In this document: piece by piece, positions 1 through 64,000 of the stretch | Position numbering within the stretch: position 1 is the stretch's first letter | Layout of the letters: the number at the start of each line of letters is the position of its first letter | Made by a program: the position numbers and the translations under genes | Source of the DNA: Octopus vulgaris | Taxonomy: Eukaryota | DNA length: 64,000 nt | Direction: 5' to 3' | Assembly: GCA_951406725.2 (NCBI GenBank) | Contig: OX597815.1 | Location: 194,556,001 to 194,620,000, forward strand | Notes under the pieces: model-generated | What the model was told of the DNA's origin: nothing | The model's input: only the letters and a program-made list of their open reading frames with translations | The model's database searches: none

Positions 1-350
1 GGAAATTAAGAGAATGAAAGAAAAACGAGAGAAAAATTTGATTGTTGTGGTCTGGCGATAGTTCTGTAAAGATCGAACTGACCCGTAATCAACGCTATTC
101 CATCTGCGACGTGGCTGCGTGTAAGACTTCATCGTCGAATGTGTCGAACCACGTTGTTAGATTTAGTTTCTATTTCTAGCAGGTCGAGTGACCACATATA
201 TTACCCCGGCTTTCGTTTGAAATCGACATCGTTTACTGTTTTACATATCAAACTAACAGGAAACCAATTTTCCTTATGTTTCTAGTAAGAACGTGATCGA
301 TACGATATTTAAACATCAAAGGAAATTAATGTGACAGAAGTTCGATAAAC

Positions 351-383
<33 letters not shown>

Positions 384-575
384 AAAGCACACGCTCATAC
401 ACACACAAAGTTTACGATATTTATACTATCTCAATATCTGAAAGGAAAATGAAAATGCTATAATTTTATATAAGTGTGAATATTTGTATTGATATCCATG
501 TAGGAAGAACTGTTCGAAAGTATGCGTCGGTTATCCAGTCTATACTCTTTATTGTAATATTCCGGTGAATGTCTA

Positions 576-990
576 AGGCGGCAAGCTGGCAGAAACGTTA
601 GCACGCCGGGCAAAATGTGTAGCCGTATTTCGTCTGCCGTTACGTTCCGAGTTCAAATTCCGCCGAGGTCGACTTTGCCTTTCATCCTTTCGGGTTCGAT
701 TAAATAAGTACCACTTACGCACTGGGGTCAATATAATCGACTTAATCCGTTTGTCTGTCCTTGTTTGTTCCCTCTGTGTTTAGCCCCTTGTGGGTCGTAA
801 AGAAATAGGTATTTCGTCTGCCGCTACATTCTTAGTTCAAATTCCGCCGAGGTCGACTTTGCCTTTCATCCTTTCGGGGTCGATAAATAAAGTACTAGTT
901 TAGCACTGACGTCCATGTAATCGAATTAATCCTTTTGTCTGTCCTTGTTTGTCCCCTCCATGTTTATCCCCTTGTGGGCAATAAAGAAAT
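576..990 (+). mobile_element. SINE family A (tRNA-like head, conserved central domain), internally duplicated copy
   Basis: Head aaggcggcaagctggcagaaacgttagc, B-box-like gagttcaaattcc, and core gaggtcgactttgcctttcatcctttcggggtcgat present twice. The same sequence recurs more than 10 times in the window. The core resembles the MetaSINE-type central domain (from memory). Confidence 0.8.
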
Positions 991-1025
991 ATATACTCTT
1001 TATTGTAATATCCCGGTGAATGTCT

Positions 1026-1130
1026 AAGGCGGTGAGCTGGAAGAATCGTTAGTACCAGTTGCATACTGGAGTCGATCTAATCGACTGGTCCCCTCCGCCC
1101 AAAATTTCGGGCCTTGTGCCTAGAGTGGAA
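1026..1130 (+). mobile_element. SINE family A, short internally deleted copy
   Basis: aaggcggtgagctggaagaatcgttag head joined to a ...gggccttgtgcctagagtgg tail that other copies share. Confidence 0.65.
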
Positions 1131-1167
1131 ATATTCCGGTGAATATTCCGGTGAATGTCTGTACTAG

Positions 1168-1545
1168 TGCATATGGTCCCGGGTTCATTCCCACTGCGTG
1201 GCAGCTTGGTTAAGCGTCTTCTACTATAGCCTCGGGCCAACCAAAGCCTTGTGAGTGGATTTGTTAAACGGAAACTGAAAGAAGTCCGTTGTATATGTAT
1301 ATATACATATATGTGTGTGTATGTGTGTGTGTTTGTGTGTTTGTGTTTGTCCCCACAACATCGCTTGAGGACCGATGCTGGTGTGTTTACGTCCCCGTAG
1401 CTTCGCGGTTCGGTAAAAAAGACCGATAGAATAAGTACTAGGCTTACAAAGAATAAGCTCTGGGGTCGATTTGCTCGACTAAAGGCGGTGCTCCAGCATG
1501 GCCGCAGTCAAATGACTGAAACAAGTAAAAGAGTAAAAGAGAGTA
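1168..1545 (+). mobile_element. SINE family B, 5'-truncated
   Basis: gggttcattcccactgcgtggc...aaggcggtgctccagcatggccgcagtcaaatgactgaaacaagtaaaagag, matching the copies at 13508, 24561 and 26481. Confidence 0.8.
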
Positions 1546-2174
1546 ATTGTAGATGTAGTGTCGTAGAATAAAGGACAAGGCAGCTGCAGATCAAACCATC
1601 ACGGTAGACTCCACATCAACTGTTCCAAACTTGTCGTCAACGGACTTCTACTGGGTTTTAGCAAAAGGTATTATTCGGGATCTGTGAGCTGCGCTTGTCA
1701 TTTCAAAATACAGCCATGTGAAATGTGTAATTGCTCTGTTAGCTAATATTTTTCACATGGTTGGTGGCATTGTGATATTTATTCCGCTTCCTTGCGATCT
1801 GTTTTCTGTTCTGCCTTTGTCTTTCATCCTTTCGCAGTCGATAAAATAAAGTACCAGTCAAGTACTGCGGATAATCTAATTAATTAACTCTGACTTCCTA
1901 GCAAAAGGAAAAAAAACCCAAAAAAAAAACCGAATTTCTTGCATTGCACTAATATAAGAAATTACTATGTTCTGGGTTCAAATACTTTCATCCGTTCGTG
2001 ATCGGAAATTAAAGGCTCAATCAAATACCGGGGTCGATCGCATAAGCTAACGCATTCCCTTCTACATTTCAAATCATGAAACTATGCCAGAAACAATTAT
2101 TTAGTTTATTTTCAGTTTATAACATCAACTTATTGAGTACAAAGACCTTTGAATATCCTGGGGTCCTTGTGAGT

Positions 2175-2332
2175 AAAGTTCTGAGTTCAAGTTCCGCCGA
2201 GGTCGACTTTCCCTTTCATCCTTTCGGGGTCGATAAATTAAGTACCAGTTACGCACTGGGGCCGATGTAATCGACTTAATCCCTTTGTTTGTCCCCTCTC
2301 TGTTTAGCCCCTTGTTGGCAATACAGAAATAA
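2175..2332 (+). mobile_element. SINE family A, partial
   Basis: Core gaggtcgactttccctttcatcctttcggggtcgataaattaagtacc and tail gccccttgttggcaata. Confidence 0.75.
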
Positions 2333-3057
2333 GAATCACTTTCCAGAATAAACGCCAACATTCGATCTAATAGTTTAGGAAATAATAACACAGAACCTAG
2401 GAAATATTTTATGGTAAACAATATGAGTCGTAAACAATGAGTTTATATCAATAATCTTTGATGTTCAAAATTGTCTTTATCTTGAACGATACCTAGTTCG
2501 TGACTCAATGTTTTGTTTATTAAAGTAGATATACCTCAACTCTATTAAGCTTCAAACTTATACCAAGGCAATATTTACTTTCTCACATATCTTTTTGTTA
2601 TCACCAAAGAATATAACACAAAAATTACATTATCAATGCAATCCAAAAAGCAAACATATGACGAATGAATGTGTTTTTTTTAAAATTTATTTATACCACT
2701 ATGAAACATTTGACTTGTGTAATATTTGCGTTATGGAACAGAATATATTTAAAAAAGAAAAACTATAACAAAGAGAATGATGATTATTTGTAGCGCTGAT
2801 CATATATTGCTTTTATTTAAATAGTATTTTTAAAGCTTGAAACAAAAGCTCAGGCATATACTGACGCACATGTACACACGTGCATACACACACACATTAG
2901 CGCACAAGCATGCAAGCAAACACATGTACAAACGTTGGTATTATTCTCTTGTGTTACTTAAGGAAAAGAAAAGCATCCATTTCCCTTGGCTGAATTTTAT
3001 CAAATATATTATCAGATATAAGAAGCATGACAATGTTTTTGCCCTGAGGGATTTTAT

Positions 3058-3096
3058 ATCTATCTATCTACCTACCTACACATCTTTCTACCTTCA

Positions 3097-3178
<82 letters not shown>

Positions 3179-3188
3179 CCTACCTACA

Positions 3189-3276
<88 letters not shown>
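3058..3276. repeat. (TATC)n microsatellite
   Basis: Read directly from the sequence. Confidence 0.95.
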
Positions 3277-3534
3277 AAATAATGCTTATTGCACTGGAGC
3301 AAAAGAAACAACGAGTACAAAGAACTCAGTAGTGTATTATTCATACGCCTGAATATCTATTACAGTTACAGTGGTATCTTTCGAATTTCGAGGTTGTAAT
3401 AGGTACGAAAAATATGGGTTATATTTAGATAATGGGGGGTTGGCTGAGGCATGGTATATATATATACCTTGGCCCTTTTCGTCTATGCAGAAAGTCAATT
3501 TAGCTTAGAGGTCACTTAACCGAACATATCAGGG

Positions 3535-4330
3535 GCTCCCTTTCTTGCAACTTCTTTGATGGCTGATTCTTCCTATGATTGAAGCGCAGCTTCTGTCACA
3601 GTACTTGCATGCCAAGAGCGTGGCTCGGTGCTTTGCATTTCTGTTGTTTTCCTTTCGCCGCTGACGCTTCTCAACTTGTTTGTTTCTGTAGCTGCTCCCT
3701 AGCAAAAGCCGTTTCTTCCTTCACCATAGTTCTGTCCTCAGCCCTCTCTTCCCAGGTGCTGACATCCACCTCACACTTCGACAAACTAGTTTTGCAAGTG
3801 TCCTTATACCTCAGTTTTGGTATTCCTCTTGGTCTCTTGCCCTGGGCCAGTTCTCCATAGAGCTGTTGCTCCGGGATACGATGGTCATCCATTCTCCTGC
3901 CATGCCCCCAGCCACCTCAGTCTTCTCATATACAACATAGCTGTCATGCTTTGAATATTCGCCTGCGCCAGCACTTCAACATTGGTGACCTTGTCGCGCC
4001 ACGTTAGGCCTAAGATCTTGTGGAGGCATTTGAGATGGAAAATGCCGAAGCAACTTTCCTGTCTGCTGTACAAGGTCCATGTTTCAGGTCCATGGAGGAG
4101 TGTGCTGAGAACACATGCTTCATAAATCCTGATCTTTGTCTTGATGTCAAAACTCCTGTTCTTCCATACTCGTTTTGTCGGTCTTCCAAAAGTTGTTGCT
4201 GCCTTCCCTATCCTGACATTGATCTCGTCATGAAGTGAAGTAGTAGAGGAAATGGTAGACCCTAGATAGCAGAAACTGTCCACTGTCTCAAGCTCTTTGT
4301 CATCAGGCTTGATATGGCCTTTTACTGCGC
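3535..4330 (-). mobile_element. RTE-clade LINE 3' fragment (end of RT and C-terminal region), frameshifted
   Basis: ORFs 3885-4283 (FCYLGSTIS...LSTLLHGPETWT...RRLRWLG) and 3671-3892 (RIPEQQLYGEL..GKRPRG.PKLRYKD) are typical RTE/BovB-like ORF C-terminal motifs. Confidence 0.9.
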
Positions 4331-4373
4331 CCTCCTGAGTGATTGGCTTGTTTTAATCAAAATTATCGACTAA

Positions 4374-4980
<607 letters not shown>

Positions 4981-6020
4981 TAAGCAATTAAAACAAATCG
5001 GAAAATCGGGCAAAATGTTGCTCATGTCTTTGCCATTGGATAAGAATCACAAGTGCAATATTTCAATTCAGAGGAAGAAAACGGAATCGACTCTGAGAAT
5101 CATTAGTTTTACATCAAATACAAAGGACTAAAACATTAGTCCTTTATATTAGTCAAAGACCAATGAGCGCTTATATTGATCCTGCTCTTCTCAAGTTCAC
5201 ATATGATACAAAGGAATCGAACTTTATACTATCAACGATTAAAACCGTTGCCGTAGCTTCGGCTAGCTACCAGCAGCTTAACTCTTGTTCTACTGCTCAC
5301 ATCATATGAAATCTCTATATTTACGAATATAATCAATATCAAAGCTAAATTCTTAATAAAGATAAAATATGTAAAAAAAAAAAAAAAACGACACGAAACA
5401 GAGGACGAATAAATGGATGTATTGCATATCGATATGCCATGATATTCAATTTTTTAGATGTGCCAACGCACTTGTACTTAGTTTATACTCTTTTACGTCA
5501 AAAATAATGACCTCCGAGCAAAAGTGTGACGTTTTTACGAAACTTAGACTCTTCTTCTGTTGGAGTAAGTACTTTCAGAATTTGATATCCATTACACAAG
5601 ATATTTATTTGAAACTGTTTCAACTTAACATTTATAGTCATCTCCTTAACTTGCACTACAACAAAATTTTCAACTCAGTGAAGTAGTATTCACAAGTGGT
5701 TTCTTCGCTGGTCGTCTTCCTTCTACCCCTTTCGTTGAAGTATTTCATTATTGATAATACTATTCCATGTGCAGCTTCGAATCTAGCACAATCACGGTTC
5801 TATGTCCGTTTCTGAAGAATCTAGAATTTATAAGTAGTTACTGAATTTATTCCATCCATTTTTCTTGTTTCTCTCACGAATAAAATTATATGCTTGTACT
5901 GCCTCTACATTTCTATATCTAACATTTTCTTTTCGCTGGTTGCTACAACATCTCCGCTTCTTTGTCACTTTATATGTTTGATATACAAGTCTCTTGCTCT
6001 TTACCCGAATAGCCCAATCT

Positions 6021-6455
6021 CCGAGCTGGCAGAATCGTCAGCACGCCAGGCGAAATGCTTAGCGGTAATTCGTCTGCTGTTACGTTCTGATTTCAAATTC
6101 CACCGAGGTCGAATTTGCCTTTCATTCTTTCGGGGTCGATGAAATAAGTACCAGTTACGCACTGGGGTCGATACAATCGACTTAATCCGTTTGTCTGTCC
6201 TTGTTTGTCTGTCCTTGTTTGTCCTCTCTGTGTTTAGCCCCTTGTGGGTAGTAAAGAAATAGAAATATGTATTTCGTCTGCCGCTACGTTCTGATTTCAA
6301 ATTCCGCCGAGGTCGACTTTGCCTTTCATCCTTTTGGGGTCGATTAAATAAGTACCAGTTACGAACTGGGGTAGATCTAATCAACTTTATCCGTCTGTCT
6401 CTCCTTGTTTGTCTCCTCCATGTTTAGCCCCCTGTGAGCAATAAAGAAATAAATA
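6021..6455 (+). mobile_element. SINE family A, dimeric copy
   Basis: Head plus two core and tail units. Confidence 0.8.
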
Positions 6456-7140
6456 AATCTCCAGTCATCCTTTAAATTCTTCCATCCATTCCTCCATTCG
6501 GTCCTTCCTTCCTTCCTTTCCTTCCTTCCTTCCTTCCTTCCTTCCTTCCTTCCTTCCTTCCTTCCTTTCATCCATCCATCCACACAACACCCCTCTCATA
6601 CTCTTACCCACTGTGCCTCAAATTTCAACGGGGTTTACGTTATTTATTCTGCAACTATCTAGTAGCAAAACTTTAGCATTTTCTACCAAAGTACAACAAT
6701 ATACACGTATTCATACATACAAACATACATATCCCCTACACATACATACATACATACATACATACATACATACATACATACATACATACATACATACATA
6801 ACATACATACATACCTACATACGTACATACATACATACGTACATATATACATACATACGTGCATACGTACATACGTACATACGTACATACATACATGAAG
6901 TCAACTGTGTGTAGAAAAAGATGTCTACTCTATCCCCTGGGTTTCCGTTATGAATAAAAGTTATTGACCTAAAATTCACACCGGTATCTTTATTCGAACT
7001 GGGTTGACGATCTTAATAGGACATGGTAACGTACATATATGCATGCAAACATACACGCATACATACATGCATACATACATACATACATACATACATACAT
7101 ACATACATACATACATACATACATACATACATACATACAT

Positions 7141-7385
7141 ACTCTAGCCAGATTACAAGTTCAGGTTTATATCTGTAATTATTGGAGCCCTGAGATATGT
7201 AACACACTGCTTAAATATCACTCTTGAGAAATTAGGCTTCAGAAAGGAAAAAGCTAATTCGAAGACTACAGATCCAATCCATCAGTGGAACGGTAAAAAT
7301 CTGTAAAACTTTCCAGAAATTTATCATTTAAATATATATGTGTCTATATATACAACTATATGAATGAGAATATATACATAAAACG
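7141..7385 (+). mobile_element. 3' end of an REL-endonuclease LINE (Dong/R4-like), adjacent to (CATA)n
   Basis: Translates to PDYKFRFISVIIGAL.YVTHCL...KLIRRLQIQSISGTVKICKTFQKFII*. Homologous to 28239 and 33131. Confidence 0.65.
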
Positions 7386-7471
7386 TTCAAATATGCACAT
7401 ACATACATATATACATACATGCATGCATGCTTACTTACATACTTGCATGCATACATACATACATACATAAC

Positions 7472-7567
7472 ATGTTGATGTTGAAATTCCAATGAAGGAG
7501 CCTTGGATCTAGATTGGAAACCGGTTCTTTCTCTACTGGCAAGAAACCTCGGAATAAATTGAATAAC
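7472..7567 (+). repeat. ~95 bp dispersed repeat associated with (CATA)n
   Basis: tgttgatgttgaaattccaatgaaggagccttggatctag.ttggaaaccggttctttctc; also at 32643-32741 (+) and 22185-22281 (-). Confidence 0.75.
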
Positions 7568-7951
7568 GACATACATACATATATGCATACATACATACAT
7601 ACATACACACATACATAACATACATAAGTTCACATGCAGTACGTGCACACGCACATACACACACATATATGTGTAGAGAGATAAATATATATATTCGTAC
7701 ACGAATATCAACGTTCATACGTTGTAACGCAAGACATACTTTGATATTAAGACGCGTGCAATTAACGTTCATCCGGAGGCAAGACTCTAAATCATACAAA
7801 TATAGCGATCTTGAAAGAGGCTGATATTACATTCAAATGTTTCATCAAAGCCATCTACACATCATTTACGCTTTAGTTTTTAACATACATACCACAACAA
7901 AATCAGCAACCCAACCACCACTTCAGCTAAAATTCATACTTGACGTACACG

Positions 7952-8059
7952 AAAAATAAAAGAATACTTTACGAATTTGCGTGTCGTCCTTGCGCAGGAG
8001 ACATACAAATCATCTCTGTATCGTTCTAGCTTTAGAATATGTACTGCGGAATATATAAA
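7952..8059 (-). pseudogene. U6: Degenerate U6 snRNA copy 1
   Basis: Minus strand reads TTCCGCAGTACATATTCTAAAGCTAGAACGATACAGAGATGATTTGTATGTCTCCTGCGCAAGGACGACACGCAAATTCGTAAAGTATTCTTTTATTTTT, colinear with metazoan U6. The ACAGAGA box is kept; the AGC triad and 5' stem are altered. Confidence 0.9.
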
Positions 8060-8611
8060 AATTGGATAGAATGGAGAGAGCACTTTAAATCATAAGCTCG
8101 CTCGATCAATCCTAATTTGAGCAAAACAACAACAACAATCATAACGGCAACAGTATCAACATCAACATTAGAATATTAGACATTTCATACTTGACTTCAG
8201 CTAAAAATATTTTAAAGTGCAAGTCAAGCAGATTGCTAAATTAATCTTAAGTATTGAATGTTCGGAGCCAATATATGCAAATAATATTTCTATGAATAAT
8301 ACAATTAATAATGTTAGTTTTGATAATTTTAAAAAACCAAAATAATATGAAATAAAAGAGCTCTCAAGCTGAGCTTTGCGTGAAATACAATCACGATTAA
8401 TATTTGTCGAAGATTTTTATAAACATCATCGTATATCTATAGATATTAAATTTAAATGAGACAATAAATAGATGACATCGTCAAGGTCCTGACTGCCTGT
8501 AACAGCTGTGCAACGAGAAAATTGTACGAGTCATATATTCTAGTAATTTGAGTCTAAAAGACATAATTTTGTGCAAAGTCTGAATAAACTATGGACTAAA
8601 TCTGCCAAATA

Positions 8612-8842
8612 TAATAATAATAATAATAATAATAATTGTGTACAGTGCTCAGGTGCACTACAACTCATCTAAAGTGTATATATAATCAGGTGTAGTTTCG
8701 GCGGATTTCGGAAAGCATGAGGGCCTTAAAGGATGCAGTGTCATGGCAGTCAACAACTGACGCAGGCAGTTTATTCCATGCTTCAGCAACTCTGAGCGTG
8801 AAAAAATGTTTCCGAAAGTCATGGGAGCTGTGTTGTTTTCTG
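8612..8842 (-). mobile_element. CR1-like LINE 3' fragment with (TTA)n tail
   Basis: Minus strand translates RKQHSSHDFRKHFFTLRVAEAWNKLPASVVDCHDTASFK, the FF..RV...WN.LP...FK C-terminal motif of CR1/L2 ORF2. Confidence 0.8.
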
Positions 8843-9074
8843 TTATCCATCACAATACATTCAAACTGCTATAAAAGGCACCCAAATGTCCCGCAACTTA
8901 AATCCCACCAATTTTAAAAGGGACGAGCGCATTGTATAACATATAATATATTTCCAGTGGCATTATCTTTTATTTCACACTTTTTATTTGAGTTTAGTCA
9001 TTAGGCTGTGGTCATCCTGGGACACCTGGGGCACTATTGCTGGGGCAGTGCCTTGAAAAATGAAAAAAAAGGGA

Positions 9075-9470
9075 GCAAGCGTGGCTGTGTGGTAAGGCGC
9101 AGGTAAATAGCTTGCTTACCAACCACATGGTTCCGGGCTCACTCCTACTACGTGGCAACTTGGGCAAGTGTCTTCTACTATAGCCTCGGGCGGACCAAAG
9201 CCTTGTGAGTGGATTTAGTAGACGGAAACTGAAAGAAGTCCGTCGTATATATGTATATATATGTATGTGTGTGTGTGTGTGTTTGTCCCCCCAAAATCGC
9301 TTGACAACCGATGCTGGTGTATTTTGCGGTTCTGCAAAAGAGACCTATAGAATAAGTATTAAGCTTACAAAGAATAAGTCTTGGGGTCTATTTGCTCGAC
9401 TAAAGGCGGTGCTCCAGCATGGCCACAGTCAAATGACTGAAACAAATAAAAGAGTAAAGAGTAAGAAGAG
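9075..9470 (+). mobile_element. SINE family B, followed by a second partial copy to ~9628
   Basis: gtggctgtgtggtaag head, ttgggcaagtgtctt CORE-like motif, shared 3' tail. Confidence 0.8.
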
Positions 9471-9629
9471 AGTAGGTGCAGACGTGGCTGTGTGGTAAGA
9501 TACTTGCTTCCCCCAACCAATATGTTTCTGGCTTGGGTCCCACTTCGTGGCATCCTTTACTAATATCTTTTCCTTCAAGGCGGTGCTCCAGCATGACTAC
9601 AGTCAAACGATTGAAACAAGTAAAAGATG

Positions 9630-9737
9630 AAAAATAAAAGAATACTTTACGAATTTGCGTGTCGTCCTTGCGCAGAAGACATACAAATCATCTCTGTATC
9701 GTTCTAGCTTCAGAATATGTACTGCGGAATATATAAA
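9630..9737 (-). pseudogene. U6: Degenerate U6 snRNA copy 2
   Basis: Near-identical to 7952-8059 at an offset of 1678 bp. Confidence 0.9.
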
Positions 9738-10272
9738 AATTGGATAGAATGGAGAGAGCACTTTAAATCATAAGCACGCTCGATCAATCCTAATTTGAGC
9801 AAAACAACAACAACAATCATAACGGCAACAGTATCAACATCAACATTACAATATTAGACATTTCATACTTGACTTCAGCTAAAAATATTTTAAAGTGCAA
9901 GTCAAGCAGATTGCTAAATTAATCTAAAGTATTGAATGTTCCGAGCCAATATATGCAAATAATATTTCTATGAATAATACAATTAATAATGAAACACTAA
10001 TAACATTCACAAAATCAAGGACAATAGCGATGTGAGAGCGGAGATAGAGGTCAGCAGCATTTCTTCTGAAGTTCACACAAACGCTTAACGAACAGATGAA
10101 TACGGAACTTTCATTAACATTTTACGACTTGTTCAGGATTAATCGGTAGTTTGTGTACAAAATACGAACATAAAAGTCCATCCTTTTGATATAAACCTAT
10201 AGAACTTGATGTCGCCTGCGCAATAGATCGAAATAGCATCTCGCAGTGAGCGTTATATATAAATATAATTCT

Positions 10273-10646
10273 TATTTATTTCTTTACTGCCCACAAGGGG
10301 CTACACACAGAGGGGACAAACTGGTACTTATTTAATCGACCTCGAAAGGATGAAAGGCAAAGTCGACCTCGGTGGAATTTGAACTCAGAACGAAGCGGCA
10401 GACGAAATACCTATTTCGTTACTACCCACAACGGGTTAAACACAGAGGGGACCAACAAGGACAGACAAACGGATTAAGTCGATTATATCGACCCCAGTGC
10501 GTAACTGGTACTTATTTAATCGACCTCAAAAGGATGAAAGGCAAAGTCGACCTCGGCGGAATTTGAACTCAGAGTGTAGCGGCAGACGAAATACCGGTAA
10601 GCATTTCGCCCGGCGCGCTAACGTTTCTGCCAGCTCGCCGCCTTTT
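10273..10646 (-). mobile_element. SINE family A dimer with 15-bp TSD
   Basis: Family A sequence flanked by tataaatataattct at 10258-10272 and 10647-10661. Confidence 0.85.
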
Positions 10647-12294
10647 TATAAATATAATTCTAGAGTAAGTTATATTTACCGCGGTAATTCATAAAATACA
10701 CGCGATAAAAGGCATGTCCTGACAAAAAGATAGGATCTGCATTGATAAATCTGAAGACTGAAGATAGAACAATCGAAACGAGAACAATAAATGTAAACAA
10801 CAAAGAAAAATATAAACAAAACAAAGAAGTAACCAATACGAATAGTTCAAAGACTTTCAGATAAAAGGAATATTATTAGAATCTGAAAATCAAGACCAAA
10901 TTAGAATACAAAACTGTTGTCTGAGACAACAAAATATAAATCAATTCTCTGTCGTATACGGCAGCTTTCGATTTGGAACAAGAATTTAAAAATAAAAAAA
11001 GAGGGCATTTATGGATCACTAATGATGAGTTTTATAGATCTTGTGTAGAAAATAAAGGTTTGCTTAAATAACCGTTATCACAAGAATGGCAGGATTCGTG
11101 AACTCGCTCCAGTTCATACATTACTGACGATCTCCATATCTGGTAATGACAATCTGCAATGGCTCCTTTATACTTAAAGTGTGATGAGTTCAAATTCCAC
11201 CGGTGTCATGTTTGCCTTTCATCGTTTCGGGGTCGATAAAATAGATACCAGTTGAATACTGGGGTCGATTTAATTGATCTAGTCGCTCCTTCAAACCTGC
11301 TGGTCTTGCACCAAAATTTGAAACCAATATTAAAAGGGTGAATAGTTGCTCACAGAATGCTAAAAAGAACAAAATAGTCATAATTTTTTAAAATTTTAAT
11401 CGTTTATACTCTTATCAGATATGGCGGAGAGGGCGTTTAAATAAGGCTTTAAACCCCAACCAGGAACACACAAACGCATACACACACACACAAACGCACA
11501 CACACATATATACGTACACACGCACACAAATACATACATTCACACACAGCCTCAAACACGCAGACTCAAATACAGATAAACATATACAGAAAGGCACGTA
11601 CATTTGTCGGTATGTATCTACTTGTGTATTCCGTCAGGTTAACAGCTTGCCAATCAAAGATAAATTTTGTAGATGGTACAACTCACAGGAATAAAGCTGC
11701 TGGGTATTTTTAGTTTTACAACGTAGAGATCAAAGAAACGCTTATTATATATTATCAAATTACTAAGATGTCACGCAAGTTGGGTTTTGCATTAAGCCTT
11801 AGTATCATTTCCGAAATCTCATGGCGAGGAATTCCTGAGCACGTAGTGAAGAAATAACTAAAGTAATCCGCAGCTATATACATTCATATGTTCACATACA
11901 CAGACACACACACACACATGTGTGTATACTCATATATACTCATATCAACGTTCAATAACAGACAAACAAAACGTAGAATCAAGCACATACATACACACAT
12001 ACAACAACCCACACACACACATGTGCACGCACAAACACAGATACTCACACATATATACAGGCATACTGTCTCACACACACACATATATATATACATATGT
12101 ATTTATGTGTGAGTATATATATATATCACGAATCAAAGGAAATGACATGATTTGAAGCCGAAATAAAGACGGGAAGATTTAGAAATTATAAGTTTCCAAG
12201 AATTACTGCACAGAGTCAGCGAGTCTACATACAATTTTAGCAATATCATAAAGTTTGCTGATAAAATGTGTGTGTGTAGTTCAAATTTACAGAT

Positions 12295-12480
12295 TAACAA
12301 ATGAAAAAAAAAACAGGTGTAGGGAACAACGAGCAAGTGTATTAGTTTGGCACTCGGGAAATTTGGAAAAGTCTTTTAAGTTTCGAGCCTATGCTCTTCG
12401 ACAGAAAGGTATAAGAGGGAATAAATAGAGAGAGAATGAAAGCAAAAAACGTGTTGACTTTAGTGGTTCAACATGGTGAA
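12295..12480 (-). mobile_element. Short microsatellite-associated element, hammerhead-like family b2
   Basis: Minus strand ctgtcga-a-gagc-atag-gctc-gaaac. Homologous to 12557, 22826, 29190 and 42163. Confidence 0.6.
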
Positions 12481-12556
12481 ATGTGTGTGTGTGTGTATGT
12501 GTGTGTATGTGTGTGTGTATGTGTGTGAGTATATATATTTTTATATATATATATAT

Positions 12557-12760
12557 AGGGAGAGAATTCACACTAAAAAAGCAAAAGACGAAGACAGGTG
12601 CTGTAGACAACAATCAGCTGTATTAGTTTAACGCTCGGGAAGTGTAAAAGTCTTTAACATTTCGAGCCTACGCTCTTCTACAGAAAGGAACACGGAAAGA
12701 AACAAGGAGAGAAAATAAAGAGAGAAAATAAAGACTGTGTAGTGGCTAGCGAGCTATAGT
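12557..12760 (-). mobile_element. Short (TA)n-anchored element, hammerhead-like family b2
   Basis: Starts at (TA)n; contains aaaagacgaagacaggtg...tttcgagcctacgctcttctacagaaagg. Confidence 0.65.
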
Positions 12761-12823
12761 CTCGCTCTTACCAAAGTGCTGTGAATGGATTTGGTCGATG
12801 AAAACTGAGAGAAGCCCGTCCTA

Positions 12824-12862
<39 letters not shown>

Positions 12863-12990
12863 ATATATGTTTGTATGTGTGAGAGTGGGTGCACGCGCGT
12901 GTGTCAAACAACCTCAGAGAAAAATTTCAACGCTGTTTGTGAGTATACAAACCAACTGGTTGGAACCAGTCTGTAATTCATAAACGTATG

Positions 12991-13320
12991 AAGGCGGGTG
13001 GCGTTTTGTGGTTAGGGTATCTAGCTCACGATCGTAATGTCGTGAGTTCGATCGCTGGCGACGCGTCGTTGTGTCCTTGAGCAAGACAATTTGTATTACA
13101 TTGCTCCAGTTCATTCAATTGGTCAAAATGAGCAATACTTCCATTTCGAAATGCCAGCCTCGTCATTTTTATGTCACACTGAATCTCCTTTGTAACTATG
13201 TTACGAGTAAGTGTGTCTGTGATATGTTCAGCCTCTTGCATGTTAATTTCACGAGCAGGATGTTCCGTTGATTGGATAAACTGGAACCTATGTCGCCTAA
13301 ACCAATGGAGTGCCAGTATT
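12991..13320 (+). mobile_element. SINE family C (tRNA head; 3' domain with cacgttaatttcacgagcagg)
   Basis: A/B-box-like gtggttaggg...gagttcgatc. The 3' half is shared with 23589 and 57999. Confidence 0.7.
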
Positions 13321-13507
13321 CGCAAACCAACGTATTCCAAACACTAACATATACGGAAACAAAACTTGCAAAGAATCCTAATTTGACTTAAATGTGCCAA
13401 GTACTAATAAATATGATATAAGAAACAGATTATAACCAATTCACAAATTCTACATACTAACCTTTACGACGAAATAAAATAAAATTTACAAATAAAAATT
13501 AATAATA

Positions 13508-13930
13508 GGCCCAGGAGTGGCTGTGTGGTAAGTAGCTTGTTTACCAACCACATCGTTCCGGGTTCAGTCCCACTGCGCGGCACCTTGGGCAAGTGTTTTC
13601 TGCTATAGCCTCGGGCCGACCAAAGCCTTGTGAGTGGATTTGGTAGACGGAAACTGAAAGAAGCCCGTCGTATATATTTATATATATATATATATGTGTG
13701 TGTGCGTGTATGTTTGTATGTCTGTGTTTGTCCCCCCAACATCGCTTGACAACCGATGCTGGTGTGTTTATGTCCCCGTCACTTAGCGGTTCGGCAAAAG
13801 AGACCAATAGAATAAGTACTGGGCTTACAAAGAATAAGTCCCGGGGTCGTGTTGCTCGATTAAAGGCGGTGCTCCAGCATGGCCGCAGTCAAATGACTGA
13901 AACAAGTAAAAGAGTAAAGAGAGAGTAAAG
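13508..13930 (+). mobile_element. SINE family B, full length
   Basis: tRNA-like head (tggctgtgtggt, gggttcagtccc), caccttgggcaagtg CORE-like motif, internal (TA/TG)n, tail (gtaaaaga)n. Confidence 0.85.
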
Positions 13931-13950
13931 AGAATTACTACTATACATAT

Positions 13951-14199
13951 GGAGATGGATCCGACACACACTGCGGAAAGAACCCTCAAATGTGACCCGA
14001 TAAGCACTTGACTGGAACCCGCGGGGGAAAAGTAAGCGAGGACGCCCGAAGCAGACATGGAAGCGGAGCATTTTGGACGAGCTCAGGACCACCGGCCTGA
14101 CATGGGAAGCAACCAAGAAACACGCCAATGACCGCAAAAATTGGAAAACAACTGTTGAGGCCCTATGTTCCACAAGGGGCAAAAAGGATTAAGAAGATG
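13951..14199 (+). mobile_element. RTE-like LINE 3' end, 5'-truncated, with 11-bp TSD
   Basis: Translates WRWIRHTLRK...ALDWNPRGKSKRGRPKQTWKRS...VEALCSTRGKKD*. Flanked by actatacatat at 13940-13950 and 14200-14210. Confidence 0.85.
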
Positions 14200-14488
14200 A
14201 CTATACATATATTTAGAAATATTTACCTTCTTTTTCTTGTTTCGGTCATTAAACTGCGGACATGATGGATCACCGCCTTGAAGGCTTTAGCCGAATAAAT
14301 CGCCCTTAGTATGTATTCTATCCGTCTTAGATAAATGTTTGGCCAAGTTTCTACGTGCTCTAGTTTTTTTCTCGGACCAAGATGACTTCCACGACAGTAC
14401 CATTTAAAATAGGGGATCTATGTAGGGAGAAGCAACAACTGTCGAGTATTTCCGGAAGTGAGCTAGACGAATTACTAGGTGGATTCAT

Positions 14489-14597
14489 TAAGATAATTCT
14501 AAAACAATATATAATTCTAAGATAATTTTAAGATAATTTTAAGATAATTCTAAGATGATTCTAAGATAATTCATTAAGATAATTCTAAAAGATAATC
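14489..14597. repeat. Tandem repeat of an 11-bp unit (aagataattct)
   Basis: Read directly from the sequence. Confidence 0.85.
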
Positions 14598-14599
14598 TC

Positions 14600-15460
14600 T
14601 TTACCGGCAGGGAACAAACAATGATAAATTATTAGAAGCCACAAGAATTGGTGATGGATGTGTAACAAATAAGGAAACGAAATCCATAATGATATATTGT
14701 ATGGCAATCACCATGTTTGACTATATACTTCATGGAAGAAGGAAAAACGAATAAACACAACTGCTTTATTAAAAGAAAAATAGAATATATGATATCCAGT
14801 TTTGGACAAAAAAAAAGTGAAATTTTGTGATAGAGAGATAAGAAATATTAGGAATGAATAGAAAGGAAATTTTGCGGAATCTATAAAGAAAAATTATAAG
14901 AAGGCTCAGAGTGAATAAAGCTGCATATATCTATATATATAATACAACATAATGAAATCTTTACTGGCGTAGATAAAAAGCCACGCATTCTTAAGCTGTA
15001 AGATGAATTTCAGGAAAACGTGTTCTGTCATTGTCATGCAGGAACAAATGTTAGAAACAAGAGCATAGAAGATATTGAAAGGACAGAAGTGATATTACAT
15101 TTATGCAGACAATGCAATGAGAATGCAAGAAAAAAAAAACTAACAAAACAAAATAAAACAGTCAATTACCTACTGCTGGAGCTAAAATACTCTCTGGGAA
15201 TTATTACGTCAAAAGTCGTGATAATGCATTGATGGTTAATGCATGAGCCGAGGAAAAAGTAATAAAGATTTATTGAAAGATATTCAGCGTGTTATAAAAA
15301 CCATATGGATTAAAGCTTACACACTGGAGTATAAACAACGCAAGCTATAATGGAATGTTGAATGCAATATGCCTAACACCAGGATACCAAATGATATTTT
15401 AGAAAATAATCCCTTGAAATTGATATGGATTATAGATATAACCTTTCACAGTGAGGAAAC
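14600..15460 (+). mobile_element. Possible highly decayed REL-type LINE relic
   Basis: Purine-rich plus strand with fragments such as FCHCH...ILHLCRQC and KLIWIIDIT that recall a zinc-knuckle/REL region; no continuous frame. Confidence 0.25.
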
Positions 15461-16146
15461 TACGCAGAAACAAAACGGGAAACGTACAGTGAATTTGTTA
15501 CTGACGTTAATTGCTGTTGATTATCTCCAAGTCAGCTGCGATCCAAGTGTGTGGATCTATGATAAAAAACGTCCTCTCCTTGATTATACCGTCATATGTT
15601 TTAGATAGACACTATCAAACCATATCATCCGAAATATACTTCCTTTTGTAGTGTGTAAAAAGTTGTGATTTGCATGAAATTAAGTATCATGTTTTGAAGG
15701 TCGAACAAAACCAAGAGGGCTCTTTGTCGAACCCATCAGAGGTTCGTATTTGGAATTGTAACATATCAGGTTACAAGACAAAGAATGAAAGTATATGGCT
15801 TTTAAACATGAAGGTGAAGAGCGATGCGTTAGGAACTCTAGTGGCAACTGAGTAACAAACCCCCAAGATGTATTTCAAAACATGTGTATAAGAGTCAACT
15901 TATGTATTGAAAATGTAGGATGAGACTTTGAACACCTTTTATAAAGTTTTTTAAAGTCTTGTAAAGTCTAATAAATTATTTTGTAGTCTTATACAATCTT
16001 ATGAATATATATTTTGCAATAAATATTTATAAGATAGTTGCTGCTTCCGGGGCCCAGTAAGCATTGGTTTTTTGAAGTAGTAATACAACACATAGGTGCT
16101 TTATTTAGCTGGAAAATAATACGATTGTTTTGAAATAATATTTATA

Positions 16147-16195
<49 letters not shown>

Positions 16196-16199
<4 letters not shown>

Positions 16200-16379
16200 A
16201 TCCAAACAAGAAAGCACAAAAAAAAACACAACAACGCGAGGACGTGGAACAAATATAGTATTATTGGACGCTCAGGAAAGAAGGAAAGAAGGAGGGTTTA
16301 ACGTTTCGAGCGGAGCTCTACGTCGGAAACATAGGAGAAGGAAAGATCCAGTGAAGGGAAGGCAGAGGGGGAAAAAATG
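16196..16379 (-). mobile_element. Short (TA)n-anchored element, hammerhead family b1
   Basis: gttaatccaaac...gtttaacgtttcgagcggagctctacgtcggaaac; homologous to 32908 and 41341; abuts a SINE B head. Confidence 0.7.
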
Positions 16380-16527
16380 AGCAGGTGTGGCTGTGTGGTG
16401 AAAGCTTGCTTGCCAAGTCCCATGGTTCCAGGTTCAGTCCCACTGCATAGTACCTTGGGTAAGTGTTCTCTGCTATAGCCTCGGGCCGATCAAAGCGTTG
16501 TGAGTAGATTTGGTAGACGAAAACTGT
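16380..16527 (+). mobile_element. SINE family B, 5' part
   Basis: gtggctgtgtggt...ggttcagtcccactgc...gatttggtagacgaaaactg. Confidence 0.75.
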
Positions 16528-16903
16528 GTATGATTGAATCCTTTCATGGGACATATTTGCTATTAAGTCTACAGAACAATGTTAATATATTATCATATGA
16601 AATTAATTCTTATGTACTTGGTCTATACCGCAGTTAGTTTTTCCTTTGCTAGTTTCTTAAATAACCTAGATGCTTTCGAAATAAATCTTTGATAGTTATA
16701 ATGAATTTTCAGATGATGATAGTTTATGTAGCCACTATTATTGGTATTTGTAATAAAAATTTGATAACTCTTCCTAATTACTTTCTGTTTTTAATTAAAT
16801 CTCATTATTAAAAAAAAATTAGAACTGTGAAATTATCATGATCAAAAGATTAAAATACGGTTTTTTCTACCTCTGCCACTAACACTTTGTTTTCCACTAG
16901 CAT

Positions 16904-16993
<90 letters not shown>

Positions 16994-18212
16994 CACTCAT
17001 ATATGCACGTGTATGTATATATTTTACTTGTGTGTCTATGAATGTATGTGTGAATAAGTGTGGGGCAGCGTTGGAAATTGTTTTCATTTTAGAAATGTAA
17101 ACGTCTCCGAGGTACATCGTCTGGTTTCGATGTTTTGAAGATTTTGTGTGATTAAGAATGTTTAAATCTTACCACCAAAAAATGACCTTAGCTTCACGAG
17201 GTGTTTTTTTAAAGCAAAACAGCCAGAATCTAAACATTAAACTAGCTATTCATTTTTAATACGCCCTGTCAAATTCGAACGTGAATGCATTGACCGCTGT
17301 CGAATTATTTATCGCAGGGCATCTCTGTACCTCATGGACTATTATCAGTTTCGCAGATATAAGCACGTACTAGGGAACAATTTGTTTACTGATTTCTATA
17401 AATTTAGTTTAGTTCGTTTAGTTCGTTGATCCAGTGACTGATGAAACACGTAATAAGATCGAAACACCGATTGTATCAAGGTACCCTTACGAAAATGAAT
17501 CGGGTGTGTTATGAACGCACATCGCCTTCATGAAGGATATGTTCTTCAATAACGAAAAAAACAATGTCAAGCATATCCACGTTCGAATCTATCGGAGCCT
17601 TTTGAGATTGAATAGATACATTATTGTTTAGACATCAGTTTAGTTACAGTAAAAGCTTGCATGTACTTGATGAAATTTCATCCGGAGTTTGGGGAATTCT
17701 GCTTCAACAGAACGCAACTTTTTACAGACTAGTGACTCCGGGAAGATTCGAACTAGTCACACCCAAGATAAAGGATTCTTCATCAATCATATACGATATC
17801 ACTTTTTTTCCATCCGCCATCTATACAATATCAGCGTAACTAATTGTGATTATGTGCTGAAATACTGAACTTGGAAATTCTTAATTTTCATTTGCTGGTT
17901 CGTGGAACGAAGTATAATACAGTTATTATTATTGCTGCTTGGTTTCAGGGATGGAATGACCAAAGATATATAATCAAAGAAGCTCTCGTTAAATATATCA
18001 TTTTACTGCTGCAAAGAACCATGAAAGATAGCGATCTCTGTGGACCGAATATAAGCCAGAAAGATTGGTTGGCATAAATTAATATTTGATTCGCTTGGTT
18101 ACTTCGTATCATACAATGTTTGGTAACATTTGATGCCATATACAAAGTGATAAAACCATGTTATATAACCCAACCTATAATTGGGTTACTTTTATCACTG
18201 TTGTTCTTAATA

Positions 18213-19493
18213 TCAGGTCATGAATGAAATGTCCGATTTTCTTATGCACCAAGTCTGACAGTTGTTAACTCTAATGCTTTTATCCCGACAATTCTTTGTT
18301 GTACAACATTGAAGAGCTACATCATCCCTTTTCGAAATGCAATTCATGGTGTCTGTTTATATTGTGAGTTTTCTTTTGTAAATCAATGTTTGTGAACTCA
18401 TGGATAGATAAAAAAATCCTGTTGTTTATGAATATGAGTTCTGCTGTGGAACCAATGATTCTCAGAAAGTTCGAAACATCAATGAGGTGTTTGGTGAAGA
18501 TGTGGCGAATGAGTGCACTGTACGTCGATGGTTTGAGAAGTTCCAATCTGGGGACTTTACTCTTGAAAATCAGGCCCATGGTAGACTTGTGACCAAGGTG
18601 GGTAATCATGAGCTGGAAACTGTGGTGGAAGCGGATACATCTCATACTATGCGTGAGTTAGCAACAAGCTTTGATGTTTCGATTCCAACTGTATTGGACC
18701 ATCTGAAACAAATCGGCAAGGTAAGGAAGTTGGACAAGTGGTTACCACACGAACTGAACAAGCATAAAATGACACGTCTTCTTGAAACATTCTGTTCTTT
18801 GCTGTCACGCATAAAAGTATACCATTTTTGCATCGTATGGTTACGTGTGATGAAAACTGGATTCTTTTCCAGAGTAGCAAGCGTTCTGAACAGTGGTTGA
18901 ATAGAGACGAAGTGCCAAAACACAATCCAAAAAAAGAATATGTTATCCTGTGGTCCAGCGCTAATGGTGTCTGGTGGTGCAGCGCTGGTGTCATCCACTA
19001 CAGCTTCATGAGACCTGGTAAGTCAATTGCAGCGGACGTATACATCAACCAATTGGATGAAATGATGAATGAACTTGCAATTAAACAACCAAGATTGGTC
19101 AATAGAGACTGGTCAATTTTCTTGCAAGACGGTTCTCGACCACATGTTGCACAAAGAGCTCTACTCAAGTTACAGGAACTGAACCGGGAAGTACTCTGTC
19201 AGTTACCATATTCACCAGACCATGACTATCACGTTTTCCAGGAATTAGACAGATTTTTGTAAAGAAAAAAAAAAAAATTCAAATCTGAAGAAGATGCAAA
19301 AATAGCCTTTCGTGATTTCATCACCTCTTGCGCTCCAGAATTTTTCACTACCAGCTAAATAAACTACCGATAAGATGGCAAAATTGTGTTGATAATTTAG
19401 GTGCATACTTTGATTAACTGCATTGTTTTTTGTTGAGAGAAATTAAGATAAACTTTCAGTTCAAAATCAGACATTTCATTTTTAATGACCAGA
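18213..19493 (+). mobile_element. Full-length decayed mariner transposon (~1.28 kb)
   Basis: TIRs tcaggtcatgaatgaaatgtccgatttt and aaaatcagacatttcatttttaatgaccaga with TA on both sides; transposase relic inside. Confidence 0.92.
18400..19415 (+). pseudogene. Mariner DD34D-type transposase, frameshifted
   Basis: ORFs 18487-18900 and 18828-19262 carry TVRRWFEKF, WLPHEL, VTCDENW, LQDGSRPH and PYSPD..DYH motifs; multiple frameshifts and stops. Confidence 0.92.
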
Positions 19494-20870
19494 TAATAAT
19501 AATGACTTTTCCCTAAGCTTAACACTGATGAAGCAAATCTATGCTGACAACTATTCCAGACGTGAGCGTATTTCTAGAAATGGAGTAATATACGACAACA
19601 ATGCGTTATTCACTTTTAAGTTTATCGCTTTTTAATTTATCACTTTTTAATATCTAGCTGGTCTGGTTATTGTTGCAATTAAAATGCTTCGTGTTATATG
19701 ACTAAATTATTTCAGTAGTATAATTGTAAAAACTATAATATAGTAAAGTCAAATGCTTTGATCCTAATACTTTTATGTTGCAAGTGTATAATAGATTATG
19801 CCAAAAGCAACATTCTAAGTCTTCAATATTTCCATATTAAATGTCCAAATTAATTCCCTTTGGACATAATCAATTATACAATGACTGGGTTTAGAAACAT
19901 TTTCAGACAACAGCAGATGCATTAACTTAAGAAGTAGTTATAAGAACATATTCTAGATTAATATAAAAGACTTGATGTTTATCAATGGCGAGAAAATATT
20001 TGACGAATCGGATTCTTATTTTCCTTTGGGGCTATTTCGAAAGGATTTTAAGTGATTCTCAAATTTGTAGTGCCATGATTGGGATTATTTGCTAGAATTT
20101 TCCCTGTAATATTTATACCACTCAAAGTGTATTCAGCTCTGTTTACGGTTTACTGTGATAATAGCATCTACTCTGAATTATAAATTGTTTCTAAGATAGA
20201 TACAAGGACAGAAATAGGGTGAGAGTTAGCTGATAATATAGACGTTGGTACCTAATCGGTGCTTTATATTATTAACCCCGGAAAGACGAGAGGTAATATT
20301 GACCTCGGCAGGATTTGAACTCAAAACGTATTTCGCAAGGTATTTCGCACAGGATGCTTATAGCAATGGCAACAGCGGCACCCCCGTGTCATGCATAGAC
20401 AATGACCATGAATCAAATACAAGATATGCACAACTTAGTTAACTAGCAACATTAGTCTACAATATATCATACATGAAACCAAGTATTCTAGTTCTAAGCC
20501 AAATGTGGAACCTCAATGTGGTCGTTCTACAAGCGAGAAATAACAGTCAAGTCTCCACAAGGAAACATTATGCAAAAATAACATAGTTGCGGCTGGAGCA
20601 ACTTTGATTACGCATCTGTTCGATTACATTGCTATGGGTCTAAAGAACAACAAAAACAATAAGGACAGTAACAAACAATTTTGCTGTGTACATGTCCTCT
20701 TTAGTCTTTAGTTAAAATGATGAGAACAGAGTCTCCATCACTCATGGAATGGAAGCATACATTTATGACATTGATATACTATTAGAATTTTAAAACCAAA
20801 ATTGCCATTAATTTATAGGGCGGCGCTGAGGACGATATTGCCTTTCATCATTTTGGGGTCGATTAATTAA

Positions 20871-21281
20871 GTACCTATTTCTTTACTACCCACAAGAGGC
20901 TAAACACAGAGAAGACAAACAAGGACAGACAAACGGATTAAGTCGATTACATCGATCCCAGTGCGTAACTGGTACTTAATTTATCGACCCCGAAAGGATG
21001 GAAGGCAAAGCCGACCTCGGCGGAATTTGAACTCAGAACGTAACGGCAGACGAAATACCTATTTCTTTATTATCCACAAGAGGCTAGACATAGAAGGGAC
21101 AAACAAGGACAGACATAGGTATTAAGTCGATTACATCGACATCAGTGCGTAACTGGTACTTAATTTATCGACCCCGAAAAGATGGGTCTCGGGGGAATTT
21201 GAACTCAGAACGTAACGGCAGACGAAATACCGCTAAGCATTTCGCTCGGCGTGCTATCGTTTCTGCCAGCTCGCCGCCTTC
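20871..21281 (-). mobile_element. SINE family A dimer inserted into an older plus-strand A copy (20818-20876 / 21282-21370)
   Basis: tcgattaattaagtacc occurs on both sides (about 20859-20875 and 21283-21299), consistent with a TSD inside the host SINE. Confidence 0.7.
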
Positions 21282-22365
21282 TTCGATTAATTAAGTACCA
21301 GTCGAATATGGGTAAATGTAATCAGCCCCTCTCTTAAAATTGCTGACCTTGTGTTAAGATTTGAAACCTTTACTTGGATCGGTAAATTGGCGGAATCGTT
21401 ACAGCGTCAGACGAAATGCCTTACCGTATTTCTTCCAGCGTTTTGTGTTCTGAGTTCATATCCCTTCGCGGTCAATTTTGTCTGTCATCCTCCAAGGCCA
21501 ATAAAATGAAAGTCCTAGTAATGTCTGACTCAACAGTATCAACTGAACGCCCTTCTTTCAAAACTGTTGCCGTTCCTTCTAAATTCGAAACAAAAGTTTT
21601 AAAACAAAACACTGGTGATAGGGCTTGAATAGACCAGAATTCACCCAGTAAGTAGTTATCCAACGCATGCGGACATGTAATTTCTAAAATGCAGTATAAT
21701 TTAAAATTTATTTTGACATTTCACACCGTGTACTTAGTTTTCGTTGAGGGAAAGTCTTCTCTAAAAATGAAAAAGCAAAGAACATAACAAAGATAAAGTT
21801 GAGAAGCTTTTAATGTATGTTAGATATTAGATTTCAAGAGTGATTGCATCTGCTGTAACACATCTTCTTGAAGCTGAGCTAGAAGCAATTTTTACATCAT
21901 AGTTGCAATATAGTTATATATCAAAAGCATGAAGACCACCAAGTTTGCAATATTTATTTCCTTACAAAAACATAGTATCAAAGATAGGTTATGCATAGAC
22001 GGCTGCAATACTGTAAAATGAATAAGAAGTGTCAATTTACCCATGGTTATTTTCTATAACGTAGACTATTCTATGACAAAGAATACATAATTACATAACA
22101 TGGTCTCTATATATATATATTTATATACATACGCGCAAACATGCACGCCCGCGCTGACACACCTACACTATACTCCCACACGTATGTTATTATTTAGTTT
22201 TCTTATATTTTTCTCAATGGAGAAAGAACCTTTTTCTAATCTAGGTCCCTGGCTCCTTCACTGGAATTTCAACTTCAACAGGGTAGTTTTGCACGTTGTT
22301 CGCCTATTTGCAAATATTTTGTGTCAGTGCATGAAGATTTGTACATTTGGTTTTATGTATCTATA

Positions 22366-22397
<32 letters not shown>

Positions 22398-22400
<3 letters not shown>

Positions 22401-22764
22401 TTTTCCTCTGTAGGCACAAGGCCCGAAATTTTGGGAGGGGGATAGTCGATTAGATCGACCCTGGTACGCAACTGGAACTTAATTTATCGACGTCTGCGGA
22501 ATTTGAACTCAGAACCTAAAGATAGATGAAATACCTATTTCTTTACTACCCACAAGGGGCTAAAGACAGAGAGGAGAAACAGGGACAGACAAACGGATCA
22601 AGTCGATTATATCGACCTCAGTGCGTAACTGGTACTTATTTAACCGACCCCGAAAGGATGAAAGGCAAAGTCGACCTCGGCGGAATTTGAACTCTGAACT
22701 TAGCCGCAGTCGAAATGCCGCTAAGCATTTCGCCCGGCGTGCTTACGTTTTTGCCAGCTAGCCG

Positions 22765-22768
<4 letters not shown>
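22398..22768 (-). mobile_element. SINE family A dimer within (TA)n
   Basis: Family A core and head on the minus strand. Confidence 0.8.
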
Positions 22769-22825
<57 letters not shown>

Positions 22826-22970
22826 CGTCGCCATGATAGATCGTTAGCCACTACACATTTGGCTCGAAACGTGAAAGACTGTTTCTATTCTTGAGCGTTA
22901 TACTAATACATCTCTTTGTTTTGTACACCACCTGTCTTCGTCTTTTGTTTTTTTCCTAAACTCTCCCTAT
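22826..22970 (+). mobile_element. Hammerhead-like family b2, internally deleted copy
   Basis: ggctcgaaacgtgaaagac...ctaataca...cacctgtcttcgtcttttg, between (TA)n tracts. Confidence 0.6.
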
Positions 22971-23129
22971 ATATAGGTGGTGCTATTAAGTTAGACATGG
23001 CCTGGGCCAATAATGGCCGAAACCTATCAAAGTATCAAAGTATATATATATATATTGTTGCATCTCTAGGTATGTACCCATATACATAAGCGTATGTATA
23101 TGTATTAGAGACATTTCGTCATTAATAAT

Positions 23130-23451
23130 GTTGCAGGGTGAAGGATAAATACCTCCTTCGATCATGAACGACCATGGGATTGCACCCAGAAAGTTACTAC
23201 CCACCACCACCACGAGGCACAAGTCCGGGCAAGGTTGTTTATGGAAGACCAGCAGTGGCCCATGCATACCAGCCTCCCCTCTCTATGCCACCAGTGTTAT
23301 CCAAGGAAAGGCAAAGGCCGGTACAGTGACGTCACAACTCATTTCTACGGCTGCGCGGACTGGAGCGACGTGAAAATAAAGTGTTTTGGTTAAGAACGCA
23401 ACATAGAGCCTGGTCCAGGAATCGAACTTACTACCTCTAACCGTGCGCCTT
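23130..23451 (-). mobile_element. SINE related to family C head with a different 3' part
   Basis: Minus strand: aagttcgattcc B box, then cactttattttcacgtcgctccagtcc shared with 58170-58200. Confidence 0.55.
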
Positions 23452-23588
23452 GACAAGCCTTAATTTGCTTATAAATTAATGATGATTGTGTATATTTTAA
23501 TGGGTATCAGTATTACCAAACGAAATTATACACATACACTCGTAAAATAATGAGATATTCGTGCACCACAGGTTACATTGTAAGTGTT

Positions 23589-23968
23589 AAGGCGGAATGG
23601 TCCAGTGGTTAGGGCAGCGGACTCGCGGTCGTGGGATCGCGGTTTCGATTCCCAGACCGGGCGTTGTGAGTGTTTATTGAGTGAAAACACCTAAAGCTCC
23701 ACGAGGCTCCGGCAGGGATGGTGGTGATCCCTGCTGTACTCTTTCACCACAACTTTCTCTCACTCTTACTTCCTGTTTCTGTTGTACCTGTATTTCAAAG
23801 GGCCGGCCTTGTCACTCTCTGTGTCACGCTGAATATCCCCGAGAACTACGTTAAGGGTACCCGTGTCTATGGAGTGCTCAGTCACGTACACGTTAATTTC
23901 ACGAGCAGGCTGTTCCGTTGATCGGATCAACCGGAACCCTAATCGTCGTAACCGACGGAGTGCTTCCA
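23589..23968 (+). mobile_element. tRNA-derived SINE family C (Nin/Deu-like 3' domain)
   Basis: Head tggtccagtggttagggcagcggactcgcggtcg...ggtttcgattccc; 3' domain gagaactacgttaagggtac...cacgttaatttcacgagcagg. Confidence 0.8.
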
Positions 23969-24560
23969 CACAGTTACAAAAGGGAAAGAATAGTATGACT
24001 TGATATCATAACTCGTAGCAATCAATCGCTAAAGAATGTATTGTTTCGAGTATTGCATCTTTCATCAAAGATAGGATTTCTGTGATGAGCAAAATAAATT
24101 CTCGGTTACAAGGGACAGAGCGTAAAACTTTCCGGAGCGGACCAATGTATATATCCAACTGGATGAAATATCTTTGAAAGAAAAGCTATTTCAAAATGCT
24201 CAACACGCGTTTCACTTTCTTGGGACATAAATACACGATAACAAGATACATACGAAAATCACGGGGTAAATCATACTTCGTTTTAGAGAGATATCTTCCG
24301 TAGAAGTCCTGGGCTTGAGAAGCATGAATTAATTTTGCAGAAACATATATGCTAAACTTCGCTTCAAATCAGCCTCTCAAATTTCATCTCCGACACACAA
24401 ACACATAGACGCATACGAACACGTACATATGTGTCTGTTATATATAAGAGAACATAGAATGCCAGGTTTGTACAATTGAGTATATTCTAATGTAAAACAA
24501 GTGATCAAATATATGAGCATGTCTAGATATGCAACAATATGTATGAGAATACACATATAA

Positions 24561-24975
24561 GGCGCAGGAGTGGCTGTGTGGTAAGTAGCTTGTTTACCAA
24601 CCACATGGTTCCGCGTTCAGTCCCACTGCGTGGCATCTTGGGCAAGTGTCTTCTGCTATAGCCCCGGGCCGACCAATGCCTTGTGAGTGGATTTGGTAGA
24701 CGGAAACTGAAAGAAGCCTGTCGTATATATGTATATATATATATGTGTGTGTTTGTGTGTCTGTGTTTGTCCCCCTAGCATTGCTTGACAACCGATGCTG
24801 GTGTGTTTAGGTCGCCGTAACTTAGCAGTTCGGCAAAAGAAACCGATAGAATAAGTACTGCGCTTACAAATAATAAGTCCTGGGGTCGAAGTTGCTCGAT
24901 TAAAGGCGGTGCTCCAGCATGGCTGCAGTCAAATGACTGAAATAAGTAAAAGAGTAAAGGAGAGTAAAAAGAGTA
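24561..24975 (+). mobile_element. SINE family B, full length
   Basis: Same structure as 13508. Confidence 0.85.
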
Positions 24976-25496
24976 TAAAACAGACAAGTGAAGAGATAAA
25001 TTCTATGTTCAAATTATATCTTTCTTCACCTCAATCGACCGTAGGTTATTTTCAGATTTGAGGAGTGACTCGCACAACTATGTAATTTAAAAAACAATTT
25101 GCTGAGAAAGTGTCGATTATGTTATATGATAATAAAACATGAGAGGGCATCTGGCATAATGGTGAGGGTGTTGCATTCATGAGAGATACTGTGTTGCTGT
25201 GCAAAGAACTTTGTCTCACATTGCTTTGCGATCACTTCGATTCTTGACGTTTGATTCACTGTGCATTATTCAGGAAACGTCGATTTTGATGAACAGAATG
25301 AGCTATATATTTGATCACCATATTTGATCACTATAAACATTAGTATTTTTGATCACATACAATTTGATCGCTATAAACAAACTCCTTGTGTTGGCCGTTC
25401 AGCAAGCGATTGCATAAGAGTCTCGAACTACGAGAGACTATAATCATACTAATATATACATGCGCGCGGCACAGACACACACACACACTCATATAG

Positions 25497-25499
<3 letters not shown>

Positions 25500-25531
<32 letters not shown>

Positions 25532-25618
25532 CCATCCATCTATCCATCCATCCATCCATCCATCCATCCATCCATCCATCCATCCATCCATCAATCCATC
25601 CATCCATCCATCCATCCA

Positions 25619-25673
<55 letters not shown>

Positions 25674-25726
25674 GTCTGTCTGTCTGTCTGTCTGCATGTC
25701 TGCCTGTCTGTCTGTCTGCCTGTCTG

Positions 25727-25796
<70 letters not shown>

Positions 25797-25813
25797 CATC
25801 TATCTATCCATCC

Positions 25814-25879
<66 letters not shown>

Positions 25880-25885
25880 ATCTAT
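25500..25885. repeat. Compound microsatellite (TC)n/(CCAT)n/(TATC)n/(TCTG)n
   Basis: Read directly from the sequence. Confidence 0.95.
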
Positions 25886-26480
25886 GTGTGTATATGTACA
25901 CACGCGCACGCACACACATATTCGTTAACCCACTACCAAATGAAGCGTACCTAGCTTGTTGCCGCTGATCAGTTGCCATTTTGACAATTGATTGTCAGTC
26001 ATATCAGCTACCCAATTCCGCGAAGAGAAAATCTGCCATCATTCTATTCAACCGTCCTCACATTATTCTTTATTCTTCGTATCAAGTATCAAAATATATT
26101 CATAAAACATTATTTCATATTCTTGTAGCATTACATGTCTGAACATTTTCTGCACCTACTCTCTCCACACTTCTGTCTGTCTACAATGTAGATGTGAACA
26201 GTTTTATTCATTCAACCATGTAAAAGTGGCCGAAACAAAAATAATTTCATAGATCAAGGTTATCTGTAACAGGCAGAGTTTAAATGTCTACTTCAATAAG
26301 CTCTAATATATTTTCTTCTCATCTACGACGCAATCATGACGATTGATTGTGATCATGTAAGAGGTAAGGCTGTGTGTTGTGTGCACCATTTTTGCTGAAA
26401 ATGCTAGAAAAAAAAAAAAGAACTGTATGCAAGATGGAAACGATTTGACAAATTTTGAAATATAAGAAAACAAGTAATAA

Positions 26481-26637
26481 CGCAGGAGTGACTGTGGGGT
26501 AAGTAGCTTGCTTACCAACCAAATAGTTCCGGGTTCAGTCCCACTGCGTGGCACCTTGGGCAAGTGTCTTCTACTATAGCCAGGGCCGACCAAAACCTTG
26601 TGATTGGATTTGGTAGACGGAAACTGAAAGAAGCCTG

Positions 26638-26714
<77 letters not shown>

Positions 26715-26945
26715 ATGTATGTGTTTGTGTATCTGTTTATCCCCCACCAACATCGCTTGAGAACCGATGCTGGTGTGTTTACGTCCCCATAACTTAGCAG
26801 TTCGGCAAAAGAGACCGATAGAATAAGTACTAGGCTTACAAAGAATAAGTCCTGGGGTCGATTTGCTCGACTAAAGGCGGTGCTCCAGCATGGCCGCAGT
26901 CAAATGACTGAAACAAGTAAAAGAGTAAAAGAGTAAAAAAAGTAA
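26481..26945 (+). mobile_element. SINE family B, full length
   Basis: Same structure as 13508. Confidence 0.85.
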
Positions 26946-27435
26946 CTCTTTCTTATATGTACAGAAGAGCAGATAAACACTTTAAACCATCAAAACTGCA
27001 AAAAGAATAACATGATTTTAAGTTGTATTTACACCAATTGGCGTCGGCAGAAGACTACAAATGACAACCTCTAATTGATAAGCAGATTTTCGAAGAATTA
27101 TGCAAATTTAAAATTAGTTTTCACAAGTCACTAATATTATTCGATATATCTCATCTAAAGACGCTTGCTGAAAAAGACGAGTAAAAATCTAATTGAAGAG
27201 AAAGAAATTTTAAGAATTTTAATTTTTAATTTGTAACAAACGAAATATTTGTAAACCGCATAAATTTAATTATATGATACAATCATATCACCTTTTTAAA
27301 GTTAACACAGTATAGAACACACAATATATAACAACAATAACGACAACTAATTGTCACCCATTTGTGATATATCTAAATAACAGTCGATACTATAGAAAAA
27401 TGTAATTCTAACTAGAACTTGTTAGCATTCTTATA

Positions 27436-27472
<37 letters not shown>

Positions 27473-27497
27473 ATATATATATATATATATAAGTATA

Positions 27498-27542
<45 letters not shown>

Positions 27543-28238
27543 GAGAGAGAGCAATGAGAAAATGGAGGGGATCAATAGGTGGTTCATCAACTTTTAGACA
27601 TTATATTATGTCAACTTATTTATTTATTTAGTCCGCTCTATTTTCTTATTGCTCTATAAATTAATGGTAAAATATCTCTTTACCTTCACCCATTTAGTAC
27701 ACTAGGTTATGTAACTGCAATGCAATAAAAAACACTTGTGTATTAATAATTGGGTATTCTACCAGCAGTATATTGGATAGATATTATCCCTTAGTGGGTT
27801 GGATTCACAACCTCTAACTTTGTTGGAGTTATATATATATATAATTCTAATTGCCAATAAGTCACAAGTAAGGATACAAATATTTTAAATATTTACATTC
27901 ACCCACTCTCTTTCCAAAACAATTATTTTATACTGATTCAATAACGGTATTCTGAATATGGTTTAATGCATTGCCGATATTTCGGTTAAAATGCTATTCT
28001 CGTTATCAAACGAAAGAAATGGATTAGACGCACTTTCTAACTTTTAAACAATCGCGCTGTTGGAGAACATTAAATTGAATAATGCATATTCGACGTCTGC
28101 ATAGTGAAATATTGCCTCTGCAGTGGAATCTCTCCCTCTCTCCTAAGTGTGTAAGTGTGTGTGTGTGGGCGGGTGTATATATACACACATACATACATAC
28201 ATACATACATACATACATACATACATACATACATACAT

Positions 28239-28560
28239 AAAGCTGAAGATCAGTGAAAGAGAACACCTACGCCGAACTATTGAGAAATCTGCAGTTACGC
28301 TATCCAGATTACAAGTTCAGGTTTATACTTGATATTATTGGGATCCTGGGATCCTGTAACACACTGCCTAAATATCTAAATTTCTTGAGAAATTAGACTT
28401 CTCAAAACCAGAAAGGAGGGAGAAAGCTAATTCGAAGATTACAGATCCAATCAATCACTGGAACTGTAAAAATCTGTAAAACTTCCCAGAAGTTTATCGT
28501 TTAAGTATATATGAGCATGTCTAGATATGCAACTATATGCACGAGAATACGTATATAAAA
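28239..28560 (+). mobile_element. 3' end of an REL-endonuclease LINE inside (CATA)n
   Basis: KLKISE...YAELLRNLQLRYPDYKFRFI..IIG...KLIRRLQIQSITGTVKICKT; (CATA)n on both sides. Confidence 0.7.
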
Positions 28561-29189
28561 CAGACAGATCTTCACATACATACATACATACATACATACA
28601 TACATACATACATACATACATACATACATACATACATACATACATACCTGCATACATACACACACACATACATACTTATATATATATATATATGTATATA
28701 AAAATAAATATAAGAGAATGGTCACTATGTGGCTCATTCTAGCACTAGAAAATCCAAAAGGTTTCAACCACAAAAATACATGTTTCCTATGAAAGTCAGT
28801 ACGATTGTTAGCTCACACGAACAGGGCAAATAAAAAAATAACAAAAATACAGATTATTTTGGGACAATTGTTTCGCTATTAATGAATTAAATGTAATTTT
28901 ACTTACAAAAAACCCACTTGTAGCTCCTCAGCCAAAACTATCTGGATGAAATCCACTCAATCACACGCCAGATTTTACCATAACGATAAATACACGTGTG
29001 GTTCAATTGATTACATCCGACGTTATAATTCAAATGCCCTTACCAACAGCGCGCCAAACTTTCACGGAAACAAGTACTACATTTAGAAATAAATGTAGCA
29101 TAATTATAATTATATATATATGTATATATGTATATATATATTTCTGAATGTAATTATTCAGTTTATTTCAAGATTTCTCGCCATGATAG

Positions 29190-29378
29190 TTCACTAGTGA
29201 CTAAACCTTTTTAAATTTTCTCTCCCAGTTTATTTCTATGTTCCTTTCTTTTGAAGAGTGTAGGCTCGAAGCGTAAAAGGCTTTCTCACTTCCCGAGCGT
29301 TAAACTAATACATCTGTTTGTTGTTTACACACCCGTCTTCATCTTTTGTTTTTTTTCGTTTTTGCAAATTCTCACTAT
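29190..29378 (+). mobile_element. Hammerhead-like family b2, decayed copy
   Basis: gaagagtgtaggctcgaagcgtaaaagg...ctaatacatctg...gtcttcatcttttg. Confidence 0.6.
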
Positions 29379-29382
29379 ATAC

Positions 29383-29436
<54 letters not shown>

Positions 29437-30021
29437 GTGCGTATATATGGAGAGAGAGAGAGAGAGGGTAGGAAAGAGAGAGTGACAGTAAGATTATAGT
29501 GAAGTGGCCATGGATCACGGAGGATCCAACGTTTTAGAGTCTTTCGTCCAGATTAAACATACAAATATGGTGGAAGGAGAACGATTACAGATTACAGAGC
29601 ATTACAACTTCTACCCACTCTCTTTCTCAATACACACACACACACACACACACATGCAGATATATATATGCATAGATATATAAACATACATTAACATGCC
29701 TGTGCGTGCGGAAAATTAAAAAAATTTATCTCTTCTCGATTTCCAATGCATTTATTAATCTCTATTTACACATGTGAAAATACATGAATATGTGCATCTG
29801 GCTCAGCTGTGCGTATGACTGCGCATGTGCACTTACGGTTGTCACCGCCCGAACAGGTTATAAAACATTTCGCTTATTCCTCTGTTACTATTTCAAGTAT
29901 GTTCATCTTTATGGCTATGCTTCTCTAGACATTGGTATGTTGCCAAGCATTTGGGCCAGATTGGCTTATCAATGTCTATGGAAAAGTTTCGTGCAAATAC
30001 CATGATATATTGCACGTGCAG

Positions 30022-30084
<63 letters not shown>

Positions 30085-30115
30085 TTATATATATGTATAT
30101 ATATATATATGTATA

Positions 30116-30213
<98 letters not shown>

Positions 30214-30381
30214 TATGTATGTATATATGTATATATGTGTGTATGTTTGTGCGCGCACGTGTGTGTTTGTATGTATGTTTGTAGTGGCAAGGATGGAAAT
30301 AAAACTTTGAAATATCAACGCGGTTGGAATTATTAATAAAGAAAAGGAATCGTACACATGCATGCTTTTATATCTCTCTCC

Positions 30382-30418
<37 letters not shown>

Positions 30419-30922
30419 CGAAATCCCACATACATATGCAAGTGTGCATATGTACACACATATGTATAACACCTCTGTGTTGCGTGCAATCTGCAAGTCG
30501 GTCTATTTCTCAAGCAGGAACCATTGAACTCTTTGGTGACATGCCAAAAAGGTCTTTTTCCACTCGTTATGGTTTTGCCAATAGTAGCCGCGCAGATAAA
30601 GCCTTCTTATTTCCTGGCCTATTTGCGTTCAAATCCACGCTGCAGAAATATTCAATTGATTACTTTTTTTTTTTTCAGTTCGTGGTTCGGGCATTTACTG
30701 TTCTTTTTAGCATTTAAGGTATTCTGTTTAGGGTCACATCTTTTGTGTATAAATGTACACTAATTTTACATGAAAAATATTTTGTATATTGACTATTTTA
30801 TGCATGCTAGCCACTGGTAGAAAATTTTCTGTAAATTGCCTACCCTATATATATTTTCTATATATTTATATACACCCACATATATATACTTGCATACATA
30901 CATATATGTAATTATATATATA

Positions 30923-31298
30923 CTAGCAGTATCGCCCGGCGTTGCTCAGGTTTGTAAGGGAAATAACTATAAAGCATTTTTAGAGAGTTATAGCCAAAAA
31001 ATAGCAAAAAAATGGGAAAAAATGATGGTAAATTTTTTTTTTAGTTAAAAAAGGTGGAGTTGCGTCCCCTAGACAGTTTGTGTTTCTGATTCTGGATCCC
31101 ATGTCGAATTTATCGATTTTTTTCAGAACTGGGGGAACTTTTCAAAATTTTCGCTGCGTTAGTTTTGAATTATGACATTGGGCTATGTGTGTGTCAAGTT
31201 TCATCAGAATCGGTTGAAAGCCGTGGTCAGGGTGAAGGTACAAGCAAACAGACACACAGAAACACGCACAGACAAACTGCCGTTTATATATAGAGAGA
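30923..31298 (-). mobile_element. Non-autonomous Helitron, copy 1
   Basis: Minus strand 5' TC(TCTCTATATATAAACGGCAG), 3' hairpin cctgagcaacgccggg then CTAG. Inserted between A and T with no TSD. Near-identical to 48696-49075. Confidence 0.8.
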
Positions 31299-31317
31299 TG
31301 TATATGTATATATATAC

Positions 31318-31351
<34 letters not shown>

Positions 31352-31756
31352 TTGTGTTTGTGTGGTACGCAGCAATTTCTGAATTATGTTTATGTAATTC
31401 TCTGCTAGATGGACAGATAACCGTATTTTGATAGCCCCCCCCCAAAATATCACAATCTAGTAAACACGCAGAGGTATATATATATATATACGTACGCATG
31501 TATACCTCCCTGAGCGAATGTATGTGTTTGTGTGTGTGTGTATGTATTTGTGTGTGTGTGCTTGTGTGTCTGTCTGACAAGTTCCTTAAGTCCGTATCGT
31601 TATCTTTTGATTGTGCGATATAATATATAACATTTATCCTATTTATTCCCGCATTATGTAACCCGTCTTTACATAATTTTGACTGTTCACTGATTCAGAA
31701 TTCCATCCTGCGTAAGTGCTCCCACAACAACACAAGATTTTCACATTCATAGACGC

Positions 31757-32189
31757 ATACATACATACATAAATACATACATACATACATATATACAAAC
31801 ATACATTCATACATACATACATACATACATACGTATGTACGTACATACATACATACATACATACATACATACATACATACATACGTACGTACGTACGTAC
31901 GTACATACATACATACGTACATACATACATACATACATACGTACGTACGTACATACATACATACATACATACATACGTACATACATACATACATACATAC
32001 ATACATACATACATAAATACATACATACATACATACGTACATACATACATACATACGTACATACATACATACATACATACGTACATACGTACATACATAC
32101 ATAAATATATACATACATACATACATACATATATAAATACATACATACATACGTACATACATACATACATACGTACATACATATATAAA

Positions 32190-32223
<34 letters not shown>

Positions 32224-32245
32224 AATACATAGATACATACATACA

Positions 32246-32279
<34 letters not shown>

Positions 32280-32632
32280 AATACATACACATATACATAC
32301 GTACATACATACATACATACGTACATACATACATACATATATAAATACATACATACAAACATAAATACATACACACATACATAAATACATACATACATGC
32401 ATACATACATACGTACATACATACATACATACATAAATACATACATACATACATACATACATACATACATACATACATACATACATACATACATACATAC
32501 ATACATACATACATACATACCTACATACATATATAAATACATACATACATACATACATACATACATACATACACATGCACATACATATATACATACACAT
32601 ACACACACATACATAGATTCATACATACATAC
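31757..32632. repeat. ~870 bp (CATA)n microsatellite with CGTA/AATA variants
   Basis: Read directly from the sequence; explains the 340-aa pseudo-ORF. Confidence 0.95.
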
Positions 32633-32907
32633 AAAAATACCCTGTTGTTGATGTTGAAATTCCAATGAAGGGGCCTTGGATCTAGGTTAGAAACCGGTTC
32701 TTTCTCTATTGGCAAGAAATTTTGAAATAAGCTGAATAATGACATACTTACATACATACATGCATACATACATACGTACGTACATACATACATACATACA
32801 TAATATATACATGCATGCCTGCATACATACACATTCACATACATATATACATACATAGATACATACATACATAGATATTATCCCTTAGTTGTAATGACAT
32901 ACATAGA

Positions 32908-33110
32908 GTTAATCTAAACAAGAAAGCACCAAAAACTCAACACGAGGACGTGGAACTAATATAGTATTATTGGACGCTCAGGAAAGAAGAAAAGAAGGAG
33001 GGTTTAACGTTTCGAGCGGAGCTCTTCGTCGGAAACATAGAAGGAAAGATTCAGAGAAGGGAAGACAGAGGGAAAAAATCCCCAACGGTATACACGTGGT
33101 CACATTTTGA
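32908..33110 (-). mobile_element. Hammerhead family b1 element
   Basis: Homologous to 16196 and 41341. Confidence 0.7.
33002..33036 (-). ncRNA. Minimal type I hammerhead-like motif (U4C core variant)
   Basis: GTTT-CCGACGA-A-GAGC-tcc-GCTC-GAAA-CG-TT-AAAC: stems I and II pair and stem III is the palindrome AACGTT. Confidence 0.6.
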
Positions 33111-33130
33111 ATACATACATACATACATAC

Positions 33131-33485
33131 TTGGGATAGAGAAGAGAAACTTGTACAGTTGTGTAAATTACCTGTCCAGTGGATGTTAACTTAAAGCTGA
33201 AGGTGAGTGAAGAGAACAACTACGCTGAACTATTGAGAAATCTGTAGTTACTCTATCCTGGTTACAAGTTCAGTTTTATACCTGTAATTATTGGGATTCT
33301 GGGATATGTAACAGAATGCCTAGATACCAATCTTGAGAAATTAGGTTTCTCAGCACCAGAAAGGAGAAAGCTAATTCAATCACTGGACCTGTAAAAATCT
33401 GTAAATCCATCCAAAAGTTTTTCATTTAAATATATATGAGTATGTCTAGATATGTAACTATATGCATGAAAATACAAACATAAAA
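33131..33485 (+). mobile_element. 3' end of an REL-endonuclease LINE after (CATA)n, the longest of three copies
   Basis: WDREEK...ITCPVDVNLKLKVSEENNYAELLRNL.LLYPGYKFSFIPVIIG.LGYVT, an REL-domain-like C-terminus. Confidence 0.7.
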
Positions 33486-33594
33486 CAAAATATACAAATC
33501 TGCACATATATAGATAGCTAGGTAGATAGATGCTTTGCCTTCATCAGTGGAATACACTCAGATAGCACATAAATACATACATACATACATAGAT

Positions 33595-33817
<223 letters not shown>

Positions 33818-34552
33818 CAACATACGATATACTTACATATACAAATGTATACATACATATATATGCACGTATGTAAGCAAAGCATTTCTTATGCAAAGCC
33901 AGAAATTCGGGATCTGGAATTGTCCAGTAATTTTTTGTTAGTTTCTTTTGTCACTTTGTCTATATATATATATATATATATATGCAACATTTTCTCGGCG
34001 CGCAACAAATTTCCATATATGTTTGCGGCTGTGAAAGTATCTACCCAACACTTCTGCTTCTTCATGATCCAGTTGAGGAAACTTGCATACAATTTAGGAC
34101 TATTACGCAGTATGAAGAGCGCATTCAATATAAGAGAATAACAGGGTGTTAATTGCTGGTATTTTTATCTTGTGTGTGTGTGGGGGGTGTCCAAACGAAA
34201 TATCAGCAATTTTCTTCCTGTTATTTTCTCATATAAAGTGTTGATTAAAAATTCGTTACGTGCAGCAGAAGCAGTGTAAGATTAAATTACCAATCATTGT
34301 ATTATATGTAATAGAAATACATCACAGAAGGCATATATATATATTAGCACGATTTTGTTAGCGATTATACTTTTCTGATGAAACGCCAGAAAAGTAGAAT
34401 TATGTAAATAGCATTTACATCATCACTTTTGCACGATTAGTTTGTGTTATTTAAACGCTGTATTCCAAAGAAGGTATTATCTCTGGACGACTACCGCAAT
34501 AATGTATTTGCATTGAGTAAGGTGCGTATATTGCTATTTTAAACTAATACTG

Positions 34553-34706
34553 CATTTACATTATTTACATTATTTACATTCGACGGATATTTGTCCTCAT
34601 CTTGTTTGTTCTTAACACAACGTTTCGGCTGATATACCCTCCAACCTTCTTCAGGAGTCTTGGCGAAATTTCGAACCTGGGTTCTCATTTCTAAGGTATT
34701 TTTCTA

Positions 34707-34764
<58 letters not shown>

Positions 34765-34854
34765 TTTATTGTCATTGTTCAGGTCACTGCTTGGAATCGA
34801 ACTCGGAATCTTGAGGTTAGTAGCCCGTGCTCCTAACCACTACACCATATGCCC
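34553..34854 (-). mobile_element. Composite element: tRNA-like Pol III head + (AAT)n + hammerhead-bearing tail
   Basis: Minus strand has A box TGGTGTAGTGG and B box GAGTTCGATTCC (34781-34854), then CTGAAGA-A-GGTTG...CAGCC-GAAACGTT-GTGTT and (AATGTAAAT)n. Confidence 0.7.
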
Positions 34855-35042
34855 GTGGGCATATAGCATAGTGGCTCATATTGGTAATTTAATCTTACAC
34901 TGTTTCTGTTGCACGTAACACATTTTTAATCAACACTTTATATGGGAAAATAACAGTAAGGAAATTGCTGATATTTCGTTTAGACGCGCCCCCCTCCCAA
35001 ATACCAGCAATTAACCCCCTGTTATTCTCTTATATTCCCCAA

Positions 35043-35088
35043 AACACCTGAAGAAGGCTGGAGGGTATATCAGCCGAAACGTTGTGTT
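35043..35088 (+). ncRNA. Minimal type I hammerhead ribozyme
   Basis: AACAC-CTGAAGA-A-GGCTG-(10 nt)-CAGCC-GAAA-CG-TT-GTGTT: stem I 5 bp, stem II 5 bp, palindromic AACGTT, GUU site. Confidence 0.75.
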
Positions 35089-35186
35089 AACAACAAACAA
35101 GATGAGGACAAATATACGTCGAATGTAAATAATGTAAATGATGTAAATAATTCCTCATCTCTTAAATATAGAACAATACTGCATTT

Positions 35187-35578
35187 GTTGCGCGTAACAA
35201 ATGTTACTGGGCGCCACTGCGTGGTGCCAAGGACTCCAAATTTGCCATCAAGATGTAGGACAAGATACTGTGATAGCCTGGGCTTCAGAGGCCCACAGCT
35301 CTTCAATATCCTCCCGAAGAACCTGAGGGACCTGCATGGGGTGGATGCAGATGTCTTTAAAATAAAACTGGATCTCTTCCTGTCAGGTATCCCAGATGAA
35401 CCAACTTCACGACAGGAGGTGCAGATGAGGGCAGCTGCATCGAACTATCTCATGCACCAAATGGCAGTTGCTAAAAAGCATTTGTGAAGTAAAATCATGT
35501 AGCAACACCAAATGGCGGTGCCCCAGCATGGCCACAGCTCGTGAGCTGAAACTAGATAAAATAAAATAAAAAATAAAA
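35187..35578 (+). mobile_element. CR1-like LINE 3' end with 3' UTR hairpin and (TAAAA)n tail
   Basis: ORF 35185-35487 has SLGFRGPQLFNILPKNLR...FKIKLDLFLSGIPDEP; 3' UTR ggcggtgccccagcatggccacagctcgtgagctgaaac. Confidence 0.85.
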
Positions 35579-36049
35579 GGCCGGCTAATTGCAACACCAG
35601 TAATACTTTAACCGCTGTTTTTCTATACCAGTGGTAATAGATTTTGTCTTGGTATGCACTTTCCTGCGGGTACAAGCTGCTAACAGAGCAACAATGCACA
35701 TATAGCATTCCCAGAACCGTTGCTCGACGATTTTCGTTTGCTGTCCATATTTTCAGTTTTGCAGTTTAACCGTATATTCAAAACAAAATATAATCTCCAG
35801 GTGAATTCCCAAGTTTACTAGATTTTTCGTGATGTATTTGCATTTAGTATGATACACAGATTGCTATACTACTTCTGTTGCGCATAATGAAAATACACAC
35901 ACACACACATCCACCCCTCCCTCTCCCTCTCTCTGTCTTTCTCATACACACGCGTATATATCTATATGAACGATGATAATGATGATAGTGTTAAAAGGAG
36001 AAAACGAGGAAGATAGTGACAATGACGATGACGACAATGATGGCGGTGA

Positions 36050-36108
36050 TATGGATGTAATGATGACGACGACGATGACGATTATGATGATGGTAATGAT
36101 ATCGATGA

Positions 36109-36163
<55 letters not shown>

Positions 36164-36280
36164 GTGATGGTGATGATGATGGTGATGATGATGGTGATGA
36201 TGATGGTGATGATGATGATGATGGTGATGATGGTGATGACGATAATGATGATGATGGTGACGATGATGATAATGATAATG

Positions 36281-36312
<32 letters not shown>

Positions 36313-36545
36313 GATGGTGATGATGATGGTGATGATGATAATGATGATGATGATGATGATGGTGATGATGATAATGATGATGATGATGATGGTGATGATG
36401 ATGGTGATGATGGTGATGATGATGATGATGGTGATGATGGTGATGATGATGATGATGGTGACGATGATGATAATGATAATGATGATGATGATGATGATGG
36501 TGATGTTGATGATGATGGTGATGATGATGATAATGATGATGATGT
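36050..36545. repeat. (GAT)n microsatellite with GGT variants
   Basis: Read directly from the sequence. Confidence 0.95.
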
Positions 36546-36639
36546 GTGTGTGTCTGTTTTCTGAGAAATGCATGATGTAGCAGAGTACATTACCAATATT
36601 ATTTGTAACATGCAAAATAAACCAGATGCATAACTATCG

Positions 36640-38130
36640 GTTTCGAATTTTGACACAACGCCAGCAATTTCAGAGGCGAGGTAAGTCGGTTATATCGAGG
36701 CAAGTTTCAACTAATTCTTATTCTATCCACACACCACAACGGATGAAACGTAAAGAATCGACGCCGGCAGAATTTAAACTCAGAACCTAAAGCACGAAGA
36801 AAAGCTGCTATGCATTTCGCCCCACCATCTTGCCATCTAGTCGCCTTAACAGAAATATAAATACTAATCATCTATTTCAAATTTTAGGACAAGTCCAGCA
36901 ATGTTAGGTGTGGGGCAAGTCGATTAGATCGACCTCAGTACTCAACTGGTATATATTTTATCGACCCCAAAACATTGAAAGGAAACGTCAAACCTAGCGG
37001 TATTTGAACTTAGAACTTAGAACGTAGATTCGACAGAAATGCCGCTAAGCATCACTCCCCGCATGGTAACGATTCTGCCAGCTCACCGCTTTCAGAAGAA
37101 TAAATATTCTTTTCTACTCTAAGCACAATGCCCAAAATTTTTGGGGAGAGGTTAACACCTTTAGATCGGCCCCAGGACGCAAATGTACTTAATTTATCAA
37201 CCCCGAAAGGATGAAAAACAAAGTCGACGTCGGTGGAATTTGAACTGAGAACATAAAGACAGACGAAATACCTATTTCTTTACTAACCACAAGAGGACTA
37301 AGCACAGAGAAGACAAACAAGGACTGACAAACGGATTAAGTCGATTATATCGACCCCAGTGTGTAAATGGTACTTATTTAATCGCCCCCGAAAAGATGAA
37401 AGGCAAAGTCGACCTCGGTGGAATTTGAACTCAGAACGTAACGGCAGACGAAAAACCGCTAAGCATTTCGCCCGGCGTGCTAACGTTTCTACCAGCTCAA
37501 ACTTTCAGGAGTATAAATATTCTTTTCTACTCTAGGCACAAGTCCCAAAACTTCGGAGGGAGGGGTCCACTCGATTAGATCGACCCCCAGGACGCAGTGG
37601 TACTTATTTTATCAACCTCGAAAAGATGAAATGCAAAGTCGACGTCGGTGGAATTTGAACTGAGAACATAAAGACAGACGAAATACCTATTTCTTTATTG
37701 CCCACAAGAGGCTAAACACAGAGGAGACAAACAAGGACAGACAAACGGATTAAGTCGATTATATCGACCCCATTGCGTAACTGGTACTTAATTTATCGAC
37801 CCCGAAAGGATGAAAGGCAAAGTCGACCTCGGCGGAATTTGAACTCAGAACGTAGCGGCAGACGTAATACAGCTAAGCATTTCGCCCGGCGTGCTAACGA
37901 TTCTGCCAGCTTACCACTTTCAGGAGAACAATATTTTTTTCTAAGCACAAGGCCCGAAATTTTTTGTGGGATGGGACCACTCGATAGGTCGATCCCAGGA
38001 TGCAAATGGTACTTATTTTATCCCGAAAAGATGAATAGCAAAGTCGACCTCGGCGGAATTTGAACTAAGAAAGTAAACTCAGACGAAATACCGCTAAGCA
38101 TTTCACTCGGCGTGCTAACGTTTCTGCCTT
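36640..38130 (-). mobile_element. Tandem array of SINE family A units
   Basis: About five successive head-core-tail units separated by a recurring spacer ttcag(a/g)ag.ataaatatt. Confidence 0.8.
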
Positions 38131-38619
38131 CAGAAGAATAAATATTAATTATTAATCATATTGGCACTGAATCTGTTTATCCAGGTGTAATGAAAAGAAC
38201 GGTAATGAATGTACTTCCAGCTGATTGAGGCATGTAACGCCGGTAATATGGAGACGTTTGTTTACATTCCAATTTCAAATTTCGTCGAGGTTGAAATAGA
38301 ATGCAAAAACAGAAAGTAACACATGTTAGTACCACATAATTAATTTGTTAGATATTCTATTTATTCTGCCATTGCAACGCTGTGCTATTGTGCACTGTGG
38401 AGATGTCGTACATGGTGTCTGACATAAGATCGCATATTAATTTGGAGAGAACGTTGCAGAGTATACGCCCAAGTACAAGAATGCTTTTTATTTTAACGAC
38501 CTTTGATGAGATGAAAAGCAGAGCTCATCTTGTCGGGATTAGAACGCAGATGTCCAGGAGAAGCAGTTAAATAATCCTAGGCAATTTTGATTGGCGTATT
38601 AGTGATTATGGATTTCGAC

Positions 38620-39175
38620 AAGGCGGCGAGCTGGCGGCAGCCCGGGCGAAATTCGTAGCCATATTTCATCTGCCTTACGTTCTGAGTTCAAATTCCACCG
38701 AGGTCGACTTTGCCTTTCATCCTTTCGGGGTCGATAAATTAAATACAGTTACGAACTGGGGTCGATGTTATCGACTTGATCCGTTTGTCTGTCCTTGTTT
38801 GTCCCCTCTGTGTGTTTGTCCCTTGTGGGTAGTAAAGAAATAGGTATTTCGCCTGCCGTTACGTTCTGAGTTCAAATTCCACCGAGGTCGACTTTGCCTT
38901 TCATCCTTTTGGGGTCGATAAATTAAGTACCAGTTACACACTGGGGTCGATCTAATCGGCTTAATCCGTTTGTCTGTCCTTGTTTGTCCTCTCTGTGTTT
39001 AGCCCTTGTGGGTAGTAAAGAAATAGGTATTTCGTCTGCCGTTACGTTCTTAGTTGAAATTCCACCGAGGTCGACTTTGCCTTTCGGGGTCGATAAATTA
39101 AGTACCAGTTGCGTACTGGGTCGACTGGCCCCCTCCGCCAAAATATCGGGCTTTGTGCCTAGAGTAGAAAAGATT
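38620..39175 (+). mobile_element. SINE family A, trimeric copy
   Basis: One head and three gaggtcgactttgcctttc cores. Confidence 0.8.
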
Positions 39176-39559
39176 ATGGTGTTCGAAACTTAACAATAAG
39201 AGCGCTGCTGCTGCTGCTGATGATGTTGGTAATGGTAATAAGGAAGAGGAGAATTATGAAAATGATGATGATGACGATGACGATGACGATGGTGGTGGTA
39301 GTAGTCGTGATCAATAATGGTGGAAATCACGTGGCTGTTGCCGTGAGGCGAGACAGGAAAAGAGATTTTTATAGTATGAGAGTCAGTTTCGGTGATGATT
39401 ATTTTCTGAAATTTGAGAATTATAAGTTTCGAATGTAAATATTACTTGAAATAAAATCAAAATATAAAATGAAATTTTCAATAAAAATAGCCTTTTTTAT
39501 CGATTTAGAAAAAAAAAAGTAACAAATTGCAAAAAATACAATAATAACGATAATAGTTT

Positions 39560-39845
39560 CTGATTTTAGCATAAGGCAAGCAATTTTGAAGGGAGGGGTT
39601 TAGTCAAAACATCGATCCCTGTTCCTTATTTGTTATTTCTTTATTGCCCACAAGTGGCTAGACATAGAGGGGAGAAACAAAGGGATTTAGTCGATTACAT
39701 CGACCCCAGTGTTAAACTGGTACTTAATTTATCGACCCCGAAAGGATGAAAGGCAAAGTCGACTTCGGCGGAATTTGAACTCAGAACGAATACCGCTAAG
39801 CATTTTGCCCAGCGTGCTAAAGTTTCTGCCAACTCGCCGCCTTAC
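39560..39845 (-). mobile_element. SINE family A (nested in an older copy)
   Basis: Family A core on the minus strand; acatcgatcc repeated on both sides. Confidence 0.7.
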
Positions 39846-40075
39846 ATCGATCCTTGTTCCTGGCTCGTATTTTATTTCATCGAATCCAAAAGGGTGAACG
39901 TAAAAATTGTCTACCTCAGTATTTGAGCTCAGATATATATATATATATTATTTAATATATTAATCAATCTTTAATCTTTAAGTAGTTTCTGCTACAAAGC
40001 TGCGGTCATGCTGGGGCATCAACGTTGTCTGTGCTACACCATTATTTGAAACATCCTCTGAAATGTGGAATTTGG

Positions 40076-40365
40076 TAAAAATCCAAGGCTGTGAAAGGTT
40101 TCAGAACATTTACAAATAGAAGGTCTTACAGCTGTTTCCGGGATATTTTATATATCCTTTCATCGGAGTCGGTGTGAGAAAATGGTTAAGCAATAGTTAT
40201 TCTAGAGAAGATATTAAATAGAGAGTGAAGTGGAGGAATGGAAATAGACGTGAGTTATGCAGGGATACTGCATCTGTAGTTCATTATATAGACAGAATGG
40301 TAACGGAAACAGCTGTAAGATCTATTTATAAATGTTCCGAAATCTTTCACAGCTTTGGATTTTTA
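40076..40365. repeat. Imperfect inverted repeat (40076-40140 / 40304-40365) with a hammerhead-like motif on the minus strand at 40124-40170
   Basis: Minus strand CCGATGA-A-AGGATAT-ataaa-ATATCCC-G-GAAA-CAGCTG-TA. Confidence 0.65.
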
Positions 40366-40531
40366 TCTCATTGTATTATTTTCTTTATGTGTACATATGC
40401 TGATATATGACCAATGTTGGACTCGTCATTCGTATAATCGCCGAACCTGGAGCTTAACTATAGTCAGTCCATAGCTCTTGCTCACCATTACCTAACACCT
40501 CTGGGTCTTATTGACACCATTACCTCTCATA

Positions 40532-40592
<61 letters not shown>

Positions 40593-40599
40593 GATATAT

Positions 40600-40713
40600 A
40601 TACGATATAATGTATATTTATACACATAAGGAATCCACTTGTAGGGAATTTACCACATGTTGAATTCCCTACAAGTAGATTCCTTATGTGTATAAATATA
40701 CACTATATCGTAT
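40600..40713. repeat. Short fold-back (about 50-bp arms, 12-nt spacer) next to (TA)n
   Basis: atacgatata...aaggaatccacttgtagggaatt / aattccctacaagtagattcctt...tatatcgtat. Confidence 0.85.
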
Positions 40714-40830
40714 GACTAATATATAGTCTTCTTGACTAATTTTTTTTTGCACGTTAGACCACTGGAAATGTAAATTTTGATTGAATGTTTTAATTTTAAT
40801 TAAATTCCATTTCCCTTTGACATGATTAAA

Positions 40831-40933
<103 letters not shown>

Positions 40934-41340
40934 GAATGTCGATATATCAAAAACCAGTAGAGCACTAGGGGTCGATGTATTAGACTTATATATATATATA
41001 ATGTTATATAATTCGTGGGTAAGGCCGGAACAATGCGAAATAAATCCAAGGCAAATCACAAGAAAACTGGCATATGATATAATGGTGACTTACCCTATGT
41101 TCAGTATCACCAGGAATTAACAAAGGTTGCAAATGTGGCTCTTACAGGGTCACATTCGGTAATTCGTAAAGGAGGCGTCATAACCCTGACCTATTGAATA
41201 CAGAGTAATACACCATTAATTCATATGCCTGTTTTCTTGTGTTTTGCCTTTGATTTATTTCGCACGAATTTTATATATATTCCACACAATGCATTATACT
41301 AACTATTCATAATATATATATATGTATATATATATATAAA

Positions 41341-41550
41341 GTTAATCCAAACATGAAAACAGAAAGAGAAAACACAACAACGTGAGGATGTGGAACAAGT
41401 ATAGTATTATTGGACGCTCAGGAAGGAAGGGAAGAAGGAGGGTTTAACGTTTCGAGCGGAGCTCTTCGTCTGAAACATAGGAGAAGGAAAGATCCAGAGA
41501 AGGGAAGACTGAGGAAAAAAACCGCCAACGGTATACACGCGGTCACATTT
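41341..41550 (-). mobile_element. Hammerhead family b1 element between (TA)n tracts
   Basis: Homologous to 16196 and 32908; motif at 41442-41476. Confidence 0.7.
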
Positions 41551-41730
41551 AGAACATATATATATATATATATATATACATATATGTATGTATATATGTA
41601 GGTATGTATGTATGTATATATACGCACATGAATGAAAACATATACGCTAACATGTACAATAATAGAGAATTCTTTCGACTGACGTCAGTTTCGGCAATTT
41701 GTTGCCATCATCAATGTATGTGTGTGTTGT

Positions 41731-41809
<79 letters not shown>

Positions 41810-42105
41810 TGTAGATCTGAGCGCATGACACGCATTGCTTATATGCAAGTGAATATAACCGAAAAAAATAGTCTCAGCAGATTCGCAATAACTAGAAGTG
41901 TCACGTAGACTAAGAATCGCAGCACAAAGACTGAGCCCCTGGACAGTTACAAACAAAATAAACGATTTCATGAGAAGACATTGATCCACCATTATCTGAG
42001 TTGTCATGGCTAAATGAAACTGAAACGCAGAACAACAGACAAAGCACACACAGACAATTTATACACACACACACATATGTATGTAAACGTATATATATAA
42101 TGAAT

Positions 42106-42142
<37 letters not shown>

Positions 42143-42162
42143 TATATATATATATATATATA

Positions 42163-42351
42163 ACGGGAAGGTTTACGAAAATAAACAAAAGACGAAGGCA
42201 AGTGGAGTGCAAGCAAACAAATGTATTAGTATGGCGCTCAGGAATAGAAATACCACAAGTCTTTTACGTTTCGAGCCTACGCTCTTCGACAGAAAGATAC
42301 ACAGAAAAAAACAAGGAGAGAAAAAAAATGCGATCTATCATGGCGTTCTGA

Positions 42352-42352
<1 letters not shown>
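42163..42352 (-). mobile_element. Hammerhead-like family b2 element between (TA)n tracts
   Basis: Minus strand 42260-42297: TCTTT-CTGTCGA-A-GAGC-gtag-GCTC-GAAA-CG-TA-AAAGA. Confidence 0.7.
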
Positions 42353-42396
<44 letters not shown>

Positions 42397-42442
42397 TTAT
42401 TTCTTAATCGATATGTTTTTTTATATATATATATATATATAT

Positions 42443-42775
42443 ACTCTTTTACTTGTTTCAGTCATTTGACTGCGACCATGCTAGGTCACTGCCTTTAGTC
42501 GCGCTATTCGACCCCCATCACTTATTCTTTGTAAGCCTAGTACTTATTCTATCGGTCTCTTTTGCTGAACCACTGAGTTATGGGACGTAAACACACCATT
42601 ATCGGTTGTCACACACACACATACTTATATACAACAGGCTTTTTCAATTTCTGCTTACCGAATTCACTCACAAGGGCCAAGACTATAGTAGAAGATACTT
42701 GAGCTAGGTGCCACGCAGTGGGACTGAACCCAGAACCACGTTGTTGGTAAGCAAGCTATTTACCACATAGCCACT
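42443..42775 (-). mobile_element. SINE family B, decayed
   Basis: Reverse complement of the family B head and tail. Confidence 0.8.
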
Positions 42776-42911
42776 AGATAGGTAGTTACATAGATACATA
42801 CATACATACATACATACACAAAGTTATATATATAATGCAGTTATATGTGTATATATACACATAATTGCATTATATATACAACTTTCTGTATGTATGTATG
42901 TAGGTAGGCAG

Positions 42912-42981
<70 letters not shown>

Positions 42982-43055
42982 GTGTATCTATGTGTCTGTA
43001 TATCTTTGTCTGTCTGACTGTCCATTCTCGCCCTCTCTCTCTCTCTCTCGCTGTC

Positions 43056-43131
<76 letters not shown>

Positions 43132-43467
43132 CATGTATGTATATATCTCTGTTTGTCTGTCTGTGTATAAGCGCAATGTTTTGTTTTTTTATCTTGAAAT
43201 GTCAAATATATTATGTTTAGGCGAATTAAAAAAAATACGTGAAGAAAATCAAAAACAATTTTGATTTCGGAATTAGGATCGAAAGAAAACTGTTTTGTAT
43301 TCGTGATACGAAAAATCAAAGATAACAGTAGCTATCACCTTGGATGTGGTACCTTCTGTGATATTTGTCGAGTACATTGTCACGAGTTGCTTCATGACTT
43401 TGAGATATGTACTTACACAGATATGCACATATATACATATGTATATGTATGCGTGCACGTATGTGTA

Positions 43468-43510
<43 letters not shown>

Positions 43511-43789
43511 AGTGTATATGTATGTATATGTATATATATGTATATATATATATATACATATATATACGTATATATGTGTATATATAGACATATGCATTAC
43601 ATGCATATATATATAGACAGACACGTACATATATATACATGTCCATGTATATGTAAGCATATATATACATGAACATATATATATATATGCATATATATAT
43701 ATTTATAGATATGTGTGTGTTTATATGTATATTATGTATGTATAGAAATATATATATATATAAACTTTTATATATATATATATACACAC

Positions 43790-43839
<50 letters not shown>

Positions 43840-44491
43840 TACATATATACATATACACACACAAACCCACGCACGCTACACACACACATACACACATACA
43901 CACACACATATATATATATTCGTTTCTTCGTGTATTGGTGTATAGAGGTATTCATACTTATAGATACGGATATAAACCATGCAAATGTAAGATATGGTAT
44001 ATATATATATATATACGTGTGTGTTTCATGTTTCACAATGTATGTATACACTCACATGCACGCGCACACACTCCTACGTATACACAATCACACATATGGA
44101 CACATTACGTATACTACAAACAGTCTCTGACAGATGAAGCATTAGACTGAATAGAGTGCAATAATGTCGTTATTGTATGAAATGATTGTCAACTGGAGCT
44201 TTGTACTTGGTTGATCGCAAATGTAGCGAGAAGCCAAGGGCCAAACTCAAGTGCGCTGTCATTATTTTGACGCATTAAACACACATACATACACACACAC
44301 GCCTACATGCACCAAAACACACATGTACCCCCCCTCTCTCTCTTGCTCTCTCACATTTATATATAAACTCTCTGTATTTATGGATAAATTTGTACATAAA
44401 TTTATATGTATATATCTAAATAACTTCCAGTGACCGTCATGAATTCACGTATATCTATTTACAAACTTTACATACGTATGCAACCCCCGCC

Positions 44492-44542
<51 letters not shown>

Positions 44543-44754
44543 ATATATATGTGTATATATATATATATATATATACATATACATACATACACACATACAC
44601 ACATATATAGTCAAAATAGGATTTGACTACACCTCCATTTAGACCACAGTTTAAGCTATCTTTGCGTGAAAGAAGGTTTATGTTTCTATTACCTGTGTTA
44701 ATTCTGTAACCCTTTAAAATGGAAGATAAGAAGTTCATTTTCGGCACTTGATGC

Positions 44755-45101
44755 TTTGGGAACCAGACAAAAGTTTCTGCAGCTCGGCTGGGATGTGTTA
44801 CCCCACCATCCATATTCACCAGATATTGCTCCTTCGGATTTCCACTTATTCAGGTCTCTGCAGAATAGTCTTAATGGTAAAAATTTCAATTCCTTGGATG
44901 ACGTAAAAATATATATTGATGAATTCTTTGCCCTGAAACCACCTCAATTCTGGGAAGAGGGTATTTTCAAGTTAAAGGAAAGATGGGGACGCATTGTGCA
45001 ACAAAATGGTTCATATTTGGTTGATTAAAAATGTAACGGCAAGTATATATTGACCTTTTTCTTTCCTTTAAAAATCGGCACGAACTTTCCGGACAACCTA
45101 A
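44755..45101 (+). mobile_element. Mariner 3' fragment with TIR (different subfamily from 18213)
   Basis: LGWDVLPHHPYSPDIAPSDFHLFRSLQNSL...GIFKLKERW; terminus aaaatcggcacgaactttccggacaacctaa followed by TA. Confidence 0.9.
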
Positions 45102-45395
45102 TAGTTTAAAGTAAAGTGTTTTTCAGGAATATATAAACTACAGAATGAGTTAGATTATATATGAAGTGTTGCTTTAAAGTGTCTAGCGTCTCTTATATTG
45201 TGGATTCTTTGATTTCCTTTCATTACTTGTTTCACTCATTCGTCTTGGAAGATCTATATGTATATATGTTTGTGGCTTCGAAGTTTCGTCAATTATTATG
45301 TGAAGGTTATGTATAAGAAACTTCATACCGACAACAACACCAAAGTACAACGAAGTGAGAAGAAGGAACAGATACGGAAAATGAAATAGATACAG

Positions 45396-45450
45396 AAGAG
45401 ATAGATAGATAGATAGATAGAGTGGGATGAGAGAGAGGGTAGAAAGAGAC

Positions 45451-45495
<45 letters not shown>

Positions 45496-45750
45496 AAGAG
45501 AGAAAGGTAATTAAGGGAAGTAAAGTAAAGGAAAGAGATGGAGTAGCACATAAAATATTCCAAGAATGTTTCTACAAATGAATGAAAAATTAATTCGACA
45601 GTTTGCATACAGGAAAGGAAAACGATACCACATCCAAAAGTAAAGATATTTCAAAATATAAAAGATATACCATCTTGATTATGGCTGGGATATAACACTT
45701 TATTCAAAGTGGTCGTCCTCATCATCATCATTATTATTATTGTTATTATT

Positions 45751-45783
<33 letters not shown>

Positions 45784-45784
45784 T

Positions 45785-45844
<60 letters not shown>

Positions 45845-47216
45845 TATTATTATTATTATTATTATTACTATTATTATTATTATTATTATTATCATTACTA
45901 TTATCATCATCATTCTTCTTCTTATTATTATTATTGTTATTATTATTTCCTTTTATTGGTGTCTGCTGGAGAAATAAATATTGGTTAAATATAATGTTTT
46001 CGGAAATATTGGCGGAATAACGATTAGAGAATAAACAACAATGTAATGATTACTACAAGACGAAGAGGAAAAAGAAGAAGAGAAAGAAGACCATCAACGA
46101 TAGCGATGATGTCATCAAAGCCGAGAGTCTTAACGATAAAGACAATAACAGAAATGATAATTGTGTTGCTTTTAATAGCTACGAGTGCAGCAGAATTATA
46201 ACATTATTACAGTATTATGATATAACAAAACTAAATTGAAAAATAAAAGGGGAATGAAACAAACGTGGTTTCACTGACTGGCGAAGAAATATGTATACAC
46301 ACACTGACATATACATGCATGCATGCGCGCACACAAACACATAATTAGGTGTACACATACACATACGTGCATATATATAATTCAAAAAGATGTGTCGTAG
46401 ATACGAATATATACTACATATACAGACGAACAGTATGCATAGAAGGTCACCAGCTTCTCGTTAGTTATCGACCAGAGGGTCAAGCGCAATTTCGGCTATT
46501 ATCGATAATATCGTTTTCCACTCTGGTGGCACCGACAAGAAAATTGCCGGGAATAGAAGCGAAATATAACAAAATATAACAACACAAGACCGTTAATGGA
46601 CGGACGAGGGACAAAACAAACAGAACATAGGTTTAGGGCCAAACGACGGCAACAATTAAAATGATAACAATAAATATACAGCAAAAAAGAAGAAAAATAA
46701 CCTTCAGATTGAAAGACAAGGCATAAATAGGTAATGCGAAGGAGAAATGAAAACTGTCCTAATGGAATATAGACACGGTGGTGGGGGGAGCTCAGAAAAT
46801 CGTGACCAGTCGCAGAATAGGCTTTGTGGTAAATAGCTTGCTTACCAACCACATGGTTCTAGGTTCAGTCCCACTGCGTGGCACCTTGGGAAGAGTTTTC
46901 TGCTATAGACTCGGGACGACCAAACCTTTGTTAATGGATTTGATAGACGGAAACTGAAAGAAGCCTCTTTCAGTTTCTGGTTCGGCAAAAGACACCGATA
47001 AAATAAGTATTAGGCTTACAAATAATAAGTTCTGGGGCGATTTGTTCGATTTAAGGCGGCGCTCCAGTGTGGCCACAGTCAGATGCCTGAAACAAAGGAG
47101 TATAAGAGTAAAAGAGAATCCGGTCGAAGGCAACGTGAAGAAGAATGACGCCGCCTTAGGCCGTCACGGATCACGTGATAGATGGAGAAGGTCAACAGAG
47201 AAAAAGAGGTAGCAAG

Positions 47217-47289
<73 letters not shown>

Positions 47290-47302
47290 TAGAAAGAGAC
47301 CC

Positions 47303-47389
<87 letters not shown>

Positions 47390-47620
47390 AAGAGAGAGAG
47401 AGAAAGGTAATTAAGGGAAGTAAAGTAAAGGAAAGAGATGGAGTAGCACAAAAATATTCCAAGAATGTTTCTACAAATGAATGAAAAATTAATTCGACAG
47501 TTTGCATACAGGAAAGGAAAACGATACCACATCCAAAAGTGAAGATATTTCAAAATATAAAAGATATACCATCTTGATTATGGCTGGGATATAACAGTTT
47601 ATTCAAAGTGGTCGTCCTCA
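45396..47620. repeat. Local direct duplication (45396-45721 and 47214-47620)
   Basis: The unique core 45505-45721 matches 47404-47620 almost exactly; the (GATA)n/(GA)n tracts differ in length. Confidence 0.9.
46818..47115 (+). mobile_element. SINE family B, internally deleted
   Basis: Family B head and tail present. Confidence 0.8.
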
Positions 47621-48133
47621 GTTTCCACCATGGCTTCCAGACGATTCCGGAACCAGGCGCTGGAGTTATACACTATACCATTGGGAAGATCTTCGAAAAC
47701 CTACTTCATCTCAGCTGTCAAATTGGCCTTGGCATTGCAGGCAGAGCGGCTCTTCGACGAACTACTGACATTCTTGATTAAGGACATCATTTCTCTCTCT
47801 CTCTCACCAGCCACGACCATGATGTAGTTAGCTTACATGGAAATTTTTATTCAATAGTATATGATCCAAATGCTCAGTAATTCTAGAAACAGCTGCAAGA
47901 GACTTTTAGTATTTACTATAACTACTCTGCATTATGTTTACTATTTAAATTATATTTTGCCTGTTTATTTTCTGTTTTGGATATATATCTACCCGCTCAA
48001 AGATTAATCACTTCCAGCCGTCTTTGATAGGTAGCTACAACACCACTCTTTTTCAGTTGAAGTTCAAGTTGGAGTCTAAGTTGTAAACATCAAACCAAAC
48101 ACTTACATTATATTACGTTACTAGATGAAAATT

Positions 48134-48186
<53 letters not shown>

Positions 48187-48339
48187 CACACACACATATC
48201 TACATATTTACATTCATACATGTATGTGTATGTATATGTATATATTTGAAATTTATAGAAAAACAAAAGACGAAGACAGGTGTATCAATAAGCAAGTGTA
48301 TTAGTAGAAATTTATAAACACACACATACACACACACGC

Positions 48340-48393
<54 letters not shown>

Positions 48394-48429
48394 GTATGTA
48401 TATATACGTATATATATATATACAATAAT

Positions 48430-48581
48430 AATTAAGGGTATCTGAGAGATACTACCAAGGTAGAGATAGCAGCCAAAACTTGATTCTGAAACCACATCAT
48501 GTATTCATACATGATATGGTTTTAGAGTCAAGTTTTGACTGCTATCCCTAGCATGGTGGTATCTCTTGGATACCCATAATT
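48430..48581. repeat. Imperfect fold-back (about 75-bp arms, 2-nt spacer) between (TA)n tracts
   Basis: Centre atcatgtat-tc-atacatgat; arms gggtatc...aaaacttgattct / agagtcaagtttt...gataccc. Confidence 0.85.
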
Positions 48582-48695
48582 TTAATTTTAATAATAATTA
48601 ATACTTATAAGGTTTTTATTCCCATACTGGCCACTTGATATAATCGGTATTTTGAACAACGATCTTATCCTTATATATATATATATATATATATA

Positions 48696-49075
48696 CTAGC
48701 AGTATCGCCCGGCGTTGCTCAGGTTTGTAATGGAAATAACTATAAAGCATTTTTAGAGAGTTATAGCCAAAAAATAGCAAAAAAATGGAAAAAAATTATG
48801 GTAAATTTTTTATTTAGTTAAAAAAGGTGGAGTTGCGTCCCCTAGACAGTTTGCGGTTTGTGTTTCTGATTCTCGACCCCATGTCGAAGTTATCGATTTT
48901 TTTTCAGAACTGGGGGAACTTTTCAAAATTTTCGCTGCGTTAGTTTTGAATTATGACATTGGGCTATGTGTGTGTCAAGTTTCATCAGAATCGGTTGAAA
49001 GCCGTGGTCAGGGTGAGGGTACAAGCAAACAGACACACAGAAACACGCACAGACAAACTGCCGTATAGAGAGAGA
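48696..49075 (-). mobile_element. Non-autonomous Helitron, copy 2
   Basis: Near-identical to 30923-31298; TC...hairpin-CTAG termini; sits in (TA)n. Confidence 0.8.
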
Positions 49076-49384
49076 TATATATATCACGGATTTATTTCCG
49101 TTTCCGTCAACCAAATCCATTCACAAGCCAGGGCTGTAGTAGAAGGTGTAATGAAGTAGAACTGGGCGCATAAACATGAAGCTGAACGGTTACTCAATGC
49201 TTTTCAGTATAATACATGATTATTAAACATTTTCAAGGAAAATGGTGATAGTAACTTAAGAGCTTCGACTACTGGTTCGCATTCATTGGAGAGACGAAGA
49301 CAAGCAAACCGAAAAGATACTGTCAACATTTTCCTCGCAAAAGTATATGTTTATGCATATATGCGGGTAACTATCAATCAATCA

Positions 49385-49446
<62 letters not shown>

Positions 49447-49529
49447 GTGTGTGTGTGTGTATCTGTCTGTCTGACTGTCTGCCTGTCTATCTATGCATGT
49501 GTAAGCACTTGTGTATATATATATATATA

Positions 49530-50002
49530 TATCTGCACATGTAATATGTGACGATTATTCGGTAGCCATGATAAAACTCCGAGTTTCGGATGCCGAGGTG
49601 GAAATCCACGCCGCCATCTCTTCAGTTATCTGGCCATCGGAAAAAAAATGCCATGAAAATGACCGTTATACAAAAGGAAATTACTGTATGACTAACCGTT
49701 ATTAAGACAAAAGAGCTATTTGAATGACCGCTAAGTGAGGGGAGAGAGTAAAAGTCAGGGTGCAAAAAAGGTTCGTAGTATTCGCTTAAACGCTCATGTC
49801 CATACCTACATATGAGCGCCCGCACACCCACGGTGGCCAGATAACTGAAGAGATGGCGGCCTGGATTTCCACCTCTGCATCCGAAACTCTGAGTTTTATC
49901 ATGGCTACGGAATAATTGTCACATATTACATTAACAGATAAATTCATCTATCTACATAATATCGAGGTCTCTTTCATTCTTTTGTTGTCTTACCATTTTT
50001 AT

Positions 50003-50005
<3 letters not shown>
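49530..50005. mobile_element. Fold-back element with two outward-facing hammerheads (arms about 49530-49639 / 49831-49940)
   Basis: About 100-bp inverted repeat with a 190-bp spacer, bounded by (TA)n on both sides. Confidence 0.8.
49836..49905 (+). ncRNA. Type I hammerhead ribozyme
   Basis: GCCA-GATAA-CTGAAGA-GATG...CATC-C-GAAA-CTC-t-GAG-TT-TTATC-a-TGGC: 9-bp bulged stem I and GUU site, with one extra C in stem II. Confidence 0.7.
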
Positions 50006-50044
<39 letters not shown>

Positions 50045-50053
<9 letters not shown>

Positions 50054-50487
50054 TAAAAAGAATTCCAACCTTGTCTGATTTTCACGTTTTATTTACAATC
50101 TTATAATGATATATTATAAGATAATATATTATAATTGAATAAAATAAAATGAAATAGTAGAATGTTAAATATTCATTCTGATTGAACTAGTACTTTCATG
50201 CATTGAATTCTGCAATCTTCGGGTTCATGTAGTAGTGTTGACAGTCATGCTTCACAATTTTTGACAGTCAAAAATTGTGAAGCATGACTGTCAACACTAC
50301 TACATGAACCCGAAGATTGCAGAATTCAATGCATGAAAGTACTAGTTCAATCAGAATGAATATTTAACATTCTACTATTTCATTTTATTTTATTCAATTA
50401 TAATATATTATCTTATAATATATCATTATAAGATTGTAAATAAAACGTGAAAATCAGACAAGGTTGGAATTCTTTTTATTAATATAT
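50045..50487. mobile_element. Apparently perfect palindrome (221-bp arms, 1-nt spacer at 50266) carrying hammerhead motifs
   Basis: Centre tttttgac-a-gtcaaaaa; arms are reverse-complementary out to the flanking (TA)n. Confidence 0.9.
50305..50349 (+). ncRNA. Type I hammerhead-like motif (U4C variant)
   Basis: TGAAC-CCGAAGA-t-TGCA-gaattcaa-TGCA-t-GAAA-GTAC-TA-GTTCA; palindromic AGTACT. Confidence 0.6.
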
Positions 50488-50547
50488 TCCTCTATACACA
50501 ATCACACACACCCATATATATATATATCTATATATATATATATATAT

Positions 50548-50960
50548 ACTCTTTACTCTTTTATTTGTTTCAGTCATTTGACTGCGGCCATGCTGGAGCA
50601 CCGCCTTTAATCGAGCAACTTGAACCCGGGACTTATTCTTTTGTAAGCCCAGTACTTATTCTATCGGTCTCTTTTGGCCGAACCGCTAAGTAACGGGGAC
50701 ATAAACACACCAGCATCGGTTGTCAAGCAATGCTAGGGGGACAAACACAGACACACAAACACACACACGCATATATATATGCGTATACATATATACGACG
50801 GGCTTCTTTCAGTTTCCGTCTACCAAATCCACTCACAAGGCATTGGTCGGCTCGGGACTATAGCAGAAGACACTGTGGTTGGTTAGCATGTGGTTGGTTA
50901 GCATGTGGTTGGTTAGCATGTGGTTGGTTAGCAAGCTACTTACCACACAGCCACTCCTGC

Positions 50961-50963
<3 letters not shown>
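50548..50963 (-). mobile_element. SINE family B with a 15-bp tandem expansion in the head
   Basis: Family B reverse complement; (catgtggttggttag) repeated about four times at 50875-50932. Confidence 0.85.
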
Positions 50964-51016
<53 letters not shown>

Positions 51017-51018
<2 letters not shown>

Positions 51019-51470
51019 TTCAGCAACAATTTAGATCCAAATGAATATGGTACTTAATTTAGATGCACCAGAATTTTGTATGGTGTTATCCATAAAAATT
51101 TGCAGGGTGATTATAATCAAAAATAAGCAACAAGACTGACTCCGGTAATTTGGTACAATTGTTTCGCACTACATCATTTTATTAAAAATTGTAAGTATTA
51201 CAGCAGATTTAAGATGCTGAGTGCTCATCAGCCAATTATATAGGTTTTCCAATAATACAAAGGCTTCCAAATCAAGTAGTAACATTATAGAGAAGGTAGA
51301 TATACAGATACTACTTGATTTGAAAGCCTTTGTATTATTGGAAAACCTATATAATTGGCTGATGAGCACTCAGCATCTTAAATCTGCTGTAATACTTACA
51401 ACTTTTCATTAAATGATGTAGTGCGAAACAATTGTACCACATTACCGGAGTCATTCTTGTTGCTTATTTT

Positions 51471-51472
<2 letters not shown>
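51017..51472. mobile_element. Fold-back element (arms 51118-51281 / 51309-51472) with canonical hammerheads, in (TA)n
   Basis: 164-bp arms with a few mismatches and a 27-nt spacer; homologous to 62830-63347. Confidence 0.85.
51353..51443 (+). ncRNA. Type I hammerhead ribozyme with long stem-loop II
   Basis: TGG-CTGATGA-GCACT...AGTGC-GAAA-CAATTG-TA-CCA; canonical core and GUA site. Confidence 0.8.
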
Positions 51473-51535
<63 letters not shown>

Positions 51536-51936
51536 ATGCCGAAATAGCAGTCGAAATTCTGACTATAAAACCACGTTAAGTGTTCATATCGCACCATGAG
51601 GTAAAGCGGAGGGACAAAACAAACAAGCAAAAATTATTGAATAATTCAAGATCCAAGGATTTCTGGTTCTGCTTTAAATAAGCTTTACCGTCATCAATTG
51701 AATATATCTAGATTCATTAATGTTGGTATAAATTGTGTTGAAAACTGAGGACGATGATTATTATGACGGTGATAATGATAGCAATAATAATAATAATAAT
51801 GTTGATATTATGTTTATTCGCCACAATAGCAAACATATTTTTCATTATTAATAATAATAATGGAGGTGGCGGTTATTATTACTATTATTACTATTTCTAT
51901 TATCATTTTGAGGAAGACCTGATGGTGCTGGAGGGG

Positions 51937-51937
<1 letters not shown>

Positions 51938-52008
<71 letters not shown>

Positions 52009-52178
52009 GTGATGATGATGATGATGATGATTATGATCATGATTGATAACAACAAAAACAATAATAATAATGATAATAATAATGATGAAGATATGATGAT
52101 GATAATAATAATAATAGTAATGATGATGATGACATTAATGATGATGATGAGGATGACGACGACGACGACGACGATAAC

Positions 52179-52223
<45 letters not shown>

Positions 52224-52312
52224 GATAATAGATAATAATAATAATAATAAGAATAATAATAGTAATAATAATAATAAGAAGAATAAGAATAAGAATAAGA
52301 ATAATAATAATG

Positions 52313-52349
<37 letters not shown>

Positions 52350-52356
52350 TAAAAAA

Positions 52357-52391
<35 letters not shown>

Positions 52392-52415
52392 TAATAATAA
52401 TAATAATGATAATGA
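51938..52415. repeat. (AAT)n/(GAT)n compound microsatellite
   Basis: Read directly from the sequence. Confidence 0.95.
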
Positions 52416-52846
52416 CAAACAGTACTGATAATAATGTTATATTTATTTACCACAATAGCAAATAGAGGAAGGAGATAGACAATGTACAAGAAAACAGTAG
52501 GAGATTTGTAGCGAGTTTAGACGTTTAATAAAAAACATTATGTAAATGATATGACAATGTAAGATAAACACGCTCACCCAACAACACACACACAAACACA
52601 TACATACACACACACCCATACGCGCGTACACACACAGGCACACGCACGCACACATGCACATTACGCACACACAAACACGCGTACAGGCACACGCTTATGT
52701 TTTAAGCTTATATCTTTATCATTTGATTTATATGAAATAAAATTAAAACGCACGCACACGCACACACACACACATACACACACATATACGTAAACACATA
52801 TATACATATATGTTTATATAGTTATATATATGATATATAATAAACA

Positions 52847-52917
<71 letters not shown>

Positions 52918-52979
52918 ATATATATATATATATATATATATAGGTATATATATACGTGCATATACGCACATATACAAGC

Positions 52980-53023
<44 letters not shown>

Positions 53024-53052
53024 ATGTATTTATATATGTATTCATTTTATCA

Positions 53053-53109
53053 TTTTCATTTTATCTAGTTTCAGCTCACGAACTGTGGCCATGCTGGGGC
53101 ACCGCCATT
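53053..53109 (-). mobile_element. Extreme 3' tip of the CR1-like LINE seen at 35187
   Basis: Reverse complement of aatggcggtgccccagcatggccacagttcgtgagctgaaactagataaaa. Confidence 0.75.
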
Positions 53110-53199
53110 CAAAAATCCTTGTGCATCGGCCTGGAATGTATGTATATATATATATATATATATATGTATTAATATATATATGCATATATGTATATATAT

Positions 53200-53242
<43 letters not shown>

Positions 53243-53253
53243 CTATCTATGTA

Positions 53254-53292
<39 letters not shown>

Positions 53293-53959
53293 ATATATAT
53301 ACACGTATATGTATGCATGATGTATGCGTGAGCGTATATAAATGTTTGTGTGTGTATTGCTAGATACCTAAACAGATTACTTAGGTAGATCTATCAATGT
53401 AAATAGATAGATATATGATAATCCTTTGTTACATAACAAAGAAGACCACTATTGAGTAAAATTCTCTGCCCGTATTATAACCCAGAGTTCAATTATTTTA
53501 TTTTTCATTTCAAATATCGACTCTTACGATTGAATCAACTGTTTGAAGTGGTTTAGAAATTTCCTCAGGAGTAAAATCTCATGAAAAGACTGTTGTTGAT
53601 ATTTTTTATACAAATATTCGTAATAACAACATTATGGTAAACCATCGCAACAACCATAAATAAACAATAATCAGAATGACAGCAACGAGAAGGAAAATAA
53701 CAATTGCAAAGATAACGACAATAATAAGAATAACTATAATGGGTTCAAATGTTGACAGAAGACCAGCAGTTTTTTTTTTAAGGGGAGGAGAAGTCGATTA
53801 CATCGACCACAGTACTTGGACTGGTCCTCACTTTTATGACCCCGAAAGGATGAAAGGTGAAGTCGGCCTTGGCGGACCTGGAAGTGAGAACGTAGTGAGG
53901 AAATTCCTCGAAACACTTTTTCCGGTGTTCTAACGAACCTGCCTGTTTCCCGCCTTATT

Positions 53960-54190
53960 ACCTATTTCTTTACTACCCACAAGGGGCTAAACATAGAGGG
54001 GACAAACAAGGACAGACAAACGGATTAAGTCGATTATATCGACCCCAGTGCGTAACTGGTACTTACTTAATCGAAAGAATGAAAGACAATGTCGACCTCG
54101 GCGGAATTTGAACTCAGAACGTAGCGGCAGACGAAATACGGCTACGCATTTCACCCGGCGTGCTAACGTTTCCGCCAGCTCCCGCCTTAT
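53960..54190 (-). mobile_element. SINE family A monomer
   Basis: Family A head, core and tail on the minus strand. Confidence 0.8.
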
Positions 54191-54329
54191 TACCACCACC
54201 ACTACCACCACCTGATCGAAGACCAGCATTCATTTAATACCACCTGATCGACGACCACGATTCATTTAACAGCATTCTACATTCAGGAATAAAGAAGACC
54301 CTCCAAATACACGCAGTCTGCCTGATATT

Positions 54330-55410
54330 TACCTAATTCATCACAGAGTCTGTAACATGCAGATGGGTCGTGAACATTAAGTTTAACACTTGTTGTAACG
54401 TACAAGATACTGGACATCAAGACATTGAAGATGTTGACCACAGATTAGATGCACCACTGGAAAATAGACGTGGACAGGCCGTACATAGCAAGGGCTTTAG
54501 AAAGACGAGATCCTGGCAAAAACAGAAGACCTGATACCCCGAATTCTAAACCATATGATTTGCTCCATTAAGACAGAAGCATGGTATTTCGAAAATGTGT
54601 TTGATGTCCCCGAAAAGGAACTTACACCAAACGATCGAGGCAGATTGGAACACTATACGCAGCTTCGGCTGCACAAAGCAGAAAAGGTAGTGAACAGAAA
54701 ATGCCCAGATCGGATACAGGATGCAGACGTCGGCTAACTGCATCACAACGGTGGCATCATAGTACTGGCTTGAAAATGCAGATAGAAGGTTGGATAATCG
54801 CTGCATCATTTCAGAGACTTGCAACTACAGACTATCGTCATCGCCTCAATAAAGATGGATTGGATCCACAATACAAGATTTGTGAAAATGTGAAGAAACC
54901 ATCATTTATCTTGCCTCTGGATTCTTGGGACTAGCAAAGACCAAATGCAGTCACTGGCATAACAAGACTGTGACCTACCTGCAATGAAAATATGTCGGTG
55001 TTTCCAAATCAAAGCAACTGAGAAATGGTATGAACATCAACCGAACATTAGTCATTGACACCATTGATATTACTATACTTTGTAATGTGCCTATTTGCGC
55101 TGACAGAGAGATAAAGACCAAAAAGCCTGACATCGGTATGAAGGACATGAAGGTAGATAGAAGGTGTCTATTTATTGATATCGCGCATCTTCCAAAAGAA
55201 AGACTCCATGAAGTCACAGCAAAGCTGACCTATTAGAAAAGCTTGTAGATCGAAATCGGCAGGTTATGGAATACGAAGGGCGACCGAAATGATAATCAGT
55301 TGTTAAAGTTGTACTGTGACCTATGAACAAGTCAGTAGAAAAGATAACTAGCCTTGTCGCGGGCAACATCACTAAGAAGATCATTTTACTTGAAACAGTT
55401 TACATGCTAC
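54330..55410 (+). mobile_element. Decayed Dong/R4-like LINE 3' region (zinc knuckle and REL endonuclease)
   Basis: LKMQIEGWIIAA...YRHRLNKDGLDPQYKICE and TILCNVPICADREIKTKKPDI...CLFIDIA, matching the (R/K)PD..D REL motif; several frameshifts. Confidence 0.8.
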
Positions 55411-55564
55411 TTATTACGCGTACGAACATACACACATACATACACACATGCATACATACATACATACATATGTCTGTGCTTGTCTGTATGCACGTGTGTG
55501 TACGCGTGTATTTAGATTAGAGGTTGTGATGATCACGACGAAGAGACTAACTACGACATAAACA

Positions 55565-55591
55565 ATAATGACAGTAACAGCAACAACAACG

Positions 55592-55667
<76 letters not shown>

Positions 55668-55719
55668 GAAGAAGAAGAAGAAGAACAACAACAACAACGA
55701 CAACAACAACAACAACAAC

Positions 55720-55776
<57 letters not shown>

Positions 55777-55821
55777 AAGAAGAAGAAGAAGAAGAAGAAG
55801 AAGAAGAAGAAGAAGAAGAAG

Positions 55822-55858
<37 letters not shown>

Positions 55859-55860
55859 AG
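55565..55860. repeat. Compound (AAC)n/(AAT)n/(AAG)n microsatellite; the block order occurs twice
   Basis: Read directly from the sequence. Confidence 0.95.
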
Positions 55861-56666
55861 GATGCAAAGAAGAAGGAAATTTAATAGAACTACATTAGAT
55901 AAGGCCACAAAATGAGAGCAAAAGAAAGAAAGAAAAAAATATAAAATTGAAAACAAAACGGAAAGTTTCAGAACGGAGGAAAAGTAGAGACGACTGATAA
56001 TAAATCTTTTTTTATGAGAAGGGTTAATTACATTTAGAAGTCTGAAAGAAAGAAAAAAAATATTCAACGAAATAAAACAAGGAAAATAAAAATTAACATA
56101 ATAAATAAACTAGAAAATATTGAAAATTATGTAAACAGTTAAAAAAATCCAAAAATTTGCATGACTAAACAATTATAAAGATATACCAAGCGAAGACTAT
56201 CCGAAAACCAACCCCTAGCTAAGTTAGAGTCTTCAGTGTTGAAAGTAAACTCTGATTGAATCGGAGATAAATCAATAAAGTCTTGAGCGTACACAAGCAT
56301 ACGAGAGTATAAAATAAATAGAAATATATAACCAAACTTCGTGTGTGTGTATTTGAGAATTGAAATATATTGAGAAAAAAAAAATATTTATGAAATGAAA
56401 TAACTTACGGCAGAGAACGAAGAAACGTTACTGTTCTCATCATAGATTCTATGCGAAAACAGCAACAACATCATCATCAACAACAATAACAACAAGGGCA
56501 GCAATGACAATGTTAATAATTCAGAGATGCCCCAGAAGAATTCTACTAACACAATTCAATTTAGGTTAATTCCGTGCAGAGTCGCCTTCGTATTCTTGCA
56601 ATAGATGTTGGATATGACAGGACAAATGACAATGGGAACTGTAGCTAACTGATGCAGACACGGCAC

Positions 56667-56742
<76 letters not shown>

Positions 56743-56794
56743 CACTGGAGACAATGCAGAGTTTCCTAACTCTGGTCTAGGAATATCATTATTG

Positions 56795-57437
56795 TTTTCT
56801 ATTCTAGGCACAAGGCTCGAATTTTTGGAATAGAAGGCCAGTCGATTAGATCGACCACAGTACACAGCTGGTACTTAATGTATCGAACCCGAAAGAATGA
56901 AAGGTAAAGTCGACCTCGGCGGAATTTGAACTCAGAACGTAAGGACAAAGTACCGCTAAGCGTTTCGCCCGGAGCGCTAACGTTTCTTATTTCTTTACTG
57001 GTCACAAGTAGCTACACACAGAGGGGACAAACAAGGGTAGACAAACGGATTAAGTCGATTACATCGACCCAGAGCATAACTGGTACTTATCTAATCGACC
57101 CCGAAAGGATGAAAGGCAAAGTCGACCTCGGCGGAAATTGAACTCAGAATGTAGCGGCAGACGAAATACCGCTAAGCATTCCGCCCGGAGCGCTAACGTT
57201 TCTTATTTCTTTACTGCCCACAAGGGGCTAAACACAGAGAGGACAAACAAGGACAGACAAACGGATTAAGTCGATTATATCGACCCCAGTGCGTAACTGG
57301 TACTTGCTTAATCGACCCCGAAAGGATAAAAAGTAAAGTCGACCTCGGCGGAATTTGAACACAGAACGTAACGGTAGTCGAAATACGGCTACGCATTTCG
57401 CACGGCGTGCTAACGTTTCTGCCAGCCCGCCACCTTA
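56795..57437 (-). mobile_element. SINE family A, three tandem units with a probable TSD
   Basis: gaatatcattatt on both sides (56781-56793 and 57440-57452). Confidence 0.8.
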
Positions 57438-57998
57438 TGAATATCATTATTAATTATAGAATTCTTAGGAATATCATTATTAACTATAGAATTCTATAGA
57501 AAAAATATAATTTTTTCATTACCGTTACTTTACATAAAAACACCAATGAATATTTTACCGTTCTTTCGGAAGTCGAACAAAACAAAAACATGTCCAGAGT
57601 TAACAACTCAACTATCAAAGATCAACTACAGTCTAGCTCCTAACAATGTAAGATTTCATTCCATTGTCCATACTAAATTTGTTTATTAGCGCTAATGAAC
57701 TTTATTCTAATTTTAGTTAATTGGAAAGTATTTTAGCTTCATCACTTCAAGTATGGCAGTTCCTCACATCTCTTTCTCTCTTTCTCTCTGTCTGATACAT
57801 ATGCATATAAGTGCACACATGCACACATATACACGCACTTATGTATATATAAGCATACAGGTGTAATAATTCTTCGTCAAACATCCGTGCTTCCTTCTGA
57901 TTGAATCTCAATTTGTCTCTCAATCTCTGAAAATAAAGAGATGTGACCATGTATGGGACGTCTTCGCTTATAAACCATTTCAGTACTTGTTACAAGAA

Positions 57999-58268
57999 GG
58001 AGCACTCCGTCGGTTGCGACGACGAGGGTGAAATTAACGTGCAAGTGGCTGAGCACTCCACAAACATGTGTACCCTTAACGTAGTTCTCGGGGAGATTCA
58101 GCGTGACATAGTGTGTGAGAAGGCTGACCCTTTGAAATTCAGGTACTACTCATTTTTGCCAGCGGAGTGGACTGGAGCAACGTGAAATAAAGTGTCTTGC
58201 TCAAGGACACAACGCGCTGCCGGGAATTGAACTCCGAATGCCCCTAACCACTAAGCCACGCGCCTTCA
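57999..58268 (-). mobile_element. SINE family C
   Basis: Minus strand aaggcgcgtggcttagtggttagggg...gtccttgagcaagacactt...cacttgcacgttaatttcac. Confidence 0.75.
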
Positions 58269-58365
58269 CTTGTTACAATTGTAACAACAGTCGGACTTAC
58301 CATCAAGGAGATTTTCCGTTGTTGATTTAGCTGCTAGAAATCGCTGCTAAGCAACCTTCAAATAA

Positions 58366-58550
58366 TCTTTTCTACTCTAGGCACAAGGCCCGAAATCTTT
58401 TGGGAGGGTACCAGTCGATTAGATCGACCCCAGTATGCAACTGGTACTTAATTTATCGACCTCGATGGAATTTGGACTCAGAATGTAAAGACAGACGAAA
58501 TACCGCTAAGCATTCCGCCCAGTGTACTAACGTATCTTCCAGCTTGCCGC
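58366..58550 (-). mobile_element. SINE family A, decayed
   Basis: ctactctaggcacaaggcccgaaa tail and core remnants. Confidence 0.7.
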
Positions 58551-59668
58551 GTTACAACCTTCAAATAGTAACGTACTACTTTAACACGGGAAAGCCATTA
58601 CTTATACTAGTCGGTCATGTCACAATTGCTCATAATTCTGCTCAATGAAGATTCAACCGTGGCTAAAGAAGATCAATAAACTGGAATGCGAGACAGAGTG
58701 AGTGTCGCTACGAGTTCTTTAAACCTGTTGGAAATCGCAACCATTTTCCCCTTAATGTCTCACCTTACGAATGTTTTGAAAAAAGTTAAGTACATGCTGG
58801 ATAATTTAGTCTTCAGCATTACATTGTCTCAAAGTAAATATATATAAACTTCAGGCAACTTCTAGACATAATACGATTTTAGTCACATTTAATCTAGGTT
58901 TAGCTTTGCGAATTATTAAAACTGAAACCAAATTACAAGCAAATCATGTGATGGTACATTGATGCTCTAAGTGACCGAAACTTATTCTTGCTTTAGTCTC
59001 GTGTTAAAATTTGTTAACGCTTTCTAACGCATTAGGAAAGAAAGTGACACGCCTGCTATAATGCGTTTGATCATAGGCCTGCACGGGTAGTTTTGAGATA
59101 AACAATAAAGCAGTTAAGTATGTGAGACAAATTTGTTTTAGTAAACAAGTTTAATCTCCGATTTCCATGGTAAAAGCACTTGTTATTGTGAAGAAAGAGA
59201 GCGCAGTCAAATGTTATGTATGTGTTATGAGATCAAAGTTGTTTTGCTGTGACTAATCCGTCTTTTGCTATTTTTTTTTATCACAATGTCTCTAGAGTCA
59301 CTTTGGTCAATGACATCTTGTTTTCAAGGCTGTTGAGTGAGAACTGGTTAATATTTTTAGCAGGTGGAGCGACTACATACAGTTTTCTTTGACGAATCGT
59401 GAAAAAGGTGTTAATGTTGTTTAATTTCGTATGAGCTCTAACCGAACAAAGGCGTCTCATCCATGGTCATCTTTTCTGCATATATCAGGGACTCCATGGT
59501 GCAATATGTACATTAATTGCAATAGGAGAGTGGCACTTGAGTGGAACTTGACTGTTTTTTCTCGCAAGATAGATAATATATATAAAAACTATGTAATAAA
59601 TAAACAATCACAGGAACATACACTCATGTTATAAATGTATGTATGGCAGTCAGCAGATATATATATAT

Positions 59669-59709
<41 letters not shown>

Positions 59710-59710
<1 letters not shown>

Positions 59711-59985
59711 GGCACATCGCCTAGTGGTTAGAGCAGCGGACTCGCGGTCGAGGGATCGCGGGTTCAAATCTCAGACCGAGCGATGTGTGTGTTTATGAGC
59801 GAAACACCTAAGCTCCACGCGGCTCCAGCATGTGGTAATGGCAAACTTCTGCTGACTCTTTCGCCAAAACTTTCTCTCACTCTTTCCTCCTGCATCTTGC
59901 AGCTCACCTGCGACGGACCTATACGCCAAGGATACCGGGAAACCGACCCTTATGAGCCAGGGATGGCTCGAGCAGGAACAAACAA
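59710..59985 (+). mobile_element. tRNA-derived SINE with the head of 23589 and a different 3' half
   Basis: cctagtggttagagcagcggactcgcggtcgagggatcgcgggttcaaatctc...gaaacacctaagctccacg; tail ...gcaggaacaaacaa. Confidence 0.75.
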
Positions 59986-60577
59986 TAATATATGACAGTA
60001 CAAACAGAGAGAGGCAATTATGCGGATAAACAAATTAAATATAACAGCTTGGGTTTGACATACAATATATATATATATATATATAAATCTTATATAAATC
60101 TTATATAAAATAAACTTGTATGTGTATTTCCTTTTCACGCGAAAATTTGACCTCGGTTACATAATAAGGTCTTCCGTTTATTATTTTGTTTATTAAAAAT
60201 AAATAATATTGCTTTATATATATGATTCACCTTTTTTACAAAGGTTTCTCAATGTCAACTTCCGCTATAGACGTAGCAACGGCGAAATTTTCCGTTTTCA
60301 GTTGCAAGACCTCTCACTCTCTATTATGATGTTTTCATTTCAAGTTTTAATTCTCCATTTGCAAACAACTACGATAAATTACTGAAAGAAATATTTACTA
60401 AGTTCACTTATTCAAATATTCAGTATAAGAACTTTTATTTATACGATCTTTTTATTTCGTGTTTAGTTCATTCATTGTTTGCAAAGTTCTCTCTCCCTCC
60501 CTCTCTCTTTCTCACACACAAATCAGTTACACACGCACCTTTGTAAGTACGTTTCTACACATTTATGCATGTGTGTG

Positions 60578-60638
<61 letters not shown>

Positions 60639-61034
60639 GAGTGAGTCAATCAAAGGGTGTGTTGTCATGTATATTACATATATAAATAGATATGCACACA
60701 TATTTTTTGTATGTATGTGTGTGAGAGAGAGAGAGTGGCATTCACTCACTCGCTCTCTCACACATACATACATACATACATACATACATACAAAAAAGAC
60801 GTATGCATATTTATTTTTGTATGTATGTATATATGACAACACACCTCTTCTCTTTCTCTATCACATCCATTTCATCTGATGTTTGATACTGTGTGTGATT
60901 GTGTGCGGACGTGTGGTCGTGGGCGTTCCACAATCGCCATTTATTTCAATCACTCTTGTGAAGATATTCACGTAACTGGTTTTTTGTATTTAGACATCAT
61001 TTTAATTTTCGACAAAGTTTCCGAGAACAATGTT

Positions 61035-62300
61035 CCTACACTCTATCAGAGGAGTGGGGATGGATGTAAATGATCAGTATTCTAGAGTAAAGCAAAGACG
61101 AGTACATGTAGCCACAATCAATGTTGAATTCTGGAACTCTGTTAATTTGGTTAAGTATGTTTGCAAATATATAAACAAGGAATCTGTAACATAAATTCTT
61201 ATGCAGAATGGCAGTCAGCAGATGAATAAAGATGACGAAGATGCACAGTATGACAGAGGAAGATACATGAGTACCAACGAGGCTTTTTAGTGCATCTTCA
61301 ATTTTCCCATTCATGAGAGGCACGCAGCCAAAATTCATCTGAGTGTCCATCTAGAGCAGTGCTTTTCAAACTTTTTTGCTGGAGCGGAACCCCAAGGAAA
61401 CAATGGCTCGAGGAAACCCTGTGCAATAATTTAATAGTTTTATGCACACATATCTGCACAGGAGAATTAAAAATTACTGCTGATTTTAGCAGTGTTGTAA
61501 CTTCTTGCGGAACCCTGGTTGAAAACCACTGATCTAGAGAATGGTCACAGGGTTATCTTTACAAAACAAACAGGTTTGCAACAAAAGAAGCCACCCTTAT
61601 TGCCTTTTTTAAGTTGTGTCAAGTAGTTCAAGATGCAAGAAAACTCCTTTAACTAAATTACCCATGTATTACACAATAACCCTTGTATAAACAATAACTG
61701 GCACAAGAGGATATGTAGGGCTGATGCTCTTACATGTGTTTACAGTGTCCCCCCCCCCCCAGCCAAGCACAATGCTACTACTTACGGCTTCTTTTGCATG
61801 AAGTACGTGGTCCCAAACCATTCCAAGATCCGAAGAGGGTAAATTGTCATGTGTGTGAAACTTATAAGTAAGCATGCGATCAGACAGATTTTGTTTTAGA
61901 AAATGATGAGCATTCGGACCTTGCATTGACTGAAGCATCAGTATCAGATTCTCCAAGGAAACTCCGTAGCCTTTTTGCAATTATACTGAACACGTGCCAA
62001 CTTGACAGACTCCTACAGCTTTGGATGTGCCATTGTGAGGACATGGCTGAGGATTTAAAGTATGCAGTTCAACAGGAAAACCCAAATAACAATATTCAGT
62101 TCTCCGAAACGATTTTTAACCTAGCACTGATTGAAATTGACGATCAAGTTTCGGCCATAGGAGGCAAAAATTTGGAAGAGTCTGGTTTTTGATTGCCAAA
62201 ACAAATCGTCAAATTAAGGATTTAACTTCAAGAGACATAATAAGAGAGACAAATTATGACATTAAAGTCTTGTCTGCAATTGTGAATGAGCATGAACCTA
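61035..62300 (+). pseudogene. Helitron Rep/helicase relic
   Basis: Fragments INVEFWNSV.LVKYVCKYINK, GRYMSTNEA, FPIHERH...HLSVHLENGHRV, TLIAFFKLCQ, EASVSDSPRKLRSLFAIIL..C, FNLALIEIDD, RETNYD, all colinear with Helitron RepHel. Confidence 0.85.
61357..61531. mobile_element. hAT (Charlie/Buster-type) MITE, 175 bp
   Basis: TIRs cagtgcttttcaa / ttgaaaaccactg; 8-bp TSD ATCTAGAG at 61349-61356 and 61532-61539. Confidence 0.9.
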
Positions 62301-62330
62301 AGCACTGTGTGCATATGATAACATTTTTCG

Positions 62331-62377
<47 letters not shown>

Positions 62378-62542
62378 CATTATTATTATTATTGAGTGAG
62401 AGAGCAGTGGATGCTCTCTTTCATTCTTTTGTTGTCTTACCATTTCTATTAACACACACACGCACACACACACACACGCACACACACACACACATATATA
62501 TAAACCAATTTCAACGTATTTCACCCAGATTTGACGTCGATG

Positions 62543-62668
62543 TTACTCTTTTACTCTTTTACTTGTTTCAGTCATGTGACTGTGGCCATGCTGTTGAGCA
62601 CCGCATTTAGTCGATCAAATCGACCCCAGGACTTATTCTTTGTAAGCCTAGTACTTATTCTATCGGTT
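62543..62668 (-). mobile_element. SINE family B, 3' part
   Basis: tactcttttacttgtttcagtcatgtgactgtggccatgctg... Confidence 0.8.
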
Positions 62669-62714
62669 AGTTTGTTTTGAAATAAAGAACTTGATTAGCT
62701 TAATAATCCTAACT

Positions 62715-62746
62715 TAATCCCGGGCAAAGCCGGGTTAAACTGCTAG
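62715..62746 (+). mobile_element. Helitron 3' terminus
   Basis: Hairpin cccgg-gcaaag-ccggg, then 8 nt, then CTAG|T. Confidence 0.75.
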
Positions 62747-62793
62747 TAGTACATATTATGCGATAAATAATATATGTTATACAATAAATAATA

Positions 62794-62829
<36 letters not shown>

Positions 62830-62832
<3 letters not shown>

Positions 62833-63345
62833 GGTTAAGTAATTGAAATTCTAGTGAATTCTAAAGAATTCACATGAATATGGTCCTTAACTAGGATGCA
62901 CCGGAAATCTATATGGTGTTAACCATACGACAAGTGGGGTGATTACAAATAGGAAAAAAGCAACAAGAATGGATTAAAATCTCGGTACGATCGTTTCGTA
63001 CGAGGACATCTTTAATAAGCTACAAAAAATGCAGTGAATACAGATGGCTCGTACTCGTCAGCCGAAAAAACATCAGAGAATTCCCAAACATCAAAAGGGG
63101 TAGATACAAAAGAGGTTGTAAGATTAGCTGCATTGAAGAAAGTTCGATTCATGGAGATCCGATGAAAGGTTTTAAACTTACAACCTCTTTTGTATCTACC
63201 CCTTTTGATGTTTGGGAATTCTCTGATGTTTTTTCGGCTGACGAGTACGAGCCATCTGTATTCACTGCATTTTTTGTAGCTTATTAAAGATGTCCTCGTA
63301 CGAAACGATCGTACCGAGATTTTAATCCATTCTTGTTGCTTTTTC

Positions 63346-63347
<2 letters not shown>
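62830..63347. mobile_element. Fold-back element (arms 62951-63122 / 63177-63347) with canonical hammerheads, in (TA)n
   Basis: About 172-bp near-perfect arms with a 54-nt spacer; homologous to 51017-51472. Confidence 0.85.
63234..63317 (+). ncRNA. Type I hammerhead ribozyme with long stem-loop II
   Basis: TCGG-CTGACGA-GTACGAG...CTCGTAC-GAAA-CGATCG-TA-CCGA; canonical core, 7-bp stem II, GUA site. Confidence 0.85.
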
Positions 63348-63411
<64 letters not shown>

Positions 63412-64000
63412 GGAGATAGTATGTACGCCCACAGACATACAGACAGAAGCAGAATGTATGCGTACGTTTGTGTGCGTGTGATTTAAATGCATTATATTTT
63501 CTACAGGGAGAATGGCAGAGAGAGAGAGAGATAGAGAGAGAAAGAGAGAGAGAGAGAGTGTGTGTGTATGGGGGGAGACAGTTTGAGAGAGAGTGAGAGA
63601 GTGGTAAAAGAGAACGTCAGATCGATACGGGAAGTTCTGACTGACATAAATTATTTTTCAATCGCTAATTATTTTAATAGTCAATAATGGAATAATTAAC
63701 CATATTTTAAAACCGTAGACGCCATATCTTTTGGTTTTTAGCTTGAGAATAGAAACGGCTCTGGAGAGTAGTACTTGCCGTCTTATTATTCCGCCCTCCT
63801 CCTTTTGTATTGCTTCTCATATAATGTGAAGTCAAGAAAGTCAACAAAAAATTTAATCTTTGAAGTTCTCTCTTGCTTTGTGTTTGGTTGCTATTCGTTT
63901 CTCATTTTCGTGATGCAGAATATTAATTTAACGATACGACAGCCATGTTATTCAATCATTCTTGATGGCTTCCTTCTACCCCAGTAAATAACGAAGGTTA

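Follow-up and report, generated by a model that had tools for sequence, protein, structure and literature searches.

The window analysed here, 64,000 nucleotides of the Octopus vulgaris genome (GenBank assembly GCA_951406725.2, contig OX597815.1, positions 194,556,001 to 194,620,000 of the forward strand), contains two features, A and B, each of which is an inverted repeat, so that each holds two hammerhead motifs. They are the 5'-truncated 3' ends of two related families of Penelope-like retrotransposons (PLEs) with Hydra-clade protein motifs, inserted in (TA)n. Cleavage by their ribozymes is predicted throughout. An earlier note on this DNA had given coordinates and sequences for the two features, including the ribozyme cores and GUA sites. 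All of these agree on rechecking apart from the corrections given below, the first being the long end of B, which had been placed at 62830 and lies at 62832 (TA ambiguity). In window positions, the parts are:

50964..51016, unstranded: (TA)n target, left flank of A
51017..51310, minus strand: family A long arm, a 5'-truncated PLE 3' end, about -156 to +137 relative to the predicted ribozyme cut
51017..51117, minus strand: family A 'tail', the stretch of about 101 nt from the short to the long end point; two small hairpins in it are conserved
51154..51234, minus strand: hammerhead motif of the family A long-arm copy; core 51231-51154, predicted cut after 51154
51309..51472, plus strand: family A short arm, about -127 to +36, head-to-head with the long arm (2-nt overlap)
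51356..51439, plus strand: type I hammerhead motif of the family A short arm; core 51359-51436, predicted cut after 51436; stem I, CUGAUGA, stem-loop II 51366-51424 (59 nt), GAAA, palindromic helix III 51428-51435
51473..51528, unstranded: (TA)n target, right flank of A
62794..62831, unstranded: (TA)n target, left flank of B
62832..63177, minus strand: family B long arm, about -191 to +154 relative to the predicted cut
62832..62949, minus strand: family B 'tail', about 118-119 nt
62980..63067, minus strand: hammerhead motif of the family B long-arm copy; core 63061-62986, predicted cut after 62986
63177..63348, plus strand: family B short arm, about -136 to +35, head-to-head with the long arm (1-nt overlap)
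63232..63319, plus strand: type I hammerhead motif of the family B short arm; core 63238-63313, predicted cut after 63313; 6-bp stem I, CUGACGA, stem-loop II 63245-63301 (57 nt), palindromic helix III 63305-63312
63349..63407, unstranded: (TA)n target, right flank of B

A genome search gave 3303 and 1902 candidate copies at first look. The family B parent has a single ORF of 1072 aa, reverse transcriptase (RT) then GIY-YIG endonuclease (EN), at L101:3157-6372; a second open copy lies in L104, and the L101 and L104 ORFs measure 1091 and 1090 codons. In full-length family B copies the tail runs on into the 5' UTR, and the ATG follows about 208 nt after the predicted cut. As in EN+ PLEs, the RT and GIY-YIG ORF is accompanied by a pLTR from a partial tandem, an inverted 5'-truncated copy and a tail at one end. 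The ORF contains RWR, DKTG, YRDD, CNCRIKSKC (CxCx5C), IIYKC...YVG, CQLC and CIH, corresponding to the Hydra-clade set of RW[K/R] (here K to R), DKT, CxCx5C, no CCHH, and CxxC plus CxH around E/N. These protein motifs suggest the placement of the parent element in the Hydra clade, whose preference for (TA)n it shares. Neptune was the initial candidate and was excluded on ORF motifs; the Cx2-5CxxC linker is absent from the parent ORF, which likewise lacks the CCHH of Neptune, Nematis and Naiad elements and the N-terminal EN of Naiads. Pfam and PDB sequence searches with the full ORF or the RT part returned no RT match, a feature search of the Atlas returned eukaryotic clusters, in some of which 16-48% of the members carry RVT_1, and a metagenome scan for the endonuclease found no relative. 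No full-length family A copy was recovered from the genome; the DNA upstream of family A also codes for a C-terminal endonuclease of this type (L017, L081, L082, L099), the L082 fragment giving a weak Pfam GIY-YIG match at E 0.002, below the cut-off. Among 29 interpretable ORF-bearing loci (L246 dropped as mis-oriented, L259 and L260 counted as one), none has its 5' end at the predicted cleavage site: 14 have an intact upstream core and 1 a damaged core, 3 start in loop II and 11 start further downstream.

The arms of these insertions end at defined places. Beyond the GUA the short arm stops at +36 in A and +35 in B, and the opposite arm runs 101 nt further in A (to +137) and 119 nt further in B (to +154), much as the earlier note had described. 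Across 56 copies of the A/B lineage, sampled by ribozyme core only and with 6 rows re-binned by hand (TA-run alignment), 34 carry the short end, 19 the long end and 3 another, placing 53 of 56 at two sites. These counts support the proposal of a mechanistically fixed priming or termination point, with the correction that there are two such points and that they are fixed within a lineage. The two points correspond to the published boundaries of the PLE 'tail' (PMC11167929, PMC8557442). At 101 nt (A), 119 nt (B) and about 115-190 nt in four other lineages, the octopus tails fall outside the 30-40 nt given for PLEs, which is a typical value and not a defining one. Their hairpins are conserved and 1 of 11 pairs covaries, a figure that is uninformative because the hairpins barely vary. 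TATA or ATAT words, with a background of 11% per position, stand just 3' of the end sites (of 13 lineage sites, 9 have a clear word, 2 have one that depends on the variant and 2 have none). In the youngest B subfamily the short site has no such word, reading TTTGTAATC in L238 and in the window copy.

The two ends are also combined in a near-strict way. All 31 rows of arm pairs join a long to a short arm (one row, L070, is a read-through and was then removed), and so do 19 of 20 insertions not selected for the tail, where at most 50% would be expected (P about 2e-5). Short+short pairs exist, in L101 (with duplicated flanks) and, in other lineages, L211 and L227, and many insertions carry one arm only. 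Most arm joints overlap by 0-10 nt, and 5' truncation varies between copies.

We consider it probable that A and B are truncated PLE insertions whose long and short arms, set head-to-head, were primed at two fixed internal sites. The GIY-YIG domain would nick both strands of (TA)n; one target 3' end would start reverse transcription at the site 137-154 nt past the ribozyme cut, and the other at the site about 35 nt past it, with base pairing between the TA repeat of the target and a UAUA word beside each site as a probable aid. Both cDNAs would stop early and then join by microhomology. The template would be RNA uncleaved at this ribozyme, because both arms copy through the GUA. A precedent exists in published work, in which two internal RT start sites bracket the PLE tail, both strands are cut and extended, and the substrate is uncleaved RNA (PMC11167929). 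Against this explanation, the element PAc is reported to initiate in vitro without target homology and to have a tail of 30-40 nt, unlike the TATA words and the 100-120 nt found here. The sites that lack a TATA word, the short+short pairs, the single-armed insertions and the lack of an RT match to the full ORF in Pfam and PDB also count against it. The window copies themselves appear to be inert by-products. The earlier note had proposed looking for RNA ends at 51436 and 63313; these are not to be expected, since a transcript across either copy would fold into a long hairpin.

An unlikely alternative is that the element's own endonuclease, and not RT initiation, produced the end points, by cutting at TATA words while a DNA intermediate of the element was being resolved. 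The words just 3' of both sites do resemble the (TA)n target, the PLE tail has been ascribed to EN-mediated resolution (PMC8557442), and the D. virilis EN, in the form in which that work is cited in PMC11167929, requires tail sequence for recognition and cleavage. However, in PAc in vitro the RT starts map exactly to the tail boundaries (PMC11167929), and resolution by itself leaves the long+short pairing of inverted arms unexplained.

Improbable, on our estimate, is a snap-back origin, with the inverted arm arising by self-priming of the first cDNA and halting at a terminator that lies a constant 35 nt beyond the GUA. Self-priming has been proposed for head-to-head PLE repeats (PMC3846280), and in A as in B the short arm falls inside the range covered by the long arm, with a joint overlap of 1-2 nt. 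Such a route needs nesting of this kind, yet 10 of 30 pairs have a short arm that outreaches the long arm on the 5' side by more than 30 nt, and by as much as 2.1 kb; the long arm is the one that reaches further in 17 of 31 rows, how far 5' one arm goes does not correlate with the other (rho 0.19, p 0.30), and short ends also occur as single arms. Non-nested pairs and uncorrelated extents contradict snap-back as a general route.

Still harder to sustain is a ruler, in which the short end is measured over 34-36 nt from the ribozyme cut or fold, as the wording of the earlier note suggests. Short ends at +34 to +42 in the A/B lineage and family 4 fit such a measure, but the same ribozyme type is followed by ends at +105-107, +159-160 and +161-166 in other lineages, and A and B share their distance because they are homologous through that stretch. 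With a short-site distance that varies from +35 to +165 by lineage, the cut is not the ruler.

The ribozyme itself is well represented. The pattern CTGANGA-N44-66-GAAAC-RATY-GTH has 12,318 genomic matches (6259+6059), as against 12 (6+6) for a reversed control, and thus exceeds chance. No Rfam hammerhead family scored at the gathering threshold in the window, nor at E<=10 in 62800-63400; Rfam miRNA matches in these stretches reflect the inverted repeat. The CUGANGA, GAAA and NUH core of a type I hammerhead is present, with covarying helices I and II. Stem I keeps its pairing and is longer than the TGG/CCA and TCGG/CCGA first given, at 3-4 bp in A and 6 bp, including one G-U, in B. The long stem-loop II (59 nt in A, 57 nt in B) matches the 57-59 nt first reported; its inner CATC/GATG helix is paired in the predicted fold of both sequences but only 74% paired in relatives, compared with 94% for the distal helix, neither being significant after tree correction. 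This stem-loop would be a structured but dispensable extension. In predicted folds, stems I and II of B form (z -3.40), and the minimum-energy structure of the plus-strand A copy has no monomeric hammerhead fold (z -1.16).

Covariation was assessed by tree-based permutation, separately for 31 lineage representatives and 29 A/B-lineage sequences. In the former, the top 11 of 1081 column pairs are all proposed pairs, and covariation extends over stems I, II and the helix III palindrome; in the latter, 1 of 22 proposed pairs reaches E<0.05, the covariation there being mostly confounded by descent. Selection on RNA structure in the parent elements is supported, but by the wider set only. That the hammerhead is a neutral relic, its covariation reflecting shared ancestry and CpG decay, is the least credible reading, for although it can point to that single pair in 22, to CGATCG becoming CAATTG and to the absence of ORF-bearing copies starting at the cut, among 23 lineages at <70% identity 22 keep a Watson-Crick pair at the first position of stem I, where all four pair types occur, and the loops TGCA, CGCG, CATG, CTAG, TATA and TCGA are impossible by CpG decay of GATC.

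Helix III requires a different description. What had been called stem III (CAATTG or CGATCG) is a palindrome of 8 nt in which even neighbouring bases covary, and it is therefore a self-complementary loop for dimer pairing and not a stem of the monomer. A monomer would have 2 bp and a tetraloop (hairpin +2.4 kcal/mol), which is not a stable helix, whereas the 8-bp dimer duplex is calculated at -6.4 kcal/mol in A and -10.0 kcal/mol in B. When only Y..R was fixed, 52 of 100 loops listed had Watson-Crick inner pairs and 31 a central GA, by hand count and with about 15 chance rows predicted by the control. CAATTG is exactly the double CpG decay product of CGATCG, and two sequences alone prove little. 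Cleavage by the type I hammerhead would be possible only in a dimer, with two pLTR copies or two RNAs paired through the 8-bp palindromic helix III, and would probably be slow or protein-assisted. Speculatively, and we think it unlikely, the hammerhead's conserved job may be to dimerise the template through this palindrome, with an asymmetric complex of two RNAs and two RTs priming one target strand at the long site and the other at the short site by UAUA:TATA pairing. If true, this would account for the near-strict joining of long to short arms, and PLE hammerheads would act structurally, much as the retroviral dimer-initiation loop does, beside or instead of cleaving.

This genome bears on what hammerheads do in PLEs and on how the inverted ends and tails of these elements arise. 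It supplies more than 12,000 long-stem motifs missed by Rfam, together with intact young ORFs, and a spacing of 100-120 nt that keeps the two end points well apart. The pattern across the genome favours two independent priming events, in a fixed long+short order, over snap-back, and the in vitro PLE assay already in use could test this.

Published Hydra-clade PLEs resemble the octopus families in their single RT and C-terminal GIY-YIG ORF, with the motif set given above and CxxC plus CxH near the end, and in their (TA)n targets, type I hammerhead in the pLTR and inverted 5'-truncated copy (PMC8557442). They differ in that their loop 2 measures 3-10 nt and the centre of their helix III 1-3 nt (PMC8557442, including supplementary files S1 and S2), compared with a stem-loop II of 44-66 nt and a perfect 8-nt palindrome, and in being 'generally <3 kb', compared with an octopus element of about 4.7 kb with Asn-rich inserts. 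The minimal, dimeric type I hammerheads of metazoan PLEs (PMC4209133; reviewed in PMC6765202) are alike in their short helix I, larger helix II and palindromic helix or loop III, in covariation between families of one genome, in opposite-strand motifs 100-700 bp apart, and in thousands of copies with predicted dimer cleavage. The octopus helix II differs in continuing as a bulged hairpin that bears a distal stem, although published long helix II variants may exist. A loop 2 of about 35 nt is known from the plant element PLE-X1_sMoe, and a 'half-core' spacing of 35-50 nt has been noted in Naiads. PAc, a Poseidon element of Anolis, shares the two fixed 3' ends that bracket the tail downstream of the hammerhead cut, the AT-rich target and the uncleaved RNA template (PMC11167929). 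The octopus families differ from it in a tail of 100-120 nt (up to 190 in one lineage) as opposed to 30-40 nt, in sites that lie in the 5' UTR and not the ORF, and in TATA microhomology at most sites as opposed to non-homologous initiation. Non-LTR retrozymes also have a type I hammerhead and are PLE-related (PMC7229834; bioRxiv 10.64898/2026.07.22.740005), but they are non-coding tandem monomers, and A and B are truncated ends that both trace to ORF-bearing elements. Family C, also in the window, has a 535-bp tandem unit and resembles a non-LTR retrozyme. The ribozyme, the tail and the inverted arm are each already described for PLEs, and the octopus system is a variant of a known one, set apart by its stem-loop II of 44-66 nt, its tail of 100-120 nt, the near-strict long+short pairing and the TATA words at its ends.

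Two insertions in the window, A and B, are inverted repeats flanked by (TA)n runs in a microsatellite-rich animal genome of 2.8 Gb, and each carries one hammerhead motif per strand. Both are real features, and a check of the window sequence agrees with the earlier note on their layout: stem-loop II is unusually long (59 nt in A, 57 nt in B), the short arms, described there as ending 34-36 nt after the cleavage site, end at +36 (A) and +35 (B) counted from the GUA, and the opposite arms run on to +137 (A) and +154 (B). An Rfam search of the window left the A/B hammerhead motif undetected. The element is of a known kind, its variant parts being the ribozyme and the tail, the stretch between the two end points (the short and long sites). 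The features of the window are as follows.

51017-51472, long-ended minus arm joined head-to-head to short-ended plus arm: A
~62832-63348, the same arrangement: B
28700-29090, minus strand: third long-stem hammerhead (family C), core 28931-28863, 50-nt stem-loop II, GUC site
~50040-50490, between (TA)n runs: near-perfect palindrome of ~440 nt with a 1-nt centre
7953-8058 and 9631-9736, minus strand: two diverged U6 snRNA copies scoring 73 and 68 bits, each probably a pseudogene or a variant
50550-50830, 62555-62670 and numerous further sites, both orientations: abundant SINE-like dispersed repeat of ~300 nt

Family C forms 535-bp tandem units genome-wide (1645 candidates), with ends at ~+160 and ~+285, and appears to be a retrozyme-like, non-autonomous derivative of Penelope-like elements (PLEs). 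The palindrome lacks both a hammerhead core and an ORF, and the SINE-like repeat makes up the window inverted repeats I1-I3, I5 and I6.

First-look searches of the genome gave 3303 candidate copies of A and 1902 of B, which share a constant 3' end and are truncated to different extents at the 5' end. Walking upstream led to a C-terminal GIY-YIG peptide for A, with no full-length copy found, and to an uninterrupted 1072-aa ORF for B. Because this ORF carries RWR, DKTG, YRDD, CxCx5C, CxxC and CxH motifs and lacks Cx2-5CxxC, the parent element fits the Hydra clade of PLEs by the diagnostic motifs defined in section 11 of PMC8557442. Full-length copies have the ribozyme at the end of their 1.3-kb 3' UTR and once more in the 5' pLTR, ~208 nt ahead of the ATG; the tail is read-through 5' UTR. 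Residues 490-930 of the protein P0001, between RT and endonuclease, hold Asn-rich inserts (27% N) that keep the frame open, like those described for Adineta Penelopes (PMC3846280). At L101, a full-length B locus, ~1 kb of flank is duplicated inverted on both sides at 99% identity (43-2897 vs 5848-8680), either an assembly artefact or a secondary rearrangement. Several further Hydra-type families keep long open frames (~980, 840 and 960 aa), which suggests that several such lineages were recently active in this genome.

The earlier note had argued for selection on RNA structure from covariation between the two ribozymes, a conclusion that stands on a wider set of lineages. Genome patterns fixed only the core and the form of loop III, leaving stems I and II free, and returned 12,318 matches with a stem-loop II of 44-66 nt (control 12), 4,877 with 8-43 nt (control 41) and 1,457 with Y..R loops (control 222). 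Sequences were taken from the first 100 listed 44-66 nt matches (94 distinct after identical tandem copies were dropped) and from 20 regions picked by eye among Y..R matches (28 motifs, 2 off-pattern removed). For stem I pair 1, Watson-Crick pairing is kept in 30/31 clusters at 80% identity and 22/23 at 70%, all four pair types occur across clusters, and stem I pairs 1-5 pair above arm shuffles. In place of R-scape, our own R-scape-like permutation on a tree was used; across the 31 lineages, ranks 1-11 of 1081 column pairs were all proposed pairs (stem I pairs 1-5, stem II pairs 2-5 and both loop III pairs). Within the A/B lineage, the relatives of A and B (29 sequences), 88% of cells pair against 26-50% in slid controls, but only 1 of 22 pairs stays significant once corrected for the tree, so the two-sequence argument itself is weak. 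The base of stem II is unpaired in 15 of these 29; in many subfamilies (L108-L212) U-U or G-U replaces G-C, as in one reported axolotl retrozyme hammerhead.

Stem III, read earlier as a third stem of each molecule (CAATTG vs CGATCG), does covary, but its pattern points to an intermolecular helix, since the paired bases are adjacent and neighbours on one strand cannot pair. Part of the loop III covariation comes from the search itself: the 44-66 nt and the Y..R patterns both constrained the outer pair, and the former constrained the inner pair as well. The inner pair is fairly tested among Y..R matches. A hand count of 100 listed rows gave Watson-Crick inner pairs in 52, a central GA in 31 (30 from one CGAG family) and other inner pairs in 17 (~15 expected by chance). 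CGAG loops, seen in a family on contig C1 (e.g. loci L217, L222, L227 and L236), would give the dimer helix tandem G-A pairs, a known stable motif, in place of Watson-Crick ones. Duplexes are predicted at -6.4 kcal/mol for A and -10.0 kcal/mol for B, compared with a hairpin energy of +2.4 kcal/mol. The same dimer hammerhead is described for PLEs (PMC4209133; PMC6765202).

In most lineages stem-loop II folds better than shuffles (z<-1.65 in 21/31; interior z<0 in 29/31), and its distal hairpin is 94% paired within the A/B lineage. The long form is likely dispensable because its length varies so widely among families (~13 to 66 nt). Loop 2 of Hydra hammerheads spans 3-10 nt in the supplement of PMC8557442, where the plant element PLE-X1_sMoe (~35 nt) offers a precedent; no paper within reach of our literature search describes the long form.

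The claim of a fixed priming or termination point survives in part. For the A/B lineage, 56 motifs were picked by their core alone. The short site ends 34 of them and the long site 19, which puts 53/56 at two sites, and the other 3 stop elsewhere; the binning of six rows was corrected by hand. Distance from the cut, however, is not fixed, since other lineages have their own sites (+42/+232, +160/+285, +164/+278 and +106/+224), mostly spaced 100-130 nt apart. All 31 inverted rows surveyed pair a long with a short arm; a long arm had been the selection criterion for 21 of them, and L070 is a read-through. The same pairing is seen in 19/20 A/B-lineage insertions chosen without regard to the tail (P ~2e-5 at best-case 50%), the sole exception being L101 with its duplicated flanks. 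Two short+short pairs (L211, L227) occur outside the lineage, single-arm insertions are many, and a start at the ribozyme cut was seen in 0 of 29 ORF-bearing loci.

Most likely, both target strands are nicked and both would prime reverse transcription internally on uncleaved element RNA, one starting at the short site and the other at the long site; the truncated cDNAs would then be joined via microhomology. The main rival has endonuclease resolution at internal TATA words making the end points: read-through copies carry a TATA/ATAT word after the site, clear in 9 of 13 lineage sites that are not fully independent (some variants at 2, absent at 2; background 11%), and the window B subfamily is without it at the short site. 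Snap-back self-priming of the inverted arm, proposed in PMC3846280, is contradicted as the general route, because it cannot give either arm reaching further 5' (long arm in 17 rows, short arm in 14; extents rho 0.19). In the precursor RNA, the ribozyme would function in dimeric form. It could possibly pair two templates, a role weakened by Naiads, another PLE clade, whose tails and inverted arms arise although canonical hammerheads are lacking (PMC8557442). A/B insertions offer a usable mechanistic signal. The proposed priming parallels that of PAc, the Poseidon PLE of Anolis studied in vitro, for which PMC11167929 describes cutting and extension of both target strands and RT initiation at two sites, one on either side of the tail, with hammerhead cleavage not needed.
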